This document shows positions 1 through 64,000 of a DNA stretch of 64,000 nt, piece after piece. The stretch comes from Verrucomicrobiaceae bacterium. Its GTDB lineage: Bacteria > Pseudomonadota > Gammaproteobacteria > Pseudomonadales > CAMLJR01. Within the stretch, counting starts at the first letter, position 1. Each line of letters opens with the position of its first letter. Where the stretch lies: the NCBI GenBank assembly GCA_028293825.1, contig JAQGNY010000027.1, positions 17,531-81,530 on the forward strand. Reading direction: 5' to 3'. Position numbers and translations under genes: made by a program. The notes beneath the pieces were generated by a model. The model had not been told where the DNA came from. It saw nothing but the letters and a program-made list of their open reading frames with translations, and did not search any database.

Positions 1-1246
1 TACCCATCAACATCCGACAGAAATTAGCGAGTCCACTGGCGCTCGGGATTTTTTCCGGCGGCAATCCCGATAGAATAATTGCCGTCAGCGGCACAAAAAA
101 TAACGCCATTGGAATGCCTTGCAGCAACGCCGGAATCATCAGCGTTTTTGCATCGACGCTGGTATTGAAATGCGAGCGCAGCAAAAACACCAACGCAAAC
201 ACTAGATAGCCGACGGTCGCACTCCAGCGTAAATCCCATTTCGTCAGATATTTTCCGACCAGGGGAGAAAGCAAAATCGCGAGCAATCCGACCGGTGCCA
301 TTACCAATCCAGCGTTCGTCGCTGTGTAGCCGATTTGCGTTTGCAGCCATAACGGCAGCACCACGAGATTGCCGAAAAACACGCCGTAGGCCAATGCGAA
401 AGCAATAACACCAGCCCAAAAACTGCGGTGTTTAAACAGCATTAAATCGACGATGGGGTGCTTTTCGGTAAGCTCCCAAATCAGAAAGAAAACAAAGCCG
501 ATAAATGCGACCGCAGTCAGCGTTAAAATTTCCCACGAATTAAACCAATCGAGCTCTTTACCTTTATCAAGCGTAATTTGTAACGCGCCGACCCATATCA
601 CCAACAGCGCAATACCAATGGTATCAATAGGTAATTTTCGCGTCATCGATTCACGCGTGCGATACAACCGCCAAATAATTGCAGCAGTGAGCAAACCCAA
701 CGGCACGTTGATATAAAAAATCCAAGGCCAGGTGTAATTGTCTGAAATCCAACCGCCCAGCACCGGTCCGATCACGGGCGCGACCATCGTCGTAATACTC
801 CAGATCGCCAATGCCATACCGCTTTTATGTTTCGGAAATGTCGATAACAACAGCGCCTGTGACAGCGGGATCATCGGGCCTGCGACCAGACCTTGCAGGA
901 TGCGTGCGGCAATTAAAAATTGAATATTCGGTGCAATGCCGCACAGCAGTGAGGAAAAAACAAATAGGACAACCGAGGCCACAAATAAATGCACTTGGCC
1001 GAAACGCTGCGTCAACCAACCGGTGAGTGGAACCGAAATCGCATTGGCGACGGCAAATGATGTAATCACCCACGTGCCTTGATTTGGCGACACGCCGAGA
1101 TCGCCGGAAATGGCGGGAATAGAAACGTTTGCAATCGATGTGTCGAGCACATTCATAAACGTTGCGAGTGCGAGCGCAACGGAACCTAACATCAGTTGTG
1201 TGCCTTGCAGTGGTGCCGGCGCGGCCATCGGTGTTGAATCTGCCAT
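1..1246 (-). CDS. emrB: DHA2-family (EmrB/QacA-type) MFS efflux permease; the 3' end is cut by the window edge
   Basis: Absent from the ORF track because it has no stop codon inside the window. My reverse-strand translation from the ATG (complement of 1244-1246) reads MADSTPMAAPAPLQGTQLMLGSVALALATFMNVLDTSIANVSIPAISGDLGVSPNQGTWVITSFAVANAISVPLTGWLTQRFGQ...ARILQGLVAGPMIPLSQALL... and stays open to base 2. This is a typical EmrB-type N-terminus. The gene sits downstream of the emrA-like gene. Confidence 0.85.
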   Translation of the reverse strand, partial: MADSTPMAAPAPLQGTQLMLGSVALALATFMNVLDTSIANVSIPAISGDLGVSPNQGTWVITSFAVANAISVPLTGWLTQRFGQVHLFVASVVLFVFSSLLCGIAPNIQFLIAARILQGLVAGPMIPLSQALLLSTFPKHKSGMALAIWSITTMVAPVIGPVLGGWISDNYTWPWIFYINVPLGLLTAAIIWRLYRTRESMTRKLPIDTIGIALLVIWVGALQITLDKGKELDWFNSWEILTLTAVAFIGFVFFLIWELTEKHPIVDLMLFKHRSFWAGVIAFALAYGVFFGNLVVLPLWLQTQIGYTATNAGLVMAPVGLLAILLSPLVGKYLTKWDLRWSATVGYLVFALVFLLRSHFNTSVDAKTLMIPALLQGIPMALFFVPLTAIILSGLPPEKIPSASGLANFCRMLMG

Positions 1247-1331
1247 AGCGGTTTTTCCAGCAGAAAAATTCAGTGATTTATCGGCAATAATGCCGCACTA
1301 ATAATTGACGCAGAATGCGTCGTAAGCTTTT

Positions 1332-1364
1332 CGAAAATAGGAATACATCGCAGCGATGTATTCC
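1332..1364 (-). terminator. Terminator-like or attenuator hairpin between emrA and emrB
   Basis: The minus strand reads GGAATACATCG-CTG-CGATGTATTCC (perfect 11-bp stem, 3-nt loop; 1340-1364) followed by TATTTTCG. It lies in the 147-nt gap between the emrA stop and the emrB start. Confidence 0.45.
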
Positions 1365-1392
1365 GAGTTTATTCGAACGAACGCATTGCCCT

Positions 1393-2643
1393 TCAATACA
1401 CGCTGACGAGCGTGGAGTTGCCATCGTTCTGTTTAATGCTCGACTGGTTTTTCTTTACGACGGATTTTTGCGTGTCGTTGTCGCCGCGGTTTTTCGCGAT
1501 GATACGTTTTACTAATTCGTCGGCTTCAGTATCGAGCCGGCTATACACCGTGGTTTGATACGCCGGCTGCGCGCGCGAAGCGGTAGAGAGTTGCGCACCG
1601 CTCTGATCTTTTACATCGACCGTGGCAATAACGGACAAACCAATTCGCAATGGATGGGTTTTTAATTCCTGTGGATCGATCTGAACTTTAATCGGAATAC
1701 GTTGCACAATTTTGATCCAGTTACCAGTGGCATTTTGCGCCGGTAATAAACTAAAGGCGGAACCGGTGCCGGCGCCGAGGCCAACAATTTTGCCGTGATA
1801 TTCCACTTTGCCACCGTACATGTCCGCCTCCAATTGCACCGGTTGCCCAATGCGCATTTGCGCGAGCTGGCCTTCTTTGAAGTTCGCATCGACCCACACT
1901 TGATCGAGCGGCACGATGGCGAGCAACGGCGAACCTGGTACAACATGCTGACCGACTTGCACCGAGCGCTTCGCCACATAACCGTCGACCGCCGCAGGAA
2001 TTGCCGCGCGTTGATAATCCAAATACGCGGCGTGTACTTTCGATGCGGCTTGCTGCACCGCGGGGTGATCGTCGACCGTCGTGTTCTGTGTGAAGGCTTG
2101 ATTGGTTGCGAGTTTTTCTTGCGCCGCTAACAGATCCGCTTGCGCGCTCTTCATCGCGGTTTCCGCATGATTTAATTCTTCAAATGAAACGGCGCCGGTT
2201 TTAGTCAAATTGCTGCGCCGTTTTAAATCGGCCTGCGCTTTCGCCACCTGACTTTGCGCAAGTTCGACATTGGCCGACAACGACGAGTTGGTGGTAAACA
2301 GCGAGCGCACCTGCCGCACCGTTTGCGCCAGTTGCGCTTCGGCTTGATCGAGCGCAACTTTTACATCGGCTTTATCGAGCAGCACTAATTCGTCGCCGGC
2401 TTTCACGAAATCGGTGTCGTCCGCTTTAATCGCAACGACAGTGCCCGGCGTTTGTGGCGTGACGATTACCACGTTGCCAGCGACGTACGCGTCGTCGGTG
2501 CTTTGATAAAAGCGGCCGTGCAAGCCCCAGTAAATTCCATAGCTGACACCGGCGATAACAAAAACGCTCGCCGCAATAATCAGTGCGCGTTTGCGCTTGC
2601 CGTTTGGTGCGGCGGTGGATGAAGTTTCACTTTGCGTGTTCAT
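1393..2643 (-). CDS. emrA: HlyD/EmrA-family membrane fusion protein (periplasmic adaptor)
   Basis: 416-aa ORF with an N-terminal TM anchor (ALIIAASVFVIAGVSYGIYW), then the YQSTDDAYVAGNVV motif typical of EmrA, a long coiled-coil segment and a beta-barrel C-terminus. It sits between the OMF and MFS pump genes. Confidence 0.9.
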   Translation of the reverse strand: MNTQSETSSTAAPNGKRKRALIIAASVFVIAGVSYGIYWGLHGRFYQSTDDAYVAGNVVIVTPQTPGTVVAIKADDTDFVKAGDELVLLDKADVKVALDQAEAQLAQTVRQVRSLFTTNSSLSANVELAQSQVAKAQADLKRRSNLTKTGAVSFEELNHAETAMKSAQADLLAAQEKLATNQAFTQNTTVDDHPAVQQAASKVHAAYLDYQRAAIPAAVDGYVAKRSVQVGQHVVPGSPLLAIVPLDQVWVDANFKEGQLAQMRIGQPVQLEADMYGGKVEYHGKIVGLGAGTGSAFSLLPAQNATGNWIKIVQRIPIKVQIDPQELKTHPLRIGLSVIATVDVKDQSGAQLSTASRAQPAYQTTVYSRLDTEADELVKRIIAKNRGDNDTQKSVVKKNQSSIKQNDGNSTLVSVY

Positions 2644-2670
2644 GATGAACTCCCAATCGTATGCGTTGAA

Positions 2671-4161
2671 TTACCGCGCTGATACAGCAGCGGTGGAGGA
2701 AGAGGCTTGTGCGACGGGCGCCGATGCACCGAAGCCACCACCGAGCGCTTTAATTAAATTCACGCGCACGGCGAGTTCGCCGGCGGTTAACTCAGTGCCC
2801 AATTGTTCTTGCGTCAGCACCAGCGTTTCGGCGTTCAATACATAGAGATAATTGCCGAGGCCGGCTTCGTAGCGTTGTGTGGCGAGTGCCAGTGCTTCGC
2901 GCGCAACGGTTAGCGCATTTTGTTGTTCGCGCACGCGCACCTGCAGCCATTTATACGTGTTGAGCTGATCGGCGACATCGCGCAGTGCGGTACTTAATGT
3001 TTGATCGTAAACGGCGACCGCTTCTTCATAACCGGCGTATTTTTGTTTGAGATTGGCGCGCAAAGCGCCACCCACAAAAATTGGCAAACTCACCGCGGGG
3101 CCAATTCCGTATTGCAGACTATTCGAGCGCGCGATGTTGTCGAGCCCGAAACTGGTGTAACCGATAGCGGCATTTAAATTGACGTTCGGATAAAACTCGG
3201 CCTTGGCGACATCGGTTTCGCGCTGCGCCGCTTCAACCCGCCACCGCGATGCAACGATATCGGGACGACGTCCGAGTAAATCGAGTGGCACATTGTCCGG
3301 CAATTGCGCGGCGATAATTTGCGGTGTCGTTAATTGCGGTCGCGCGATTTGTAAGCCGCGATCCGGGCCGGCACCAGTTAATACCGCGAGTGCGTTGCGC
3401 ATCGCGCCGATCGATTCGTCGATCTGCGCGAGCTGGCCGCGAATTGCAGGTAATTGCGCTTCCGCTTGTTTTAAATCTGAACGCGTATCGAGGCCGTTAT
3501 CGACGCGCTGCTGCGTCAACGTAAAAATTTTCTCGCGCTGCTCCAGTGATTGCGCAACGACATCGCGCAATTCATAGAGGCGAAATAATTCGATATAGCT
3601 CTTCGTTAATGATGACGTTACCAACAGTCGCGAACTGGCCTCTTCGGCTTCAAGCGCTTGCTGCGACGACAGCGCGGCTTTCACCGCATTGCGATTCTTT
3701 CCCCAGAAATCGATTTCATAACCCGCGCTCAATTGCAGCTGATTGTTGAACACGGTGGCGCCATCGAACGGCGGTGGGATTTCCCAGGTTTCGCTGAAAT
3801 GCTGATATTGAACATCGGCGCTGGCATTGACCTGCGGATACAGCGCCGCGCGTGCGATACCGGTATAAGCCTGTGCTGATTTCATCCGTGCTGCGGCAAT
3901 CTGTAGCGAAGGATTTTGCGTTAACGCTTCGCTGATCAAGGCATCGAGCTGTGCATCGCCGAATTGCGTCCACCAGGTTTGCGCGGGCCAATCGCCCAGG
4001 CTCGCCTTAAGGGACTCATTCGTCGCGAACGAATCGACTTGGCGCGGTTTTTTGTCGCTGTGAATATCGCCATAGCTGGCGCAGCCGCTGATGATACTGA
4101 GCGCGAGCAGGCCAATGCCCAAGGCGATACCATCGCGCGTTTTAACGATACGTTGCAGCAT
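2671..4161 (-). CDS. NodT-family efflux outer-membrane lipoprotein (OMF)
   Basis: 496-aa ORF with a signal peptide and lipobox (LALSIISGC). It shows the two-repeat TolC-like architecture and the WWTQFGD motif typical of NodT/OprM-type factors. It lies 27 nt upstream of emrA. Confidence 0.9.
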   Translation of the reverse strand: MLQRIVKTRDGIALGIGLLALSIISGCASYGDIHSDKKPRQVDSFATNESLKASLGDWPAQTWWTQFGDAQLDALISEALTQNPSLQIAAARMKSAQAYTGIARAALYPQVNASADVQYQHFSETWEIPPPFDGATVFNNQLQLSAGYEIDFWGKNRNAVKAALSSQQALEAEEASSRLLVTSSLTKSYIELFRLYELRDVVAQSLEQREKIFTLTQQRVDNGLDTRSDLKQAEAQLPAIRGQLAQIDESIGAMRNALAVLTGAGPDRGLQIARPQLTTPQIIAAQLPDNVPLDLLGRRPDIVASRWRVEAAQRETDVAKAEFYPNVNLNAAIGYTSFGLDNIARSNSLQYGIGPAVSLPIFVGGALRANLKQKYAGYEEAVAVYDQTLSTALRDVADQLNTYKWLQVRVREQQNALTVAREALALATQRYEAGLGNYLYVLNAETLVLTQEQLGTELTAGELAVRVNLIKALGGGFGASAPVAQASSSTAAVSAR

Positions 4162-4163
4162 GA

Positions 4164-4742
4164 TTATTCGCTCACTGGTTTGCTGGTCGTGCCCGGTTTG
4201 TTGGTGCTACCTGGCACTGTGACGCCGCCATTGCCGAGAAGTCGGTGCAAGCAGTTCTTCATTGTTTCCAATTCGCTTCGATCAAATCCCTGCAGATGCC
4301 GATTCATCACATTGATTGGTACCGCGGGTAGTTTTTCGACGAGCTGTTTGCCCGCGTCGCTCAGCTCGATATTGATAACGCGACGATCGTCCTGGCTGCG
4401 CACGCGGTTCACGATGCCTTTGGCTTCAAGACGATCGAGCATGCGAGTAATGGCGCCGGTATCGCCGCAGGTTTCACGCGCCAGGTCGGCAGCGGTCGAG
4501 CAATTGCACTCGGACAGAATCATCAGAATGCTAAATTGCTGATGGGTTAGGTCATAGCGAGACAGCTCTTGATCCAGTGCGTTGGAGAACATCGCCACGG
4601 TGCGTTTTAGCAAATAACCCAGACTCTCGCTGAGCCGGTAGCCCTCAAGCTGATAGAGGCCGGAAGGGTCTTCTATGCCGGCGCTGGGTAGATCAAGCTT
4701 GTCCATCAATTCTTCGATACCCATAGTTTGCTGCTCCAACAA
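4164..4742 (-). CDS. MarR-family transcriptional regulator, first gene of the efflux operon
   Basis: 192-aa ORF with a winged-helix core (LTHQQFSILMILSE...STAADLARETCGDTGAITRMLDRLEAKGIVNRVRSQDDRRV). Its stop is 2 nt from the OMF start. Confidence 0.85.
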   Translation of the reverse strand: MLEQQTMGIEELMDKLDLPSAGIEDPSGLYQLEGYRLSESLGYLLKRTVAMFSNALDQELSRYDLTHQQFSILMILSECNCSTAADLARETCGDTGAITRMLDRLEAKGIVNRVRSQDDRRVINIELSDAGKQLVEKLPAVPINVMNRHLQGFDRSELETMKNCLHRLLGNGGVTVPGSTNKPGTTSKPVSE

Positions 4743-4947
4743 TCACTGCTATGGCAGCAATATAGTTTGAGATAGCTGCCTAGGCAAGTATTTTTTGCGG
4801 CCGCAATTAATGTTGGGACGAGTTACGGCGACCTGAATCAAAGTAACTGGGCCGGAACAGTGGGGGAGAGCATAACGAGGCGAGGGTGCGAGCCCTCGTT
4901 AATCGATGGAGAAAGGAAAGCGACAAGAGCCTATGAAGCGAAAATAA

Positions 4948-5829
4948 TTACCGAGAAATAGCGGCGAGAAATCCATCAATGCCAGCTAAGCATTCCGGTT
5001 CATTCAGCAGCGGCGCATGGCCGCGATTAGCCACGATGAGTTGCTGTAAATTCGGGTTTTCGCCGGCCATTCGCTCGACGGTTTGCGCGCTGAGAATATC
5101 GGAATGTTCGCCACGAATGACCAGAATCGGAATTTGCGTAAGTTGAGCAAAAACGGGCCAGATATTTTGCGGCGCGGTAGCGGCTGCTCGTAACGCATCG
5201 CCAATTTTTGGATCGGAATCCGCTATCGGCACACCGTCCTCGCGCTCGCGAAAAGATTGTTTGGTGTAAGCCAGCCATTGCTCGTCGCTGAGGCCCGGTA
5301 GCGCGTGCTCGAATATCGAACGTACTTGCGCGGTGGCTTCCTGCCAGTTATGCACTGGCGGGATTTTGCCCGCGTATTTTGCGATTCGCGCGAGCCCGAC
5401 GGGATCGAGCTCTGGCCCTGCATCGTTAAGCACCAACCCTGCGATGCGCTGCGGTTGCTGCGAGCCCAGCAGCATTCCCATCAGTGCACCCATTGAGGTG
5501 CCGATCACAATTATTTTGTCGATGCGTAAAAAGTCGAGCAGTACCCACACGTCGTTTACGTAAGTGAGCGGATGATAGTTTTGCCAGATCGGATCGTAGG
5601 TAGAGCGACCGCGACCGCGCACATCCGGTGCGAGCACGCGATAGTCGCGCTGTAAGTGCCGTGCTAATTCAATAAAGTCACGGCTGTTTCGGGTCAGGCC
5701 GTGCAGACATAAAATTGTCGGCGCATTGCTGCGCGCGGTTTGAAAGTCGCGGCAAAAAAGCGTTAAGCCGTCGGCCGCTGGATAACTAAATTCAGTGATT
5801 GCGGAGTTCATAGCGAGGCGCCTCAGCAC
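4948..5829 (-). CDS. Alpha/beta-fold hydrolase
   Basis: 293-aa ORF with an HGLTRNSRDF oxyanion region, a nucleophile elbow GTSMGA (GxSxG) and a C-terminal His (NRGHAP). Confidence 0.8.
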   Translation of the reverse strand: MLRRLAMNSAITEFSYPAADGLTLFCRDFQTARSNAPTILCLHGLTRNSRDFIELARHLQRDYRVLAPDVRGRGRSTYDPIWQNYHPLTYVNDVWVLLDFLRIDKIIVIGTSMGALMGMLLGSQQPQRIAGLVLNDAGPELDPVGLARIAKYAGKIPPVHNWQEATAQVRSIFEHALPGLSDEQWLAYTKQSFREREDGVPIADSDPKIGDALRAAATAPQNIWPVFAQLTQIPILVIRGEHSDILSAQTVERMAGENPNLQQLIVANRGHAPLLNEPECLAGIDGFLAAISR

Positions 5830-6177
5830 AATAATTACGTCAATGGTGGATGTTATTTGTCGTGTAGTGAAATTGCGACAGTGAAATTACTAAAATATCT
5901 CGGATTTTTTACCGTACTTTATTTTTTTTGATTTTTCCTGAGGCATTAATGACAACGATCATATCCGCAAATTGCCGATAGCAATTCATACCATAATTTA
6001 AAGTGTTTTCTCAGCAGCAGTGTATCGAGATTCAAATTTTTTTCATGAGCGAACTTTAATCCGCGCCGGTTTAGCGCTACCGCATTTAGCTGCTACGCTT
6101 TTCGAATATTAGGATTTAAGGCGACATCGCGAATGCTCTTCGTTGGTGCGTTAAACATTGGTTGTTGAGATAAAAAT

Positions 6178-9100
6178 ATGTCCGACCCAGATGCGCCGAT
6201 AGATCCGCAGGATCTTGGCCACTCTGAGCCTTTATTGGCGTCGATTCAGATTTATGCGCAGGAAGAGCTGCAGCGTCTGCTCGAATTTTTTTTCGACGAG
6301 GCCGAATTTCGTCTAATTCAGCTAGCCCAACACGGCAACTCGACCCGCCGTCATGCGCTTGCATTCGAAACCATTGGTTTACTTAAACGTAGCAAAGTTT
6401 CGATTAGCGCCGCAGTGGTCGGCAAGATTGCACTGTTTGCAAACCCCGCAAAAATTATCGCGCCAGTATCGCCTTCAAAAAAAATCGCCACTGAGTTAGA
6501 GCTGCTCGATTTGCAATTGCTTGATGCACAACTTGCATTGGGGGGAATTATTCGACGCAGCACGCAGCGCTGGTCACAGTTGCTGTATGGCGTCGAGCAG
6601 CGTTGCGCTTATTTGCTGAAGAAAAATATCGATAGCGATAATTTTCCGTGGGGTATCGCTTTTATTGCACGCACGCTGAACGACAGTTTGATTGAGGCAG
6701 GCGCTGCATTAGAAATGTTGCCGCCATTAATTATTGCGGCCGAGGCTTCGCTGATGCGCGGCCTCGGCGATATGTACGATGAAGTTAACGAAAAATTAAA
6801 GCGTGCCGGTATTTTACCTGCGCTTGAAATTAATCAATGGCCGGCATTGCAACGTTTTAAACAGCAGGCGCGTGTCGCTGAAACGCAAGCTGCCGACACT
6901 AACGTTACAGATACTCACACCTCGTCTGTTGAAAATATTCAGCCGCAACCATTGCCGCCAGAAACCCATGCAGCATCGCGAAAATTGTTGCACTTATTGC
7001 GCGAATCAAAAAATTCGACAGCGGTGCAATCAATCAATGCCAATACGGAAAATCGCGAGCCGTTAAATCGCGATACATTACTGCGCGCGTTGGCCGAATT
7101 GCGCGGCGATGCATCTTTTGTTGTCAACACATCGTTGCTGCAACGGTTGGACGAGTTATTCGCAGCCCAAGGTGTGCACGGCGCGATCGCCGAGCAAAGC
7201 GCGGATCAATTGCAGTTATCCGAGGCTGTAATTACCGAGCTAAATAGTTTATTGCACGATGTGCCGCAGCTCGCGGCGCTCGTTCAACAGTTGCAAATAC
7301 CGCTCGCGAATGCCGCGCTATTGCAACCGCAATTATTTGAGCAGCCGGGTAATCCCGCTCACCAAATTGTGAATACGGTGGGTGGCTTATTCGAAGCCAG
7401 CGATATTCGCAATGTGCCATTTGGACAAAAAATATCGCAAATTCTCGACCCGCTTACGCATGAAAATAATTTGCAACCGGCCACGTTCGCAACTGTTGCT
7501 GCCGAATTGGCCCGCATGAGCGAGCAGCAATTGAAAGCACGCGAGCGCAGTATTCAGCGCTTGGTTGAAACCTGCGAAGGCCAACAAACGCTGGCGCAGG
7601 CGCAGGGCGCCGTCGACCGCGAATTACATCGCAGGCTCGCACATGTCGCGCTACCTCAATTAATTGTCGACATCGTGCAACAAGGTTGGCGCGAGTTGTT
7701 GCGGATTACTTATTTGCGCAACGGCGAAGCCAGTGAAGAATGGGCCGAATCGTTAAATCTTCTCGAAGAAACATTATGGTGGTTCAACAACGCGCAACAG
7801 GCAGGCAGTCAAAAACAGCGTGCCCAAGCAGAGTGGCAGCAGGCCACGCAGTTGCTGTGCGAGCGCATCAAACAACGCCTCGATAAATATTTTCCACACG
7901 ATTATCGACATGTGATGTTGGTCGATGCAATGCGCAGCTCGCTGCAGCAAGGACCTATCGCAATGGCCACGTCGGTCTTTGAATTGCCGAGCGGACGCTT
8001 GCGCAATCAAGTCGCTTTGATGTCCGAGCTGGAACAGGCCTATCCTGATTTGGTGCGTTGGTTTCGCCGTGCGCGCGATTTTAAACGCGGCGATATTTTT
8101 TCACATTTCAGCGACACATCAAGACAGCTGCACACGTTGGCCTGGGTGGGTGCCGAACATCAGCATTTTGTTTTTGTGAATACCCGCGGCAATAAAAGTT
8201 TTGATTTCGATTTGGTCGATTTAGCGCGTGAGTTGGCTGATGGCTTTTATCCGGTCGAAGACGCGGCCAATTGGACGGTCGTTGAGCGTGCGGTATTAAA
8301 CGGCGCGCAGGCGGCATACGCGCAGATTGCTTTCAGTAGTTCGCACGATTCGCTGACGGGTTTGTATAACCGGCGCGAATTTGAAGCGCAACTGGAGGCT
8401 GCGCTGCTCGATGCAAAAAATAAAATAGAGCGATATGCGTTGCTCTATATCGATATCGATCAATTCGCATTAATTAATGACTTACATGGTCACGTTATTG
8501 GCGATGCCATTTTGCAACAAACTGCGCAGCGGTTAATTAGCGGTGTCGATGACGGCGCGTTTCTGGCGCGAATGGCAGGTAATGAATTTGCGGTGTTGTT
8601 ATATCGCGACAAAGTGGCAGCGACAGAGATGGCGGAAACGCTGCGTGAGAATATCGCACACGCGCCGTTTGAATTAAACGATGCGCATATCGAGCTGACG
8701 ATTAGCATAGGCCTCGTCGAAATTAATAAATACGCAGACAGCGCCAGCAACCTATTACGCGATGCAATTTACGCCTGCGATTCGGCCAAAAAATACGGTC
8801 GCGATCGAATCTTTTTACTCGATAGCGACGTTGAGGTGGTAACGCGCAGAGACAAATTACTGACCTGGATTAACAAACTCAACACGGTTATGGAAAGCGA
8901 AACACTGGTGCTGCGCGCGCAACCCATCGTGCGTGTTAATAATGCGCAGCAGGTTAAGCACTATGAAATTTTACTGGGACTGCGCGCCGACGATGGCAGC
9001 ATTTTGCCGCCCAGTGATTTTATCGAAGCAGCGGAATGCTACAACCGCATGCAGCGTGTGGACCGCTGGGTGGTCAGTCATTCTTTCGCGTGGTTGCAGC

Positions 9101-9606
9101 GAGCCAACGCACAAATGAGTGAGGCGCCGACGCTATCGATTAATTTATCCGCCAACAGTCTCAACGACGGCGCCTTTCTGGATTTTTTAATCGAACAGTT
9201 TGGCGTTTACGGTATTGCTCCGCGTTCGATTTGTTTTGAAGTCACCGAAACTGCGACGATCGACAATTTGGCAAATGCGGCGGATTTTATTCGGCAGGCG
9301 AAAAAAATTGGCTGCTCGTTCGCGTTGGATGATTTTGGCACTGGGCGCTCATCGTACGAATATTTAAAACAGCTGCCGGTGGATTATTTAAAAATAGACG
9401 GCATGTTCATCGTTAATATCGACAAAGACCACAACGATTTACTGATGGTTAAATCGATCAACGAAATTGCGCATGCGATGGGAATTAAAACTATCGCCGA
9501 GTTTGTCGAGCGTATTGAGATATTAGATACCCTGTGCGAAATCGGTGTCGATTTCGCACAGGGTTACAGCATCGGTAAACCTGTTCTGCTTGAGCAAATT
9601 CATTAG
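6178..9606 (+). CDS. Large cytoplasmic signalling protein: about 700-aa N-terminal region (DUF1631-like), degenerate GGDEF domain and EAL phosphodiesterase domain
   Basis: 1142-aa ORF. The GGDEF-domain core is LTGLYNRREFE...YIDIDQFALINDLHGHVIGD..., but the signature reads AGNEF. The EAL domain carries YEILLGLR, SINLS, CFEVTE, DDFGTGRSSYEYL, KIDG, AEFVE and QGY. Confidence 0.85.
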   Translation: MSDPDAPIDPQDLGHSEPLLASIQIYAQEELQRLLEFFFDEAEFRLIQLAQHGNSTRRHALAFETIGLLKRSKVSISAAVVGKIALFANPAKIIAPVSPSKKIATELELLDLQLLDAQLALGGIIRRSTQRWSQLLYGVEQRCAYLLKKNIDSDNFPWGIAFIARTLNDSLIEAGAALEMLPPLIIAAEASLMRGLGDMYDEVNEKLKRAGILPALEINQWPALQRFKQQARVAETQAADTNVTDTHTSSVENIQPQPLPPETHAASRKLLHLLRESKNSTAVQSINANTENREPLNRDTLLRALAELRGDASFVVNTSLLQRLDELFAAQGVHGAIAEQSADQLQLSEAVITELNSLLHDVPQLAALVQQLQIPLANAALLQPQLFEQPGNPAHQIVNTVGGLFEASDIRNVPFGQKISQILDPLTHENNLQPATFATVAAELARMSEQQLKARERSIQRLVETCEGQQTLAQAQGAVDRELHRRLAHVALPQLIVDIVQQGWRELLRITYLRNGEASEEWAESLNLLEETLWWFNNAQQAGSQKQRAQAEWQQATQLLCERIKQRLDKYFPHDYRHVMLVDAMRSSLQQGPIAMATSVFELPSGRLRNQVALMSELEQAYPDLVRWFRRARDFKRGDIFSHFSDTSRQLHTLAWVGAEHQHFVFVNTRGNKSFDFDLVDLARELADGFYPVEDAANWTVVERAVLNGAQAAYAQIAFSSSHDSLTGLYNRREFEAQLEAALLDAKNKIERYALLYIDIDQFALINDLHGHVIGDAILQQTAQRLISGVDDGAFLARMAGNEFAVLLYRDKVAATEMAETLRENIAHAPFELNDAHIELTISIGLVEINKYADSASNLLRDAIYACDSAKKYGRDRIFLLDSDVEVVTRRDKLLTWINKLNTVMESETLVLRAQPIVRVNNAQQVKHYEILLGLRADDGSILPPSDFIEAAECYNRMQRVDRWVVSHSFAWLQRANAQMSEAPTLSINLSANSLNDGAFLDFLIEQFGVYGIAPRSICFEVTETATIDNLANAADFIRQAKKIGCSFALDDFGTGRSSYEYLKQLPVDYLKIDGMFIVNIDKDHNDLLMVKSINEIAHAMGIKTIAEFVERIEILDTLCEIGVDFAQGYSIGKPVLLEQIH

Positions 9607-9651
9607 TATGTTAATCGCCTGCCAGCCACGGGGGAGGGCGGCTACGCAAAA

Positions 9652-12411
9652 CTATTGCCAGCCATAGCGGCGTGCGTAAATTCCTTTTACCGCTTGTGTC
9701 AGCGCCATATAAGCCACCAGCAGTGCAATTAAATACGGGAAATAACTCCAAGGCAGCGCCTGCATTTTAAAATAGCTGGCGAACGGTCCCATCGGAGTAA
9801 ATATACCAATCGCCATAACGCACAGCGTCATTCCCAGCAGCGGCCATGCGGCGCGGCTTTGCAGAAAGGGGATTTTCTGAGTGCGAATCATATGCACAAT
9901 CAATGTCTGCGAAATCAAACCTTCGACGAACCAGCCGGATTGAAACAACGTCTGTTGTGCCGGCGTGCTGGCGCCGAAAGCGAACCACATTAAGCAAAAT
10001 GTGGCGATGTCGAATATCGAACTGATCGGGCCGAAGAACAGCATAAAGCGCCCGATTTCATCCGGATTCCAATGCTGAGGTTTTTCCAATAACTCAGTAT
10101 CGACATGATCGAATGGAATCGCAATTTGCGAAATGTCATACAGTAAATTCTGTACCAGCAATTGCAACGGTAGCATCGGCAGGAACGGCAGAAATGCGCT
10201 GGCGATCAGCACTGAAAACACATTGCCGAAATTAGAGCTAGCCGTCATTTTGATATATTTGAGCATATTGCTGAACGTTTTACGTCCCTCCAAAACGCCT
10301 TCTTCCAAAATCATTAAACTTTTTTCGAGCAAAATAATATCGGCAGCTTCTTTGGCGATATCGACCGCGCTGTCGACGGAAATGCCAATGTCGGCGCCGC
10401 GCAATGCCGGCGCGTCGTTAATGCCGTCGCCCATGAAGCCGACGACATGACCGTTTTTCCGCAGCGCCAATACAATCCGCTCTTTGTGAGCCGGCGTTAA
10501 TTTAGCGAATACATTAATCGGCTCGACGACCAGCGCGAGTTCTTCGTCGCTCATGGCTTCGATATCCGAACCCAGTTTGACGCCGGTCATTTCCAAGCCG
10601 ACTTCTCGGCAAATTTTCGTGGTGACGAGTTCGTTGTCGCCGGTGAGAATTTTTACCGTGACGCCATGTTTTTTCAATGCGGTTAATGCAGTGGCGGTGG
10701 ATTCTTTGGGCGGGTCTAAAAATGCGATATAGCCGATCAATGTCAACTGGCTTTCATCGGCAACGCCGTAAACCGCTTGAGTGGGTGGCAATTCTTTTGC
10801 GGCGACCGCGACTACGCGCAACCCTTCTTCGTTCAAAGATTGCGTGACTGCGCGCACGCGTTCGTAGGTGGAATCGTTTAGCGGCTCTTCGGTTTCACCG
10901 GTGCGTAAATGAGTGCAGCAGGCGAGAATTTCTTCGACCGCACCTTTGCAAATTAACAGGTGATGATCGTCGCGTTCGGCGACAACGACCGACATGCGCC
11001 GACGCTGAAAATCAAAGGGGATTTCATCGACTTTGACGAAGTTGGCGCTGACATCGAGATTGCGGTGTACCTCAACGTGTTCGAGCACCGCGTGATCGAG
11101 CAAGTTTTTCAGGCCGGTTTGGTAATAGCTATTTAAGTAAGCGTATTCCAATACATCGTCGGAAGTGGTCCCGAAAATATCGGTGTGTCGTTCCAGAAAA
11201 ATTTTATCCTGCGTCAGCGTACCGGTCTTGTCGGTGCACAGGACATCCATTGCGCCGAAATTCTGAATCGCATCGAGCCGTTTCACGATAACTTTTTTGC
11301 GCGACAACGTGACTGCGCCTTTTGCCAGCGTGGAGGTCACGATCATCGGCAGCATTTCTGGTGTTAATCCGACTGCGATGGACAGCGCAAATAAAAACGC
11401 TTCGAGCCAATCGTGCTTGGTGAAACCGTTAATTAATAGAACGATCGGCACCATCACCAACATAAAGCGAATTAACAACCAGCTCACTTTATTTACGCCG
11501 GCCTGAAATGCCGTTGGCGATCGATCGGTGCTGCTGACGCGCTCCGCAATAGCGCCGAAATATGTGCGATTGCCGGTGTTGAGGACGATAGCGCTGGCGG
11601 CGCCGCTGACGACATTGGTGCCCATAAATAAAATATTGTCGAGATCAAGCGGGTTTTTCGCCGCGCTATCACGCTGTAGCGCAAATTTTTCGACTGGCAA
11701 CGATTCGCCGGTCATCGCCGCTTGCGCAACGAATAAATCCTTTGCGGTCAGCACGCGCAAGTCGGCTGGAATCATATCGCCGGCCGATAAAATAATGATA
11801 TCGCCGGGTACTAACAGTTTGATCGGCAGCTCGATTCGCGCTGATGGTTTTGCGTGCAATTGCGCATCGAAATATTTTTCGGCAATTTCCGCTGCGGTTT
11901 CAGAAATATCGCGTCGCGATACCGTCGCAGTATTACTCACCATCGCTTTGAGTTTTTCCGCCGCGCGATTGGAGCGTGACTCCTGCACAAAACGTATCAG
12001 CGTCGACAGGCCGACCATGGTGCCGATGACGACACTGGCGGTGATGTCGCCGGTATAGAACGAAATGCTCGCGAGTACGGTTAGCAATAAATTGAATGGA
12101 TTTTTATAGCAGAGCCACAGATGTAGCCACCACGACAATGGTTTTTCTTGCTCGATTTCGTTTGGGCCGATGCGTTTGCGAATTTCGTCGGCTTCGACTT
12201 CGCTCAATCCATCTTGATGGCTTTGCAGGCGCTTAATTAACGCCCCGGTTTCAGTGTTGGCGCTGGCAATTAATTCTTGCGATAACGCGGGAGGAATTTG
12301 TTTCGATACGTCGTGACCGCGCAACATATCGAGAATGGCGAGACGGCGAAAATGATGTGTGGTGCGCCGCGTACGCAAAAATGTCGCGAATAGATGCTGC
12401 AATATATTCAT
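9652..12411 (-). CDS. mgtA: Mg2+-importing P-type ATPase
   Basis: 919-aa ORF with TGES (MTGESLPVEK), the phosphorylation site CTDKTGTLTQ, the hinge GDGINDAPAL, and an MgtA/MgtB-type length and TM layout. Confidence 0.93.
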   Translation of the reverse strand: MNILQHLFATFLRTRRTTHHFRRLAILDMLRGHDVSKQIPPALSQELIASANTETGALIKRLQSHQDGLSEVEADEIRKRIGPNEIEQEKPLSWWLHLWLCYKNPFNLLLTVLASISFYTGDITASVVIGTMVGLSTLIRFVQESRSNRAAEKLKAMVSNTATVSRRDISETAAEIAEKYFDAQLHAKPSARIELPIKLLVPGDIIILSAGDMIPADLRVLTAKDLFVAQAAMTGESLPVEKFALQRDSAAKNPLDLDNILFMGTNVVSGAASAIVLNTGNRTYFGAIAERVSSTDRSPTAFQAGVNKVSWLLIRFMLVMVPIVLLINGFTKHDWLEAFLFALSIAVGLTPEMLPMIVTSTLAKGAVTLSRKKVIVKRLDAIQNFGAMDVLCTDKTGTLTQDKIFLERHTDIFGTTSDDVLEYAYLNSYYQTGLKNLLDHAVLEHVEVHRNLDVSANFVKVDEIPFDFQRRRMSVVVAERDDHHLLICKGAVEEILACCTHLRTGETEEPLNDSTYERVRAVTQSLNEEGLRVVAVAAKELPPTQAVYGVADESQLTLIGYIAFLDPPKESTATALTALKKHGVTVKILTGDNELVTTKICREVGLEMTGVKLGSDIEAMSDEELALVVEPINVFAKLTPAHKERIVLALRKNGHVVGFMGDGINDAPALRGADIGISVDSAVDIAKEAADIILLEKSLMILEEGVLEGRKTFSNMLKYIKMTASSNFGNVFSVLIASAFLPFLPMLPLQLLVQNLLYDISQIAIPFDHVDTELLEKPQHWNPDEIGRFMLFFGPISSIFDIATFCLMWFAFGASTPAQQTLFQSGWFVEGLISQTLIVHMIRTQKIPFLQSRAAWPLLGMTLCVMAIGIFTPMGPFASYFKMQALPWSYFPYLIALLVAYMALTQAVKGIYARRYGWQ

Positions 12412-12655
12412 CGCGCATTCCTCAGGCTGATCTAGGAAATGATGTAAAAGCTTAGGCGAGATCTTTTCGTGGCAAATGATTTCTTTGCAAATAGCTTCGT
12501 AGCGATAGTTTTTCGTTGCAGTGGTGTAGATGCGCGGAAAATCCTACCGGAGCAATTTGCAAGGAGTCTGCGCGGTGAACTGGCGATTGTGACTATCGCA
12601 TATATCTTTGACGAATTGCTGACAGGGCCGGATATAAAGAGTTTTGCGAGACAAG

Positions 12656-12689
12656 CGTTCTGAGGCGAACGCGAATTCGCCTCAGAACG
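12656..12689 (-). terminator. Strong hairpin downstream of the ndvB-like gene (no clear U-tract)
   Basis: CGTTCTGAGGCGAA-cgcgaa-TTCGCCTCAGAACG, a perfect 14-bp stem, 20 nt after the stop at 12710. The flanking sequence is not T-rich on the minus strand. Confidence 0.5.
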
Positions 12690-12709
12690 TGTTGGTCAGT
12701 ATGGATTGG

Positions 12710-15394
12710 TTAGTGTGAATTGGAAGCCGTTGTAGCTGGAGTAGTTTCAGCGGTGAACGGTTTAGCGCTACTAATTACCGACATAATTACCGCTGCGAAG
12801 TAGGGCAGCGATTGGATCGTGATAGTGATCAGCCACAGCCGCAAATCGCTCGCGGTTAAATTGTCTTGGCGGGTCAGCGCAATTCCGATGGCTGCGCCCC
12901 ATAGCAGAAGTGTCAGAATCGTTTCTTCGGATACGAGTAGCAGCGCGAACCACACCGATTCACGGTCCTTCATTTTCGGTGTACGCAAAAACGGTATCTT
13001 GCTAGTGAAAATGCCATACAACATCGCTTTCGAAATAACGTAGCTAAGCGCGAGTCCGGCCAGCGCCGCTTGCATCGTCGTGATTTGATCGGTGCCGACA
13101 CGTTTGCGATAAACGTAATACAGCTTCATTAATTTGAAAAAGAACAGCGCGAGCGGCGGTATGGCATAGACCGCGAGCGGTGGGTCGATATGTTTCGACA
13201 GAATCATCCCTGCCGACCACATCAGTGCGCCGAACGTAAAGAATAAATTCATCCCGTCAGCGACCCACGGCAACCAGCCAGCGACGAAGTGGTAGCGCTG
13301 ACCGAGCGTCAACCGCGTTTCGCCACCTAAAAATAACGGCCGTGCGTATTTGCGCATGATCTGCACGGCGCCATAAGCCCAGCGGAAACGCTGCTTGCGA
13401 TAGTCGATGAAGTTATCCGGGATTAATCCTTTGCCGTAGCTCTGTTCGATGTAAGCCGCTTCGTAGCCGGCATGGAATACGCGCAAGCCCAATTCGGCGT
13501 CTTCGGTAATGGTGTCTTCGCCCCAACCGCCTAAACTTTCCAGTGTTGTGCGCCGCACCATGGTCATGGTGCCGTGCTGAATAATCGCGTTGCGATCGTT
13601 GCGCGTAACCATGCCGATATGGAAGAAGCCCTGATATTCGGCGTAACACATTTTTTTGAACAGCGTTTCACCGCCGTCGCGATAATCCTGCGGCGCCTGC
13701 ACGATGGCGATATTCGGATTTTGAAAATGCGGCACCAGCGCGCTGAGCCAATCGGTATGCACTTGATAGTCGCTGTCGATTACCGCGATCACATCGGCAT
13801 CGGCAGCCGTATTGCGCAACGCGAAATTAAGTGCGCCGCCTTTAAAGCCTTCAAGCGGAGCGACGTGGAAGAAGCGATAACGCGGATCGTTTAATTGCGC
13901 ACAATATTCTTCGACTGGACGCCACACCGTTTCGTCTTTGGTGTTGTTGTCGATGATCAGTACTTCGTAATTTGCATAGCGCAAATTGCGCAGCGCATTA
14001 ATCGTTTCTATCACCATGTCGGGCGGTTCGTTGTAACAAGGCACGTGAATCGATACTTTCGGACGATAGCTGCTGTCGATATCTTCGGCCGGTCCGAACG
14101 GACGTTTACGCCGCATCACCCAAACCGCTTCGGCCCATTCGTGCGCTTCCACAAATAAAACCGTGGCGACGCCAATCGCGCTGAGCGACAAAATAATACC
14201 GAGAATAATAGTACCGGTGGACGCGTAGGGATCGAGTATCTGATACGCCATATACACCAGTGTCGACGTGGTGATAAATGCAACCGCAGCGAGAAAGCTA
14301 ACTGCGCGTCGACGCATATGTTGCGCGTCGACCAAAAACATCAGGAACGTAAGAATGCCGAGCGCAATCGTAATCGCAACCAATGTGCGCCATTCGGGGA
14401 TGGGTTGTAGCGGTCCCTTCAACGCAAATTTGGGTTGGCGGTCGGCGTTAAATACGCCCCAGTACGCACCGACCGCGCCTTCCTGTTTCATTTTCCAGGG
14501 CTGGTCGAATGCTTCCATGATGAAAAAATCGTAGTGATTTTTTTGCGCGAGCGGAAAAAAGTTTCGGAGGAATTTTCCTTCCAGTGCATCGGACGCTTGC
14601 GCCTGACCTTTCTCGCGGCCACGACTGGGCCAGCCTACTTCGGCAATTAAAATCGGTTTGTTTTTGTATTGGGGTTGTTCCTTCAATTTATTGTACGAAG
14701 CGGCGATATCGTCGTTCGCGTAATCGATGCCTTTACCGAGCCAGTACGGCAATAAATGCGCGCCGATAAAATCGACGCTGGCGCCGAGTGCTTTATTTTC
14801 CGGATGCTCGCCGGGTTTATCCTCGGTGAGCCAAAAATCCCAAGAGTCTGCAGTGGATGTTGGGATTTTGCGATTCACGCCTTCGCGCACGTAATTTATG
14901 TACGCAACCAGATCATCGCCGGTTAATTCTTCGCGCAGCAGTGTTTCGTTGCCGACGATGATGCGCTCGATATTGGTACTGCGATTGACGATTTCGATCA
15001 GCCGCTTCAACTCGACCATATTCTCTTCGCGGTTATCGGTCATCCATGCGCCGATCGTGACTTTGAGATTATGTTTCGCCGCGATGGCGGGAATGTCGCC
15101 GAGAATGCCAGCGACCGAATACGTGCGAATGTGCCGCGTGTGTTGCGATAGCAACGCTAAGTCTTCATCGATTTGTTCGGCGCTGGGATAATTTTTATCG
15201 ATGGGGCTTTGTCCGTTTCGATACGGCGAATAGGCAAAGCCGGATACTTCTTTCGGGAACGGTGCGACTTCTTCGGGGCGATTTAGCAAGCCCCACATGC
15301 CCAGCGTAATGGCGGACAAACTGAACAACACGAAAATAACGTGAAAGATATTGGTGAACGAGCGGGTGGGGTTCGCAGTGTCGACCATAAGCAT
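12710..15394 (-). CDS. ndvB: NdvB-like beta-glucan synthase: N-terminal GH17 domain fused to a membrane GT2 processive glycosyltransferase
   Basis: 894-aa ORF. GH17 hallmarks are IRTYS, VGNETLLR and AEVGWPSRG. GT2 hallmarks are VIDSDY (DxD), PQDYRDG and KQRFRWAYG (QxxRW). Several TM segments separate and follow the domains. Confidence 0.85.
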   Translation of the reverse strand: MLMVDTANPTRSFTNIFHVIFVLFSLSAITLGMWGLLNRPEEVAPFPKEVSGFAYSPYRNGQSPIDKNYPSAEQIDEDLALLSQHTRHIRTYSVAGILGDIPAIAAKHNLKVTIGAWMTDNREENMVELKRLIEIVNRSTNIERIIVGNETLLREELTGDDLVAYINYVREGVNRKIPTSTADSWDFWLTEDKPGEHPENKALGASVDFIGAHLLPYWLGKGIDYANDDIAASYNKLKEQPQYKNKPILIAEVGWPSRGREKGQAQASDALEGKFLRNFFPLAQKNHYDFFIMEAFDQPWKMKQEGAVGAYWGVFNADRQPKFALKGPLQPIPEWRTLVAITIALGILTFLMFLVDAQHMRRRAVSFLAAVAFITTSTLVYMAYQILDPYASTGTIILGIILSLSAIGVATVLFVEAHEWAEAVWVMRRKRPFGPAEDIDSSYRPKVSIHVPCYNEPPDMVIETINALRNLRYANYEVLIIDNNTKDETVWRPVEEYCAQLNDPRYRFFHVAPLEGFKGGALNFALRNTAADADVIAVIDSDYQVHTDWLSALVPHFQNPNIAIVQAPQDYRDGGETLFKKMCYAEYQGFFHIGMVTRNDRNAIIQHGTMTMVRRTTLESLGGWGEDTITEDAELGLRVFHAGYEAAYIEQSYGKGLIPDNFIDYRKQRFRWAYGAVQIMRKYARPLFLGGETRLTLGQRYHFVAGWLPWVADGMNLFFTFGALMWSAGMILSKHIDPPLAVYAIPPLALFFFKLMKLYYVYRKRVGTDQITTMQAALAGLALSYVISKAMLYGIFTSKIPFLRTPKMKDRESVWFALLLVSEETILTLLLWGAAIGIALTRQDNLTASDLRLWLITITIQSLPYFAAVIMSVISSAKPFTAETTPATTASNSH

Positions 15395-15490
15395 CCGATA
15401 AATTGAGGGTTACCCGTGAGGGCGTCATTCTAAGATAAAGTTCCAGGCCGTGACAGCGAGTTGCTGCACAGCCGGGCAGGATGCTGACAA

Positions 15491-16147
15491 CTATTCGATG
15501 TTAGCGGGTGCGGCGGTGGTTTTGTTTTTCAGCCATGCTATTGCGGCCGGCAGCAGCGACACAGCAATAATGACGAGGATTACAAGCGTTAAATTTTTCT
15601 TAATGAATGGAATGTTGCCGAAAAAATATCCAGCCAGCGATAGCGAAATAATCCACAGCAGCGCGCCGATAAAATTGAAAAATTGAAAACGCGCAACGCC
15701 CATCGATGAGATGCCGGCAATAAAAGGTGTAAATGTGCGCAGAATAGGCATGAAGCGCGTGATGACCAACGTTTTGCCGCCGTGCTTTTCGTAGAACTGA
15801 TGCGCACGATTTAACGCATCGCGATTGAAGAAACGTGAATTAGGCCACAAAAATACTTTCGGACCTAAATAACTGCCGATGGCGTAATTCACCGTGTTAC
15901 CGAGAATTGCCGCCGCGCATAACAGCAATATCAGCAGACCGATATTCATCGTGCCGGCAGCGGCAAATGCGCCCGCCACAAATAACAGCGAATCACCGGG
16001 TAAAAACGGCAAAACAACTAAGCCGGTTTCGCAAAAAATAATGAGAAATAAAATGGCGTACACCCAGATGCCATAATCGGCGATCACCTGTCCCAGCGTG
16101 GCATCGAGATGCAGCAACATATGTATCGCTTGCAGAATAAAATCCAT
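15491..16147 (-). CDS. DedA/VTT-family inner-membrane protein
   Basis: 218-aa polytopic ORF with the DedA signature region FLIIFCETGLVVLPFLPGDSLLF and ...GKTLVITRFMPILRTF. It lies upstream of, and on the same strand as, the ndvB-like gene. Confidence 0.85.
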   Translation of the reverse strand: MDFILQAIHMLLHLDATLGQVIADYGIWVYAILFLIIFCETGLVVLPFLPGDSLLFVAGAFAAAGTMNIGLLILLLCAAAILGNTVNYAIGSYLGPKVFLWPNSRFFNRDALNRAHQFYEKHGGKTLVITRFMPILRTFTPFIAGISSMGVARFQFFNFIGALLWIISLSLAGYFFGNIPFIKKNLTLVILVIIAVSLLPAAIAWLKNKTTAAPANIE

Positions 16148-16291
16148 TGGGAGCAGGCCTGCGGTGTGAGTTAAGGCGCGCCGACTTTACCGAGTTTTCG
16201 ATGACTGCGCTACCGCGAATGCTGGTACTGAGTTACGCCTTGCTGCTACGATGCGCGCGATCAAATTTTATCGTGTCGGTGCATATTCTCA

Positions 16292-17878
16292 GTGTCTTCT
16301 CGTTTTATTGTTCCCATTTATTTGCTTGCGCTCGCAGCGGTTATCGCAGCGCTGTACGGCTTTTGGGCGTATCAGGGGCGCACCGTGGTGCTACCTGAAA
16401 TCGCATCGGCCACGCATAAATTGCAATGCGTGTCGTACAGTCCGTTTGCGAAAGATCAATCGCCATTAGCGCCGTCGTTTGTTATTCGTCCCGAGCAAAT
16501 GGACGCGGATCTTGCGATTCTCGCGAAATATTTTTCGTGCGTGCGCACTTATTCGATGACCGGTTTAGAACAGCTGCCGGTTTATGCTCAAAAGCATGGC
16601 CTGAAGGTAATGCTCGGTGCGTGGGTGGGCTCGGACCCGGTATCGACGAAATTGGAAATCGATCAGTTAATTGCTGCGGCCAATCGCTATCCCGACGTGG
16701 TGCAGTCGGTGATCGTCGGCAATGAGGCATTGCTGCGCAAAGATATTTCCGGTGCACGTTTGGCCGAGCTGATCACGCAAGTTAAAAGTCAGGTGCACCA
16801 GCCAGTGACTTACGCCGATGTGTGGGAGTTTTGGGATAAGAATCCCGAAGTAGCACCGGCAGTCGATTTCATCACCATTCATTTATTGCCGTATTGGGAA
16901 GATGAGCCTTCCAGCATCGACCGCGCGCTCGATCACGTTGCCAATATTCGCGAAGACTTTGGTCGGCGGTTTTCGCCAAAAGATATTTTAATTGGCGAGA
17001 CCGGTTGGCCGAGCGAAGGCCGTCAGCGCGAAACCGCTCGCACCGGACGTATCAATCAGGCGAAATTCATTCGCGGATTTGTCGCGATGGCTGAGCATAA
17101 CGGCTGGGATTACAACTTGATCGAGGCCTTCGATCAGCCATGGAAGCGTGTTAATGAAGGCGCGGTCGGCGGTTACTGGGGCTTGTTCGATGCCGACCGG
17201 CAAGACAAGCAGGTGCTTGCAGGACCGGTTTCGGATTTATCGAATTGGCAGTCTTGGCTACAAATCTCGGCTGCAATCGGGGTTTTGACGTTAATTGTTG
17301 TCGGTGTGCCGCAGCGACCTGGAACAGCCGTATTGGGGCCGTTGTTCGCACTGATCGGTTCGATTGGCATTGCGCTGTGGTGGCAGCAGGCGGTTAACGA
17401 CAACCGCGATATATGGGAGTGGCTGTGGACCGCCGCGCTGACGTTGCTCAATATCGTGATATTGGTGCGCACTGCGCTGGCGTTGGCACCACTTGATTCG
17501 GCGCGCGGCCGTGTGTTTGTGCGGCTCGAACAATACGCCGGTAAAATTTTGCTATGCAGCGGTTTCATCGGTGCGGTATTGACGCTGCAGTTGGTGTTTG
17601 ATGCGCGCTACCGCGAATTTCCCAGTTACATAATGCTGGTGCCGGCTCTGGGTTTCTTGCGTTGGCCGGCACACGCCGCAGTGCGCGAGTTGAAATTGTT
17701 GCTAGCGATTATTGCGCTGGGAATTCCGCTGCAATTACTCGAAGAGAAATTAACAAATACTCAGGCGCTGGGTTGGGCTGCGGTATCGGCGTTATTAGCG
17801 CTGGCGTTGTGGCGCTCATTGCGCACCAGCCGCAGTCCGGCAATCAGCAGTGCGAATACCGCCAGCGTCACTGTATAA
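16292..17878 (+). CDS. NdvC-like GH17 domain protein with a C-terminal polytopic membrane domain (beta-glucan branching/transglycosylase type)
   Basis: 528-aa ORF with a GTG start. It has an N-terminal TM segment, GH17 motifs VRTYSM, VGNEALLR and IGETGWPSEG, then about 5 TM segments. It is divergent from dedA-ndvB. Confidence 0.75.
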   Translation: MSSRFIVPIYLLALAAVIAALYGFWAYQGRTVVLPEIASATHKLQCVSYSPFAKDQSPLAPSFVIRPEQMDADLAILAKYFSCVRTYSMTGLEQLPVYAQKHGLKVMLGAWVGSDPVSTKLEIDQLIAAANRYPDVVQSVIVGNEALLRKDISGARLAELITQVKSQVHQPVTYADVWEFWDKNPEVAPAVDFITIHLLPYWEDEPSSIDRALDHVANIREDFGRRFSPKDILIGETGWPSEGRQRETARTGRINQAKFIRGFVAMAEHNGWDYNLIEAFDQPWKRVNEGAVGGYWGLFDADRQDKQVLAGPVSDLSNWQSWLQISAAIGVLTLIVVGVPQRPGTAVLGPLFALIGSIGIALWWQQAVNDNRDIWEWLWTAALTLLNIVILVRTALALAPLDSARGRVFVRLEQYAGKILLCSGFIGAVLTLQLVFDARYREFPSYIMLVPALGFLRWPAHAAVRELKLLLAIIALGIPLQLLEEKLTNTQALGWAAVSALLALALWRSLRTSRSPAISSANTASVTV

Positions 17879-18168
17879 AGCGTCAATGCTGGTAGCGCAA
17901 AAACAAGGCTAATCCACGCCAGCGTACGACCCAGTTTTCCGGCGATAAAAAAAGCCGGCACTGCGGTGATAATTGCGATCCACGCCAACACTTGAAAATG
18001 AATGGTCACTCCCACGCCGGCGCGCAACGCGCAGGCGGGATTGGTGGTGACACCACCGCATATATCGACCCAGCGCAGATTTTCCATCAGATAAAAACGC
18101 AACGCGTAGCCGAGCCCGAGCCAGCACAGCAGGGCGAATAATTTCAGCGGTAATTTCGAATGCATCAA
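17761..18168 (-). CDS. Small hypothetical membrane protein (3-4 TM segments)
   Basis: 135-aa ORF with clear hydrophobic helices (LFALLCWLGLGYAL, VLAWIAIITAVPAFFIAG, LAWISLVFALPALTLYTVTLAVFALLIAG). No family recognised. Its 3' end overlaps the ndvC-like gene convergently by 118 nt. Confidence 0.45.
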   Translation of the reverse strand: MMHSKLPLKLFALLCWLGLGYALRFYLMENLRWVDICGGVTTNPACALRAGVGVTIHFQVLAWIAIITAVPAFFIAGKLGRTLAWISLVFALPALTLYTVTLAVFALLIAGLRLVRNERHNASANNADTAAQPSA

Positions 18169-18248
18169 TAGTGCTCCACAACAGGCGCGCCACTATGCCT
18201 TGATACCGCTGGTGGCGGCAAGGTGGCGGCTACGGCTGAATAAAAGTG

Positions 18249-20138
18249 TTAGACGTCGAATTGATCTTTTATTTTCCAGCCCGTTGGCGGGCTTTCCCAG
18301 CGCGTATTCGGATCGATATGATCGCGCGCGATAAAGTAAGCGTGCAATTTATCGTCGGTTAATTCGAAGCGCAAAAATCCTTTGTAATCCTGAATTGCCA
18401 TCGCGCTGAAGGCGTTGTTCGGCATCTGTCCAAAATACGACGCTACCGCGAAATAACTTCCGAACAGCAATCCGCCGACACCGACGCCGCAAACAGTGAC
18501 AAACAGCCACGCGCAACAACTGGCGAGGAATGGATGCTGAGCGGCGAGCGGTGCGGCCAGCATGCAGCCCAGCCAATACAGCGCAAACACCAAATAGCCG
18601 TGCGCCATACCGTGCAAAAAGCCGGTGGTTGTTTTGATCCACGCTGCAGTCGGGCCTTCACTGGCGATGCGCACGCATCCCGCCAGCATGACCAAATTAA
18701 TAATTAGCGCAGTGGGCGCGAAGATCATCGCGTGTAGCCATTTCAGCATCGCATCGACATAGCCGAAGTTCGCCATCGGGCCGAAACCATCGGGAATGAA
18801 GCTGTACGAGAAAACTAACGAGTTCACGTAAGCGTTGAAGCCATAGAGTAGGCCGAGAAAAAGCGCGAAGCCGAAATTCGAATCGAGCCATTGCGCAAAA
18901 AACTCGCCGCTTCCGAGAGCGGGGCGCGGCTGACTGAACTGCGGTTTGAACATCGCGCCGATATTGCCCCATGCGAGCGAGCGCGATTTCTCCACCGATG
19001 GATAGCGTATGCGGGCGGCATTGAAAGCGCTGGTATCGACGTCGGCATCCGCCACGCGTCCGACGCGAATGCGGTGTTGCAATTCAGGGCTGATCGCGGC
19101 GGGATCGATCTGGCGATCGATTAATTTGCTGGCGGCGGTGTCGCGGCAATGCGTTGGGTGCATGAACGCGCCGCCCGCGCCGCAGGTGATCAGATGGCTC
19201 GCTTGCGCGGTGGTGGGGTCTTTGTCGAGCGTATCGCGCGAATAGTGATGTTGATCGCCCGCAAGCCGCATCGCGATACGCGCGCCGCTTTGCTCGAGCA
19301 GATACTCCAGCCGTTGATACCGTTTTGGGTAGCCGTCGGGCGCCGCATCGCCCAGTTCGCGATACCAATAGGGCTCCGGGTACAGCAGGATTAGCTGCGC
19401 TCCGGTGGTAATTTGCGGTGTTGGCGTCGATGTACCCGTGGCTTTTACTTCTGCGGTAGTCGGGGTGCCGAGCAGCGCGCGAAAGGCTTCGAATTGATTG
19501 CGGTCGATATCGCCGCCGAGTGCGTAATCGAAACCCAACACCCACCAGTTATGCGGCAGTTTTACGGCGAAATAGGTTTGTTTTTGCGGCGTTTTCGCGC
19601 CGATAAATTCGCCGCTATCGCGATTGACGAAGTAGCGGCAGAACGTCGATAGGCTGTCGAACCAATCGTGGTTTTGCGGAATGGAGACCGTTACTTTTTC
19701 GCTGGTATCGACGCGCGCGTGCCGCTTCGCCATTTCATATAGTTCGAGAAATCGGTATTGATACTCTTCGGGGCTGGCGCCGGGGTAGGCGAGATCGCCG
19801 CCCAAAACCAGCAGCTGGCCAGTCGGTAGCGTTTTCGCCGGGCTGTTCGCCACGTGCAGTTCCGGTTCCAACGCCGCACGCGCGACGCTGTAAGTAGCGC
19901 TGCCGCTGTCGCCGACATCGGAAATAAAATCGAACCAGAACGGTTGCGTATTGTTAGCCGGGAGCGCGGATAAATCGATGACATCCACCGCTGAGAAGTT
20001 TTCGCGGCGGTCGAGATTGCGTTGAAAGTCAGTCGAGGAGAGCAGTTCACGTCCGGCGTGCAGCAAAACCGACGGCGAATACCACGCCACCGAGCGGCGG
20101 CTGCTGGGTTGAACGAGCTGACCGAATTGCTTAGCCAT
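18249..20138 (-). CDS. Calcineurin-like metallophosphoesterase fused to a C-terminal polytopic membrane domain
   Basis: Metallophosphatase motifs appear in order: FISDVGD, GGDLAYPG, QNHDWFD, LAGDQHHY, GAGGAFMHPTH. About 6 TM helices follow. I prefer the ATG at 20138 (MAKQFGQ); the ORF track begins at a GTG at 20162. Confidence 0.75.
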   Translation of the reverse strand: MAKQFGQLVQPSSRRSVAWYSPSVLLHAGRELLSSTDFQRNLDRRENFSAVDVIDLSALPANNTQPFWFDFISDVGDSGSATYSVARAALEPELHVANSPAKTLPTGQLLVLGGDLAYPGASPEEYQYRFLELYEMAKRHARVDTSEKVTVSIPQNHDWFDSLSTFCRYFVNRDSGEFIGAKTPQKQTYFAVKLPHNWWVLGFDYALGGDIDRNQFEAFRALLGTPTTAEVKATGTSTPTPQITTGAQLILLYPEPYWYRELGDAAPDGYPKRYQRLEYLLEQSGARIAMRLAGDQHHYSRDTLDKDPTTAQASHLITCGAGGAFMHPTHCRDTAASKLIDRQIDPAAISPELQHRIRVGRVADADVDTSAFNAARIRYPSVEKSRSLAWGNIGAMFKPQFSQPRPALGSGEFFAQWLDSNFGFALFLGLLYGFNAYVNSLVFSYSFIPDGFGPMANFGYVDAMLKWLHAMIFAPTALIINLVMLAGCVRIASEGPTAAWIKTTTGFLHGMAHGYLVFALYWLGCMLAAPLAAQHPFLASCCAWLFVTVCGVGVGGLLFGSYFAVASYFGQMPNNAFSAMAIQDYKGFLRFELTDDKLHAYFIARDHIDPNTRWESPPTGWKIKDQFDV

Positions 20139-20204
20139 AAACGCGCATCCTGTGCTCGTCACGCGTCGCCGAAGCGCTGCGCGAATAGATCAAGTGGGAT
20201 TAGA

Positions 20205-20232
20205 ACAAAAAGCCCCGCACGGTGGCGGGGCT
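20205..20232 (-). terminator. Rho-independent terminator of acnB
   Basis: The minus strand reads AGCCCCGC-caccgt-GCGGGGCT followed by TTTTTGTT, about 95 nt after the acnB stop. Confidence 0.75.
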
Positions 20233-20325
20233 ACGTTTATATCCTTGTCATTTACAACAAACGTCAATATTGCAGCAGCAATTGGTGGTTGAGGCCGGCG
20301 ACATCAGCAGCGGCCTTGACCGGTA

Positions 20326-22968
20326 CTAGGCCGACACTACGTCGATGACTTCGGCGGCAATACGTTTGCCGTCGGCCGCTGATTCCTGGAACGACACGAT
20401 CTCATTGAAGTTCAAGTAGCGGTAGATTTCGGCCGACATCGCGTCGAGGTTTTTCGCGTAATCCATGTATTCCGCCACGGTCGGAATGCGGCCGAGAATG
20501 GCGCCGACAGCGGCGAGTTCCGCCGAGGTCAGGTACACATTCGAGCCATCGCCCAAGCGGTTCGGGAAGTTACGCGTCGATGTCGACAACACCGTTGCGC
20601 CCGGTTTTACGCGTGCCTGGTTGCCCATGCACAGCGAGCAGCCCGGCATCTCGGTGCGCGCACCGGTGCGGCCAAAGATGTTGTAGTAGCCTTCTTCCTT
20701 CAGCTGATGCTCGTCCATGCGGGTCGGCGGCGCGATCCACAAGCGCGTCACCAGAGAGCCGGAGGCAACCTTTTCCAACAGTTTGCCGGCAGCGCGGTAG
20801 TGGCCGATGTTGGTCATGCACGAACCGATAAATACTTCGTCGACTTTGTCGCCGGCAACTTCCGACAACAGACGCGCGTCGTCCGGATCGTTCGGCGCGC
20901 ATACGACCGGCTCTTTCAATTCGTTCAGATCGATTTCGATAATCGCCGCGTATTCCGCGTCTTTATCGGCTTCGAGCAGTTGCGGATTGGCGAGCCAATC
21001 TTCCATCTTGCGTGCGCGGCGTTCCAGCGTGCGCGGATCGCCATAACCGCCGGAGATCATCGAGCGCAGCAGCGTGATGTTCGAGCGCAGATATTCGCTG
21101 ATGGTTTCCGCACCCAACTTGATCGTACAGCCGGCAGCGGAACGCTCCGCGGATGCATCCGACAACTCGAATGCCTGTTCGACTTTCAGATCTTCCAGTC
21201 CTTCGATTTCGAGAATATTGCCAGAGAAAATATTCTTTTTGCCTTTCTTCGCAACGGTCAGCAGACCCTGCTTAATCGCGTAAAGCGGAATCGCATGCAC
21301 CAGATCGCGTAGCGTGATGCCGGGCTGCATTTTGCCCTTGAAGCGCACCAGCACGGACTCAGGCATATCGAGCGGCATTACGCCGGTCGCTGCGGCAAAC
21401 GCCACCAGACCGGAGCCGGCCGGGAACGAAATACCGATTGGGAAACGCGTGTGCGAATCGCCGCCGGTGCCGACGGTGTCGGGCAGCAGCATGCGGTTTA
21501 GCCAGCTGTGAATGATGCCGTCGCCAGGGCGCAGCGAAACGCCGCCGCGGTTCATGATGAAGTCGGGCAGCGTGTGCTGGGTTTCGACATCGACCGGCTT
21601 CGGATACGCGGCGGTATGGCAGAACGACTGCATTACCAGATCGGTGGAGAAACCGAGACAGGCGAGGTCTTTCAGCTCGTCGCGGGTCATTGGGCCGGTG
21701 GTGTCCTGCGAGCCGACGGTGGTCATCTTCGGTTCGCAATAATTGCCGGGACGAACGCCGGTCTGGTTTCCGTTTACCACCGGCAGGGCGCAGGCGCGGC
21801 CGACCATTTTCTGGCCGAGCGTGTAGCCTTTGCCGGTGTCGGCCGGGATTGTCGGCAGACGGAACAGCGTTGTCACTGGCAGGCCCAGCGCTTCGCGCGC
21901 GTTGTTGGTGAGGCCGCGACCGATGATCAGGTTGATACGGCCACCAGCGCGCACTTCATCGAGCAGCACTGGCGATTTCAATTCGAATTCGGAAACGGTC
22001 TGGCCGCTGACGAGGTTGATGATCTTGCCGTCGTACGGGCGAATCTCGATCACTTCGCCGAAGCCGATATTGTCGACCGGCGCTTCGAACACCAGTGCGC
22101 CGGCGTCTTCCATCGTGTTGTAGAAAATCGGCGCGACTTTGCCGCCGAAGCAGATGCCGCCGCTGCGCTTGTTCGGTACGCCGGGCATATCTTCGCCGAA
22201 GAACCACAGCACTGAGTTCGTGGCGGATTTACGCGACGAGCCGGTGCCGACCACATCACCGACGAACGCGACTTGAATGCCTTGCTTTTGTAACTCGGCG
22301 ATTTGTTTCATCGGGCCGATGCTGCCCGGTACGTCCGGGGTCAAACCGTCGCGCTGCATTTTGTACATGGCGAGTGAATGCAACGGGATATCCGGGCGCG
22401 ACCATGCGTCGGGCGCGGGCGACAGATCATCCGTATTGGTTTCGCCGGTGACTTTGAACACGATGGCTTTGATCGACTGCGGCACTTCGGGCTTGCTGGT
22501 GAACCATTCCGCATCGGCCCACGATTGCAGCACGGATTTGGCGTTGGCATTGCCGGCTTTGGCTTTTTCCACGACATCGTGGAAACGGTCGAACATCAGC
22601 AGCGTGTGCTTGAGTTCTTTGGCGGCGGCAGTGCCGAGTTCGGCATCGTCGAGCAGGCCGACCAGCGTGTCGATGTTGTAGCCACCGAGCATCATGCCGA
22701 GCAATATCGTCGCTTTGGCGCGGTCGATCAGCGGCGACTTGGCTTCGCCTTTGGTGATCGCGGTCAGAAATGCGGCCTTCACGTATGCGGCCTCATCGAC
22801 TCCCGGCGGTACACGATTAGTAATCAGATCGACCAGAAATGCTTCCTCGCCCGCGGGCGGATTTTTCAGCAGTTCAACCAGCGCGGCGGTTTGTTCGGGA
22901 TTTAACGGCTTCGCTGGGATACCTTGCGCGGCGCGTTCGGCGACATGACTGCGGTAGGCTTCAAGCAC
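20326..22968 (-). CDS. acnB: Aconitate hydratase B / 2-methylisocitrate dehydratase
   Basis: 880-aa ORF with a GTG start. The N-terminus MLEAYRSHVAERAAQGIPAKPLNPEQTAALVELLKNPPAGEE...NRVPPGVDEAAYVKA is the characteristic AcnB HEAT-like leader, followed by the aconitase swivel and catalytic domains with Fe-S cysteines. Confidence 0.97.
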   Translation of the reverse strand: MLEAYRSHVAERAAQGIPAKPLNPEQTAALVELLKNPPAGEEAFLVDLITNRVPPGVDEAAYVKAAFLTAITKGEAKSPLIDRAKATILLGMMLGGYNIDTLVGLLDDAELGTAAAKELKHTLLMFDRFHDVVEKAKAGNANAKSVLQSWADAEWFTSKPEVPQSIKAIVFKVTGETNTDDLSPAPDAWSRPDIPLHSLAMYKMQRDGLTPDVPGSIGPMKQIAELQKQGIQVAFVGDVVGTGSSRKSATNSVLWFFGEDMPGVPNKRSGGICFGGKVAPIFYNTMEDAGALVFEAPVDNIGFGEVIEIRPYDGKIINLVSGQTVSEFELKSPVLLDEVRAGGRINLIIGRGLTNNAREALGLPVTTLFRLPTIPADTGKGYTLGQKMVGRACALPVVNGNQTGVRPGNYCEPKMTTVGSQDTTGPMTRDELKDLACLGFSTDLVMQSFCHTAAYPKPVDVETQHTLPDFIMNRGGVSLRPGDGIIHSWLNRMLLPDTVGTGGDSHTRFPIGISFPAGSGLVAFAAATGVMPLDMPESVLVRFKGKMQPGITLRDLVHAIPLYAIKQGLLTVAKKGKKNIFSGNILEIEGLEDLKVEQAFELSDASAERSAAGCTIKLGAETISEYLRSNITLLRSMISGGYGDPRTLERRARKMEDWLANPQLLEADKDAEYAAIIEIDLNELKEPVVCAPNDPDDARLLSEVAGDKVDEVFIGSCMTNIGHYRAAGKLLEKVASGSLVTRLWIAPPTRMDEHQLKEEGYYNIFGRTGARTEMPGCSLCMGNQARVKPGATVLSTSTRNFPNRLGDGSNVYLTSAELAAVGAILGRIPTVAEYMDYAKNLDAMSAEIYRYLNFNEIVSFQESAADGKRIAAEVIDVVSA

Positions 22969-23297
22969 GGTGGGAACTCCTCGTTGTATTCACTCGTTGT
23001 AATCAGAATTCCGCATCGCCGGGATCGCCGGCCAGCGGGAACTGTCAATATGCACCTAGAGATTGGCCAATGCGTACTTGGAGATTGGCGCTGCACACAT
23101 TGAGTCAAAGCGGGGGCAAAGTATAACCGCTCCAGCGCACCCCGTTAAGCGTATCGAATCTGTCACGATTGCATTTATGCAGCGGTTTGCGCCGCATTGC
23201 CGGGCAGTTACAATGCGGCCCGCGCGATGCCTGCACCGACCCTAATTCGGTATAAATTAAAACATCGCTTTTTCCGACCCTTACTCGACGCAAGGCC

Positions 23298-23753
23298 GTG
23301 GCTGAAAAACTTCCGACACGCATTCCAACGCCCTGTATCGGTGTCTGTTCGACAGGCATCGGCGATAACGTGTGCCGTGGCTGCAAGCGCTACGCGGCGG
23401 AAGTGATTTATTGGAACAGCTACACGGAAGAGCAAAAACGCGCGATCAATCGGCGCCTCGATCAACTGCTGTCGCAGGTGGTCGCGGCGAAAGCGACGGT
23501 GTTCGACGCGGCGCTACTCGAATCTAAATTAAAAGCATTGCAGCTGCAGTATTCGCCGCATCGCAGCCCACTGGTGTGGGTATTCGAGCTATTGCGCGCC
23601 GGCGCGCGCCAGATCGTCGATACGACGCAATTCGGTTTTGCGCTGGAGCCCGCTTACAAAGACATCAATTTGCTGACTTTGCGCGACCAGATCGATCAGG
23701 AGTTCTTCCTGTTGTCCGAAGCGCATTACCAACGCTATGTCGGTGTGGTTTAA
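23298..23753 (+). CDS. DUF1289 (YdhL-like) cysteine-motif protein
   Basis: 151-aa ORF with a GTG start. The N-terminal motif is PCIGVCSTGIGDNVCRGCKRYAAEVIYWN, typical of DUF1289. It is divergent from acnB. Confidence 0.7.
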   Translation: MAEKLPTRIPTPCIGVCSTGIGDNVCRGCKRYAAEVIYWNSYTEEQKRAINRRLDQLLSQVVAAKATVFDAALLESKLKALQLQYSPHRSPLVWVFELLRAGARQIVDTTQFGFALEPAYKDINLLTLRDQIDQEFFLLSEAHYQRYVGVV

Positions 23754-23983
23754 GCAGCGGCCCTGCGCCGGCGGTGAGGCGTCGGTTTACAGCGATACAC
23801 CGCATGTCGGATTCCGAATGCCGACAATCCAGTAGAGCTGTTCTCTTCGCACCCGTTAGCGCTCTCAATCGCCGATTGAATTCTCTGAGCTTGAATTCCT
23901 TTCGTCGTACTGGACCAAAAAGTGGCCGTCGGCCGCGCTATTTAAGTAATTTTGGTAGAGCACAGTCAGGCCGAGCTGCTGTT

Positions 23984-24256
23984 GAGCGAGAAAAAGCAGG
24001 CTCGAAGCGAGGAAGAGCTAGCTCCGAGGGAGAAAAAACTATCTCTTTGATAGAAAAAGCTGTCTGCGGGATAGGACGAGCTAGCTCGGAGATAGATAAA
24101 TCTATCCCAGAGAGAGATAAATCTATCCCAGAGAGAGATAAATCTATCACCGGGATAGATAAAGCTATCTCCCACAGAGAAAAAGCTATCCCGTGAATAG
24201 ATCGAGCTAGTTCGGATGGAGCTAAAGCTAGCTGAGCGATAGCTCGCCGCATCTTT
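23984..24256. repeat. Tandem array of 13 units of 21 nt, each with an internal palindrome
   Basis: Read directly from the sequence. The units start at 23984 and recur every 21 nt through 24236. U6-U8 are nearly identical (gagatagataaatctatccca, gagagagataaatctatccca, gagagagataaatctatcacc). The consensus is GAGATAGAWAAAKCTATCYCN, and there are no indels between units. Confidence 0.9.
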
Positions 24257-24506
24257 TGGAGACGACGTCGAGTCTGTTAGCGAGGAGTAGCTCCGGTTGA
24301 AGCGGGTACGGTTGTCGCCACGATAGACGCGCCTATTGCGCGATATTCCCATCATCGCTTTTGCTTTGGACGAGCCAGCTGCGAACGAGCAGTCGCTCGT
24401 TTTAAACGGGGCGGCGGTAACTCCGCACGGAGCCGGCTCTTTTCGCGAATAAACTCACCCATCGTTATACTGCGCGCCGATTCATTCCGTGACAGTCGTT
24501 TCTCCC

Positions 24507-25127
24507 ATGACCGATATCTCCGCCATTCAGAAGTTTCTGTTGTGTCCGACGCCGGATGCATGGCTGCAAAATGCACTCGCGCAGCAGGATTTATTGCTGA
24601 TCGATCACGCCAATTGCGAGAAAAAAGCGGCCGGTACCGCGATGAATTTGCTGTACCGCTACGTCGACAAACCCGATTTGCTCTATCGCATGTCGCGGTT
24701 GGCGCGCGAAGAGTTGCGGCATTTCGAGCAGGTGCTATCGATCATGGCGGCGCGCGGCATCGAGTATGTGCAGACCGCGCCAGCCCGTTATGCCGGCACC
24801 TTGCACAAACATGTGCGCACGTTCGAGCCGGCTAAATTGATCGACACATTGATCATCGGCGCGTTTATCGAGGCGCGCTCGTGCGAGCGGTTTGCGCGAC
24901 TGGCGCCGTTATTGGATGACGAATTGAGTCGGTTTTATACGGGCTTATTGAGTTCCGAATCGCGCCATTTTCAGCATTATTTGCAGTTGGCGCAGCGCTA
25001 TGCCGATAAACCGATTGCCGAGCGCGTGGCGTTTTTTGCCGAGCGCGAACGCGAATTGATCGAAGCGGAAGATGTTGAGTTTCGTTTTCACAGCGGGCCG
25101 GTCGCGGCCGTCGTTGATGCACTGTAG
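24507..25127 (+). CDS. miaE: tRNA-(ms2io6A37) hydroxylase, ferritin-like di-iron family
   Basis: The translation MTDISAIQKFLLCPTPDAWLQNALAQQDLLLIDHANCEKKAAGTAMNLL...EELRHFEQV...EARSCERF...ESRHF matches the MiaE layout with its ExxH di-iron motifs. The ORF track begins at a GTG at 24489; I prefer the ATG at 24507. Confidence 0.85.
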   Translation: MTDISAIQKFLLCPTPDAWLQNALAQQDLLLIDHANCEKKAAGTAMNLLYRYVDKPDLLYRMSRLAREELRHFEQVLSIMAARGIEYVQTAPARYAGTLHKHVRTFEPAKLIDTLIIGAFIEARSCERFARLAPLLDDELSRFYTGLLSSESRHFQHYLQLAQRYADKPIAERVAFFAERERELIEAEDVEFRFHSGPVAAVVDAL

Positions 25128-25147
25128 GGGCGCGATTTATCGCGCCC
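25128..25147. terminator. GC-rich hairpin between convergent miaE and lpxH
   Basis: GGGCGCGA-ttta-TCGCGCCC starts immediately after the miaE stop. There is no U-tract on either strand. Confidence 0.4.
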
Positions 25148-25215
25148 AATAACGCGACGACGATTGATAAGGGACGGTATTGGCAGCGAGAGTGCGTGAT
25201 GAATCACGCCCGGCG

Positions 25216-25962
25216 CTAAATGGATTGCTGTATTAACTCGATCGATTGATCGGGTTCGGCGCGCACGTACCACATGCAGTCGTTCTCACGCCAATCGCCC
25301 AATACAATGCGCTCTGCGGTTTTTCCATTGGCGGAAAGTTCCCTAACAGCGACGCCATGGCGCGCAGGCCGGTGCGTGTGGCCGTGAATCAAACGGTCGA
25401 CGCTGTTGATCTCCAGCACACGTGCAACTTCGGTCGGTGTCACGTCCATGATGTCCTCGGCCTTATTGCTGCCGGCCATTTTGCTCTGCTCGCGCAGCAT
25501 TGCCGCCAGCGCGCGGCGCTCTGGTAATGACTTCGACAAAATCATTTGCTGCCATTGCGGATTGCGTACCTGCGCGCGAAACGCCAGATAAGCGCTGTCC
25601 TCGGTGCACAGTGTGTCGCCATGCAACAACAGGGTTGGATGGCCGTATAAATCGATAACCACGGATTCTGGCAACAGTTGCATGGCGCAGCGCTGGGCGA
25701 ATTGCTCGCCGACCAGGAAATCCCGATTACCGTGCATAAAGTAAATTGCGATGCCGCCAGCATTCAGCGCGCGCAACGCGGCGCTGAACGTGTCGAGCCA
25801 CGGTGCATCGTCGTCATCACCGATCCACGCTTCGAAAATATCGCCGAGCAAATACAGCGCATCAGCGCCGCGCGCCGTGGTCTCGAACCAGTCGAGACAG
25901 GCGCGCAGCAAATCCGGGTGCGATGGCTGCAAATGCAGATCGGAAATGAACAGCGTGGTCAT
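25216..25962 (-). CDS. lpxH: UDP-2,3-diacylglucosamine diphosphatase
   Basis: 248-aa ORF with MTTLFISDLHL, LGDIFEAW, MHGNRDFL and HGDTLCT, the metallophosphatase motifs in LpxH spacing. It lies downstream of ppiB, as in many gammaproteobacteria. Confidence 0.93.
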   Translation of the reverse strand: MTTLFISDLHLQPSHPDLLRACLDWFETTARGADALYLLGDIFEAWIGDDDDAPWLDTFSAALRALNAGGIAIYFMHGNRDFLVGEQFAQRCAMQLLPESVVIDLYGHPTLLLHGDTLCTEDSAYLAFRAQVRNPQWQQMILSKSLPERRALAAMLREQSKMAGSNKAEDIMDVTPTEVARVLEINSVDRLIHGHTHRPARHGVAVRELSANGKTAERIVLGDWRENDCMWYVRAEPDQSIELIQQSI

Positions 25963-25972
25963 GGGGCGTGAC

Positions 25973-26470
25973 TTATTCTTCGTCGACCACAGCTTTGGTG
26001 ATCACAACATCTTCGGCGGGCACGTCTTGATGGCCGCCTTTGCCGGTAGTGGCAACGCCTTTGATGCGATTGACCACGTCCATGCCTTCAACAACGCGAC
26101 CGAATACCGCGTAGCCCCAGCCTTGGCTGGTTTTGCTGGAATGATTGAGGAAGTTGTTATCGGCGATATTGATAAAGAATTGTGCGCTGGCCGAATGCGG
26201 TTCCATCGTGCGCGCCATGGCGACTGTGCCGATGTTGTTTTTCAAGCCGTTATCGGCTTCGTTCTGGATTTGATCTTTGGTTTCTTTCTGTTTCATGCCG
26301 GGAGCAAAACCGCCGCCCTGAACCATGAAATTATCGATCACGCGGTGGAAAATCGTACCGTCATAATGGCCGGCTTTCACGTACTCGACAAAGTTGGCCG
26401 CGGTTTTTGGAGCTTTTTCGAAATCGAGTTCCAGTTTGATGTCGCCGAAGTTGGTATGCAGAGTAATCAT
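25973..26470 (-). CDS. ppiB: Cyclophilin-type peptidyl-prolyl cis-trans isomerase B
   Basis: 165-aa ORF with [14 protein letters not shown]...[17 protein letters not shown]..., the cyclophilin core, and no signal peptide. Confidence 0.95.
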
Positions 26471-26575
26471 GATTTTGCCGTCGTGAATTATGGTGAATGA
26501 AGCCGCTATAATACGGACTTTACCGCCCCGTATCCATTTTTGACTCCTTCGACCATTTGATCCTTAGAGAAGTGC

Positions 26576-28288
26576 ATGAGCCAAAGCGACGAAACAACCG
26601 TCAAGGTTTCCAATAATTTCCTGCGTGCGATTATCGAAGACGATCTCGCCAACAATCGCGTTGCGGGCAAAGTGGCTACGCGTTTTCCGCCGGAGCCAAA
26701 CGGTTATTTGCATATCGGTCACGCTAAATCGATTTGTCTGAATTTTGGTTTGGCCGAGCAATTCGGCGGCAGCTGCAATTTGCGTTTCGACGACACCAAT
26801 CCTGAAAAAGAAAATCAGGAATTTATCGATGCGATTAAAGACGATGTGCGCTGGCTCGGTTTTCAATGGCAGGAGCCGGTGCATTACGCGTCGGATTATT
26901 TCGATCAATTGTACGAATGGGCGCTGCATTTAATTCGCTCCGGCAAAGCGTATGTGTGCCATCTAACGCCCGAGCAAGCGCGCGAATATCGCGGCACATT
27001 GACCGAGGCTGGAAAAAACAGCCCGTACCGCGATCGCAGTGTCGACGAGAATTTAGCGCTGTTCGAAAAAATGCGCGCCGGTGAAGCGGACGAAGGCGAA
27101 TGCGTACTGCGCGCGAAAATCGATATGGCGGCGCCAAATATTAATTTGCGCGATCCGATTTTGTATCGCATCCGCAAAACTGCGCATCACCAAACCGGCG
27201 ATAAATGGTGCATTTATCCGAGCTACGATTTTGCGCATGGTCAATCCGATGCGATCGAAGGCATCACGCATTCGATTTGCACGCTCGAGTTCGAAGATCA
27301 CAAACCGCTGTACGACTGGCTGATCGAAAATCTGCCGGTGCCGGCGCGGCCGCGTCAGTATGAGTTCGCACGCCTGAATTTAAATTACACCGTCACCAGC
27401 AAACGCAAATTGAAACAACTCGTCGACGACAAAGTTGTCAGCGGCTGGGATGACGCGCGCATGCCGACCATTTCCGGTATGCGCAGACGCGGTTATACGG
27501 CACGCGCGCTGCGGTTTTTTTGCGACATGATTGGCGTGACCCGCAGCGAAGGTATCGTCGATGTGGCAATGCTCGAACACGCGATTCGCGATGACCTCGA
27601 TAAAAATGCGCCGCGCGCGATGTGCGTGTTAAATCCGCTGAAAATTACAATTACCAATTTCCCGGAAGGGCAGGTTGAAACTTTAAACGCGCCCGCGCAT
27701 CCAGTGCGCGACGATTTGGGCGAACGTCAATTACCGTTCACGCATGAAATAGTTATCGAACGCGATGATTTTCGCGAAGAAGCAAACAAGAAATACAAAC
27801 GCTTGGTACTCGGTAAAAAAGTTCGCCTGCGCAATGCGTACGTAATCACTGCGAACGAAGTGGTTAAAGATGAAGCGGGAAATATTATCGAAGTTCTGGC
27901 CACCTACGACGCCGCCACTCACGGTGCAGACCCTGCCGACGGCGTTAAACCGAAAGGCGTAATTCAGTGGGTTTCGGCAACCCACGGTAAACGCGCTGAA
28001 GTGCGTGTATACGATCGTTTGTTTTTGCACGAAGCACCGGATCGCGGCGGCGAAGATTTTATGCAGCATTTAAATCGCAATGCGCTGCAAATTATCAATG
28101 ACTGTTATATCGAACCCGGTCTCGCCGATGCAAAACCGGAAACGAATTTTCAATTCGAGCGCGAAGGTTATTTCGTCGCGGATCGTTACGATCACACCGC
28201 GGAAAAACCCGTGTTCAATAAAACAATCGGTTTGCGCGACACATTTGTCGATGCACCGATTGGTTCAGAAGCAGCAGGCGGCGAATAA
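26576..28288 (+). CDS. glnS: Glutamine--tRNA ligase
   Basis: 570-aa ORF with [16 protein letters not shown] (HIGH), VTSKRKL (KMSKS variant) and a GlnRS anticodon-binding C-terminus. Confidence 0.97.
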
Positions 28289-28291
28289 ATT

Positions 28292-29746
28292 ATGGCGTTG
28301 ATGATTTACAACACGCTGACCCGAAGCAAAGAGCTATTCACGCCGATCGAACCCGGAAAAATTCGCATGTATGTGTGCGGTATGACGGTGTACGACTACT
28401 GTCATTTAGGTCATGCGCGCGTGCTGGTGGCGTTCGATGTTATTACTCGTTATTTGCGTTCGCGCGATTACGACGTTACCTACGTGCGCAATATCACCGA
28501 TATCGACGATAAAATTTTGCGACGCGCTGCAGAAAATGGCGAGCAGTATGAATCGCTGACCGCACGCTTTATCGATGCGATGCACGAAGATGAAAAGCGC
28601 TTGGGTGTTTTACCACCGTCGCAGGAGCCACGTGCAACGCAACATATCGGCGATATTATTGCGCTGATCGAAAAGCTAATCGCCAAAGATTACGCGTATC
28701 GCGCCAGCAATGGCGATGTGTATTACGCAGTCAGTAAATTCGAAGGTTACGGAAAATTATCGGGAAAAAAGCCAGACGAATTATTGGCTGGTGCGCGCGT
28801 TGAAGTGGATGAAGCGAAGCGCGATCCCCGCGATTTCGCGTTATGGAAAGCCGCGAAACCGCAGGAAGAGGCGGTGTGGGATTCGCCGTGGGGCGCAGGT
28901 CGTCCCGGCTGGCATATCGAATGCTCCGCCATGTCGGGATGCTGCTTGGGCGATACCTTCGATATTCACGGCGGCGGTCCCGATCTGCGTTTTCCGCATC
29001 ACGAAAATGAAATTGCGCAAAGCGAAGCAGCGACCGGCAAGCACTATGTAAATTATTGGATGCACGCTGGTGCGGTGCGCGTCGACGGCGAAAAAATGTC
29101 GAAATCGCTCGGCAATTTTTTTACTATCCGCGAGATTCTCGATAAATACGATGCCGAAGTTGTGCGCTATTTATTGATCGGTAGTCATTACCGCAGTGAA
29201 ATCGATTATTCGCAGGAAAGTTTGCAAGAAGCGAAAAGCGGTCTCGATCGTTTTTATAATGCGCTGAAAGAATTTTCCGATATTGCACCCGCGACGGCCG
29301 AGCAGCTGCAAGGCAGCAGTTTCCACGATCGCTTTATTGCTGCAATGGATGATGATTTTAATACGCGCGAAGCATTATCGGCGATGTACGATTTGGTGCG
29401 CGCGTTGAATGCAGAGAACGATACTGCGCGTAAAGCTGATCTTGCTGCTCAGCTTAAAGCGCTCGGTGCAATGTTTGGTATTTTACAGCGCAACCCCAGC
29501 GAATGGTTTAAGAACGCCAGAAGCGTTAACGTATTTGTTGACGGCATAGCAGTTGTCGCAAATGCCCCCCAAGGGCGAGCAAGTGCTGTTCTTGATGAGC
29601 AAGCAATTGAATTGCTTATTACTGAGCGCTTGGAAGCACGCAAATTAAAGAACTTTGTCCGCTCCGACGAAATTCGCGATCAATTAAAAGCGCAGGGCGT
29701 TGTATTGGAAGACTCGACGGGAAAAACGACGTGGCGTCGCGAATAA
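28292..29746 (+). CDS. cysS: Cysteine--tRNA ligase
   Basis: 484-aa ORF with [15 protein letters not shown] (HIGH), GWHIECSAM (zinc site), EKMSKSLGN (KMSKS) and a C-terminal ...TTWRRE. It starts 3 nt after glnS. Confidence 0.97.
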
Positions 29747-29826
29747 CCTAAACGTTGATATCGATCAAAGCGAATTATTTTCGGCAATCTATAGTGAAAT
29801 CGTAAATCGATTGCCGAGGATTAATT

Positions 29827-29961
29827 ATGAACACCGTGCTGCAGTTTGTTGCAAAACTTGAGTTGGGCCCCGTTTTCGCTTACCCGTTTATTGCGACGCT
29901 CATTGTAGTAATGGCGTGGTTTGCGTGGGACGAAACAGACGCTACAGATTTAGCTGAATAG
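29827..29961 (+). CDS. Possible 44-aa single-TM small protein
   Basis: Not in the ORF track because it is under 60 aa. The ATG at 29827 gives MNTVLQFVAKLELGPVFAYPFIATLIVVMAWFAWDETDATDLAE, with stop at 29959-29961. A terminator follows. There is no strong RBS. Confidence 0.3.
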   Translation: MNTVLQFVAKLELGPVFAYPFIATLIVVMAWFAWDETDATDLAE

Positions 29962-29974
29962 TTGAGGATTCGGT

Positions 29975-30010
29975 GCGGAATATATCGATGGGTATATTCC
30001 GCATTTTTGT
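29975..30010 (+). terminator. Rho-independent terminator after cysS and the small ORF, abutting the folD stop
   Basis: GCGGAATATA-tcgatggg-TATATTCCGC (perfect 10-bp stem) followed by ATTTTTGTT. Confidence 0.8.
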
Positions 30011-30868
30011 TCAGCCGATACTTTTCTCGCCAGACTCCACCGACTGAAAAATCAACGTATTAATTGTCATCGGACCAACGCCGCCGGGTACCGGTGTATA
30101 AGCTGCGGCGCGTTCTTTAATGGCGCTTAATTCGATATCGCCAACACCGCCTGGGTGATAGCCGGCATCGACGACGACTGCGCCATCTTTAATCCAATCG
30201 CCTTTAATAAATTCCGGCTTGCCGACTGCGCCAACCACGATGTCGGCTTGTTTGATTAGCTCGGCTAAGTTTTTTGTTTTCGAATGGCAAATCGTTACCG
30301 TGGCGTTCGCTTGTAACATCATCATCGCCATCGGCTTGCCGAGAATAGGGCTGCGGCCGACAACGACGATATGTTTGCCTTCGATCTGAACGTTGTAGTG
30401 CTGCAGCAGGCGCATGATGCCCTGTGGCGTTGCGCAGCCGTAGGCCGATTCGCCCATCGCCATGCGGCCGAAGCCGAGGCAAGTCACGCCATCGACATCT
30501 TTATGCAACGCAATCGCATCGAAGCATGCGCGCTCATCGATCTGCTCAGGCACCGGATGTTGCAGCAGAATGCCATGCACGTTCGAGTCGTTATTGAGTT
30601 CCGCAATTTTTTGCAGCAATTGCTCGGTGGTCGTCGACGACGGCATCTCCACCGCTAAAGAATCCATGCCGACACGGCGGCAGGCATTGCCCTTCATCTT
30701 TACGTAAGTGGCGGAGGCGGGGTCATCGCCGACTAGAATCGTCGCGAGAATTGGCGTCTTGCCGCCGGATTTCTCTTTGATTTTCGCGACACGCTGCGTC
30801 AGTTCTGCTTCCGATTGCGCCGCTACCGCTTTGCCGTCCAACACCAGTGCTGTCATTTGCTTTGCCAC
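30011..30868 (-). CDS. folD: Bifunctional methylenetetrahydrofolate dehydrogenase/cyclohydrolase
   Basis: 285-aa ORF with [30 protein letters not shown] and [10 protein letters not shown]. Confidence 0.96.
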
Positions 30869-30987
30869 CCGTTAGTGCTAATTTTTGCGGCGCGCATTGT
30901 CTCATGCACTTACCGGGGCGGCCAGCAGCGTACTAATTAGTCGATAAGGAACAACGATTTGTCCTTAAAAATCCGCACCATTTTTGA

Positions 30988-31016
30988 TTGACGAGACCGA
31001 GACCCGCAAGTATGAT
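30988..31016 (+). promoter_or_regulatory. Sigma70-type promoter of the tRNA cluster
   Basis: TTGACG (30988-30993), a 17-nt spacer and TATGAT (31011-31016), then the GC-rich discriminator GCGCACCTCC. It lies about 35 nt upstream of tRNA-Pro. Confidence 0.6.
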
Positions 31017-31051
31017 GCGCACCTCCTGTAACGGGGCGGTTTGTAGTACTT

Positions 31052-31128
31052 CGGGGTATAGCGCAGTCCGGTAGCGCGCCTGGTTTGGGACCAGGATGTC
31101 GGAGGTTCGAATCCTTCTACCCCGACCA
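31052..31128 (+). tRNA. tRNA-Pro (anticodon TGG)
   Basis: Hand-folded cloverleaf. Acceptor stem CGGGGTA/TACCCCG, anticodon stem CCTGG/CCAGG with loop TTTGGGA, T-loop GGTTCGAATCC, encoded CCA. Confidence 0.95.
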
Positions 31129-31193
31129 CTTCTCTAGTGGTCTTTTGTTAGACGTACTGAGGATCGCAACGCAGTCCGTACCCATGGGGCAAC

Positions 31194-31270
<77 letters not shown>

Positions 31271-31303
31271 CACTCACAGGATTCAAAGTGTTACACCTTC
31301 AAT

Positions 31304-31380
31304 GGTGGCTGTAGCTCAGTTGGTAGAGCCCTGGATTGTGATTCCAGTGGTCGTGGGTTCGAGCCCCATCAGCCACCCCA
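31304..31380 (+). tRNA. tRNA-His (anticodon GTG)
   Basis: Extra 5' G(-1) typical of tRNA-His. Acceptor stem GTGGCTG/CAGCCAC, anticodon stem CTGGA/TCCAG with loop TTGTGAT, T-loop GGTTCGAGCCC, encoded CCA. Confidence 0.95.
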
Positions 31381-31562
31381 TTTTCTCTTCAGCACTTCTT
31401 CTTACTTCCTATCTTCTCTTTTTTTTACTTTCGTATTTCGCCGCCTGTAACTCGTTTATCAAATCTTCTTATTTCGTTTCAAATAATTCAAAACACGACG
31501 CGTTAAAAAACTCGAACGTTTGAGCCGTAAAGCTTCGCGCGGGTTTCGTTTGGCTGAATCAA

Positions 31563-32975
31563 TCAACTACCCGCCAATTGCCCCAGTTTAATTAATGCTT
31601 TTTCAACGCGCGGTTCCCACGGCACCGCGCAATTTAAACGAATAAAATTTCGGTATTTGCGCGTTGCCGAAAACATCGGCCCCGGTGCTATACAGATGCC
31701 GTGCGCGAGCGCCTTGTCGTAAAGTATTTCGGAATCCACCCCGGTCGGAAATTCAACCCACAGCACAAAGCCGCCATCGGGCTGCGTGACCCGGGTGCCT
31801 TCGGGAAAATATTTTTCGACGGCGCGGGTCATGCGTGTGACGGCCTGCTCATATTCATTGCGCGCTTGCCGCAGGTAACGATCGTAACCGCCGCGCTCCA
31901 ATAGATCGGCGATCGCCAATTGCGGCGCGGTCGGTGTCGCTAAATTCAAAACATATTTTAAATATTCGATACGCTCCTGAAATCGCCCAGGCGCTATCCA
32001 GCCGACACGCAAACCCGGCGCCAATGTTTTTGTAAACGAGCTGCAGTGAATCACCGTTTCACCGTTCGGATCGAAACCGCGCGCTACCGAGGGACGCTCG
32101 CCGTGAAAACCGAGGTCGCCGTAAATATCGTCTTCAATCAAAATGATTTGTTTGCGCGCTAGCAATTTAACCAACGCTTTTTTGCGCTCATCGCTCATGC
32201 GGCCACCCAGCGGGTTGCTGAAATTCGGCATCGCGATCACGGCTTTAACCGGCCATTGTTCCAACGCGAATTCGAGCGCTTCGATACTGATGCCTTCGCG
32301 CGGATGAGTCGGAATTTCCAGTGCTTTCAAACCGAGAAAATCGATCACCTGAAACAGGCCGTAATATGCGGGCGATTCAACCGCAACCACGTCGCCGGGT
32401 TGGGTGATTGCGCGCAGCGCCAAACCGAGCGCTTCCTGGCAGCCGTTGGTAATAATTAATTCTTCGGGATCGACCGGACTGCCGATCTCGGTCATGCGCC
32501 GCGCAATTTGGCGGCGCAGATTTATATCGCCCGGAGGAAATTCATATTGCCCTGCGCGCGTGCCGTGCTCACGCAGCGCGCGACCCATTGCGAGATTCAC
32601 TGCGCGCAGCGGTAAAAACTGAGCTGTCGGTACCGCGGCACCGAACGAAATTAATTTGGGATCATTCGCGGCTTTGACTAATTGCAACGCCAACTCTTGA
32701 CCCTTCACCAAGCTAGGGCGCTTCGGTGGACTTGACATCGCCGGCTCTTCGACTTTCTCCGCGATCGGCAGGCGCACAAAAAAACCCGAGCGCAAGCGCG
32801 CTTCCAAACGGCCCTGATCTTCCAGTAACCGGCACGCTTCCAGCGCAGTGGCAATGCTCACCTGATATTGCTGCGCCAATCGACGCACGCCCGGCAAGCG
32901 CTCGCCGGGGCGATAAATATCGCGCTCGATATCGCGGGTGATGTCCCGCGCCACACGGTTGTAAAGATTGGGCAT
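31563..32975 (-). CDS. MocR-type regulator (GntR winged-helix domain fused to a PLP aminotransferase-fold domain)
   Basis: The HTH is LPGVRRLAQQYQVSIATALEACRLLE. The fold-type I aminotransferase domain carries the PLP-lysine region CSSFTKTLAPGLRVGW. I prefer the ATG at 32975 (MPNLYNRVARDI); the ORF track extends to 33029. Confidence 0.85.
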   Translation of the reverse strand: MPNLYNRVARDITRDIERDIYRPGERLPGVRRLAQQYQVSIATALEACRLLEDQGRLEARLRSGFFVRLPIAEKVEEPAMSSPPKRPSLVKGQELALQLVKAANDPKLISFGAAVPTAQFLPLRAVNLAMGRALREHGTRAGQYEFPPGDINLRRQIARRMTEIGSPVDPEELIITNGCQEALGLALRAITQPGDVVAVESPAYYGLFQVIDFLGLKALEIPTHPREGISIEALEFALEQWPVKAVIAMPNFSNPLGGRMSDERKKALVKLLARKQIILIEDDIYGDLGFHGERPSVARGFDPNGETVIHCSSFTKTLAPGLRVGWIAPGRFQERIEYLKYVLNLATPTAPQLAIADLLERGGYDRYLRQARNEYEQAVTRMTRAVEKYFPEGTRVTQPDGGFVLWVEFPTGVDSEILYDKALAHGICIAPGPMFSATRKYRNFIRLNCAVPWEPRVEKALIKLGQLAGS

Positions 32976-33218
32976 GGCGATTCTCTGGAGGATGCGGCGG
33001 TGTAAGCACGCAAAAATTTTCAGCGTCATCGTATTCTAAATTTACGGCGAGATGAAAATCGCAATAATTTTCTGCCGCTCTATTTTGCTGCGAAGCGGAA
33101 GTGAATGGCTGGGCTAGGTGAAATTAATACGCGATTTTTCGAGCGAGGTTGGTGCTTACTGGAATGCAGAGTTTTCGAGCGGTTTCAAATCGGCGTTACG
33201 GTTTAGAAGAGTGGCTTT

Positions 33219-33256
33219 TAAAAAATGGATTTCGCTACATCGCGAAATCCATTTTT
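33219..33256 (-). terminator. Rho-independent terminator of the glcG-like gene (bidirectional shape)
   Basis: ATGGATTTCGC-tacatc-GCGAAATCCAT (perfect 11-bp stem), flanked by an A-run and a T-run, 23 nt below the stop at 33279. Confidence 0.8.
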
Positions 33257-33278
33257 CCAGTGTAAGTAGCGTGAAATT

Positions 33279-33788
33279 TTAATTGCCTAACAATTTAGCG
33301 ATGTGATCGATACCGGCCTGCGCGCAGGCTGCATCTTTTTCGCCACCGGGTGCGCCGGAGACGCCGACCGATCCCACCAATTCTTTGTCTTTGCCGGCAA
33401 ATATCGGTAAACCTCCTTCGCCAGCGGTTACGCCTTTAAGCAGCAAAAATGATGACAGGCCGGGTTGCGGACGTTTTGCGACTTCGCCGGATGGACCGCG
33501 TGTGGTGAAGGCTGTGTAGGCTTTGCGCTCGCTATTTTCAAGCGTGTGCGGATTTACACCATCATCGCTCAGCGCGAATGCAGTGCGGCTGTGCCGGTTG
33601 AGAACGGTGATTGAAACCTTGTAGCCATCGGCGCGGCATTTTTGTATCGCGGTGGTTGCCAATGCGATTGCGGCGTCGGCGGAGATGCTGCGCTCGGTGA
33701 CCAAACCCGATCCCGCGGTTTGGGCATTGGCGAGCGGAGCGAGTGCAACGAGAAGCGATGTTGTAATTAAAGCTGAGCGTAATTTCAT
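33279..33788 (-). CDS. GlcG/HbpS-like (DUF336) heme-binding-type protein with a signal peptide
   Basis: 169-aa ORF. The signal peptide is MKLRSALITTSLLVALAPLANA. The DUF336 C-terminal signature is GGLPIFAGKDKELVGSVGVSGAPGGEKDAACAQAG. Confidence 0.8.
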   Translation of the reverse strand: MKLRSALITTSLLVALAPLANAQTAGSGLVTERSISADAAIALATTAIQKCRADGYKVSITVLNRHSRTAFALSDDGVNPHTLENSERKAYTAFTTRGPSGEVAKRPQPGLSSFLLLKGVTAGEGGLPIFAGKDKELVGSVGVSGAPGGEKDAACAQAGIDHIAKLLGN

Positions 33789-34210
33789 TGAAATTATTCC
33801 TATTGGTTAATCATGATTCTTTGGTCGAATCGCAGTTGCTGGACCAGCGCAGCTGCGAAAATTCGGATCGCGTAAATGCACTACGCAAAGATGCGAAAGC
33901 TCTGAGCATCAGCAAATTGTGGACCGTTGATCTATTTGTTCTATGAGTTAAAAATAAAAGGAACGGAAATAGAGGAAAGAGACGAGCAGAAGGGCATTTG
34001 CTGCAGTTTCCGCAGATTTTTTTGACAAATTTAAGGCGGTATTGTGCGAGATAAATCGACGGTTACTAGTGCTTAAACAACACTGCATCAACAATGACTG
34101 CTGCTTTATCAGCAATCGATGCACGCGAAATCGACAATAACTAATTGCTGTGCGTAAGAAATTTAATTGTGGCTACGAGGACAATCTTCGTTGAGCATTG
34201 CATTTAAAAA

Positions 34211-35044
34211 TCACTGCCAAGAACACCAGTCGCTCCAGCTGCCGGGATAGAGCTTCGCATCGTCGCGTCCGATTTCGGAGAGCGCCAATAAGTTCACGCA
34301 GGCGGTTACGCCCGAGCCGCAGTAGACGACGATTTCTTTTTTTGCGGCGATACCTGCCAAGCGTTGCCGTTGTTCCGCTTGCGGGCGCAACTGGCCGAAC
34401 TCATTACTGGCGCTTTGCCAGGGGAAGTTTTTCGCACCGGGAATATGGCCCGCGACCGGATCGATCGGCTCCTCCAATCCTAAATAACGGCGTTCTTCGC
34501 GCGAATCGATTAATACCGCGTCGGGTTTTTCGTGCAATGTTTTAACCGCTTCGATATCGACGATCAGATCGTGGCGAAGCTGCGCAATAAAATTTCCACG
34601 GCGTGGTGGCGTCGATTGCTTAATTGTTAATTCATCGGCAACTGGAAACCCGCCGGCTTGCCATGCCGTAAAACCGCCGTCCAATACTTTCACATTGTCG
34701 TGGCCGCAGTAGCGCAGCAACCACCACACGCGCGCGGCAAAACCAAAGCGACTGTCGTCATAAGCGACCACCAGAGTGGGCGGCTCGCTATTCACGCCGA
34801 TCGCCGACAATGTCGCTGCGAATATTTTTATATCGGGAAGGGGATGGCGACCGCCGTGAATATTTTTAGGGCCGCTCAGGTCGCGGTCGAGATGCAAATA
34901 ATGCGCGCCGGGAATGTGTGCTTGCGCGAATTGGCGCGTACCCAATTCGGTATCGCTAAGCGCGAAACGACAATCGATCACTACGACATTTGAATCGCGG
35001 TAACACGTAGCTAATTCGTGGACGGATAACGTTTGCTTGCTCAT
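34211..35044 (-). CDS. sseA: Tandem-rhodanese sulfurtransferase (3-mercaptopyruvate sulfurtransferase type)
   Basis: 277-aa ORF with two rhodanese domains. The active-site loop is CGSGVTAC; the CG[ST]GVTA form is typical of MST rather than thiosulfate sulfurtransferase. It lies 41 nt downstream of the RND gene. Confidence 0.8.
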   Translation of the reverse strand: MSKQTLSVHELATCYRDSNVVVIDCRFALSDTELGTRQFAQAHIPGAHYLHLDRDLSGPKNIHGGRHPLPDIKIFAATLSAIGVNSEPPTLVVAYDDSRFGFAARVWWLLRYCGHDNVKVLDGGFTAWQAGGFPVADELTIKQSTPPRRGNFIAQLRHDLIVDIEAVKTLHEKPDAVLIDSREERRYLGLEEPIDPVAGHIPGAKNFPWQSASNEFGQLRPQAEQRQRLAGIAAKKEIVVYCGSGVTACVNLLALSEIGRDDAKLYPGSWSDWCSWQ

Positions 35045-35085
35045 TGCGCCTGTCCGATTAAATCGTCTTGTCGCGCAGTAAAGCG

Positions 35086-38000
35086 TTATTGCTGAACTTG
35101 TTCAACAGGCGCTGCGGGCCGGCCGCGCAATTGGCTTAATTTAATTTGAATGTCGTCGATAAAGCTAAATACCACCGGCACCACAAATAAGCTTAATGCA
35201 GTCGATACCAGTAAGCCGCTGATGACCACTGCGCCCATCGATGTTTGAAAGCTCGAATCGCCGGAAAAACCCAGTGCAACTGGCAACATGCCGGCGATCA
35301 TCGCAATTGTTGTCATCACAATTGGACGCGCGCGTTTTGCGCACGCATCGAGCAGCGCTTTTGTGCGCGGCAAATGATGATCGCGCCGCGCCATTTCCGC
35401 GTACTCCACCAACAGAATCGAATTTTTGGTAACGATGCCCATCAACATTAAAATCCCGATTAGCGATGGCACCGATAACGAATAACCCAGCACATATAAA
35501 CACACGATGGCGCCGGCAGCGGAGGGCGGCAGTGCCGACAAAATCGTAATCGGTTGCAGGAATTCTTTGAACAACAGCACCAGCACGACGTAAATACTCA
35601 AAATACCGACCAGCATCGCGATGCCAAAGCCTTTGAATAATTCCACCATGAATTCAATTTGCCCTGCGGCCAATTGATGTACATCCGCCGGCAACTGTTT
35701 TATCGACGGCAACGTGGCGACACTTTTCATTACGTCGCCCAGCGCGCGTCCATTTAAATCGACATCGATAGTTGCAACGCGGCTGCGATCGTAGCGCGTG
35801 ATTTGCGCAGGCCCGGTATCGAGCCGTACTTCTGCCACATTCATCAGCGGCACTGTGCCGTTTTTACTCGGCACAGGTAACAGGCGAATCAAATCGAGAT
35901 TGTCGCGCGCGTCATCGCTGAGACGCACGCGAATCGGCAATTGGCGACTCGGCAAATTCATTTTCGCCAAGCCCATCAACACATCGCCGCTGGTGGCAAA
36001 GCGCGCGACCAGCGCAATCGCTTCGGTATTTACGCCGAGTTCGGCAGCGCGCTCGGGCAGTGGGCGAATTACCACTTCCGGTGTTAACAAGCTGGTTTTA
36101 GAGGTTAATTGGCCGATGCTTGGCAGCGCGCGCAATTCGCGTTCGATGCCGATCATGGTGGCATCCAACAGCGGCGGATCGTCGGAGGCAAACGTCAATT
36201 GCATTTTCGACGCCCAGTCCGATGCGTATGACAACCGTATGCCCGGAATATCGCGCAATTCATACAGCACGCGTTGCTGCACTTTTTGTTGCGACAGTTT
36301 GCGTTCTTTGCGCGGCACCAGCGCGATGGTGATATCGGCATTGCGTGTGGATGCAATGGTCGCACTGACGGCGTTGCCGGCATCGCGCCCCATTACCGTA
36401 TACATGCTTTTTATTTCGGGAAAATTTTGCAGCCGCTGCCGAATAATTTCTGCAGTGGCTCGTGTATTTTCCAGCGTGGAGCCGGGCGGTAATTCAATCG
36501 ATAGCACCGCGTAACCGGTATCGGTTTCGGTGGAAAACCCTTTCGGCACCAGCGGCGCGACGCCGATCGACAAACCGATAATTACCGCCGATGCCGACAA
36601 CGTAATACGCCGATGTTTCAAACACGCTTGCACCCAGCCCACATAACGCAGCGTGAACGGACCAGTTTCTTCATGTTCGTCGTGCGGCTTTAAAAACCGA
36701 CTCGCCAACATCGGCGTTAGCAGGCGCGCGACCAACAACGAAAACAATACCGACACGGTGGCGGTGAATGCGAACGGTCGAAAAAATTCGCCGGGAATGC
36801 CGCCCATAAATGCCACCGGCACAAACACCGCACACAGCGTAAATGTAGTGGCGATTACCGCGAGACCGATTTCAAGCGCAGCGTCACGCGCAGCTTCGAG
36901 CGGCGGTTTACCCTGGCGTAAATGCCGCACGATATTTTCGATTTCGACAATCGCGTCGTCGACCAACACACCGACTACTAACGAGAGCGCGAGCAGCGTT
37001 AAATTATTCAGCGAATAACCGAGTGCGTGCATGGCCCAGAACGTCGGGAAAATCGACAGCGGCAATGCAATTGCAGACACCAGCGTGGCGCGCCAGTCGC
37101 GCAGAAAATACCAGACCACGATAATCGCGAGCAGTGCGCCTTCGACCAGCATTTCCAGCGACGAGTGATATGACTCGCGAATGTGATCGACGGTATTGCT
37201 GATTTCCTGAATTTTAACGTGCGGATTTTTTTGATTGAGCTCGTCGACTTTGGCGCGCACGCGTTCGGCGACATCGAGCGCACTGGTGCCTTTCGCGCGG
37301 GTGATTTCAAAGCCGACCACTTGCTTGCCATCGAGCAATGCAATTTGTTCGCGTTCGGCCGCTTGATCGCGAATGGTCGCGATATTGTCGAGACGCACGC
37401 GGCGCCCGTCCGGCAGGCTGATTGGCAATTCAGCTAAATCGCGCAGCGAATTAATGGTGCCGACGGTGCGAATACTTTGTTTGCCGTCGCCGACGCGTGC
37501 TTCGCCGCCGGGAAATTCCGCCTGAAAACGTTTTAATTGCCGTGAAATATCGGTGGCGGTAGTGCCGAGCGAAGTGATGCGATCGAAATTTAAATCGACG
37601 CGAATTTCGCGCGCGACACCGCCGACACGCGAAATTTTACCGACGCCGTGCACGGCGGATAATTCGCGGGTCAGTGTTAAATCCACCAGCCACGACAATT
37701 CGGTTTCGCTCAAATTATCGGCCGCGACTGCAAAGGTAATAATCGGTCGGCCGCTAATATTAATGCGCGAAATTACCGGCTCATTCGCGTCGGCGGGAAG
37801 ATCGGAGCGAATGCGCGACACCGCATCGCGCACATCGTCGAGCGCTTCGTTGATATCGCGGTCGAGTTCAAAATCGATACGCGTAAACGACATGCCTTCG
37901 GAAACGGTCGAATTGATATGGCGAATGCCGAGCACCGACGCGACTGAATCTTCGATTTTGCGCGTGACTTCGGTTTCGAGTTGCGAGGGTTGTACGCCGG

Positions 38001-38154
38001 GATAATTGACGGTAACGGTGATGCCGGGAAAATCGATTTCCGGCATATCGATAACGGGCAGTTTGGTAAAGCTGATAATGCCCATGATCATCAGCAGCAC
38101 AAATAAAACAATCACCGGCATTGGGTTGCGGATCGACCAGGTGACGAAATTCAT
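35086..38154 (-). CDS. RND-family (AcrB-type) efflux permease
   Basis: 1022-aa ORF with 12 TM segments and two large periplasmic loops. The N-terminus is MNFVTWSIRNPMPVIVLFVLL, and the conserved TM4 region is VGVLVDDAIVEIENI. Its ATG overlaps the stop of the MFP gene (ATGA). Confidence 0.93.
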   Translation of the reverse strand: MNFVTWSIRNPMPVIVLFVLLMIMGIISFTKLPVIDMPEIDFPGITVTVNYPGVQPSQLETEVTRKIEDSVASVLGIRHINSTVSEGMSFTRIDFELDRDINEALDDVRDAVSRIRSDLPADANEPVISRINISGRPIITFAVAADNLSETELSWLVDLTLTRELSAVHGVGKISRVGGVAREIRVDLNFDRITSLGTTATDISRQLKRFQAEFPGGEARVGDGKQSIRTVGTINSLRDLAELPISLPDGRRVRLDNIATIRDQAAEREQIALLDGKQVVGFEITRAKGTSALDVAERVRAKVDELNQKNPHVKIQEISNTVDHIRESYHSSLEMLVEGALLAIIVVWYFLRDWRATLVSAIALPLSIFPTFWAMHALGYSLNNLTLLALSLVVGVLVDDAIVEIENIVRHLRQGKPPLEAARDAALEIGLAVIATTFTLCAVFVPVAFMGGIPGEFFRPFAFTATVSVLFSLLVARLLTPMLASRFLKPHDEHEETGPFTLRYVGWVQACLKHRRITLSASAVIIGLSIGVAPLVPKGFSTETDTGYAVLSIELPPGSTLENTRATAEIIRQRLQNFPEIKSMYTVMGRDAGNAVSATIASTRNADITIALVPRKERKLSQQKVQQRVLYELRDIPGIRLSYASDWASKMQLTFASDDPPLLDATMIGIERELRALPSIGQLTSKTSLLTPEVVIRPLPERAAELGVNTEAIALVARFATSGDVLMGLAKMNLPSRQLPIRVRLSDDARDNLDLIRLLPVPSKNGTVPLMNVAEVRLDTGPAQITRYDRSRVATIDVDLNGRALGDVMKSVATLPSIKQLPADVHQLAAGQIEFMVELFKGFGIAMLVGILSIYVVLVLLFKEFLQPITILSALPPSAAGAIVCLYVLGYSLSVPSLIGILMLMGIVTKNSILLVEYAEMARRDHHLPRTKALLDACAKRARPIVMTTIAMIAGMLPVALGFSGDSSFQTSMGAVVISGLLVSTALSLFVVPVVFSFIDDIQIKLSQLRGRPAAPVEQVQQ

Positions 38155-39302
38155 GGTTTGATGCTCGTCACAGCGCCTTGCGTTTTGCTCGAAACCACCC
38201 GCACGTGATCGCCGTCTTTCAAAAAGGCGGCGCCGGCTTCCACGATTTTGTCGCCGACGGCAAGACCGCTGCGCACTTCCAATAAGTCGCCGTCGATCTG
38301 GCCGGTTTCGATGCGGCGGCGCTCCACCGTTGAATCTTTGCGCACCACATACACATAGCTATAGCCGTCGTTTGCCACCACGCTGCTGAGCGGCACTACC
38401 TGCACGTCGGATTCCCCCAACGCAAATTCACCGCGCGCAAACATACCTGTGCGCGCCGGACCCGGGTTGGGGATTTCAACGTAAATCATCGCAGTGCGAT
38501 CGGAGGTATTTACCGTCGGTGCGACCACGCGAACGCTGCCGGTCAACGCGGCGCCGTCGGCAAGTTTGATCGTCACAAGCTGGCCTTTTTTAATGTGGAC
38601 GAGCAGCGCCTCGGGAATTTCCGCACGCCATTCGATGCGGCCATCGCGCAGCAGCCGAAACATTTCTTCATTAACCTGCGCAATTTGTCCGATGTTTACT
38701 TTACGCTCGCTGATTACACCGTCTGCCGGTGCCACGATATGGGCATAGCGCAAACGCAATTCGGCGGTATCGAGATTGGCTTGGGCCAATTCCGTTTCCG
38801 CTGCGCTCGATAACATTTCGCTTTGCGCGCGATCGAGATCGGCGACCGACAATAATTTCGATGACGCCAATGTTTTTGCGCGGTTGAAATCGGCACGCGC
38901 TTTCGCTTGTTGCGCCTGCGCTTTGCTCAGGGCGGCGCGTTTGGCGGCGCGCTCGGCATTTAACATGTCGGTACCCAGACGCGCCAGCTCATCGCCTTTG
39001 CGAACTTTATCGCCGACATCGACGCGCACATCGGTCACGCGATAACCGCCAACTTCCGGTCCAACGATTAATTCCTGCCACGGAAAAAACGAGCCCGTTG
39101 CCGTGGTCGTGCGCAGCAGCTGTTGAGTTTTTGTGCTGGTCGCCGTTACCGCCAACGAGGAAGGCGCCACCTCCGTTGGTGCGGGCTTCGATTTGACTTT
39201 AAATGCGATGGCGACGACCGCTGCGACTGCGACGACCGCGCCAATTTTTAAAATAGTTTTACGGGTAAAGAAGGAGCTTGGAGTTGCCACAGAATTCAAC
39301 AT
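38151..39302 (-). CDS. RND periplasmic adaptor (membrane fusion protein)
   Basis: HlyD_D23-type layout: TM anchor, lipoyl/hairpin segments (GGYRVTDVRVDVGDKVRKGDELARL ... coiled coil ... IVAPADGVISERKV) and a beta-barrel. The ORF-track start at 39353 is a TTG; I prefer the ATG at 39302 (MLNSVATPSS). Confidence 0.85.
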   Translation of the reverse strand: MLNSVATPSSFFTRKTILKIGAVVAVAAVVAIAFKVKSKPAPTEVAPSSLAVTATSTKTQQLLRTTTATGSFFPWQELIVGPEVGGYRVTDVRVDVGDKVRKGDELARLGTDMLNAERAAKRAALSKAQAQQAKARADFNRAKTLASSKLLSVADLDRAQSEMLSSAAETELAQANLDTAELRLRYAHIVAPADGVISERKVNIGQIAQVNEEMFRLLRDGRIEWRAEIPEALLVHIKKGQLVTIKLADGAALTGSVRVVAPTVNTSDRTAMIYVEIPNPGPARTGMFARGEFALGESDVQVVPLSSVVANDGYSYVYVVRKDSTVERRRIETGQIDGDLLEVRSGLAVGDKIVEAGAAFLKDGDHVRVVSSKTQGAVTSIKP

Positions 39303-39320
39303 CGCTACGATATAAGGCTC

Positions 39321-39347
39321 CTGATATAATATCAGTTTCCTGATATA
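39321..39347. promoter_or_regulatory. Candidate MarR operator in the divergent promoter region
   Basis: CTGATAT-A-ATATCAG is a perfect 7-1-7 palindrome (39321-39335) that contains TATAAT. A third half-site CTGATATA lies at 39340-39347. The element sits between the MFP start (39302) and the marR start (39437). Confidence 0.45.
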
Positions 39348-39436
39348 GTGCAATTGCCCTGCTATCTGTTTTCACTACTTGTTCTCAATACGCCGATATA
39401 AATCGATGGCGATTGCGATAATCCAGCTGGAGCCCT

Positions 39437-39907
39437 ATGAGCCCCTTACCCAAAAACACAAAAAAGAAATTGCCTGTACCCGATGAGCATGTCGGATATT
39501 TATTGAGAAATCTCGTCCATGGCCTGCGCCAGGCAACAGAAACTGCGTTTCGTCAGGCTGGGCTTGAGTTATCGATGACGCACTTGGGCACGTTGTTCAG
39601 GATTTACACCGACCCGGGATTACCCGGCGCGCAGCTTGCGAAAAAACTGTATATCACCGCGCAATCGATGAACGAAGTGTTGAAAACTCTGGAGGACGGT
39701 GCGCTGGTCGAGCGCCAGCCGCATCCCGACAATCAGCGCGCGCATCGCTGGTTTATTACCGACGCGGGATTCGACAAATTGATGAGTTCCGGCGAGTACA
39801 GCAACAGCGTGTTCGAACAAATGCAGTCGCAGCTTTCAAAAGAAGAGAAGGTTCAATTTATAGATTTATTGAAACGCTGCATCGCAGGATTAAACGCAGC
39901 GGATTAG
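39437..39907 (+). CDS. MarR-family transcriptional regulator, divergent from the RND operon
   Basis: 156-aa ORF with a winged-helix core (LSMTHLGTLFRIYTDPGLPGAQLAKKLYITAQSMNEVLKTLEDGALVERQPHPDNQRAH). Confidence 0.85.
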   Translation: MSPLPKNTKKKLPVPDEHVGYLLRNLVHGLRQATETAFRQAGLELSMTHLGTLFRIYTDPGLPGAQLAKKLYITAQSMNEVLKTLEDGALVERQPHPDNQRAHRWFITDAGFDKLMSSGEYSNSVFEQMQSQLSKEEKVQFIDLLKRCIAGLNAAD

Positions 39908-40292
39908 CAACGAGCGCTGCACCATTTCTAATTTCTTAATGGTGTCGGCGCATTCAGTTTTTATCGTGTGTTATTAAGCGAAACCCTTTGTTAAATACTT
40001 TGTTCACCGCTACAGCAAGCTGCGCATTCACCGCGGCCTGCCGTTCCCTCTCTACAAATTTAAATTACCCGACATCGAGCGCTAGAATTTTCGCCACCGA
40101 ACACGCAACAGCTTAAGCAGCAAAGCTTGCGTACCATTACAGATGCGGCAATCTTCAGGCGTAACAGTTTTGCTACAGGCTTATCTGTGCTGGTTCTAAA
40201 TAAAAAAATCTGAATCTGTTACGAATGCTGTTCTTTCCATAGACTGGCTTCCTCTCGAATTGCTATTTCATTCGCGCTAGGAAGACTTCGCC

Positions 40293-41192
40293 ATGACCGA
40301 CGCACAATCCCTTTGCTGGCAGAACAATCGTATCGTCGATGCCGCGACCGCGACTATTTCCGTGCTCGATCATGGGCTGCTATATGGCGACGGCGTGTTC
40401 GAAGGGATTCGTTTTTACCGGCGTCGACCGTTTCGATTGGCGGCGCATTTGCAGCGCTTGATCGATTCGGCGCGTGCGATCGGCTTATCCATTCCACTGA
40501 CCAGTGACGACTTGAGCAATGCCATCACCGCGTTGATTGCGGCGTTCGGTAACGACGACGGTTATCTGCGCCTAGTAGTTACGCGCGGTGCGGGGCCGAT
40601 GGGTTTGGACCCGAGCCGCTGCGAAAATCCGCAGGTATTTATTGTAGCGAGCGCACTGCAATTGATCTCCACTGAGCGACGTCTTGCCGGCGCTGCCGTA
40701 ATTATTGCGGCGACGCGGCGACTGAGTGCCGATGGTCTCGACCCGCGAATTAAAAGTTTAAATTATTTAAACCATATTCTGGCGCGCATGGAGGCCAATC
40801 ACGCCGGCGCGGACGAAGCGATTTTATTAAACAGCGCAGGTCGAGTAACCGAAGGTAGCGCCGATAATGTTTTTGTTGTTAAGCGTGGCACATTGTTTAC
40901 GCCGCCAATTTATGAGGGCGCGCTCGACGGTATCACGCGCGGCGTTGTAATCGAATTGGCTCAAGAGTTGGAACTTCCGCTGCGCGAAATTCCAATCGCA
41001 CCTTATGACCTGCACACCGCCGATGAAATTTTTCTGACCGGAACCGGCGCCGAATTAATTCCGGTACGCCAGGTAGATGGACGTCCTGTACAACATTGCC
41101 CCGGTCCAATTTTTCAACGGATTGAGCAGGCATTTAAAGTTTGCATTGAAAGAGACGCAGAAAAAGAAAATGAGTGGGGGCATCTGCGATGA
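40293..41192 (+). CDS. Class IV (fold-type IV) aminotransferase, branched-chain amino acid / D-amino acid type
   Basis: 299-aa ORF with LLYGDGVFEGIRFY, the catalytic-Lys region IKSLNYLNHILA, and EGSADNVF...TPP...LDGITR. Confidence 0.85.
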   Translation: MTDAQSLCWQNNRIVDAATATISVLDHGLLYGDGVFEGIRFYRRRPFRLAAHLQRLIDSARAIGLSIPLTSDDLSNAITALIAAFGNDDGYLRLVVTRGAGPMGLDPSRCENPQVFIVASALQLISTERRLAGAAVIIAATRRLSADGLDPRIKSLNYLNHILARMEANHAGADEAILLNSAGRVTEGSADNVFVVKRGTLFTPPIYEGALDGITRGVVIELAQELELPLREIPIAPYDLHTADEIFLTGTGAELIPVRQVDGRPVQHCPGPIFQRIEQAFKVCIERDAEKENEWGHLR

Positions 41193-41494
41193 AAAAACAC
41201 ATTACCGAAGCACGCTTCAATCTACGCAAACAGGTCGTTACTGCGTGCGTGTTAGTTATCGCAAGCTCGGCGTCTTTTGCGTGTCCATGCTGGCAAACTA
41301 CTACGGCGATTATGGGCGGAATTTGCCTGTTGTTTTTTATGGGGCGATATTTGAGTTTCAAAAAACCCGTAGTGCCGCCGGCTTCAAATGGAGAAAAAAA
41401 TGGAATCGATCAATCTGCTTCGAGAGTTTTACCGTTACAACACGCTTGCCAATCAGCACATTTACGCAGTGTGCGCGACCGTTCCAGACAGTGA
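41189..41494 (+). CDS. Possible small 2-TM protein, translationally coupled to the aminotransferase
   Basis: The ATG at 41189 overlaps the upstream stop (ATGA). The translation is MKKHITEARFNLRKQVVTACVLVIASSASFACPCWQTTTAIMGGICLLFFMGRYL... Its 3' third overlaps the dinB-family start in another frame, so the true end is uncertain. Confidence 0.3.
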   Translation: MKKHITEARFNLRKQVVTACVLVIASSASFACPCWQTTTAIMGGICLLFFMGRYLSFKKPVVPPASNGEKNGIDQSASRVLPLQHACQSAHLRSVRDRSRQ

Positions 41495-41894
41495 GCGCAA
41501 GCGCGATCTCGGCGCATTTTTTCACTCCATTCACGGCACGCTGAATCATTTACTGTTAACGGATTGCATCTGGCTGGGGCGGCTCAAGGCAGTTGAGTTT
41601 CCAGTACGTACTTTACGCGACGAGTTGCACACTGACTTTGCCGAACTGGCGCGCGAGCGTGAGAAAACGGACGGGGAATTCGACACGCTTTTATATACTT
41701 ATTTAGAAGCAGATTTGGATTGCGATCTGACTTATACCAGTATTGCCAATGGCATAACGCGTAGTTATCCGCCGCGCGATGTGCTGCTGCATATATGTAA
41801 TCACCAAACGCATCATCGCGGTCAGATCACCGCGTTGATTCAGCAACTGGGATTCGATTATGGCGATATCGATTTATTGTTTATGCCGCGCTAG
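41388..41894 (+). CDS. DinB-family (four-helix-bundle, metal-binding) protein
   Basis: 168-aa ORF with FYRYNTLANQHIY, HSIHGTLNHLL and ICNHQTHHRGQITALI, the DinB His triad. The start could be the ATG at 41400. Confidence 0.8.
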   Translation: MEKKMESINLLREFYRYNTLANQHIYAVCATVPDSERKRDLGAFFHSIHGTLNHLLLTDCIWLGRLKAVEFPVRTLRDELHTDFAELAREREKTDGEFDTLLYTYLEADLDCDLTYTSIANGITRSYPPRDVLLHICNHQTHHRGQITALIQQLGFDYGDIDLLFMPR

Positions 41895-42728
41895 TACGGA
41901 ACTGAGCAATTGCGACCAGAGTGCCACCCAACAACAGGTGTGATCCACGCCTTTCAAAATAATTAATGGCGCATTGAAGCGATCGGTGAAGGTTTTGGTT
42001 ATTGCAACGGGCACATTATTATCGTTGGCACCGGCGAAATGATGTTGAGTGAGATCGGCGCACGGCTTAAATACATCGACAGGATTTAGCGACAAGCTCA
42101 GCGGCGAAAAATTATGCAGTGCGGTCCATTGTTCGGTATCGAGATTCGCTGCAACAGTAATTAATGTCACTGGCTTTGGCAGCGCGCAAGCAATTAATGT
42201 TGCAATCGTGCCGCCACCGCTGTAACCGATTAATACAACGCGACGCGGATTTTTTTCGACGATGTAGCGGGTCGCTACGGTACGGATGTCATCGATTATT
42301 TGTTGCGAATAACGTGCGTTAGTCCAATCACTGGTCGCGCAATGCGGATCTGCTCCAATAGCGTAATGATTGAAATAACACGGACGCCCGAGATAAATAG
42401 CGGCGCTGCTATCCTGGTACATTAATTCAAGCGCGAGTGGATTGCTCGGCGTGGGATCGCGCGCCGGTTGATCGCCAATCCACGGTGAGCCATCCCCCTC
42501 GATATAAATGTGAAGTTCGTCGCGTTGCTCAGAGAGAGAAGGTCCAGTGACTATATGCTGGGCAACAAAATGTTCGATCACAAAATGTTTGAAGTAAGCA
42601 GATTGCTCAACAATTTTGTATTCGCGATTAGTGAAGGCCCGGTCGTACGGCGATTGCGCGCATCCCGTTATAAGTGCCATAAGCACATAGATCGGAAATG
42701 CCTTTTTTAAATTATTTTTGAAAGCCAT
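41874..42728 (-). CDS. Lipoprotein serine hydrolase (alpha/beta fold), family not recognised
   Basis: Preferred start at ATG 42728 (MAFKNNLKKAFPIYVLMALITGCAQ, a lipobox). It has the nucleophile elbow LIGYSGGG and a C-terminal Asp/His (GANDNNV, VDHTCCW). The ORF track extends to 42785. Confidence 0.7.
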   Translation of the reverse strand: MAFKNNLKKAFPIYVLMALITGCAQSPYDRAFTNREYKIVEQSAYFKHFVIEHFVAQHIVTGPSLSEQRDELHIYIEGDGSPWIGDQPARDPTPSNPLALELMYQDSSAAIYLGRPCYFNHYAIGADPHCATSDWTNARYSQQIIDDIRTVATRYIVEKNPRRVVLIGYSGGGTIATLIACALPKPVTLITVAANLDTEQWTALHNFSPLSLSLNPVDVFKPCADLTQHHFAGANDNNVPVAITKTFTDRFNAPLIILKGVDHTCCWVALWSQLLSSVLARHKQ

Positions 42729-42831
42729 TACCTGATTAAAGTCTATTGACCACTGCGTATAGCCAGCGGTATGGTTGCGGCCCACGGAAAGCTCAGTATT
42801 TATTTGAGCGGCTCATATAATATTTTCAGGG

Positions 42832-44649
42832 ATGTTGACGATGTTAATCCGCGCCTTTTCATTTCGAAAATTATTTCTATTTTTACCCGCCAGCGCTATT
42901 TATTTATGCGCACTCTCTGCGTGTCAAACACCGACCGATAGTCATAAAGCGACAAACTTAGCAAATAGCGCCGAGAATGCGAACAGGTCGCAGGATACTA
43001 TTAATTCACCGCGCGCTATCAATTCAAGCGGTCCTGCCGATTCCAAGAGTGCCGATTCAATAAATACAGACTCAAAAAATACTGCCTCAAAAGATAATAG
43101 TGCCCACACGCAGAATGCGCAGCGCATTTCCGAATTGCAGATAGTTGACTGTTTATTGCCCGGGCAAATGCGCATGTTGGGCAATTCGAGTTATTTAACG
43201 CCGCGGCGCCCCGTTCGTACCACGGCTGCCGATTGTAAAATTCGTGGCGGCGAATATATCGCCTACGACCGCGCCGACTATAAAACGGCATTAAACGTGT
43301 GGCTGGAAGCGGCACAAAGCGGCGATGCTGAAGCGCAAGTTAATGTCGGAGAAATTTTTGAGCGCGGTTTGGGCGGTCAGCCTAATTACGACGCGGCATT
43401 AATCTGGTATCAAAAAGCAGCGGAGCAGGGCAATCGTCGTGCGCAATTTAATCTCGGCACTTTTTATGAGCAGGGCTTCGGTGTTGAAAAAGACCCAGTC
43501 ATTGCACTTAATTGGTATCGCAAGGCATGGGGGCTGCCGGCCAATGAAATCGGCTTCAAATCTTATTGGGAAAAAACGGCGAGCGCTGAGCGCGAGCAAT
43601 TGCAGCAATCGGTACAAAATAAAGACCGGCAAATAAGCGTGTTGGAGCAGCAGGTTTCAGCGCTACGTAGAAAAATTCCTGAAGTGACGACTGGCTCGAC
43701 ACCGAAATCCGATCCGGCACTGACTGCACAAATCGATTCGCTGCAAGAGCTGGTTAAAGAGCTTTCCGCACAGCGACAAGTTACGTTTGCAAAAGCCGAA
43801 TCCATTCAATTGCGCCAACCGCTACGTACTGAAACGCAAAGTACATCCGATGCTGTCGCACAGCCGTTACGTGCCGGCAATTATCAATTCGGACGTTTTT
43901 ATGCGCTGGTCATCGGCGATGAGCAATACCAGAAAATCGAATCGCTGAAGACCCCACTTAACGATGCTGATGAAATCAGTGCGTTATTGCAAAACCGTTA
44001 TGGCTTTAAAGTCACGCAGCTGCGCAATGCCGACAATGTCACCATTATGGAAGCTATCAATAATCTCAATAATGTCTTAACCGAAGGGGATAATTTGCTG
44101 ATTTATTATGCAGGCCACGGCAGCCGCACGCAGTCGGGCACGGCGGAAACTGGTTTTTGGTTGCCGGTTAATGCAGACCCGCCACCCCGCGATACTTATT
44201 GGGTGAGCAATGATTTTGTCACCCGCCATATCGCGCATTTCAAAGCCAAACGAGTGCTCGTGGTGGCCGATTCGTGTTACGCGGGATTGTTATCTAGCGA
44301 GCCCGGGTTTTTATTATTGGGCGCGAATGGGGTGCCGTCGGCAGATTATATTCGTTACAAAATCGATCGGCGTGCGCGCTTGCTACTGGCCAGCGGCGGC
44401 GATTTTCCGGTGCTCGATAATGGCGGCGATACACACTCGGTATTTGCCGATGCATTCATCAGCGTATTGCGCGATAACACGCGTTTATTAACTGGGCCGG
44501 AACTGTATCGAGAAGTTAAAAGTCGCGTACAAAAATCGGCGAGCGCGCTGCAGTTCCAACAAGAGCCGGTTTATAAAGCGATTAAAGAAGCGGGGCACGA
44601 AGTCGGCGATTTCTTTTTTGTTCCAACTGCCGCGACTGCGATGCGGTAG
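42832..44649 (+). CDS. Lipoprotein with Sel1 repeats, a coiled coil and a C-terminal caspase-like (peptidase C14) domain
   Basis: 605-aa ORF. The lipobox is LCALSAC. A Ser/Asn/Asp/Lys-rich linker is followed by three Sel1-like repeats (AEAQVNVGEIFERGLGG, YQKAAEQGNRRAQFNLGTFYEQGFGV, WYRKA) and a heptad-rich segment. The caspase core has LLIYYAGHGS (His) and VLVVADSCYAG (Cys). Confidence 0.8.
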   Translation: MLTMLIRAFSFRKLFLFLPASAIYLCALSACQTPTDSHKATNLANSAENANRSQDTINSPRAINSSGPADSKSADSINTDSKNTASKDNSAHTQNAQRISELQIVDCLLPGQMRMLGNSSYLTPRRPVRTTAADCKIRGGEYIAYDRADYKTALNVWLEAAQSGDAEAQVNVGEIFERGLGGQPNYDAALIWYQKAAEQGNRRAQFNLGTFYEQGFGVEKDPVIALNWYRKAWGLPANEIGFKSYWEKTASAEREQLQQSVQNKDRQISVLEQQVSALRRKIPEVTTGSTPKSDPALTAQIDSLQELVKELSAQRQVTFAKAESIQLRQPLRTETQSTSDAVAQPLRAGNYQFGRFYALVIGDEQYQKIESLKTPLNDADEISALLQNRYGFKVTQLRNADNVTIMEAINNLNNVLTEGDNLLIYYAGHGSRTQSGTAETGFWLPVNADPPPRDTYWVSNDFVTRHIAHFKAKRVLVVADSCYAGLLSSEPGFLLLGANGVPSADYIRYKIDRRARLLLASGGDFPVLDNGGDTHSVFADAFISVLRDNTRLLTGPELYREVKSRVQKSASALQFQQEPVYKAIKEAGHEVGDFFFVPTAATAMR

Positions 44650-44753
44650 TTATTCACCATTAACTACACATCAATTAATACCCAGCACCTAAAAGCGAAG
44701 AATTGACTCGAGCTTTTTAAAATTTAAAAAATTACAGAGAGTGAGAAGGAGCG

Positions 44754-46268
44754 ATGGTCAGGAGCATGAAAAAACTCAATAAATATTTATGTAAAGCGCC
44801 AGTTCTCTTGCGCACGGCGCCGATTATGGCAGGCTATTTAATAATGACAGCATCGCCGGCGCATGCCGATCTGACCGCGCTGTTCGGCAAATTCGCAAAC
44901 GATATCGAAGAGCGTTCGGCTGTCGCCACCCAGGCGGTTTATGACCAACTCAAAACAGCAGGTTGTAGCGATCTGCAAGCGGGCCCCACACAAGCGTGTG
45001 CAGGCGGCACTTATTTGGTGTGGCGCAACGTGCGTGAAGTTGTGCACAACGCCAATGTGCTGACCGGTGCTACCGAAGAGCCCACTAATTTTTCGCTCGG
45101 TCGCCCCTCTGTAGCGCTGTTAGGGCGTGCGCTGCGCTGGTGTAATGGCGAAGAGTTCAGCTCGATGGGATCGCTGTCGAACAGTTTTGTTAATTCGCAG
45201 GTGGGCAGTTTAGCTGCGCGTATTACTGCGCTGCGCTTTGGCGCCAGCGGTTTTCGTCTCGCGGGTAGTTCGTTTGGCGATTCGCCGCAATTGGCACAAG
45301 TCGGTTCGCGCGGCGGTGCTGCAGGTGCCGATAGCTGGTCGCGGCTCGGCGGCTTTATCAATGTCAGCTACAACGATGGTGATAAAGATCTGACTTCGCG
45401 TGAAGATGCTTTTTCGTTCGATGGGCGCTCTATTAATGCCGGTTTCGATTTTCGTATTGATGCCAATTGGGTTGCCGGTGTCATGCTCGGTTATCAAAAC
45501 CAAGATTTGGATTTCGACACCACTGCGACGGTCGAAGCGAAATCGAAAATGCACGGCGTTTCGCTATTGCCATTTATTCTGTATCAATCCGATGCATGGT
45601 ACGCGAGCGCATCGCTCGGCTATCAGCGCATGAATTTCGATTTAAATCGTCACGTCAATTATGGCTCGGGCGCGCTCGCAGCTGTGGCCGTACAACACAA
45701 TACGGTCGATGACAGCGGCACCGACGCGAATAGTTTTACCTCGTATAACACGGTTGGTTATTCGTTCAGCCCGAGCGCGCCGTGGACTATCGAACCATCG
45801 CTATCGATCGATTATCAACATATTGCTATCGACGGATTTACCGAGCGCGATGTGCAGAATCAAGGCTTCAATTTCGCCGTCGATAAACAAATCGTGCAAT
45901 CGTTGGAGGCCATTCCTGCCGTGCGTGCGCAGTACGCATTTAAACCGAGCTACGGCGTTTGGGTTCCGTTTGTCGATGCGCAATGGCATACGCAATTTAA
46001 AAACGATTCGCGCAACATCAAAGCGTTGTATGCCGATGCCGGTGGATTATTAACTGACGCGGCTCAATTTGAGATCGCCACCGACGCGCTTGATAAACAT
46101 TACTGGGTTTATACAGTCGGGCTGTCGGCTGTTCTGCGTGGTGCCGCACCGCATGGCACCGAAGTCGCCGCTGGAGGACTGCAAGCGTTCGTGAATTACC
46201 GCTGGTATGAAGGCATGGAAAATTATTCGCAACAAGTTGTCTCTGCGGGATTGCGTTACGAGTTTTAA
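44754..46268 (+). CDS. Type Va autotransporter beta-barrel protein with a very short passenger
   Basis: 504-aa ORF preceded by the RBS GAAGGAG. The signal peptide ends in ...SPAHA. A passenger of roughly 130 aa carries 3 Cys, followed by the linker helix SQVGSLAARITALRFG. The rest shows alternating beta-strand patterns and ends in the OMP signature ...GLRYEF. Confidence 0.8.
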   Translation: MVRSMKKLNKYLCKAPVLLRTAPIMAGYLIMTASPAHADLTALFGKFANDIEERSAVATQAVYDQLKTAGCSDLQAGPTQACAGGTYLVWRNVREVVHNANVLTGATEEPTNFSLGRPSVALLGRALRWCNGEEFSSMGSLSNSFVNSQVGSLAARITALRFGASGFRLAGSSFGDSPQLAQVGSRGGAAGADSWSRLGGFINVSYNDGDKDLTSREDAFSFDGRSINAGFDFRIDANWVAGVMLGYQNQDLDFDTTATVEAKSKMHGVSLLPFILYQSDAWYASASLGYQRMNFDLNRHVNYGSGALAAVAVQHNTVDDSGTDANSFTSYNTVGYSFSPSAPWTIEPSLSIDYQHIAIDGFTERDVQNQGFNFAVDKQIVQSLEAIPAVRAQYAFKPSYGVWVPFVDAQWHTQFKNDSRNIKALYADAGGLLTDAAQFEIATDALDKHYWVYTVGLSAVLRGAAPHGTEVAAGGLQAFVNYRWYEGMENYSQQVVSAGLRYEF

Positions 46269-46368
46269 CTCGCGAGGTTTTATTAAGTCGTGCAGCATAA
46301 GTCAGTAACAGGAAATATATCGAAAATTTTTTCGGTATTGCAGCAAAAATAATCATTAAAACGACGTA

Positions 46369-46408
46369 GCAGCGGAGCCCGCAGATTTTGCTCCGCTGCT
46401 TCTTTAAT
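46369..46408 (+). terminator. Terminator or attenuator hairpin between the autotransporter gene and the 1325-aa gene
   Basis: GCAGCGGAGC-ccgcagatttt-GCTCCGCTGC (perfect 10-bp stem) followed by TTCTTTAAT. It lies 100 nt after the stop at 46268 and 15 nt before the RBS AAGGAGA of the next gene. Confidence 0.55.
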
Positions 46409-46422
46409 CCAAGGAGACGGTC

Positions 46423-49400
46423 ATGAAGCTGTCACAAAGTCGTACATTATTTTCTTCGCGTTTTTCTCCATTTAAAAAATTAATTGGCCTCGTCACGGTG
46501 GCAATCGTTCTGGCCTTAGCCGGTACCTTGGCATTCAGCGTTACGCTGCCGGTTAAAGTTAAAAAACAGCCCGATAACTATTCGGTGCGCGGTTATCTCG
46601 CTGCCGTAGTGGGCGGAACAGGGCTCGCGGAAAAGGCCGGCATTTATGCGCGCGGTGTCGCGCAGAAAAATATTTATTTACCCGGCGTCGATGTGTATTT
46701 ACTCGACCCCAAAACCGGAAAAAATAGTGACGCGGTTAAAACCGATCTCAGCGGCCGCTTCACGTTGTTTGCGCCTGCCACTGGCCAATATCAATTGTGC
46801 TGGAAATCGCGCGCCTACGATGCCGGTTGCACGCCGGCGTTTATCGACGCCAATGGTCAGGCGCAATTTCTCAGTACCGTTTATATATCGCTGCCGCGCA
46901 AGCAAGACATGGTGGCGATCATGGGCCATATCGAAGATGCCGATGGCGATTCGCTGCGCACGCTCGATCCTTATTTAAATATCAATGCGTTTGCCACTGT
47001 CGCGTTGCAGGATTTAAAAGGCAAAGCGCTGGTCGATGTGTACGTCAATAATTTTGGCGACTATCTGCTGCCGTATGTTCCGGCCAAGGGCAATGTGCAG
47101 GTGCTGGCACGAGTTGAAGGCGGCAAGGTTGCGCAGGAAATTCGCAGCGAAGCCGATCTCACGCAAACACCACTGCATCAATTAAATCTGAAAGTACAAA
47201 ATCATCATCCGCACCTCAATCCCTTAACCGTGACGGATATTTCGGGCAAGCGCGTACAGAATGCAACACCCGGCGATGAACTGAAGTTATCCGCCGTAGC
47301 GCGTGACGATGACGGCGATACCATTAAATTCAGTTGGTTTGTTGGCGAAGGTGACGGCACTCTGTTGCAGAACTCGGGTGACAGCGTAAGTTGGAAACTG
47401 CCAGCAACCGAAGGCCGCTACACAGTGACTGCGGTCGCATACGACGGCAAAGGCGGTTATGACAAAGCCGTGCTGTCAGTCTTGGCCGATAAAAACGGCG
47501 TACCGTTCACCGGTACCGTAGTGGAAAGCGGCGGTGCTCCGATTGCACTGGCGAATATCGAAATTGTCGGCAGTCCAATTATTCAAACCGATGCGAACGG
47601 CCGTTTCACCACGCGCGTGAAGGAATCCGATCGCTACGTATTTAACGTGCGCAAAGAAGGTTATGCGCTGAATTCGCAAATTTACGATCGCGGTATTAGC
47701 GGCGGTAAATGGACTTTGCGCCGTGCGCAGGTGGTATCGGTTGATCCTACGCAGCCGATTCGTATTTCGCACAAACGCGGGGAGCGCGATTGCCCCGGCC
47801 CGGATAGCTTGCGCGCAAGCCCCGGTGTTGCCGGCGAATCGATTTACACACCGCAATGGCAAGACGGTAAAGGTCATGTGATCGATGCGCCTGTGGAAAG
47901 TAATTCGGCACTGACGCGTGCAGATATTTCGCGCGTTAAAAAAATGCCGGTGGTGCTGACGCGCAATTTAAAAATACCGCGCTGTAATCCTGGGGTTTCT
48001 GTTGAATTACCGGCGAATGCCATTGAGGACGCCAAGGGAAATTTGGTGACTACGCCGATTGATATCGGCATTTCGTCGGTCGATTTATTATCGCCCGAGC
48101 AAATGCCCGGCGATGAATCGGTTATTCCCAGCGCCGGTGGTGGCGGTTACATCGAAAGTTTCGGCGCTGGTGCGCTCGATCTTCCCGCAGGTATGCATTT
48201 GAAAGCGGGAGCCTCGGCGAAAGTGATTATTCCGGTGGATCGCTCCCGACAAATTGGCGGCGCGGCTTTACCGCCTACGGTGCCGTTATTGTCATACGAC
48301 GAGAAAAAAGGTTTATGGATCGAAGAGGGCATACTTACGCTTGGCACGATCAACGGTGTACAGAGTTATGTAGGAACGGTTAAGCATTTTTCCGCGTTCA
48401 ATGCCGATAACGTAAAAAACGCGACGTCGTCCTGCGTGCGAATTTTTAGTCCGACCTTGCCGAGTAAGTATGATCTGGAAGTGGCGGCACCATTTGGCGG
48501 TACCGGCGCACCGAAAATATTGAAGAAAGAAATCGATCAGACCTCCAGCACCGAGAACGTTATTTACAATTTGCCGAACAACACCAACATCACGTTGACG
48601 CCAATGACGCAGGGCGCGAATCCGCAAGTGTTGGGTTTTTACATTGTTAATTCGGGTGCACCACAAAATCCGAATACATCGCCGAATGTACCGCCGGGAC
48701 CACCGTACACATCGTGCAATAATTTCGTTGTGCTGAAATTAGGGAGCGCGCCGGATTCACCATTTGGCGGCGAATTTTTACACGGACTTGGCTACATCGG
48801 CGCCGGCAATTTCGGCTTCGACGATTTAACCAACGCAGGGCCGACCGGCAATGCGTTGCGCGATGCATTGGTCACTGCTTCAAAAAATTATTACAGCAGC
48901 GTCGACCCAAATAATAACCGCGATACTTTTGCCAAATTTAAAAGCAGTCACGGCTTTAGCGCTAACCCGAATACACCGGCTGCCGGAGAAACCGTTGCGC
49001 AATTTGCCAACACGGGCGATCTGGGTTTCGGTCGCGATATGCATTGCAAGAAAAGTGGCGCGAACATCGCGTGCTATGTCACCAATTACGGTACTGGCTA
49101 TAACAATATTCATCCCGGCGCTGGCACTGATGATCACGACGATGCCAATGCGGCTGGTCAGCGCGCGACAGTGGGTCTGTCGAAAGAGGTCGCGACTGTG
49201 GCAATGGAGTACACCGCGATCGATAACGATCCGGTCGGTGATCGAACCGTTAAGTTCTATGTGTATAAAAAGGACTTTCCGAATGCAGGCGATTACAACC
49301 GTAGTATTTCCGCAAATCTCGACGGTCGCGGTGAACGTCCGGTACCGCAGCTGTGTATGATTTGTCACGGCGGTCAGGTGCCGCAACAGTCCGGTGGTGC

Positions 49401-50400
49401 GCCGATTTTTAGCGCGGCAAACGATGTGAAGTTGAACGCGCGTTTTTTGCCGTTCGATTATCGGCTGTATACGTTTCCATCCAATCCAGCACTGCCGAGC
49501 ACTGCGCAGGATGCAAGTTTCAAAACATTTAATCAGGTGATCGTCGATAACGTGCCGACCGGTGCGCCAACTAGCGATCCAATTCGCGAAGTGGTGCGCG
49601 CGTTATACAACGATGCAACGCATACCAATTCGCCAACGCAATTACTCGACTCACCGGTACCGAATTGGAAAACCGGAGCATCTGCTGCAGCGGCTGGTCA
49701 GCAAAATTTCTACGATAGGGTTTTTGCCAACGCTTGTCGCACCTGCCACATCGCGCAGCCGTTTGCGCAATTGCAATTCAATACGTCGCAGAAGTTTTTA
49801 CATGTGACGACATCGCAATTTGGTGTGTCGGCAAATAATTTTCTGATGCTCGGAACAGCGCAGTCGCGGGTCTGCGGCGATTACACAATGCCGCATGCAT
49901 TGCGCACGCACGATATTTTCTGGGGCGTATTTTCCGATATCAATCCAGCTATTGCCGCGATTTCCATGCCGACGGAATTTCAGGCGTTTGGCGATGGTCT
50001 GGGTGGAGCAGCGACGGCGGGTGCGTGGAAGCCGAATCTATGCACGTCCTTCCTGGCCAGTACGGTATCGGTGCCGAGCAATTTTTATCAGCACGATATT
50101 CAAACGATTTGGAACGGCAAATGTGTTGCGTGCCATATCTCCGGCGGAATCGGACCGTTTAGTTTGACCGAGGGCAATTCATACGCGAATTTGGTTCCGG
50201 GTCGCGTGGTGGCGGGCAACGATAATCCGGCGACGGCGGGCAATACGCTGTTGGCGCGCATCACGGCGGCAGCGCCCGGTGGCGGACGCATGCCGCCGAA
50301 TTGTTTCCGCGCGCCGGAACCGCCCAATGGCAATGTGCCGTGCTTGGTGCAAACCGACGTCGACAAAATTAAAGCGTGGATACGCAGCGGCGCGAATTAA
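46423..50400 (+). CDS. 1325-aa exported multidomain protein: N-terminal signal/anchor, CarboxypepD_reg-like and Ig/PKD-like modules, and a C-terminal region with three CxxCH motifs
   Basis: Preceded by a strong RBS. The N-terminal hydrophobic segment is LIGLVTVAIVLALAGTLAFS. Beta-sandwich-like modules include GVDVYLLDPKTGKNSDAVKTDLSGRFTLF, IEIVGSPIIQTDANGRFTTRV and DDDGDTIKFSWFVGEGDG...YTVTAVAYDGKGGYD. The CxxCH motifs are CMICH, CRTCH and CVACH; the last has context IWNGKCVACHISGG...GRMP, resembling Planctomycete-type cytochrome c (PSCyt1) domains. Confidence 0.8.
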   Translation: MKLSQSRTLFSSRFSPFKKLIGLVTVAIVLALAGTLAFSVTLPVKVKKQPDNYSVRGYLAAVVGGTGLAEKAGIYARGVAQKNIYLPGVDVYLLDPKTGKNSDAVKTDLSGRFTLFAPATGQYQLCWKSRAYDAGCTPAFIDANGQAQFLSTVYISLPRKQDMVAIMGHIEDADGDSLRTLDPYLNINAFATVALQDLKGKALVDVYVNNFGDYLLPYVPAKGNVQVLARVEGGKVAQEIRSEADLTQTPLHQLNLKVQNHHPHLNPLTVTDISGKRVQNATPGDELKLSAVARDDDGDTIKFSWFVGEGDGTLLQNSGDSVSWKLPATEGRYTVTAVAYDGKGGYDKAVLSVLADKNGVPFTGTVVESGGAPIALANIEIVGSPIIQTDANGRFTTRVKESDRYVFNVRKEGYALNSQIYDRGISGGKWTLRRAQVVSVDPTQPIRISHKRGERDCPGPDSLRASPGVAGESIYTPQWQDGKGHVIDAPVESNSALTRADISRVKKMPVVLTRNLKIPRCNPGVSVELPANAIEDAKGNLVTTPIDIGISSVDLLSPEQMPGDESVIPSAGGGGYIESFGAGALDLPAGMHLKAGASAKVIIPVDRSRQIGGAALPPTVPLLSYDEKKGLWIEEGILTLGTINGVQSYVGTVKHFSAFNADNVKNATSSCVRIFSPTLPSKYDLEVAAPFGGTGAPKILKKEIDQTSSTENVIYNLPNNTNITLTPMTQGANPQVLGFYIVNSGAPQNPNTSPNVPPGPPYTSCNNFVVLKLGSAPDSPFGGEFLHGLGYIGAGNFGFDDLTNAGPTGNALRDALVTASKNYYSSVDPNNNRDTFAKFKSSHGFSANPNTPAAGETVAQFANTGDLGFGRDMHCKKSGANIACYVTNYGTGYNNIHPGAGTDDHDDANAAGQRATVGLSKEVATVAMEYTAIDNDPVGDRTVKFYVYKKDFPNAGDYNRSISANLDGRGERPVPQLCMICHGGQVPQQSGGAPIFSAANDVKLNARFLPFDYRLYTFPSNPALPSTAQDASFKTFNQVIVDNVPTGAPTSDPIREVVRALYNDATHTNSPTQLLDSPVPNWKTGASAAAAGQQNFYDRVFANACRTCHIAQPFAQLQFNTSQKFLHVTTSQFGVSANNFLMLGTAQSRVCGDYTMPHALRTHDIFWGVFSDINPAIAAISMPTEFQAFGDGLGGAATAGAWKPNLCTSFLASTVSVPSNFYQHDIQTIWNGKCVACHISGGIGPFSLTEGNSYANLVPGRVVAGNDNPATAGNTLLARITAAAPGGGRMPPNCFRAPEPPNGNVPCLVQTDVDKIKAWIRSGAN

Positions 50401-50422
50401 AATGTGGAAGTGTTGTTTAGAG

Positions 50423-50451
50423 GCGGCGCATTCATGCGCCGCTTCTATTTT
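50423..50451 (+). terminator. Rho-independent terminator of the 1325-aa gene
   Basis: GCGGCGCA-ttca-TGCGCCGC followed by TTCTATTTT, 22 nt after the stop. Confidence 0.75.
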
Positions 50452-50531
50452 GCGGAAATAGGTTTCTCTATTAGAAATCGTTTAGCAGACAATAGTTGGT
50501 TTTCTAAATCGATTTTCTAAAATCAATTTCT

Positions 50532-50819
50532 TCACATCAATAACAGATTCATTTGGTGCGCCAACGAAAAATCGCGTTCGGTAATGCCGCCGGCTTCGTG
50601 CGTAGTTAGCCAGATTTCCAAACGGTTGTAGACGTTGAGCCATTCCGGATGATGATCGGCTTTTTCCGCCATCAGCGCGACTTGCGTCATAAATCCGAAC
50701 GCAGCATTGAATGTGTTGAATTGAATCGCTCGATAAAGTTTACCGTCGCGCAAACTCCAGTCGTTCAGTTGTGGCAGCCGCTGTTGAATATCCTCAAGAG
50801 CTAATTTTTTAATAGTCAT
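50532..50819 (-). CDS. phhB: Pterin-4a-carbinolamine dehydratase (PCD/DCoH family)
   Basis: 95-aa ORF with the signature ...[31 protein letters not shown]. It lies 14 nt downstream of trmA. Confidence 0.88.
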
Positions 50820-50833
50820 GGTGTTCTCCGCGA

Positions 50834-51922
50834 TTAACGTTTACGCAATACCACTCCGCATTCCAAATGGTGCGTATAAGGAAATTGATCGAACAGTGCG
50901 AGCGCTGCAATCGTGTGCGTCGACTGCAGCGCGATGACGTTATCGCGCAACGTAGTCGGATTACAGGAAATATACAGAATGTTGTCGAAGCGTTGTGCCA
51001 GTACCAGCGTGGTTTCGTCCAGACCGCTACGCGGCGGATCAACCAGCAATGTGCTGAATTGATAGTCCGTCAACGCTACGTTGTGCAAGCGTCTAAAGGC
51101 TCTGCCGCCTGAAAGCGCGGTGCTGATTTCATCGCTCGACATGCGCACCAGTGTCACGTTATTAATTTTGTTAACAGTGAGGTTGTGTTCGGCCACACGC
51201 ACACTGGATTTGGAAATTTCGGTGGCGAGCACGCGTTGAAAAAGCGGCGCCAATGCAATCGTGAAATTGCCATTGCCGCAATACAGTTCGAGCAAATCAC
51301 CGCCAACATTTTGCAATTGCGCGCCAGCCCAGGTCAGCATCTGCTGGTTGATACCGCCATTGGGTTGCGTGAAGCTGCCTTCGATTTGTCGATAATGAAG
51401 AAGTCGTTCGTTGACCGTCAATACTTCATCGACATAGTCGTTGCGCAACACAATTTTTTGTTTGCGACTGCGACCGATTAATTGCGTGCCGATTGCATCT
51501 TGTAACGTCGTTGCAGCTTGACGCCACGCATCGTCGAGCGCGCGGTGATAGACCAGCGAAATTACCGCATCGCCGCTCAGCGTTGTCAGAAATTCGACTT
51601 GAAATAATCGGTGCCGGAGCGGCTCGCTCTGCAATAACGCCCCGCGTAGTAGCGGCATTAGCTCGTTTATACGCAGTGACGCGGTGGGGAATTCAGTAAT
51701 CGGTATGGCGGTGGCTGGCGCATCCGGATCGAACATCACGTAGTCGATAGTGTCGCCTTTGTGCCACATGCGAAATTCCGCGCGCAGCCGATAATGCGTT
51801 GGAGCCGAGCAAAAAACCTTGGGGTCGAGCGCAGTTACCGCGGCGAAGTCCTCGCGGAATTTACGCACTTTATTATCGAGCTGCTGCGTGTAGAGACTGG
51901 GGTCGACGATGGGTAAGGGCAT
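50834..51922 (-). CDS. trmA: tRNA (uracil54-C5)-methyltransferase
   Basis: Preferred start at ATG 51922 ([19 protein letters not shown]), giving about 362 aa. SAM-MTase motifs are [21 protein letters not shown] and YISCNP. The ORF track extends to 51970. Confidence 0.9.
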
Positions 51923-52020
51923 GGCGGTTCCGGGTTGCGCGCGGCGGCCCGCATTATACGCGGCGAACACGGCGCCATCAGCTACAATTGACCACCTGAA
52001 TCGGGAATGGAGCGAAGCGA

Positions 52021-53031
52021 ATGAAGGTGTTAGTTACCGGCGGCGCCGGTTATATCGGCAGCCATACCTGTGTTGAATTATTGAATGCCGGTCACGATGT
52101 CGTCGTGGTCGATAATATGTGTAACAGCAGCGAAGAATCGCTGCGCCGTGTACAAAAAATTGCCGGTCGCGAATTACTGTTAGAGCGTGCCGATGTGCGG
52201 GATGAAACTGCACTTGAGCGAATATTCTCGCAGCATAAATTCGATGCGGTCATTCATTTCGCGGGCCTCAAAGCCGTTGGCGAATCGGTGGCGCAACCGC
52301 TGCGCTACTACCAAAATAATGTGCAGGGAACACTGACATTATGCGAAGTCATGGCGCGGCATGGCGTTTTTAATTTGGTGTTCAGTTCGTCTGCCACGGT
52401 TTACGGCGATCCGCACACTGTTCCGATTACCGAAGATTTTCCGCTGTCCGCAACCAATCCGTATGGGCGCTCGAAATTAATGGTCGAGGAAGTATTACGC
52501 GATCTCGGCAAGGCCGACCCCAAATGGAATTTAATTTTGCTGCGTTATTTTAATCCGGTGGGCGCACATGAAAGCGGCTTGATCGGTGAAGACCCGAACG
52601 GTATCCCCAATAATTTAACGCCGTATATCACGCAAGTCGCGGTCGGCAAATTGAAGCAGTTGGCGGTATTCGGCAACGATTACGCCACTATAGACGGCAC
52701 TGGCGTACGCGATTTTATTCACGTTGTCGATCTTGCCATTGGACATTTAAAAGCGTTGGATAAACTGGCGGAAAATCCTGGCGTGGTTGCGTATAACCTC
52801 GGCACTGGTCAGGGTTATTCGGTATTGCAGATGATTGCAGCGTTCGAGAAAGCGTCGGGTGTTGCCATCGATTTTCGCATTGCACCACGTCGTCCGGGCG
52901 ATATTGCGAGTTGCTATGCCGATCCCGCATTAGCGGCGCAAGCGTTGCGTTGGCGCGCGGAGCGCGGTTTAACCGAAATGACGCGCGATGGCTGGAATTG
53001 GCAGAAACTAAATCCCAATGGTTTTAAATAA
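52021..53031 (+). CDS. galE: UDP-glucose 4-epimerase
   Basis: 336-aa ORF with [24 protein letters not shown] and PYGRSK (YxxxK). Confidence 0.95.
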
Positions 53032-53093
53032 GCCGTAATTTTTAACGGTTAAGTAAAATCGAATCGGTGTCGAAAAATAGTGATTTAAAGTTG

Positions 53094-53124
53094 AAAAGCA
53101 CATTGAACAATGTGCTTTTTTTTT
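53094..53124. terminator. Bidirectional rho-independent terminator between convergent galE and the ybiB-like gene
   Basis: AGCACATT-gaac-AATGTGCT preceded by GAAAA and followed by nine T. The T-run overlaps the TAA stop of the minus-strand gene. Confidence 0.8.
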
Positions 53125-54136
53125 AAGAAATTCTGTCGCGATTACGTTGTTGCCAATAATCTTGCGCCAGCGCTAAAGCCTGCGCCGGCTCCTCGGCTTT
53201 TTGCAGCAATCGCAATGCAATGGCCAGCGTGCCGACAATGGCCATCTCGGCATATTCGTCATTTGCAGTGCCGCTCCATATTTTACGCAAGTGCTCGATA
53301 TCTAACTCTTCCGGTTGTTCTTGCCGGCCCTCGATCATTTTCGGCCATGCGTCTTCACTCATAACGCCGTTGTGCACGCTGAATACTTTCGTCAGCGCTT
53401 CCGGTTTGCGTTCGACTTCGCCGCCTTCACCTTTAAACACGCTGGCGTGCAATTGGCCTAAATCGATCGCGGCCTGCTGATGGCGCAGTGCATAAGGTGG
53501 ATGAAATACACTTTGAATACTGTACGGCGCCGACAATGGATTGAGCAGGCGCGTCAACGTATGCACCGGTGAACGCAAACCAAAGTCGTTGCGCAGATCG
53601 ATCATTACTTGCAGCGGCGGGCTGATATGGCGCAGCGGCATAAAAGTGAAATTCGTTTTATCGAGCGCTTGCTCAACATCGGTCCAATTTTCCGCCGCTG
53701 TTACGCCCAGCTCATTGAGCACCGATTCGGTGTAAATACGGCCTTTGGTATGGCCGCCGGCGCCATGTAAAAACACGCGAATACCGCGATCAGCCAGCGC
53801 GAGCGCACTCAGTAAAAACCACGGCAAATGTTTGCGTTTGCCGGCGTAACTCGACCAATCCAAATCGACGTTAATGTCGGTCGGCGCATGGATAGTCGCG
53901 CGTGCTGCTTCGACAAAACCGGTTAACTCTTCCGCGCTTTCTTCTTTTACGCGCAGCAACATTAAAAAAGCGCCGAGTTGAACATCTTTTACTTCACCGC
54001 GCAAAATCATGCCCATCGCGATGCGCGCTTCTTCGCGCGTCAATGAGCGCGATCCGGTTTTGCCTTTTCCCAAAATTCGCACAAAGGGTGCGAAAGCATG
54101 CTCGTTGGGTTTCGCGATCAAATTCTGCGTGTTCAT
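53123..54136 (-). CDS. ybiB: YbiB/TrpD2-like protein (glycosyl transferase family 3 fold, nucleic-acid-binding type)
   Basis: Preferred start at ATG 54136 (MNTQNLIAKPNEHAFAPFVRILGKGKTGSRSLTREEA...). This resembles the YbiB N-terminal helical domain followed by an anthranilate-PRT-like fold. It starts 10 nt after the tusE stop. Confidence 0.75.
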   Translation of the reverse strand: MNTQNLIAKPNEHAFAPFVRILGKGKTGSRSLTREEARIAMGMILRGEVKDVQLGAFLMLLRVKEESAEELTGFVEAARATIHAPTDINVDLDWSSYAGKRKHLPWFLLSALALADRGIRVFLHGAGGHTKGRIYTESVLNELGVTAAENWTDVEQALDKTNFTFMPLRHISPPLQVMIDLRNDFGLRSPVHTLTRLLNPLSAPYSIQSVFHPPYALRHQQAAIDLGQLHASVFKGEGGEVERKPEALTKVFSVHNGVMSEDAWPKMIEGRQEQPEELDIEHLRKIWSGTANDEYAEMAIVGTLAIALRLLQKAEEPAQALALAQDYWQQRNRDRIS

Positions 54137-54146
54137 CGTGCACCTG

Positions 54147-54476
54147 TCATAAGCAATGTTCCGGGCGCGGTAGGCCGGCAATTTTGCTGGCGATTTTCGC
54201 GGGGCTACCCGGAAATAATTTCAGCAGATAAATACTATTGCCTTTGTCTGCTCCCAGCTGTTGGCCGATAAATTTAACCAACGGACGCATCGCCGGTGAT
54301 TGTTCGTACCGCAGATAAAAAATACGTAGCGTACGAATAATTTCCCAATGTGCTTCGCTCAAAATAATACGGTCAGACGCTGCGATCATTTCCGCAACTG
54401 CTTCGCTCCAATCGTCGAAGCGTTGCAAATAGCCGTCATTGTCGGTTTCGAGTCGCACACCATTAGCCAGCAGCAT
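54147..54476 (-). CDS. tusE: Sulfurtransferase TusE (DsrC family)
   Basis: Preferred start at ATG 54476, giving 109 aa. The C-terminal arm is ...KIASKIAGLPRPEHCL with the conserved penultimate-region Cys. The tusB stop lies 2 nt upstream. Confidence 0.85.
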   Translation of the reverse strand: MLLANGVRLETDNDGYLQRFDDWSEAVAEMIAASDRIILSEAHWEIIRTLRIFYLRYEQSPAMRPLVKFIGQQLGADKGNSIYLLKLFPGSPAKIASKIAGLPRPEHCL

Positions 54477-54478
54477 AT

Positions 54479-54772
54479 TCAATACCAGCTTTGTATCGTG
54501 GTGTGTTCGCAACATAACTGCACAAAGTCCGCGTAATCGATCGCAACGATAGCGTCGGCGATGCGTCCCGTTAATCCGCGCGCCGCGATATCTGGTATTA
54601 AGGCGTACACATTATTGCAGTGTGCGATTAATTGCGCCGCCGATTCGGAATTCGCCAATGCAGCGTAGACGCCGTCCTCGATCAGCAAGATAGCGGAATC
54701 GTTAGAGCAAAATCGTAAGCACTCATCGAGCGCACGATTGCCGTAAGAGGATTTATTAACGATGTGCAGCAT
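54479..54772 (-). CDS. tusB: Sulfurtransferase complex subunit TusB (DsrH)
   Basis: 97-aa ORF: MLHIVNKS...LLIEDGVYAA...VYALIPDIAARGLTGRI...IDYADFVQL, which aligns closely by eye with enterobacterial TusB. Confidence 0.85.
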   Translation of the reverse strand: MLHIVNKSSYGNRALDECLRFCSNDSAILLIEDGVYAALANSESAAQLIAHCNNVYALIPDIAARGLTGRIADAIVAIDYADFVQLCCEHTTIQSWY

Positions 54773-54774
54773 AA

Positions 54775-55137
54775 TTAAAAATTCAGCGCGAAATCACTGC
54801 GCGAAAGCAGCGCAGTAATTTCGTCGCGATTAAGTAACGTAACAGGCAACGACAAATCGCTGGCGCTGAGCTTGCGTTTATCCAGCGCATCGCTATCGAT
54901 ATAAATAGTATTCACGTCGTATAGGGGCAGCGCGCTCAATTGTTTCTCGAAAGATTTTTGTGAAATCGCTGCGCCATCTTGTCGATTTATTAATTGCAGA
55001 ACGCCATCGCCGAGAAATAATAAAGCGACTTGCTGATCGAATGCTGCTGCCGCCATTGCGACATCGATCGCTTCACGCGCGAACGATTCGCCGTAAGGCG
55101 GGCGCCGGCACACAACTAAAAAATGTTTTCTTGTCAT
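54775..55137 (-). CDS. tusC: Sulfurtransferase complex subunit TusC (DsrF)
   Basis: 120-aa ORF with PPYGESFAREAIDVAMAAAAFDQQVALLFLGDGVLQL...LPLYDV, a TusC-like pattern. It overlaps the end of tusD by 4 nt. Confidence 0.85.
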   Translation of the reverse strand: MTRKHFLVVCRRPPYGESFAREAIDVAMAAAAFDQQVALLFLGDGVLQLINRQDGAAISQKSFEKQLSALPLYDVNTIYIDSDALDKRKLSASDLSLPVTLLNRDEITALLSRSDFALNF

Positions 55138-55529
55138 GGTCCGAATGTCACGACGCGATCGGCATTAATACATGCATCGACCCATTGTCCCAGTCCCGAC
55201 AACTCGAATCCTGCGTGCAAATTATTCGCTGCTTTGTCGTAGCGACGACTTTCGGCGGCGTCGACAATGCCGCGTTTTAATGCGCTGGCGACACAGACGA
55301 CGAGATCGATATTCTGTTGAGCGGCTAATTCACTCCAATGCATGGCGACCGAGTGCTGATCGGCGGGCGGCACTAATAAATTGCTGCCGCAATGCACACC
55401 GTCATGGAAAAAAAATACCCGTAACACCCGATGGCCGGCGTCGATTGCCGCGCGTGCGAACGTCAATGCCGTTTGCGGACATTGCGAAGAGGCGGGGGCG
55501 CCTAACACCATCAAAGCGAATGTAGTCAT
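55134..55529 (-). CDS. tusD: Sulfurtransferase TusD (DsrE)
   Basis: Preferred start at ATG 55529 (MTTFALMVLGAPASSQ...FFFHDGV...VVCVASALKRGIVD...GFELSGLGQWV...DRVVTF). This is a TusD-like pattern including the active-site Cys region. The ORF track extends to 55610. Confidence 0.87.
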   Translation of the reverse strand: MTTFALMVLGAPASSQCPQTALTFARAAIDAGHRVLRVFFFHDGVHCGSNLLVPPADQHSVAMHWSELAAQQNIDLVVCVASALKRGIVDAAESRRYDKAANNLHAGFELSGLGQWVDACINADRVVTFGP

Positions 55530-55645
55530 CGTGTCACAGTAATTGAACGTGCGGTATGAGGATGCAAGAGTCGAGCAGTCATTGCGATACATTGCAGCCG
55601 AAATAAGCATTGCAAATGAAACGTATGGAGATAGTAGTTCGATAC

Positions 55646-55682
55646 GGAAAATCAGACTGCGGCAATAATACTGCCGCAGTCT
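55646..55682 (-). terminator. Terminator hairpin after the acyltransferase gene
   Basis: AGACTGCGGCA-(7-nt loop)-TGCCGCAGTCT (perfect 11-bp stem, 55654-55682). On the minus strand GATTTTCC follows. It lies 20 nt below the stop at 55702. Confidence 0.6.
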
Positions 55683-55701
55683 ATAAAAGTAACGTCGCTG
55701 A

Positions 55702-57642
55702 TTATGGGTTGGATCGATAGCTTACGCGCGGCGCCAACGGCGCGGGTTCGCGATTGGCCGCGAGTGGAATGATCTGGTCTTTCAAATAATTCATTACGTA
55801 GCTGGCGCCGTACATACTCAAGTGCGTGTTGTCGAAATAGAGCAAACGGCCTTTTTCTTCGATACGGCATGTTGCCTGATCGCAGAGCGCAGCTTCTGGG
55901 TGTAATCGATCGGCATTGGGTAAGTGATCAAGCATGGTAAATGCGCGCGCGTTGATGGTTTCGTAGAGCGGCGCTGGAATAACCAAGTCTTGGACGTCGC
56001 CTCCTTGCATCACCCAAGCGGCAGCCATAATTGGCAATGGATAGCGGCTTCCTGGAAACGGGTAAATTACTACAACGCGTTTGCCCGCTTGTTGCAGTGC
56101 GGTTACGGCTTGCGTGAATCCACTTTCAAACGCATCGCGATACACATCGACTTCGTAGATGTGATAGTTGGCGATCATGAAAACTACATTAATTTCCGGA
56201 TGCGCCTGTAGATAGGCGAATACTTGATCGTTGTGCGCAATGCAGCCGTGCCGGGTGGTGACGGTAAATTTCAGCGCGGGCGGGCATTGCGAGTAAGTAA
56301 ATGTTTTTACGGCGAGGCCTTGATCTTGAACCAGGGCGCCGAGAGCGGAACTGATTTCGGCGCCGTGGCTATCGCCCCACAAAGCGATCGTTGGCGGCAC
56401 CGCAGCGCCATACGTGCAAAAGCTCTCGGGCCGCATATTTTTGCCATCGTCGCCATGACAGGTTTGCCGACGAGGATTGCTATCACCAGCGGCTTTTTCC
56501 AGCGCTATTGCAGCGGCGGGCATGCGCTGAGAAAAACCTTTGGCGTAAACCAGTGCGCCACCGATCAAGAAGGTCACGACAGTTACCGCGCCAAAAAAGC
56601 CGAACAGTTGTTGTCGATTTCTCAGCACAGTTTTTTTGCGGAAGGGCGCTTCGACATAACGCCAGGACAGATAAGCGCAGATCCAGGCGATAAGTAATTC
56701 GGCGATTTGGACGCTGACGGTCGCGCCGTTCGGATATAGGTAGCGACCGAAAACAAAAATGGGCCAATGCCATAAATACAACGAGTAGGAAATTAAACCG
56801 AAATGCCGAAAGACGGGGTTTCCGAGCCAGCGGTTAATTGGATTTCGTGCATCGGCACCGCCATAAATCAGGAATGCAGCACCGAGACAGGGCAGCAATG
56901 CAGAGGCGCCGGGGAATGTTGTCTCGCTCGAATAAAGAAAAATACTGATGAGGATAAAAATTAAGCCGATGCCGCTCAATGCTGTATTTTGAGCTGAGCT
57001 TGTGCGCGAGGTAATTCCGGCAGCTAGTAAGGCGCCGATCGCTAATTCCCAGGCTCGAAAAGGAATTAAATAAAATGTCGCCATCGGCCAGTGAAATACA
57101 GCGTAACTGCTGGCAATAAACGAGATGACGATTGAGAGCAGAATACAGGCGCGAATATTGTTTTTAAAGAGACGAAATATGATCAATAAAAATATCGGGA
57201 AAATAACGTAGAACTGTTCTTCAACGCTCAACGACCATGTGTGCAGAAAGGGATTCAGTTCGGAATCGGCATTGAAATAATCGGCCTGTTTAAAGAAAAG
57301 CACGTTGCTGGCGTAGAGGTTAATGAAAATAAGGGTCCAGCCCACACTTTTGAATTGTTGGGCAGGTAGCAGCAGTGCCGCGGCGATCACAACAAAAATG
57401 GTGAGCCCTAAAACGGCTGGATAAATACGCCGAATGCGGCGCTCATAAAATCGCAGCATCGAAAATTCGCCATTGCGGATTTCCTTCAAAATAATCTGCG
57501 TAATTAAATAACCGGATATGACGAAAAATATATCGACGCCAACGAAACCGCCGGAAAAAATCGACAAGCCGACGTGATAGAGCACAACGGGTATGACCGC
57601 GATGGCGCGTAAGCCATCGATATCCTCGCGATAACGATCCAT
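55702..57642 (-). CDS. OafA/YrhL-type acyltransferase-3 membrane domain fused to a C-terminal SGNH-like domain
   Basis: Preferred start at ATG 57642 (MDRYREDIDGLRAIAVIPVVLYH, the acyltransferase_3 N-terminal motif), followed by about 10 TM segments and a soluble C-terminal domain of roughly 280 aa. The ORF track extends to 57690. Confidence 0.85.
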   Translation of the reverse strand: MDRYREDIDGLRAIAVIPVVLYHVGLSIFSGGFVGVDIFFVISGYLITQIILKEIRNGEFSMLRFYERRIRRIYPAVLGLTIFVVIAAALLLPAQQFKSVGWTLIFINLYASNVLFFKQADYFNADSELNPFLHTWSLSVEEQFYVIFPIFLLIIFRLFKNNIRACILLSIVISFIASSYAVFHWPMATFYLIPFRAWELAIGALLAAGITSRTSSAQNTALSGIGLIFILISIFLYSSETTFPGASALLPCLGAAFLIYGGADARNPINRWLGNPVFRHFGLISYSLYLWHWPIFVFGRYLYPNGATVSVQIAELLIAWICAYLSWRYVEAPFRKKTVLRNRQQLFGFFGAVTVVTFLIGGALVYAKGFSQRMPAAAIALEKAAGDSNPRRQTCHGDDGKNMRPESFCTYGAAVPPTIALWGDSHGAEISSALGALVQDQGLAVKTFTYSQCPPALKFTVTTRHGCIAHNDQVFAYLQAHPEINVVFMIANYHIYEVDVYRDAFESGFTQAVTALQQAGKRVVVIYPFPGSRYPLPIMAAAWVMQGGDVQDLVIPAPLYETINARAFTMLDHLPNADRLHPEAALCDQATCRIEEKGRLLYFDNTHLSMYGASYVMNYLKDQIIPLAANREPAPLAPRVSYRSNP

Positions 57643-57892
57643 TGGGTTTTTTGTCCTCGGCGGATTGAGAGAGGCTTGTACACAAAGCACGATTTATGCC
57701 CGATGGCGCTATCTTAACGGGTGCTCGTTGAGTTAGCTGCTAACCGAGTTTTAAATTGTTAACTGAAAACACATTATGGAGTGAAGCTGTGGTTACACCG
57801 CTGCGCATCAGCGCGGCAGGAGCGGAGGTATCCAAGAAATTAACAGAGTTGCATTGCGGAAAAACTGAATGGCAATGAAATTAAAAATGGAT

Positions 57893-57982
57893 TGGCGGAG
57901 GGGGAGAGATTCGAACTCTCGGTAGGCTCGCACCTACGCCGGTTTTCAAGACCGGTGCATTAAACCGCTCTGCCACCCCTCC
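57893..57982 (-). tRNA. tRNA-Ser (anticodon TGA)
   Basis: Reverse complement: GGAGGGGTGGCAGAGCGGTTTAATGCACCGGTCTTGAAAACCGGCGTAGGTGCGAGCCTACCGAGAGTTCGAATCTCTCCCCTCCGCCA. Acceptor stem GGAGGGG/CCCCTCC, anticodon loop CTTGAAA, long variable arm, encoded CCA. Confidence 0.95.
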
Positions 57983-57994
57983 GACAGAGCGCGA

Positions 57995-58022
57995 ATTATA
58001 CCGAGCAGTCGTGATTAAACAA
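57995..58022 (-). promoter_or_regulatory. Candidate sigma70 promoter for tRNA-Ser
   Basis: The minus strand reads TTGTTT (58022-58017), a 16-nt spacer and TATAAT (58000-57995), about 12 nt upstream of the tRNA 5' end. Confidence 0.5.
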
Positions 58023-58070
58023 GCGCGGCAACTATAAAAATTGATTTATTAAGCTGTGATTTTTAAGGCG

Positions 58071-58100
58071 AAAAAAAACCCGGCGTTGCCGGTTTTTTTT
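58071..58100 (-). terminator. Rho-independent terminator of rne (bidirectional shape)
   Basis: AAAAAAAA-CCGGC-gtt-GCCGG-TTTTTTTT, 12 nt after the rne stop. Confidence 0.85.
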
Positions 58101-58111
58101 GCTGAAATTTA

Positions 58112-60889
58112 TTACAGTGTTTGTTGCTCGTCAGTTGGTGTTGCACGACGTTGACGCGGGTCGTTAGTGGCACGCGATGCCGGTCGTTCGGCATCGGGCT
58201 GAGCCGCTGGTGCAACTGCAGTATCTACTCGCAACACTTCGGTTTTAACTTCGAGCTGCGCCACAGTTCGTTTGTTGAGGCGCGGATCATTGCCGGCACG
58301 ACCGCCAGAAGTTGCCGGGGCCGGTTTGGACGGTGCTACTTCCACAATCGCAGTTGCGACGGCTGGTTTTTCCGCAGGCACCTCGATTGCAGCAGTTTCG
58401 ATCGGTGTCTGAACCGGCGTTTCAGCAACAGGCTGAATCTGTACCGGTGTTTCGATAGAGGTTTCAGCAGGGCTTTCGACGCTGTCAACAATGACTGGCT
58501 GAGCTTCAGCTGGAGCGGGTGCGATAACTGCCGCTTCCGGTTGAACCAGCTCAAGTTGCACTGGCGCCGGTGTTGTGGTGACGACACTCGCTTCGCTTAC
58601 GATTTCTTGTGGCGCGGGAATCGAAGGAGCGGGAATGGAATCCACAGCAACTTCGGTCGGGGTTTCAGCGGTAGCTGCTACTTCGCCTTCCTGTGGGCGA
58701 CGTTCGCCACGCGGTCTGCGCTCACGACGTTGACGCGGACGCTCACTGCCTTCGGGGCGAGATTGCGGTGCATCAGTGTCTTGTTCCGGCGCAACGACAT
58801 TAGCCACTTCGTCAATGTTTTCTGCCACGTTCTCAACCGGCAACGGTGCGCGCGTGCGCTCACCCGGGCCGCGTGGGCGACGGTTGCCCGGACGACGTTG
58901 CGGCCGATCTTCATTGCTATCGGTAGTGTCAGCGCGAACCGGTTGCTCGGTCGGAGCTGCTGGCCGTTCTTGCGGCGGACGACGCTCTGGGCGTGGTTCG
59001 CGGCTTGGAGTTTCGCTGCGGACTTCTTCGCTGCGCTCTGGACGATCGGGGCGCTCGCCGCGAGTGCGATCGTTGCGGCCGCGGCCGCGGCCACCGCGCG
59101 TGCGTTGACCGCGACGCTGATCGGATGGGCGTTTGTCACCATCGACTTTGACGGGCGCTTCGGCTGGTTTCGGTGCTTCGCTGTTCTCACCAAATAAAAT
59201 GTTGATGATTTTGCTGAACAGGCCTGCCTGCTTTTTCGCTGTGGGCGGCGGAGCTAATGGCTGCTCGGTCGGTGACGGCGCTGGAGCGGTCGGTGCAATG
59301 AATTGAACGGCTGCTTTTTGCGGCACGATCGGCGCAGCTTCGGCTTCATTGCGATCAACTTCAATCGCCGCTTCCGGCTTGATTTCAAAGCTGAGTAATT
59401 GCTGTTCCTCAACTTCGTCATCGCGCAGACGACGGACTTCGAAATGCGGTGTTTCAAGATGCGACGACGGCACGATGATGATGCGCACTTTAGTGCGCTC
59501 TTCGGCGGCACTGATTTCGGCGCGCTTTTCATTAAGCAGATAGCTGGCGACATCGACCGGAACGATAGCGCGAATCACCGCGCTGCGATCTTTGTTTCCC
59601 TCTTCTTCAACCAAACGCAGAATCGAAAGCGACAGCGATTTAGTGTCGCGAATCGTGCCTTGGCCGCTGCAACGCGGACACACGCTGGCGGAGGTTTCGT
59701 CGAGCGAAGGGCGCAGGCGTTGACGCGACATTTCGAGGAGACCGAAGCGGGAAATACGACCCACCTGGACGCGGGCACGATCGGGTTGCAGCGCATCGCG
59801 AACGCGGCTTTCAACATCGCGTTGCGATTTGGCGGAGGTCATGTCGATGAAGTCGATAACGATCAAGCCGCCGATATCACGCAAGCGCAACTGACGGGCA
59901 ATTTCATCGGCCGCCTCAAGGTTGGTTTGCAGTGCAGTTTCTTCGATGTCGCCGCCTTTGGTGGCGCGCGCCGAGTTGATGTCGATCGAGACCAATGCCT
60001 CGGTGGGGTCGATAACGATCGAACCGCCGGAAGGCAATTGCACGACGCGCTCGAACGCGGTTTCGATCTGCGATTCGATCTGATAGCGATTGAATAGCGG
60101 AACCTGATCTTGATACAGGCGCACTTTATTTTGGTAGTGCGGCATGATTTGTTTAACGAAGCTCAGCGCGTGCTCATAGGCTTCTGGGGCATCAATCAAA
60201 ACCTGATCGATATCGGCGCGTAGGTAATCGCGAATCGCGCGGATGATGACATTGCTTTCTTGCAGGATAAGGAAGGGTGCTGATTTTTCCTTCGCGGCAG
60301 TGGTGATGGCTTCCCATAATTGCAGTAGATAGGTCAGGTCCCATTGCAACTCTTCCGGGTTGCGACCGACTCCGGCGGTGCGCACGATGACACCCATCCC
60401 GTCTGGAACTTCAACTGAAGACAGCGCTTCGCGCAATTCGGTGCGCTCGTCGCCTTCGATGCGGCGCGAAATACCGCCAGCGCGTGGGTTGTTCGGCATT
60501 AAAACCAAGTAACGACCAGCGAGGCTGACAAAAGTCGTGAGCGCTGCACCTTTATTGCCGCGCTCTTCCTTATCCACCTGAACGACGACTTCGGTGCCTT
60601 CTTTGACGACATCTTTGATTTTGATGCGGCCACCGATATCGCTCGGCTGGCGGTAAAAGTATTCGCGAGAGATTTCTTTCAGCGGCAGAAAGCCATGGCG
60701 TTCGGCGCCAAAGTCTACGAACGCGGCTTCGAGGCTGGGCTCAACGCGCGTAATGGTGCCTTTATAGACGTTGGATTTTTTTTGCTGACGGTTGGTGTTT
60801 TCGATATCCAGATCGTAAAGGCGTTGTCCTTCGACGAGAGCAACGCGCAACTCTTCGGGTTGAGTTGCATTAATTAGCATTCTTTTCAT
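58112..60889 (-). CDS. rne: Ribonuclease E
   Basis: Preferred start at ATG 60889 ([30 protein letters not shown]). It has the S1, 5'-sensor and DNase I-like catalytic N-terminal half with the Zn-link CPRCSGQG, then a low-complexity Arg/Pro/Glu-rich scaffold half. The ORF track extends to 61012. Confidence 0.95.
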
Positions 60890-61250
60890 GTTAACGATAT
60901 TCCACTTAGGCGCGGATTTATCGTTACACCATCGATGCGCAATGATGTTTGGAGACGCAGTGTCCAATAGCGCGGCATGCAAACAGATAGCAGGCGGGGA
61001 AAACGAGAGCACCGAAATGGGTTGGTGCTAATTCCCTAATGCGCGATGGTTCGAAGCCATCGCATGCGGCGGCGCTAACGGCGCGCGCCGTGCCTTTTTA
61101 TCTCTGCCAGCAACCATTCGGCACCGGCGAAGTCGACTCAGGGGCGGCTTCCGGGAGCGAGTGTTCTGGCTGAAATACAAACCCAGTCGCTCTGTAAAAA
61201 GCCTGCCCAAATTGCTTCGCGAGTATCGCAAACATTACTTGCAAAAACGG
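60890..61250 (-). promoter_or_regulatory. Probable long rne 5' leader (extent uncertain)
   Basis: There are 596 nt of non-coding sequence between the rne start and the divergent rluC. In enterobacteria rne has a long structured autoregulatory 5' UTR. No transcription start can be fixed from sequence alone. Confidence 0.3.
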
Positions 61251-61485
61251 TGCAACGACATGTCCGCTGCGCTGTTAATGATGGCGCTCACTTCGCAATG
61301 TGCTATTGGAAGCTGTTACAGTGAGCGCCCGCTAAATTTGCGGATAGCGAATTAATGATTCGTTATCCATTGGCACCGATCGCTTGCTCGCGCGTCGACA
61401 TGTCTGTCGGGGCGGCACTCAATAGTCACGGTGCCTCGGCAATATATCAGTGATTACTAAACCATTCAAATAGTTACATTCACTT

Positions 61486-62439
61486 ATGAACGATCAAGGC
61501 AATGTCACCGGCGTGCGTCTAATGGATATCGATGCCAATAGCGATGGCCAGCGCGTGGATAATTTTTTACTACGCGAGCTTAAAGGCGTGCCCAAGTCGC
61601 GCATTTATCGCCTGTTGCGCAAGGGTGAGGTGCGCGTTAACAAGGGTCGGGTTAAGGCTGAATATCGTCTGCAAAGCGGTGATCAGGTGCGCATTCCGCC
61701 CATTCGCATGAGCGAAGATGAAGGCGGCGAGGTGTCTGTATCCACCGGTCTAGCGGATCGTCTCGCTGGCGCTATTTTGTTCGAGGATGAAAGCTTAATC
61801 GTCATAGATAAGCCGTCGGGTCTGGCGGTACACGGCGGCAGTGGCGTAAGTCTCGGTCTGATCGAAGCGCTGCGCTCTCTGCGACCGGAAGCGCGATTCC
61901 TGGAGTTGGTACACCGTCTTGACCGCGATACGTCAGGTTGCATCATGGTTGCGAAAAAACGCTCCGCGCTATTGGCGCTTCACGAAGCGCTGCGCGGTGA
62001 CGGAATCGATAAACGTTATTTGGCGTTGGTTACGGGAGTGTGGCCAAAAAATAGAGCCGAGGTTGCCGTACCGTTGGAGAAAAATACGCTGAAATCGGGT
62101 GAGCGTGTAGTTCGGGTTTCGGCTACGGGCAAAGAGGCTTTGACGCGATTTGCCGTCCAAGAAGTGTTCGCCGGAGCCACTTTGGTTGAAGCGCGGCCGG
62201 TTACAGGCCGCACCCATCAGATTCGTGTGCACGCGCAATACGCGGGTCATCCTATAGCGGGCGATGACAAATACTGTGATCGCGCGGCCGACGAGCGCTT
62301 CCGTCAGCTCGGTTTGCGGCGATTATTTTTGCATGCGCATACGTTGGATATACCCTGGCGTGGCGCTCGTATGGTGCTGCGCGCGCCACTGCCAAGTGAG
62401 CTCAAAGCCTTTCTTCAAACTCTGCGTAAGCCTCTGTAA
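61486..62439 (+). CDS. rluC: 23S rRNA pseudouridine synthase RluC (RluA family with an S4 domain)
   Basis: 317-aa ORF. The S4 domain is QRVDNFLLRELKGVPKSRIYRLLRKGEVRVN, and the catalytic motif is HRLDRDTSG. It is divergent from rne, as in E. coli. Confidence 0.93.
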   Translation: MNDQGNVTGVRLMDIDANSDGQRVDNFLLRELKGVPKSRIYRLLRKGEVRVNKGRVKAEYRLQSGDQVRIPPIRMSEDEGGEVSVSTGLADRLAGAILFEDESLIVIDKPSGLAVHGGSGVSLGLIEALRSLRPEARFLELVHRLDRDTSGCIMVAKKRSALLALHEALRGDGIDKRYLALVTGVWPKNRAEVAVPLEKNTLKSGERVVRVSATGKEALTRFAVQEVFAGATLVEARPVTGRTHQIRVHAQYAGHPIAGDDKYCDRAADERFRQLGLRRLFLHAHTLDIPWRGARMVLRAPLPSELKAFLQTLRKPL

Positions 62440-62441
62440 AT

Positions 62442-63137
62442 ATGCTATTTATTTTCGATTGGGATGGGACGCTACTCGACTCAACAGGCCGTATTGTCGA
62501 TGCGATGCGGGCGGCGGCTGCGGAGCTTGGCATCGAAGTGCTCAGCGTTGAACAAGTACGAAATATTATTGGGCTGGGCTTGCCCGAAGCGATCATCGCG
62601 CTTTATCCGCTTCTTTCTGTAAGTGATCGCGAGTTATTGCAGGCGGCGTATTCGCGCCATTATGTGGCCGCCGATCAACAGCCTTGCGCGTGGTTTCCTA
62701 CCGTACGCGAAACGTTGCACCAATTGAAAGGGGCGGGGTTCACGCTCGCGGTCGCGACTGGCAAAAGCCGTCGTGGGCTGAAGAGAGTGCTTGAACAGTT
62801 AGGCATGCTCGATTTTTTTCATGCGACGCGTTGCGCGGACGAGACCCAATCGAAACCGCATCCGCAAATGTTGCACGAATTGGTGCAGGAGCTAAGTGTG
62901 CCGCTTGAGCACGCTGTGATGATTGGCGACACCGAATACGACATGGCAATGGCGGAAGCGGCAGGGATGGCGCGTATAGGCGTTAGTTACGGCGCGCATG
63001 CCGCTGAGCGTTTGTGGTCTTATCGCCCTGAGTTAGTGATGGATGAATTTAAGCAGTTATTGACCTGGCAACAGTCGAAAGCCAATTCAGAGCACCGCGA
63101 CTCCGGCTTGCTGCAGCAGCGTGACCAAACGAATTAA
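62442..63137 (+). CDS. HAD-superfamily (subfamily IA) phosphatase
   Basis: 231-aa ORF with motif I FIFDWDGTLLDS, motif II VATGKS and motif III/IV GDTEYDMAMA. It starts 3 nt after rluC. Confidence 0.85.
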   Translation: MLFIFDWDGTLLDSTGRIVDAMRAAAAELGIEVLSVEQVRNIIGLGLPEAIIALYPLLSVSDRELLQAAYSRHYVAADQQPCAWFPTVRETLHQLKGAGFTLAVATGKSRRGLKRVLEQLGMLDFFHATRCADETQSKPHPQMLHELVQELSVPLEHAVMIGDTEYDMAMAEAAGMARIGVSYGAHAAERLWSYRPELVMDEFKQLLTWQQSKANSEHRDSGLLQQRDQTN

Positions 63138-63665
63138 AGGCAGGCCGATCAGAGCGTTTGGATCATCGCCTTCTAGGCGTTCAAACAGCGCAATTCCTAA
63201 GCCTTCCGCTTTAAAACTTCCCGCGCAATCGAATGGTTGTTCGCGCTCTAAGTAGCGTTGAATTTGCGCCGTGCTTAGCTGCCGAAATATCACAGCGAAC
63301 GGCTCGACGATTGTTTGATGCCGACCGCTGCCGCTTTCCAGCACACACAATCCCGTAAGAAACTCAACGCGGCGTGCGCTGCACGCCTGCAGTTGCGAGA
63401 CAGCATTAACAAAATTGCCGGGCTTGCCGATAATTGTGTTGTCGAGGTGTGCTACTTGATCCGATCCAATAATCAAATGATTAGGATAAATCGTCGCCAA
63501 GGCCTGTGCTTTTTCAGTCGCTAAGCGAGCTACCAATGTCGGTGCCGACTCTTGCGGGTTCGGTGTTTCATCGACGGAAGGGCTCGCACAAATAAAAGGA
63601 AGACCAAGCTTTTCCAACAATGTGCGTCGATAAAGCGATGATGAAGCGAGAACAATTTCGGGCAT
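63087..63665 (-). CDS. yceF: Maf-family nucleoside triphosphate pyrophosphatase (YceF type)
   Basis: 192-aa ORF with LASSSLYRRTLLEKLGLPF, IGSDQV and YGIQ-like regions (CAGSFKAEGLGIALF). Its position between rluC and yceD matches E. coli yceF. Confidence 0.9.
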   Translation of the reverse strand: MPEIVLASSSLYRRTLLEKLGLPFICASPSVDETPNPQESAPTLVARLATEKAQALATIYPNHLIIGSDQVAHLDNTIIGKPGNFVNAVSQLQACSARRVEFLTGLCVLESGSGRHQTIVEPFAVIFRQLSTAQIQRYLEREQPFDCAGSFKAEGLGIALFERLEGDDPNALIGLPLIRLVTLLQQAGVAVL

Positions 63666-63721
63666 GAGAGCAAATACTTAATATGGTTTGAGGTGTATAG
63701 CGTTGCGTTGGGCAAATTTTT

Positions 63722-63750
63722 TTGACAGGCGTTGAGGGTGGCCCTATGAT
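63722..63750 (+). promoter_or_regulatory. Near-consensus sigma70 promoter upstream of yceD
   Basis: TTGACA (63722-63727), a 17-nt spacer and TATGAT (63745-63750), 9 nt before the yceD ATG region. Confidence 0.6.
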
Positions 63751-63759
63751 TGCGCGCCT

Positions 63760-64000
63760 ATGTCAAGTACCCCCCTGCCCAGACAGGTCGATATCCGCAA
63801 GCTGATAGCGGCTGACACCATAATTTCTGCGCAGGAACCGCTGCGGAATTTTGCACGTCTGCTCGATATGTTAGAAGCGCGCGATGGTGACGTCGAGGTG
63901 AATCTCCATTTTTACCGTCGCGAGCAAGGCGGTAAATTTATAGATGGTGAAGTGCGGGCGATAGTCGCAGTGCTTTGTCAGCGCTGTATGAAGCCGATGC
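63760..64000 (+). CDS. yceD: YceD (DUF177) 23S rRNA accumulation protein; 5' part only, runs off the window
   Basis: Not in the ORF track because it has no stop in the window. The ATG at 63760 gives MSSTPLPRQVDIRKLIAADTIISAQEPLRNFARLLDMLEARDGDVEVNLHFYRREQGGKFIDGEVRAIVAVLCQRCMKPM, a YceD-like N-terminus including the CQRC motif. Confidence 0.85.
   Translation, partial: MSSTPLPRQVDIRKLIAADTIISAQEPLRNFARLLDMLEARDGDVEVNLHFYRREQGGKFIDGEVRAIVAVLCQRCMKPM

Follow-up and report, generated by a model that had tools for sequence, protein, structure and literature searches.

A head-to-tail array of 21-bp units upstream of miaE and its place among bacterial tandem repeats

Intergenic minisatellites, or VNTR loci, are used in MLVA typing, a VNTR being defined by copy-number variation between strains. 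Curved DNA is found upstream of bacterial promoters, and phased A-tracts are one way in which DNA is bent. The BrickBuilt MITE of Porphyromonas gingivalis has its 23-nt tandem repeats between a leader and a tail, is always intergenic and occurs 19 times per genome (PMC4596501). In sopC of the F plasmid, SopB binds a 16-bp inverted repeat that is carried by each of 12 direct repeats of 43 bp (PMC3177203).

Here we analyze a head-to-tail array with a period of 21 nt, which occupies positions 23984-24256 of a 64,000-nucleotide stretch of DNA from a marine gammaproteobacterium (the whole of this stretch is called the window below) and contains zero indels across its 273 nt. The array is real and rare, and the best-supported assignment is to a known kind, the bacterial minisatellite: minisatellites consist of tandem units of approximately 10-100 bp, and the array has a period of 21, 12-13 units and no indels. 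Nothing shows it to be a regulatory device, and no test of a specific function gave a positive result.

The array and its locus

Cutting the sequence every 21 nt from position 23984 reproduced the 13 units of the original prediction; U1-U12 are solid, whereas U13 is marginal and shares only 6-11 of its 21 positions with the other units (Table 1). Self-identity is 0.65 at a lag of 21, 0.64 at 42 and 0.61 at 63, and does not exceed 0.44 at any other lag. TRF reported period 21 at 23985-24037 and at 24089-24192, and a repeat search yielded 10 copies spaced by 21 nt, with one step of 42 and no gaps. The two-unit pattern of invariant positions, AG....A.CTA.C(N8)AG....A.CTA.C, had 13 matches, all of them within the array, while 0.00 were expected from shuffles of the 64-kb window; the core GATAGATAAATCTATC had 10 matches in the window against 0.27 expected, nine of the ten being within the array. 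The periodicity of the array far exceeds chance.

The near-invariance of seven unit positions and the decay of similarity from the center to the edges, both described in the original prediction, were seen again. A6 and G7 are present in 13/13 units, A12, C14 and C18 in 12/13, and T15 and A16 in 11/13. Units U6-U8 are mutually identical at 18-20 of 21 positions and identity drops toward both ends, individual units departing from the consensus at 3-11 of 21 positions. The homogeneous core U6-U9 is the most recently amplified part of the array. The GC content of the array is 46%, compared with 52% in the window. From run SRR13312995, two Logan contigs (k=31) agree fully (100%) with the window and both are broken inside U7, and hence the copy number of the near-identical units U6-U8 is uncertain. 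This is the only uncertainty of assembly: an artefact was ruled out, since two different assemblies are 100% identical on both halves of the array.

Table 1. Coordinates of the array, its parts and the neighboring features in the window
Feature	Positions	Strand	Remarks
DUF1289 gene (YdhL-like Fe-S protein)	23298..23753	+	Left flank
Orphan spacer	23754..24461	.	No homology detectable in related loci; six frames non-coding
U1-U12, twelve solid 21-bp head-to-tail units	23984..24235	.	Self-identity, TRF, repeat and pattern search
Homogeneous core U6-U9	24089..24172	.	7+2+7 dyad GATAGAT-AA-ATCTATC or a close variant
U13, marginal decayed unit	24236..24256	.	Holds the ATG of the 104-aa minus-strand ORF
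Weak terminator-like hairpin	24385..24404	+	AACGAGC / GCTCGTT, 4-nt loop, then a T run; pattern scan and direct reading
TATACT, within the TATACTG motif	24467..24472	+	Probably the miaE -10 element; invariant in four loci
miaE (tRNA hydroxylase)	24507..25127	+	Right flank

The gap between the DUF1289 gene and miaE, in which the array had been placed from the outset, spans 753 nt (23754-24506), and both flanking genes were identified by Pfam (DUF1289, E 2.3e-16; MiaE, E 1.8e-78). The wider neighborhood contains acnB, lpxH, ppiB, glnS and cysS. MiaE has its best matches, at up to 85% identity, in Spongiibacteraceae and further members of the Cellvibrionales. The NCBI label of the source MAG, 'Verrucomicrobiaceae', looks like a binning or labelling error.

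The gene order acnB-DUF1289-miaE is widely conserved and the gap between DUF1289 and miaE is variable: it measures 50-130 nt in the distant relatives Zhongshania, Spongiibacter and HTCC2143; it contains 1-3 kb of other genes in Pseudomonas; and in the closest relatives it is occupied by a cassette of two genes, which encodes a ~615-aa HExxH lipoprotein and a lipoprotein of 161-189 aa. Homology with the relatives stops at the DUF1289 stop codon and restarts about 45 nt before the miaE ATG, so that positions 23754-24461 form an orphan segment, which is lacking in the closest relatives (81-85% protein identity). The possibility that this spacer is a remnant of the two-gene cassette was rejected, as tblastn and blastn found nothing. 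The TATACTG motif, which lies about 30 nt before the miaE ATG, probably contains the miaE -10 element.

Conservation of the array next to either flanking gene, raised in the original prediction as a point to be checked, was not observed: the array is present in none of the 80 miaE loci from GTDB species genomes and in none of the contexts of the closest DUF1289 homologs. The sole period-21 match upstream of miaE (L003) proved to be a repeat in the coding sequence of a lipoprotein gene and shows no significant similarity. No comparable feature was found in approximately 600 kb of related loci.

Further copies were sought in the window and in several collections. In agreement with the first reading of the sequence, no other copy of the unit was found in the 64-kb window. 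A distant blastn search with positions 23760-24500 gave no match in plasmids or phages. The specific two-unit core pattern had no match in IMG/VR, where the loose three-unit invariant pattern retrieved generic 21-nt repeats only, none of them closely related to the unit. Five matches of the specific pattern in JGI metagenomes belong to one eukaryote-like contig family with satellites, (CA)n and a 27-nt repeat, and are unrelated. The array is not a CRISPR, as the units abut with no unique spacers between them, nor is it a REP/BIME element, as the palindromic unit has no dispersed copies within the 64-kb window; both had been stated before.

Curvature, dyads and protein binding

Phasing of A-tracts is stronger in the array than in any other segment of the 64-kb window. 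The vector sum of AA/TT at 10.5 bp is 24-27 over the array, while the median of the window is 4.7 and the 99th percentile is 13.4, and each of the ten highest-scoring intervals in the 64 kb overlaps the array. Strong curvature of the array is predicted by a wedge model, in which the ratio of the end-to-end distance to the contour length is 0.32-0.52 compared with a median of 0.94; the values of the wedge model are only indicative, but they are backed by the AA/TT phase test, which is free of parameters. However, curvature follows automatically from a repeat with one A-tract per 21 bp and therefore is not evidence of function. The array is situated approximately 210-480 bp upstream of the conserved miaE promoter.

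The original prediction saw an inverted repeat in every unit, with all palindromes facing the same side of the helix, and proposed phased binding of a dimeric protein. Dyad symmetry and the two-turn (21-bp) phasing were seen correctly and are real as geometry. The inverted repeat is exact in U6 and U9 (GATAGATAAAKCTATC) and in U2 and U5 (GAGCTAGCTC) and approximate in U4, U7, U8, U11 and U12; U1, U3, U10 and U13 match neither form. The dyad is centered on unit position 10.5 in one form and on 15.5 in the other; as 5 bp, roughly half a helical turn, separates the centers, the two forms are out of register and lie on opposite faces of the helix rather than on one. The best conserved bases of the unit (A6, G7, C14 and T15) make up the core of the dyad.

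We also determined whether the two arms of the dyad vary together. Pairing of the 7-bp arms within units amounts to 65.9% of cells, compared with 62.5% in column shuffles, and the covariation score was reached in 12 of 500 shuffles, a value which, by calibration, related sequences without constraint also give. Covariation beyond the consensus palindrome was not detected among the units of the array. When the units were examined as binding dyads of the sopC/parC type, they were good in U6 and U9, approximate in U4, U7 and U8, and shifted by 5 bp or absent in the rest.

No partition, replication or regulator genes are present within about 7 kb of the array, the nearest regulators being a GntR/aminotransferase fusion at 31.5 kb and a MarR gene at 39.4 kb. 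Two specific candidates found no support in the gene neighborhood: for a partition centromere, there is no adjacent parA/parB or parM/parR pair, the neighbors being acnB, DUF1289, miaE, lpxH, ppiB, glnS and cysS; for an iteron replication origin, which calls for a rep gene next to it and for DnaA boxes or an AT-rich region of unwinding, there is no rep gene nearby, and the GC content of the array is 46% compared with 52% in the window.

Taken as a whole, a phased platform for a dimeric DNA-binding protein (a centromere, a set of iterons, an operator or a decoy), on which 7+2+7 dyads spaced by two turns would line up dimers along a single face of curved DNA, is unlikely. The strict 21-bp spacing of dyad units with no indels, the conservation of the dyad core, the strong A-tract phasing and curvature, and the similar architecture of F-plasmid sopC (PMC3177203) are what such a platform would look like. 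Against this, a good dyad is limited to U6-U9, with an approximate one in U4; the GAGCTAGCTC units are off register; covariation is no higher than relatedness alone yields; par, rep and regulator genes are absent from the surrounding ~7 kb; related arrays occur in none of the collections searched (IMG/VR, plasmids, phages and JGI metagenomes); and the relatives do without the array. The proposal of phased dimeric binding thus gained no support, given the two forms out of register, the weak covariation and the lack of a regulator gene nearby.

Coding, RNA and mobile-element readings

Three reading frames had been reported to stay open through the array. This holds for two frames of the minus strand, which are stop-free, but not for plus-strand frame 0, which has TGA in U11 and U12. 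As reported, there is no ribosome-binding site or start context for plus-strand frame 0, nor does a Shine-Dalgarno sequence precede either minus-strand ATG. The minus-strand ORFs comprise 104 aa (24252-23938), spanning the array almost exactly, and 129 aa (24355-23966). Frames as open as these two were obtained by column permutation in 0.8% and 10.5% of cases singly and in 0.06% jointly, a nominal significance that is discounted in view of the recent duplication of U6-U8 and the richness of the minus strand in pyrimidines.

The composition of the frames is that of non-coding DNA. The per-codon log-odds of the six frames range from -0.19 to -1.08, while the real genes of the window have a mean of +0.31 and a 1st percentile of +0.04. 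Plus-strand frame 0 draws on the codons AGA, ATA and TCT, which account for 1.5%, 6.9% and 4.8% of the Arg, Ile and Ser codons in this genome, respectively. Differences from the consensus are distributed over codon positions 1, 2 and 3 of this frame as 22:28:22, position 2 being the most variable, and the invariant A6 is a third codon position and the invariant G7 a first one. A collection of 15 billion proteins contains none of the exact sequences of the array ORFs, no homologs of the 104-aa and 129-aa minus-strand ORFs were found, and Pfam gave no match for the three ORFs.

Nevertheless, the reading of the array as a heptad-repeat protein had been dismissed too quickly, since the plus-strand consensus matches real heptad-repeat proteins. 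The consensus GAGAGAGATAAAGCTATCTCG translates in plus-strand frame 0 into exactly ERDKAIS, a heptad that coiled-coil proteins often carry, and HMMER found 35 heptad-repeat proteins for this frame at E<1e-3, the best at 2e-15, with tandem heptads such as ERDKAIS, ERDKAFG, ERDTAIT and QRDQAIS. In the plus-strand heptad, all 13 units have K or R at position 4, and 12 of the 13 have A, S or T at position 5. Viral contigs contain a comparable DNA unit, AATGAAGAAAAAGCTATCCAA (NEEKAIQ), that is truly coding. The matches, however, are confined to the array without extension into its flanks and are of low complexity, and the proteins are unrelated outside the repeat; therefore, they show a likeness of repeat type and do not prove homology.

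It follows from a comparison of both sets of observations that a heptad-repeat gene at present is not supported (stops, no start, codon scores and no third-position variability). The broader alternative, that the array is or recently was a plus-strand gene for an ERDKAIS-type coiled coil or that a minus-strand frame makes a small repeat protein, we consider decidedly unlikely. It would account for a period divisible by three with no indels, for the ERDKAIS consensus with two heptad positions constrained in kind, for the repeat-protein matches, and for the two fully open minus-strand frames, one of them nearly coextensive with the array. It does not agree with the stops and the missing start signals of plus-strand frame 0, with codon scores that are non-coding in every frame and the use of the rarest codons, with a variation that is highest at second codon positions and leaves a third position invariant, with the fact that the ORFs are uncalled in every source and those of the minus strand have neither homologs nor a Pfam match, or with matches that stay inside a low-complexity array among unrelated proteins.

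At the RNA level, both strands fold better than shuffled sequences (z = -4.2 and -5.4), as is bound to be the case for a quasi-palindromic tandem array of any kind. The chain of about 12 hairpins suggested in the original prediction is not the favored structure: one long imperfect rod has about -103 kcal/mol, while the local fold with a hairpin per unit reaches -55 to -59 kcal/mol, and the single-unit hairpins are weak and uneven (0 to -7.4 kcal/mol). No Rfam family, including Csr/Rsm, reached the gathering score, and the sub-threshold hits were eukaryotic miRNA and snoRNA models only. A scan for sigma-70-like promoters found none, and the terminator scan found one weak site, a count not above the shuffle expectation; the terminator-like hairpin of Table 1 lies between the array and the miaE promoter. 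A type III toxin-antitoxin system with ToxI-like repeats was rejected, as the gene downstream encodes MiaE by its Pfam match and not a toxin.

A structured RNA, be it an sRNA, a protein sponge or, if DUF1289 and miaE are co-transcribed, an intercistronic stabilizer, is accordingly very improbable: the better-than-shuffled folding and the downstream hairpin on the plus strand would fit it, and read-through may be plausible as no clear terminator follows DUF1289, but the folding is that of quasi-palindromic arrays in general, the predicted structure is a single rod and not repeated hairpins, and there is no Rfam family at threshold, no promoter, no covariation and no homolog among the sequences found.

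Just as improbable is a low-copy non-autonomous mobile element similar to BrickBuilt, of which the ~700-bp orphan segment would be the body and the array an internal minisatellite: a leader, an array and a tail inserted at a variable intergenic spot would agree with it, and at the density of BrickBuilt (19 per genome; PMC4596501) a single copy per 64 kb is unsurprising, but the orphan segment has no terminal inverted repeats around it, its only flanking direct repeat is a 7-mer expected by chance, and a second copy is absent from the window, plasmids, phages, IMG/VR and JGI. The search for copies in the source genome covered the 64-kb window, and the exclusion of a low-copy MITE is limited to that extent.

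Origin of the array and its possible meaning

The reading we prefer is that of a lineage-specific, decaying non-coding minisatellite, possibly seeded by a heptad repeat and now forming curved DNA upstream of miaE; we give it about an even chance of being correct. On this reading the array is at present neither translated nor a recognizable RNA gene, and would have no dedicated function. Replication slippage or unequal recombination would have multiplied a 21-bp seed into head-to-tail copies inside the ~700-bp orphan spacer, which lies at a site of variable structure between the DUF1289 gene and miaE. Turnover would be ongoing at the center, where U6-U9 are near-identical, with units at the edges decaying through point substitution.

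A coding heptad repeat is a plausible source of the seed, since plus-strand frame 0 of the consensus gives ERDKAIS; this is not evidence for a gene today. In that case the dyad symmetry could be a by-product of codon choice, GAT and ATC, as well as AGA and TCT, being reverse complements of each other; since GAT (D) pairs with ATC (I) and AGA (R) with TCT (S), a minus-strand frame reads DRFIS. The main physical effect of the array would be approximately 250 bp of intrinsically curved, slightly AT-rich DNA, with one A-tract per two helical turns.

Several observations stand against the minisatellite. There are zero indels in 273 nt despite substitutions at 3-11 of 21 positions per unit, a hint that the phase may be constrained. 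Jointly, the two open frames of the minus strand are rarer than the column-permutation null predicts, although this null is inflated, and the best conserved bases coincide with the dyad core. Moreover, bacteria tend to delete useless DNA, and hence the retention of a decayed array of 270 bp is mildly surprising.

A further reading is that of a phase-constrained functional element, a row of dyad sites on curved DNA kept free of indels by the cooperative assembly of a dimeric or nucleoid-associated protein. An uncultured Spongiibacteraceae-like bacterium would then have, on its chromosome, a nucleoprotein platform of the sopC or decoy type that lacks a partner gene next to it. We hold this reading to be rather unlikely.

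If the minisatellite reading is taken as it stands, the array is a clean example of a bacterial minisatellite arising in a variable intergenic hotspot, with little wider import. It illustrates how minisatellites break short-read assemblies and how a palindromic look can result from codon pairs that are reverse complements (GAT/ATC and AGA/TCT). If, on the other hand, the 21-bp phase is under selection, the array may be a rare chromosomal phased multi-site array that builds a nucleoprotein structure or, alternatively, curved DNA acting on miaE at a distance. Strict conservation of the phase is the one feature of the array worth an experiment, and the dyad is defined well enough for a partner protein to be fished for easily.

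Comparison with known systems

Among the systems described above, sopC resembles the array in having about a dozen tandem units and a 16-bp dyad with 7-bp arms (PMC3177203). The array differs in its period (21 and not 43 bp), in the lack of sopA/sopB-like genes nearby, in its location in a chromosomal housekeeping region, in a dyad that is good in only about one third of the units, and in having no sequence similarity to sopC. BrickBuilt is likewise an intergenic tandem array without spacers, with a near unit length and a non-repeat leader and tail (PMC4596501). In contrast to it, the array has no inverted-repeat ends and no further copies, the organisms are unrelated, and there is no sequence similarity.

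Curved DNA upstream of promoters shares with the array its helix-phased A-tracts, which give the strongest 10.5-bp AA/TT signal in the window; the array, however, is more than 200 bp away from the likely miaE -10 element, farther than the classical elements. The coding heptads ERDKAIS, ERDKAFG and NEEKAIQ (proteins P0151 and P0140; viral contigs L101 and L118) are similar in that the consensus of the array is exactly ERDKAIS, and the viral coding DNA unit (L101, L118) is identical to U10 at 15 of 21 positions. These heptads sit in intact genes, whereas the array is interrupted by stops, lacks a start, has a foreign codon usage and shows no bias at third positions.

A bacterial minisatellite or VNTR locus does not typically have to be strictly free of indels or dyad-symmetric, and in these two respects the array stands apart. 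In the other respects compared it is alike: it consists of head-to-tail units of tens of bp in a non-coding gap, its center is homogenized and its edges are degenerate, and short-read assemblies break within it.

Gene turnover between the DUF1289 gene and miaE

In the closest relatives (L084, L085, L003 and L083) the gap between the DUF1289 gene and miaE holds a two-gene cassette, which encodes a lipoprotein of approximately 615 aa with an HExxH motif and a second lipoprotein of 161-189 aa, neither of them assigned to a Pfam family. The cassette is absent from the window, and therefore the gap is a hotspot at which genes are gained and lost. The window (TATACT at 24467-24472), L003, L084 and L085 share the heptamer TATACTG without change, approximately 30 nt before the start codon ATG of miaE, and the sequence upstream of it differs throughout; this heptamer probably serves as the -10 element of miaE.

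Short, unrelated tandem repeats are found immediately upstream of miaE in other lineages (L008, L046 and L009), and the spot just 5' of miaE seems to undergo recurrent tandem duplication. The small lipoprotein gene of L003, the closest relative, contains a 21-nt coding repeat (953-1008) translated as QREELGA QRKQLEA QREQDGA, whose similarity to the window array is not significant.

Features at the miaE locus and in viral contigs
Feature	Location	Strand or unit x copies
Cassette region	L084 3470-5823	
Cassette region	L085 952-3266	
Cassette region	L003 14-1359	
Cassette region	L083 1340-1462	
Tandem repeat upstream of miaE	L008 3854-3905	14 nt x 3.7
Tandem repeat upstream of miaE	L046 3355-3406	15 nt x 3.5
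Tandem repeat upstream of miaE	L009 3472-3532	13/26 nt x 4
NEEKAIQ-heptad protein gene	L101 7179-8120	-
NEEKAIQ-heptad protein gene	L118 3075-4037	-

Source and other genes of the window

The source MAG is named "Verrucomicrobiaceae bacterium" by NCBI; the best matches of MiaE, AcnB and the DUF1289 protein (window 23298-23753; P0001) all belong to Spongiibacteraceae/Cellvibrionales, and the name probably reflects a mistake in binning or labelling. For the 637-aa ORF adjoining acnB (18249-20162, minus strand) no Pfam match at E<=1e-5 was found. A beta-glucan synthesis cluster is suggested by the gene content of 12710-17878: a large 894-aa protein in which glycosyltransferase family 2 is fused to a GH17-like region, another GH17-like protein, and a protein with a VTT domain.

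Look-alike arrays in metagenome and viral contigs

The JGI metagenome contig L124 carries a 27-nt array, TATAGATAAACCTATCGGTAGATAWCT (4636-4980), as do L125-L128; all five contigs, with dense satellites and (CA)n runs, are eukaryotic in appearance. The resemblance between the core of this array and the dyad of the window is most likely coincidental. The low-GC IMG/VR viral contigs L101 and L118 each carry a gene for a protein of 313-320 aa that contains 6-7 NEEKAIQ heptads. The DNA unit of these heptads is identical to U10, the tenth unit of the window array, at 15/21 positions and lies inside a viral protein gene, showing that such units can truly code.

Follow-up and report, generated by a model that had tools for sequence, protein, structure and literature searches.

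A recurrent five-gene cell-envelope module of Gammaproteobacteria with a caspase homologue, an autotransporter barrel and a CxxCH protein, and a copy of it without the kinase

Do genes for an exported caspase homologue, an outer-membrane barrel and a giant protein with c-type haem motifs, lying side by side in one genome, belong to a single functional set? We addressed this question for a block of genes within a 64-kb stretch of DNA (64,000 nt), here called the window. The block is the window copy, without the kinase, of a recurrent five-gene cell-envelope module of Gammaproteobacteria, which apparently has not been described so far. In its canonical form, the module is composed of a single-pass Hanks-type Ser/Thr kinase (K), a hydrolase (H), a caspase homologue (C), a barrel (B) and a large exported protein (G), and the window carries H, C, B and G.

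H, a probable lipoprotein alpha/beta serine hydrolase of 284 aa, is encoded on the minus strand (41874..42728, ATG at 42728). The plus strand encodes C, an outer-membrane lipoprotein with Sel1 repeats and a C14 orthocaspase domain (42832..44649; Pfam and alignment), B, a type Va autotransporter barrel (44754..46268; Pfam PF03797, AF2 and Foldseek), and G, an exported protein of 1325 aa (46423..50400; Pfam and homologues). The coordinates that a preliminary description had given for the four open reading frames were confirmed, and Pfam profile assignment led to the same domain calls. The export signals that it had claimed were also recovered, with lipoboxes in H and C and a hydrophobic N-terminus in G, and Pfam identified the flanking housekeeping-type genes as reported, with DinB and a class IV aminotransferase at one end of the block and Pterin_4a and TrmA at the other. 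The divergent intergenic region between H and C (42729..42831) is the presumed promoter region for both genes, a role deduced from geometry only, since a consensus promoter scan of this region was not above shuffle expectation. In the window, C and B, and likewise B and G, are separated by about 100-150 bp, and the distances in other loci are comparably short.

A search for homologues of the barrel collected 80 metagenomic loci, 72 of them non-redundant, and because the barrel was the query for all of them, every co-occurrence figure that follows is conditional on the presence of B. In 34 of the 40 non-redundant loci with enough sequence, B is followed on its own strand by a protein with the CxxCH module of G that starts less than 1 kb away (raw count of adjacency, 39/44 loci). 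Among 20 well-flanked loci only five families recur, namely B with G (18), C (15), K (15) and H (10). De novo ORF clustering of 42 loci returned only five recurrent families as well (G 36, B 31, K 28, C 27 and H 21), the rest of the neighbourhood varying between loci. C and K are strictly coupled, being together in 15/15 and both missing in 5/5 of the 20 well-flanked loci (Fisher p 6e-5).

The gene order caspase, barrel, CxxCH protein is found again in Dasania marina (PP2C-FHA-K-C-B-G-H), in Marinobacter sp. chi1 (K-H-C-B-G-G', flanked by Hcp/VgrG/PAAR and a ClpV-like gene) and in many metagenomic contigs, and a close relative repeats the exact gene arrangement of the window. Such joint recurrence of the families, in dozens of unrelated contigs, goes beyond chance adjacency. 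The parts of the module are separable, since C, K and H are all missing beside B-G in 5/20 well-flanked loci, while Zhongshania aliphaticivorans has FHA-C-B-H-K without G. The preliminary description had proposed that these genes form a functional unit directed to the periplasm or outer membrane, and the neighbourhood comparison that it suggested as a check came out in favour: synteny strongly supports this set, whose function we infer.

In K, a single TM helix links the kinase domain to a conserved tail of about 100 residues in the periplasm. This transmembrane Ser/Thr kinase, the fifth member of the canonical module, could not be seen from the window, which lacks it. A tblastn search at 1e-3 detected no homologue of K, PP2C or FHA in the 64-kb window, so that the signalling arm is not demonstrable for this copy.

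The first of the plus-strand proteins, C, carries the lipobox LSAC with the lipid Cys31 (codon 42922), and as a lipoprotein it is predicted to act in the periplasm. It is organized as a low-complexity tether, an N-domain with a conserved Cys pair (Cys107 and Cys135), Sel1 repeats (about residues 166-240; E 2.9e-20), a coiled coil (about 250-330), the C14 orthocaspase domain and a C-terminal tail. Peptidase_C14 matches residues 357-583 with E 1.3e-22 and 81.1 bits, against a gathering cut-off of 21.4. C is 55% identical to the Dasania homologue. An alignment of 22 sequences showed that His429 (YAGHG, codon 44116), Cys482 (DSCY, codon 44275) and the terminal AGHEVGDFFF tail are invariant, and judged by these conserved residues the orthocaspase domain appears catalytically intact. 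Asp480 lies two residues before the catalytic Cys482, which, by analogy with metacaspases, we take to suggest a basic P1. The match to the NCBIfam model caspase_w_EACC1 (72.7 bits) did not reach the cut-off of 140 and reflects generic caspase homology only.

H has the lipobox LITGC and the nucleophile motif GYSGG (Ser codon 42219-42221), followed by Asp and His. In 20 aligned homologues, Ser189, Asp255, His282, the lipid Cys, G-x-S-G-G and Cys136/Cys149 are conserved at 95% or more, and all alpha/beta-hydrolase matches in Pfam and NCBIfam fall under the curated cut-offs. The divergent hydrolase had been counted as a member of the set, and this holds: a homologue lies inside the module in 10/20 well-flanked loci, and H homologues also occur in the modules of Dasania (where H is downstream of G), Marinobacter, Zhongshania and the metagenomic locus L095.

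B matches the Pfam Autotransporter beta-domain PF03797 over residues 201-461 (E 2.1e-38, 133 bits, cut-off 26). A signal peptide (about 1-38) precedes a small helical passenger (about 39-130), a long linker helix (133-163), a disordered stretch (164-194) and the beta-barrel (about 198-504), which ends in RYEF. The AF2 model (pLDDT 81, pTM 0.77) has EstA (3kvn, 1.3e-18), AaaA (4e-16) and NalP (4e-13) as best Foldseek matches. The short Cys-containing passenger of the preliminary description is indeed present; it spans about 90 helical residues, with Cys71 and Cys82 invariant in the alignment and Cys130 lineage-specific. Pfam and NCBIfam gave no domain for the passenger, neither an enzyme nor an adhesin, so that B is a family member with an atypical, minimal passenger.

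G begins with a hydrophobic signal peptide or anchor without a lipobox and contains the beta-sandwich domains PKD (282-345) and CarboxypepD_reg (363-419). The three c-type haem motifs attributed to it are CMICH (residue 978, 49354-49368), CRTCH (1105, 49735-49749) and CVACH (1234, 50122-50136), all on the plus strand. Across 44 sequences the first two motifs have invariant Cys/His, and in the third these residues are either invariant or conserved at 90% or more. A helix precedes each motif, with a conserved Met(-Pro) candidate ligand, the candidate distal ligands being DMHC (872), MPH (1156) and RMPP (1289). The motifs lie in a core module of residues 790-1325 (48790..50397, plus strand; alignment and AF2), made of a beta domain and a helical domain. 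This module is modelled as a confident fold (pLDDT 81.4, pTM 0.80) with no PDB relative and no Pfam family: Foldseek against the PDB gave a best E of 0.28 and no cytochrome fold, and Pfam Cytochrome_CBB3 scored 24.4 bits against a cut-off of 27.

The family of the CxxCH module has 1,578 cluster representatives at E<=1e-3. In the canonical module, G is a large protein with many Ig-like domains, and its conserved core has two or three CxxCH motifs. Lipoboxes occur in H, C and most G proteins, the latter being typically lipoproteins with Gly/Ser linkers and PKD, fn3 or CarboxypepD_reg arrays. More than 120 full-length homologues of the window G (35-66% identity) were found, and the protein is most similar to those of other phyla. 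In Acidobacteriota and Myxococcota its subfamily occurs without the other module genes, standing alone in four other genomes (Archangium gephyra, two metagenome-assembled genomes and that of the closest homologue, 66%). The CxxCH module is the only part that the window G has in common with the Dasania-type G. The conserved partner of the barrel is the CxxCH core module only, not the whole of the window G.

The neighbours of the module in other genomes point to signalling. The order TssL-TssM-TagF/PP2C-K-(H)-C-B-G is found in the metagenomic loci L052, L068 and L087, and a PpkA-type kinase, PP2C and FHA accompany type VI secretion (T6SS) core genes at these three loci and at L094. T6SS genes adjoin the module in only about 4 of some 32 representative loci. 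An FHA-GGDEF protein adjoins B in L017, and an FHA-multihaem cytochrome is near K-H-C in L095.

We hold, with middling confidence and on the basis of gene context and sequence, that the module is an outer-membrane complex feeding a Hanks-kinase/FHA pathway. B and G would form this complex, B being the membrane-embedded hub and G the putative haem-binding, redox-active part, with His/Met-type ligation. C would carry out regulated periplasmic proteolysis, probably after Arg or Lys, and H would be a second processing enzyme. In canonical modules the proteolytic event may be relayed to K and then to FHA-domain outputs, which would differ between genomes, some using type VI secretion and others FHA-diguanylate cyclase or FHA-cytochrome proteins. 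For the window copy, the kinase arm may be encoded elsewhere, or the outer-membrane half may work alone. The earlier suggestion that the barrel may anchor the complex, that the caspase may process and that haem may supply a redox input is compatible with the data.

A fuller version of this proposal, possible rather than probable, is that K-H-C-B-G is a trans-envelope signalling device. B and the tri-haem protein would sense a surface or redox cue, from which the lipoprotein caspase would generate a proteolytic signal to the Hanks-type kinase and, through it, FHA control of type VI secretion, c-di-GMP synthesis or respiratory cytochromes. If true, a bacterial caspase homologue in the periplasm would for the first time have a physiological role and a substrate pathway, and a large domain family without a Pfam model or solved structure (the 1,578 clusters above) would gain its first function. 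The module could give bacterial caspase homologues a testable job.

Of the other explanations, the one that fares best is a split autotransporter used for surface display, although we consider it unlikely. B would export or anchor G in trans, holding a haem protein on an Ig-like stalk for extracellular redox chemistry or adhesion, with C and H serving maturation or shedding (proteolytic release, lipid-anchor removal) and K regulating only. Consistent with this, B-G is the tightest link of the module and is kept in the five loci without C, K and H, and the lipidation, linkers and domain arrays of G are typical of surface proteins. Moreover, L095 has a classical 928-aa autotransporter with a Calx-beta passenger at the corresponding position and no separate G, and multihaem cytochromes are encoded just upstream of the module in Dasania. 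However, a type Va barrel of 12 strands, with the linker helix predicted in its lumen, has no known passage for a folded partner of 1,100-1,700 residues, and with two or three CxxCH motifs G falls far short of known outer-membrane electron conduits. The perfect C-K coupling and the FHA, PP2C and TagF neighbours favour signalling over maturation alone, and G is missing altogether from the C-B-H-K set of Zhongshania.

A recently acquired genomic island is a still weaker candidate, which we judge improbable. The G+C content of H (0.480) and C (0.496) is 1.2-1.8 sd under the mean of the window genes (0.529 ± 0.027), the module sits in differing genomic contexts across organisms, and the window G is closest to proteins of other phyla, all of which would fit recent acquisition. 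On the other hand, B (0.524) and G (0.526) are of average composition, and no integrase, tRNA or repeat boundary was noted. In addition, the module occupies the same position, with the same flanking trmA-phhB-galE genes, in a relative whose proteins are 73-79% identical, indicating that the insertion is older than their split. The AT-rich, accessory-looking 5' part of the preliminary description is true in a weak sense only, and the acnB-like gene that had served as yardstick (0.596) is the G+C maximum of the window.

We regard a caspase-based cell-suicide or anti-phage defence system as very improbable. Caspase-like proteases and Hanks kinases are known in defence systems, and the generic caspase and kinase models of PADLOC match C (6.3e-9) and K. 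These matches are at domain level only, no PADLOC model matching H, B or G, and since C, H and G are exported and B is in the outer membrane, the protease would be periplasmic, away from phage replication. De novo clustering of the 42 loci gave no recurrent nuclease, NTPase, gasdermin or toxin partner.

Finally, that the genes are unrelated neighbours, all exported by chance and without common function, is almost certainly wrong: promoter and terminator scans gave no operon evidence and relatives of the window G stand alone elsewhere, but the same families keep the same order in variable contexts across the 72 non-redundant barrel loci and several named genera, the C/B/G gaps are short throughout, and barrel identities of 33-48% make assembly chimeras or a single copied mobile element unlikely.

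Compared with known systems, C resembles the orthocaspases/metacaspases (Peptidase C14B) in its His-Cys dyad, and it shares with the Arg/Lys-specific metacaspases an Asp two residues before Cys. C also has the Sel1-C14 pairing of catalogued architectures, Sel1 being among the four domains most often combined with bacterial metacaspases (Asplund-Samuelsson et al. 2012, PMC3501461). C differs in being a lipoprotein that is coupled to a kinase and belongs to a fixed module of five genes, a setting described in none of the papers retrieved. B is like the classical type Va autotransporters (EstA, AaaA, NalP) in PF03797, the Sec signal, the C-terminal aromatic residue and the predicted pore-spanning linker helix. 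It differs from them in that its passenger is helical and only about 90 residues long, with a conserved disulfide pair, a 30-residue disordered stretch lies between linker helix and strand 1, and a separate giant protein almost always follows. As in MtrCAB-type porin-cytochrome conduits, an outer-membrane barrel gene adjoins one for a lipoprotein with c-type haem motifs, and in Dasania and L095 the module has multihaem cytochromes as neighbours. In contrast to these conduits, B is a 12-strand autotransporter barrel rather than a large porin, and G has 2-3 CxxCH motifs against ten or more. The window encodes no periplasmic MtrA-like partner, its 64 kb hold no homologues of the Dasania multihaem cytochromes, and the search for MtrC homology gave only a sub-threshold match of a neighbouring Dasania cytochrome.

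To our knowledge, no described threonine phosphorylation pathway includes a protease, a barrel or a haem-motif protein. The upstream activators of PpkA-type kinases vary by lineage (TagQRST, RtkS) and are held to be interchangeable between lineages; TagQ is an outer-membrane lipoprotein, TagR a periplasmic COG1262 protein and TagS/T an ABC-transporter-like pair, COG4591 and COG1136 (PMC13584744). Judged by these family descriptions, the domain families of the module proteins (alpha/beta hydrolase for H, Sel1+C14 for C, PF03797 for B and PKD/CxxCH for G) are other than those of TagQRST. Most module loci also differ in having no T6SS genes nearby, and the 64-kb window has no kinase, PP2C, FHA or T6SS gene and none of the T6SS threonine phosphorylation pathway. 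Yet the module shares its layout with TagQRST-PpkA-PppA-Fha1 (H1-T6SS of Pseudomonas aeruginosa) and with RtkS-PpkA (Serratia): a single-pass Hanks kinase, which has PP2C and FHA partners, lies downstream of a lipoprotein of the outer membrane and of periplasmic components. The module comes directly after tssL-tssM-tagF/PP2C in three loci, and in Marinobacter its neighbours are hcp, vgrG, PAAR and a clpV-like gene. The module may well be the counterpart of TagQRST or RtkS upstream of PpkA.

All four open reading frames claimed in the preliminary description are present as described. The first, H (41874-42728, minus strand), encodes a lipoprotein hydrolase with the lipobox LITGC and the nucleophile elbow GYSGG; its Pfam alpha/beta-hydrolase matches were every one under the curated cut-offs, and its lipid Cys, Ser189, Asp255 and His282, like a Cys pair, are conserved across 20 homologues. 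The gene is convergent with the plus-strand DinB-family gene, the two 3' ends overlapping by 21 bases (window 41874-41894). C (42832-44649, plus strand) carries the lipobox LSAC, with Cys31 as lipid-attachment residue, then a low-complexity tether, and Pfam detected in it Sel1 repeats (E 2.9e-20) and a Peptidase_C14 domain (E 1.3e-22). Judged from its sequence, C is a member of Peptidase C14, and in 22 homologues His429 and Cys482 are invariant, as are a Cys pair in the small N-terminal domain and the C-terminal tail AGHEVGDFFF. By analogy with metacaspases, C may cut after Arg or Lys, given its Asp at -2 from the catalytic Cys. The NCBIfam matches of C to MerG, AlgK and MotX lie far under cut-off and are Sel1-repeat cross-matches; in the same database a specific family was not found for H, B, G or K, the last being the transmembrane Hanks-type Ser/Thr kinase found with related genes elsewhere. 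The weak AlgK match had prompted an analogy with exopolysaccharide secretion (AlgK-AlgE), which was rejected because a synthase or glycosyltransferase recurs in none of the neighbourhoods.

B (44754-46268, plus strand) matches the Pfam autotransporter beta-domain (E 2.1e-38) and gave a confident AF2 model (pLDDT 81, pTM 0.77), in which a small helical passenger is followed by a long linker helix (133-163), a disordered stretch (164-194) and the barrel; the top structural matches were EstA, AaaA and NalP. In an alignment of 33 barrels, Cys71, Cys82, Trp129, Glu133 and Glu134 of the passenger are invariant. B belongs to the type Va barrel family but has no functional passenger, and such a barrel with a nearly empty passenger is an uncommon usage, a minimal autotransporter. 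Its homologues have gammaproteobacterial sources, and every named relative of B and C is gammaproteobacterial (Steroidobacter, Dasania, Marinobacter, Zhongshania, Exilibacterium). The source MAG is labelled by NCBI as 'Verrucomicrobiaceae bacterium' (MDB6062078.1, MDB6062098.1, MDB6062101.1); this label may be an error, or the contig may belong in another bin.

The largest protein, G (46423-50400, plus strand), has PKD and CarboxypepD_reg domains (Pfam), CxxCH motifs at residues 978, 1105 and 1234, and a signal peptide or anchor without Cys. Within its core (residues 790-1325), Cys and His are invariant in motifs 1 and 2 and invariant or at least 90% conserved in motif 3, and Met residues close to the motifs, in DMHC, MPH and RMPP, are conserved. 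The AF2 model of the core (pLDDT 81, pTM 0.80) places each CxxCH on a helix end. Compared with the PDB by Foldseek, this model had a best E of 0.28, so no solved relative is closer, and the top matches were coronavirus spike fragments with TM <0.1; sequence search of G against PDB chains returned marginal PKD/Ig matches only, and a Pfam family for the core was not found. Considering the conserved motifs and Met residues together with the model and the family and fold searches, we take G to be a probable c-type haem protein with His/Met ligation, haem binding itself being a prediction; it carries the motif of a c-type cytochrome, and neither a profile match above cut-off nor a matching PDB fold was found. 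A phmmer search with the core against 1.84 billion cluster representatives gave 1,578 matches with E <= 1e-3, of which 1,072 remain at E <= 1e-10, and what the module exposes here is a sizeable putative haem-binding domain family without Pfam model or structural relative.

The G family has over 120 full-length members (35-66% identity), from sources including Acidobacteriota, Archangium gephyra, Chthoniobacterales and Massilia. Over its full length, the window G is 50-66% identical to proteins labelled Acidobacteriota, Myxococcota (Archangium gephyra), Chthoniobacterales and Thermoanaerobaculia (P0002-P0074); such cross-phylum identity is unusually high for a protein of unknown function and suggests strong constraint or recent horizontal spread. 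In four neighbourhoods of G-family genes, including that of the closest (66%) homologue, neither a caspase nor a barrel was found beside the gene, and a scan of genome contigs with G returned 4 loci only, none of them close relatives. Taken alone, G suggested that the adjacency in the window is not meaningful, whereas B gave the opposite picture.

A metagenome scan seeded with the alignment of 33 barrels returned 80 barrel loci, which dereplication at 95% nucleotide identity reduced to 72 groups (common ancestry beyond this level may persist among contigs from related samples). Every locus was searched by tblastn, the queries being the window proteins and their Dasania partners. In 34 of the 40 non-redundant loci with sufficient sequence, a CxxCH-module protein starts less than 1 kb downstream of the barrel, on the same strand. 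The 20 well-flanked loci contain the CxxCH protein in 18 cases, the caspase in 15, the kinase in 15, the hydrolase in 10 and PP2C in 3; caspase and kinase are together in 15 of 15 loci and both missing in the other 5 (Fisher p 6e-5), these co-occurrence counts being conditional on barrel presence because the barrel was the search seed. De novo clustering of every ORF (crude calls) in 42 loci gave K, H, C, B and G as the only recurrent families, with the next family in 7 loci and variable neighbourhoods outside the five. The canonical order is K, H, C, B, G, with H often on the opposite strand. K begins with a low-complexity stretch, followed by a Hanks kinase domain, a single transmembrane helix and a conserved periplasmic tail of about 100 residues. 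Topology signals mark H, C and most G proteins as lipoproteins. As read from gene order, this recurrence is the signature of a functional module moving as a unit, and the functional cluster first proposed for the window is strongly supported, as caspase, barrel and CxxCH protein recur together across barrel loci, Dasania included.

The individual loci differ in their surroundings. Dasania marina has the order PP2C, FHA-FHA, Ser/Thr kinase, Sel1-caspase (55% identical to that of the window), barrel (45%), a 1747-aa protein and a 303-aa homologue of H (E 5e-43); between the 1747-aa protein and the window G, similarity is confined to the CxxCH core (E 1e-21, residues 814-1109 of G against 350-639) together with the C-terminal CxxCH and the tail. 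In a Steroidobacter MAG, a 1066-aa G homologue (26% identity over about 1150 residues) comes after the barrel, and in Zhongshania the order is FHA-C-B-H-K, without G. Three loci (L052, L068, L087) show TssL, TssM and a TagF-PP2C fusion, then the module directly, the TagF part scoring above the NCBI curated cut-off; the TagF N-terminal domain and the PP2C phosphatase form one protein (L052:4122-5591, also L068 and L087) between tssM and K. In Marinobacter sp. chi1, Hcp-VgrG-DUF6931-PAAR lies on one side of the whole module and a ClpV-like gene on the other, and two tandem G paralogues of about 1260 and 1273 aa have identical lipoprotein N-termini (L094:13268-21056). At the locus L017, B is adjoined by an FHA-GGDEF protein. 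The recurring themes of the loci are Ser/Thr-phosphate signalling to FHA proteins and periplasmic c-type cytochromes.

Locus L095 combines H and C with two kinases and an FHA-TM-multihaem cytochrome. In the latter protein (L095:1-1407, minus strand), an N-terminal FHA domain is joined through one transmembrane segment to a periplasmic part with 7 or more CxxCH motifs; it unites a phospho-threonine reader with a multihaem cytochrome and lies near K/H/C (L095:5769-11623). In place of short-passenger barrel and G, this locus has a single 928-aa autotransporter of classical type, which lacks CxxCH and carries Calx-beta in its passenger (L095:11646-14432, plus strand), and a separate G gene was not found there; this hints that G may substitute for the passenger. 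Frateuria defendens DHo, a cultured Rhodanobacteraceae isolate, shows yet another arrangement (L008:13308-14183, minus strand), in which a barrel homologue (E 1e-11) on the opposite strand follows a distant G homologue with 28% identity and two CxxCH motifs. Lipoprotein G proteins have a conserved (S/G)DVG(N/D/Y)Q-x-D-x-x-P-x-A right after the lipid Cys (e.g. L022:2185, L023:11574, L033:5735, L094:13268), which could be a docking or processing site and is not in the window G.

In the window itself, neither the kinase nor PP2C, FHA proteins or the Dasania cytochromes had a homologue in a tblastn search of the 64 kb; without a kinase homologue, this copy is therefore a kinase-less variant, and the window falls outside the definition of the T6SS phosphorylation pathway. 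In a close relative, whose barrel is 77% and whose large protein is 62% identical, exactly this arrangement lies between the same flanking genes, and Pfam confirmed the housekeeping-type flanks of the preliminary description. Consensus promoter and terminator counts in the window were at or under shuffle expectation and are therefore uninformative on operon structure. As a natural kinase-less variant, with its large protein swapped in from another subfamily, the window helps to ask which parts interdepend.

Synteny, topology signals and conserved catalytic residues and motifs were observed here, and beyond them we infer a scheme of interactions, substrate, haem, cue and relay to K. B and G would form an outer-membrane complex around a haem-binding core; C, tethered to the outer membrane, would perform regulated periplasmic proteolysis with the help of H; and in canonical modules the outcome would be handed to K and then to FHA outputs. 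Its chief competitor is a split autotransporter or surface-display system in which C and H would be maturation enzymes. The tight B-G link and the L095 fusion favour this reading; the narrow barrel, the coupling of C with K and the Zhongshania module without G speak against it. Chance adjacency, the impression left by the solitary G-family genes, is unlikely beside the recurrence at barrel loci, and a defence or suicide system is likewise unlikely, the defence reading being rejected because the PADLOC matches are domain-level only. A recent island is also unlikely, and the composition argument first made is weak: H (G+C 0.480) and C (0.496) lie under a gene G+C of 0.529 ± 0.027 in the window, barrel and large protein are average, and the acnB-like gene used as yardstick is the window maximum (0.596). 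We rate the module as a putative envelope input to Hanks-kinase/FHA signalling with a type V barrel as its base; that K-H-C-B-G is a categorically new signalling device seems doubtful, though conceivable.

The function of bacterial caspases has long been an open question, and here a caspase is a fixed part of a module that is compact, widespread and amenable to genetics; obvious read-outs would be kinase activity and FHA-protein phosphorylation, together with T6SS firing in hosts like Marinobacter. A published account of the gene set K-H-C-B-G was not found in the literature searched. A review from 2026 on accessory factors of T6SS describes upstream activators such as TagQRST/RtkS as lineage-specific and names no caspase, Sel1, autotransporter or cytochrome factor (PMC13584744). 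In its proposed role, the module has its functional analogue in TagQRST or RtkS upstream of PpkA. If the link to a PpkA-type kinase is true, envelope redox chemistry would be tied to Ser/Thr phospho-signalling, and the module would be a third, unrelated input to post-translational T6SS control, beside TagQRST and RtkS.
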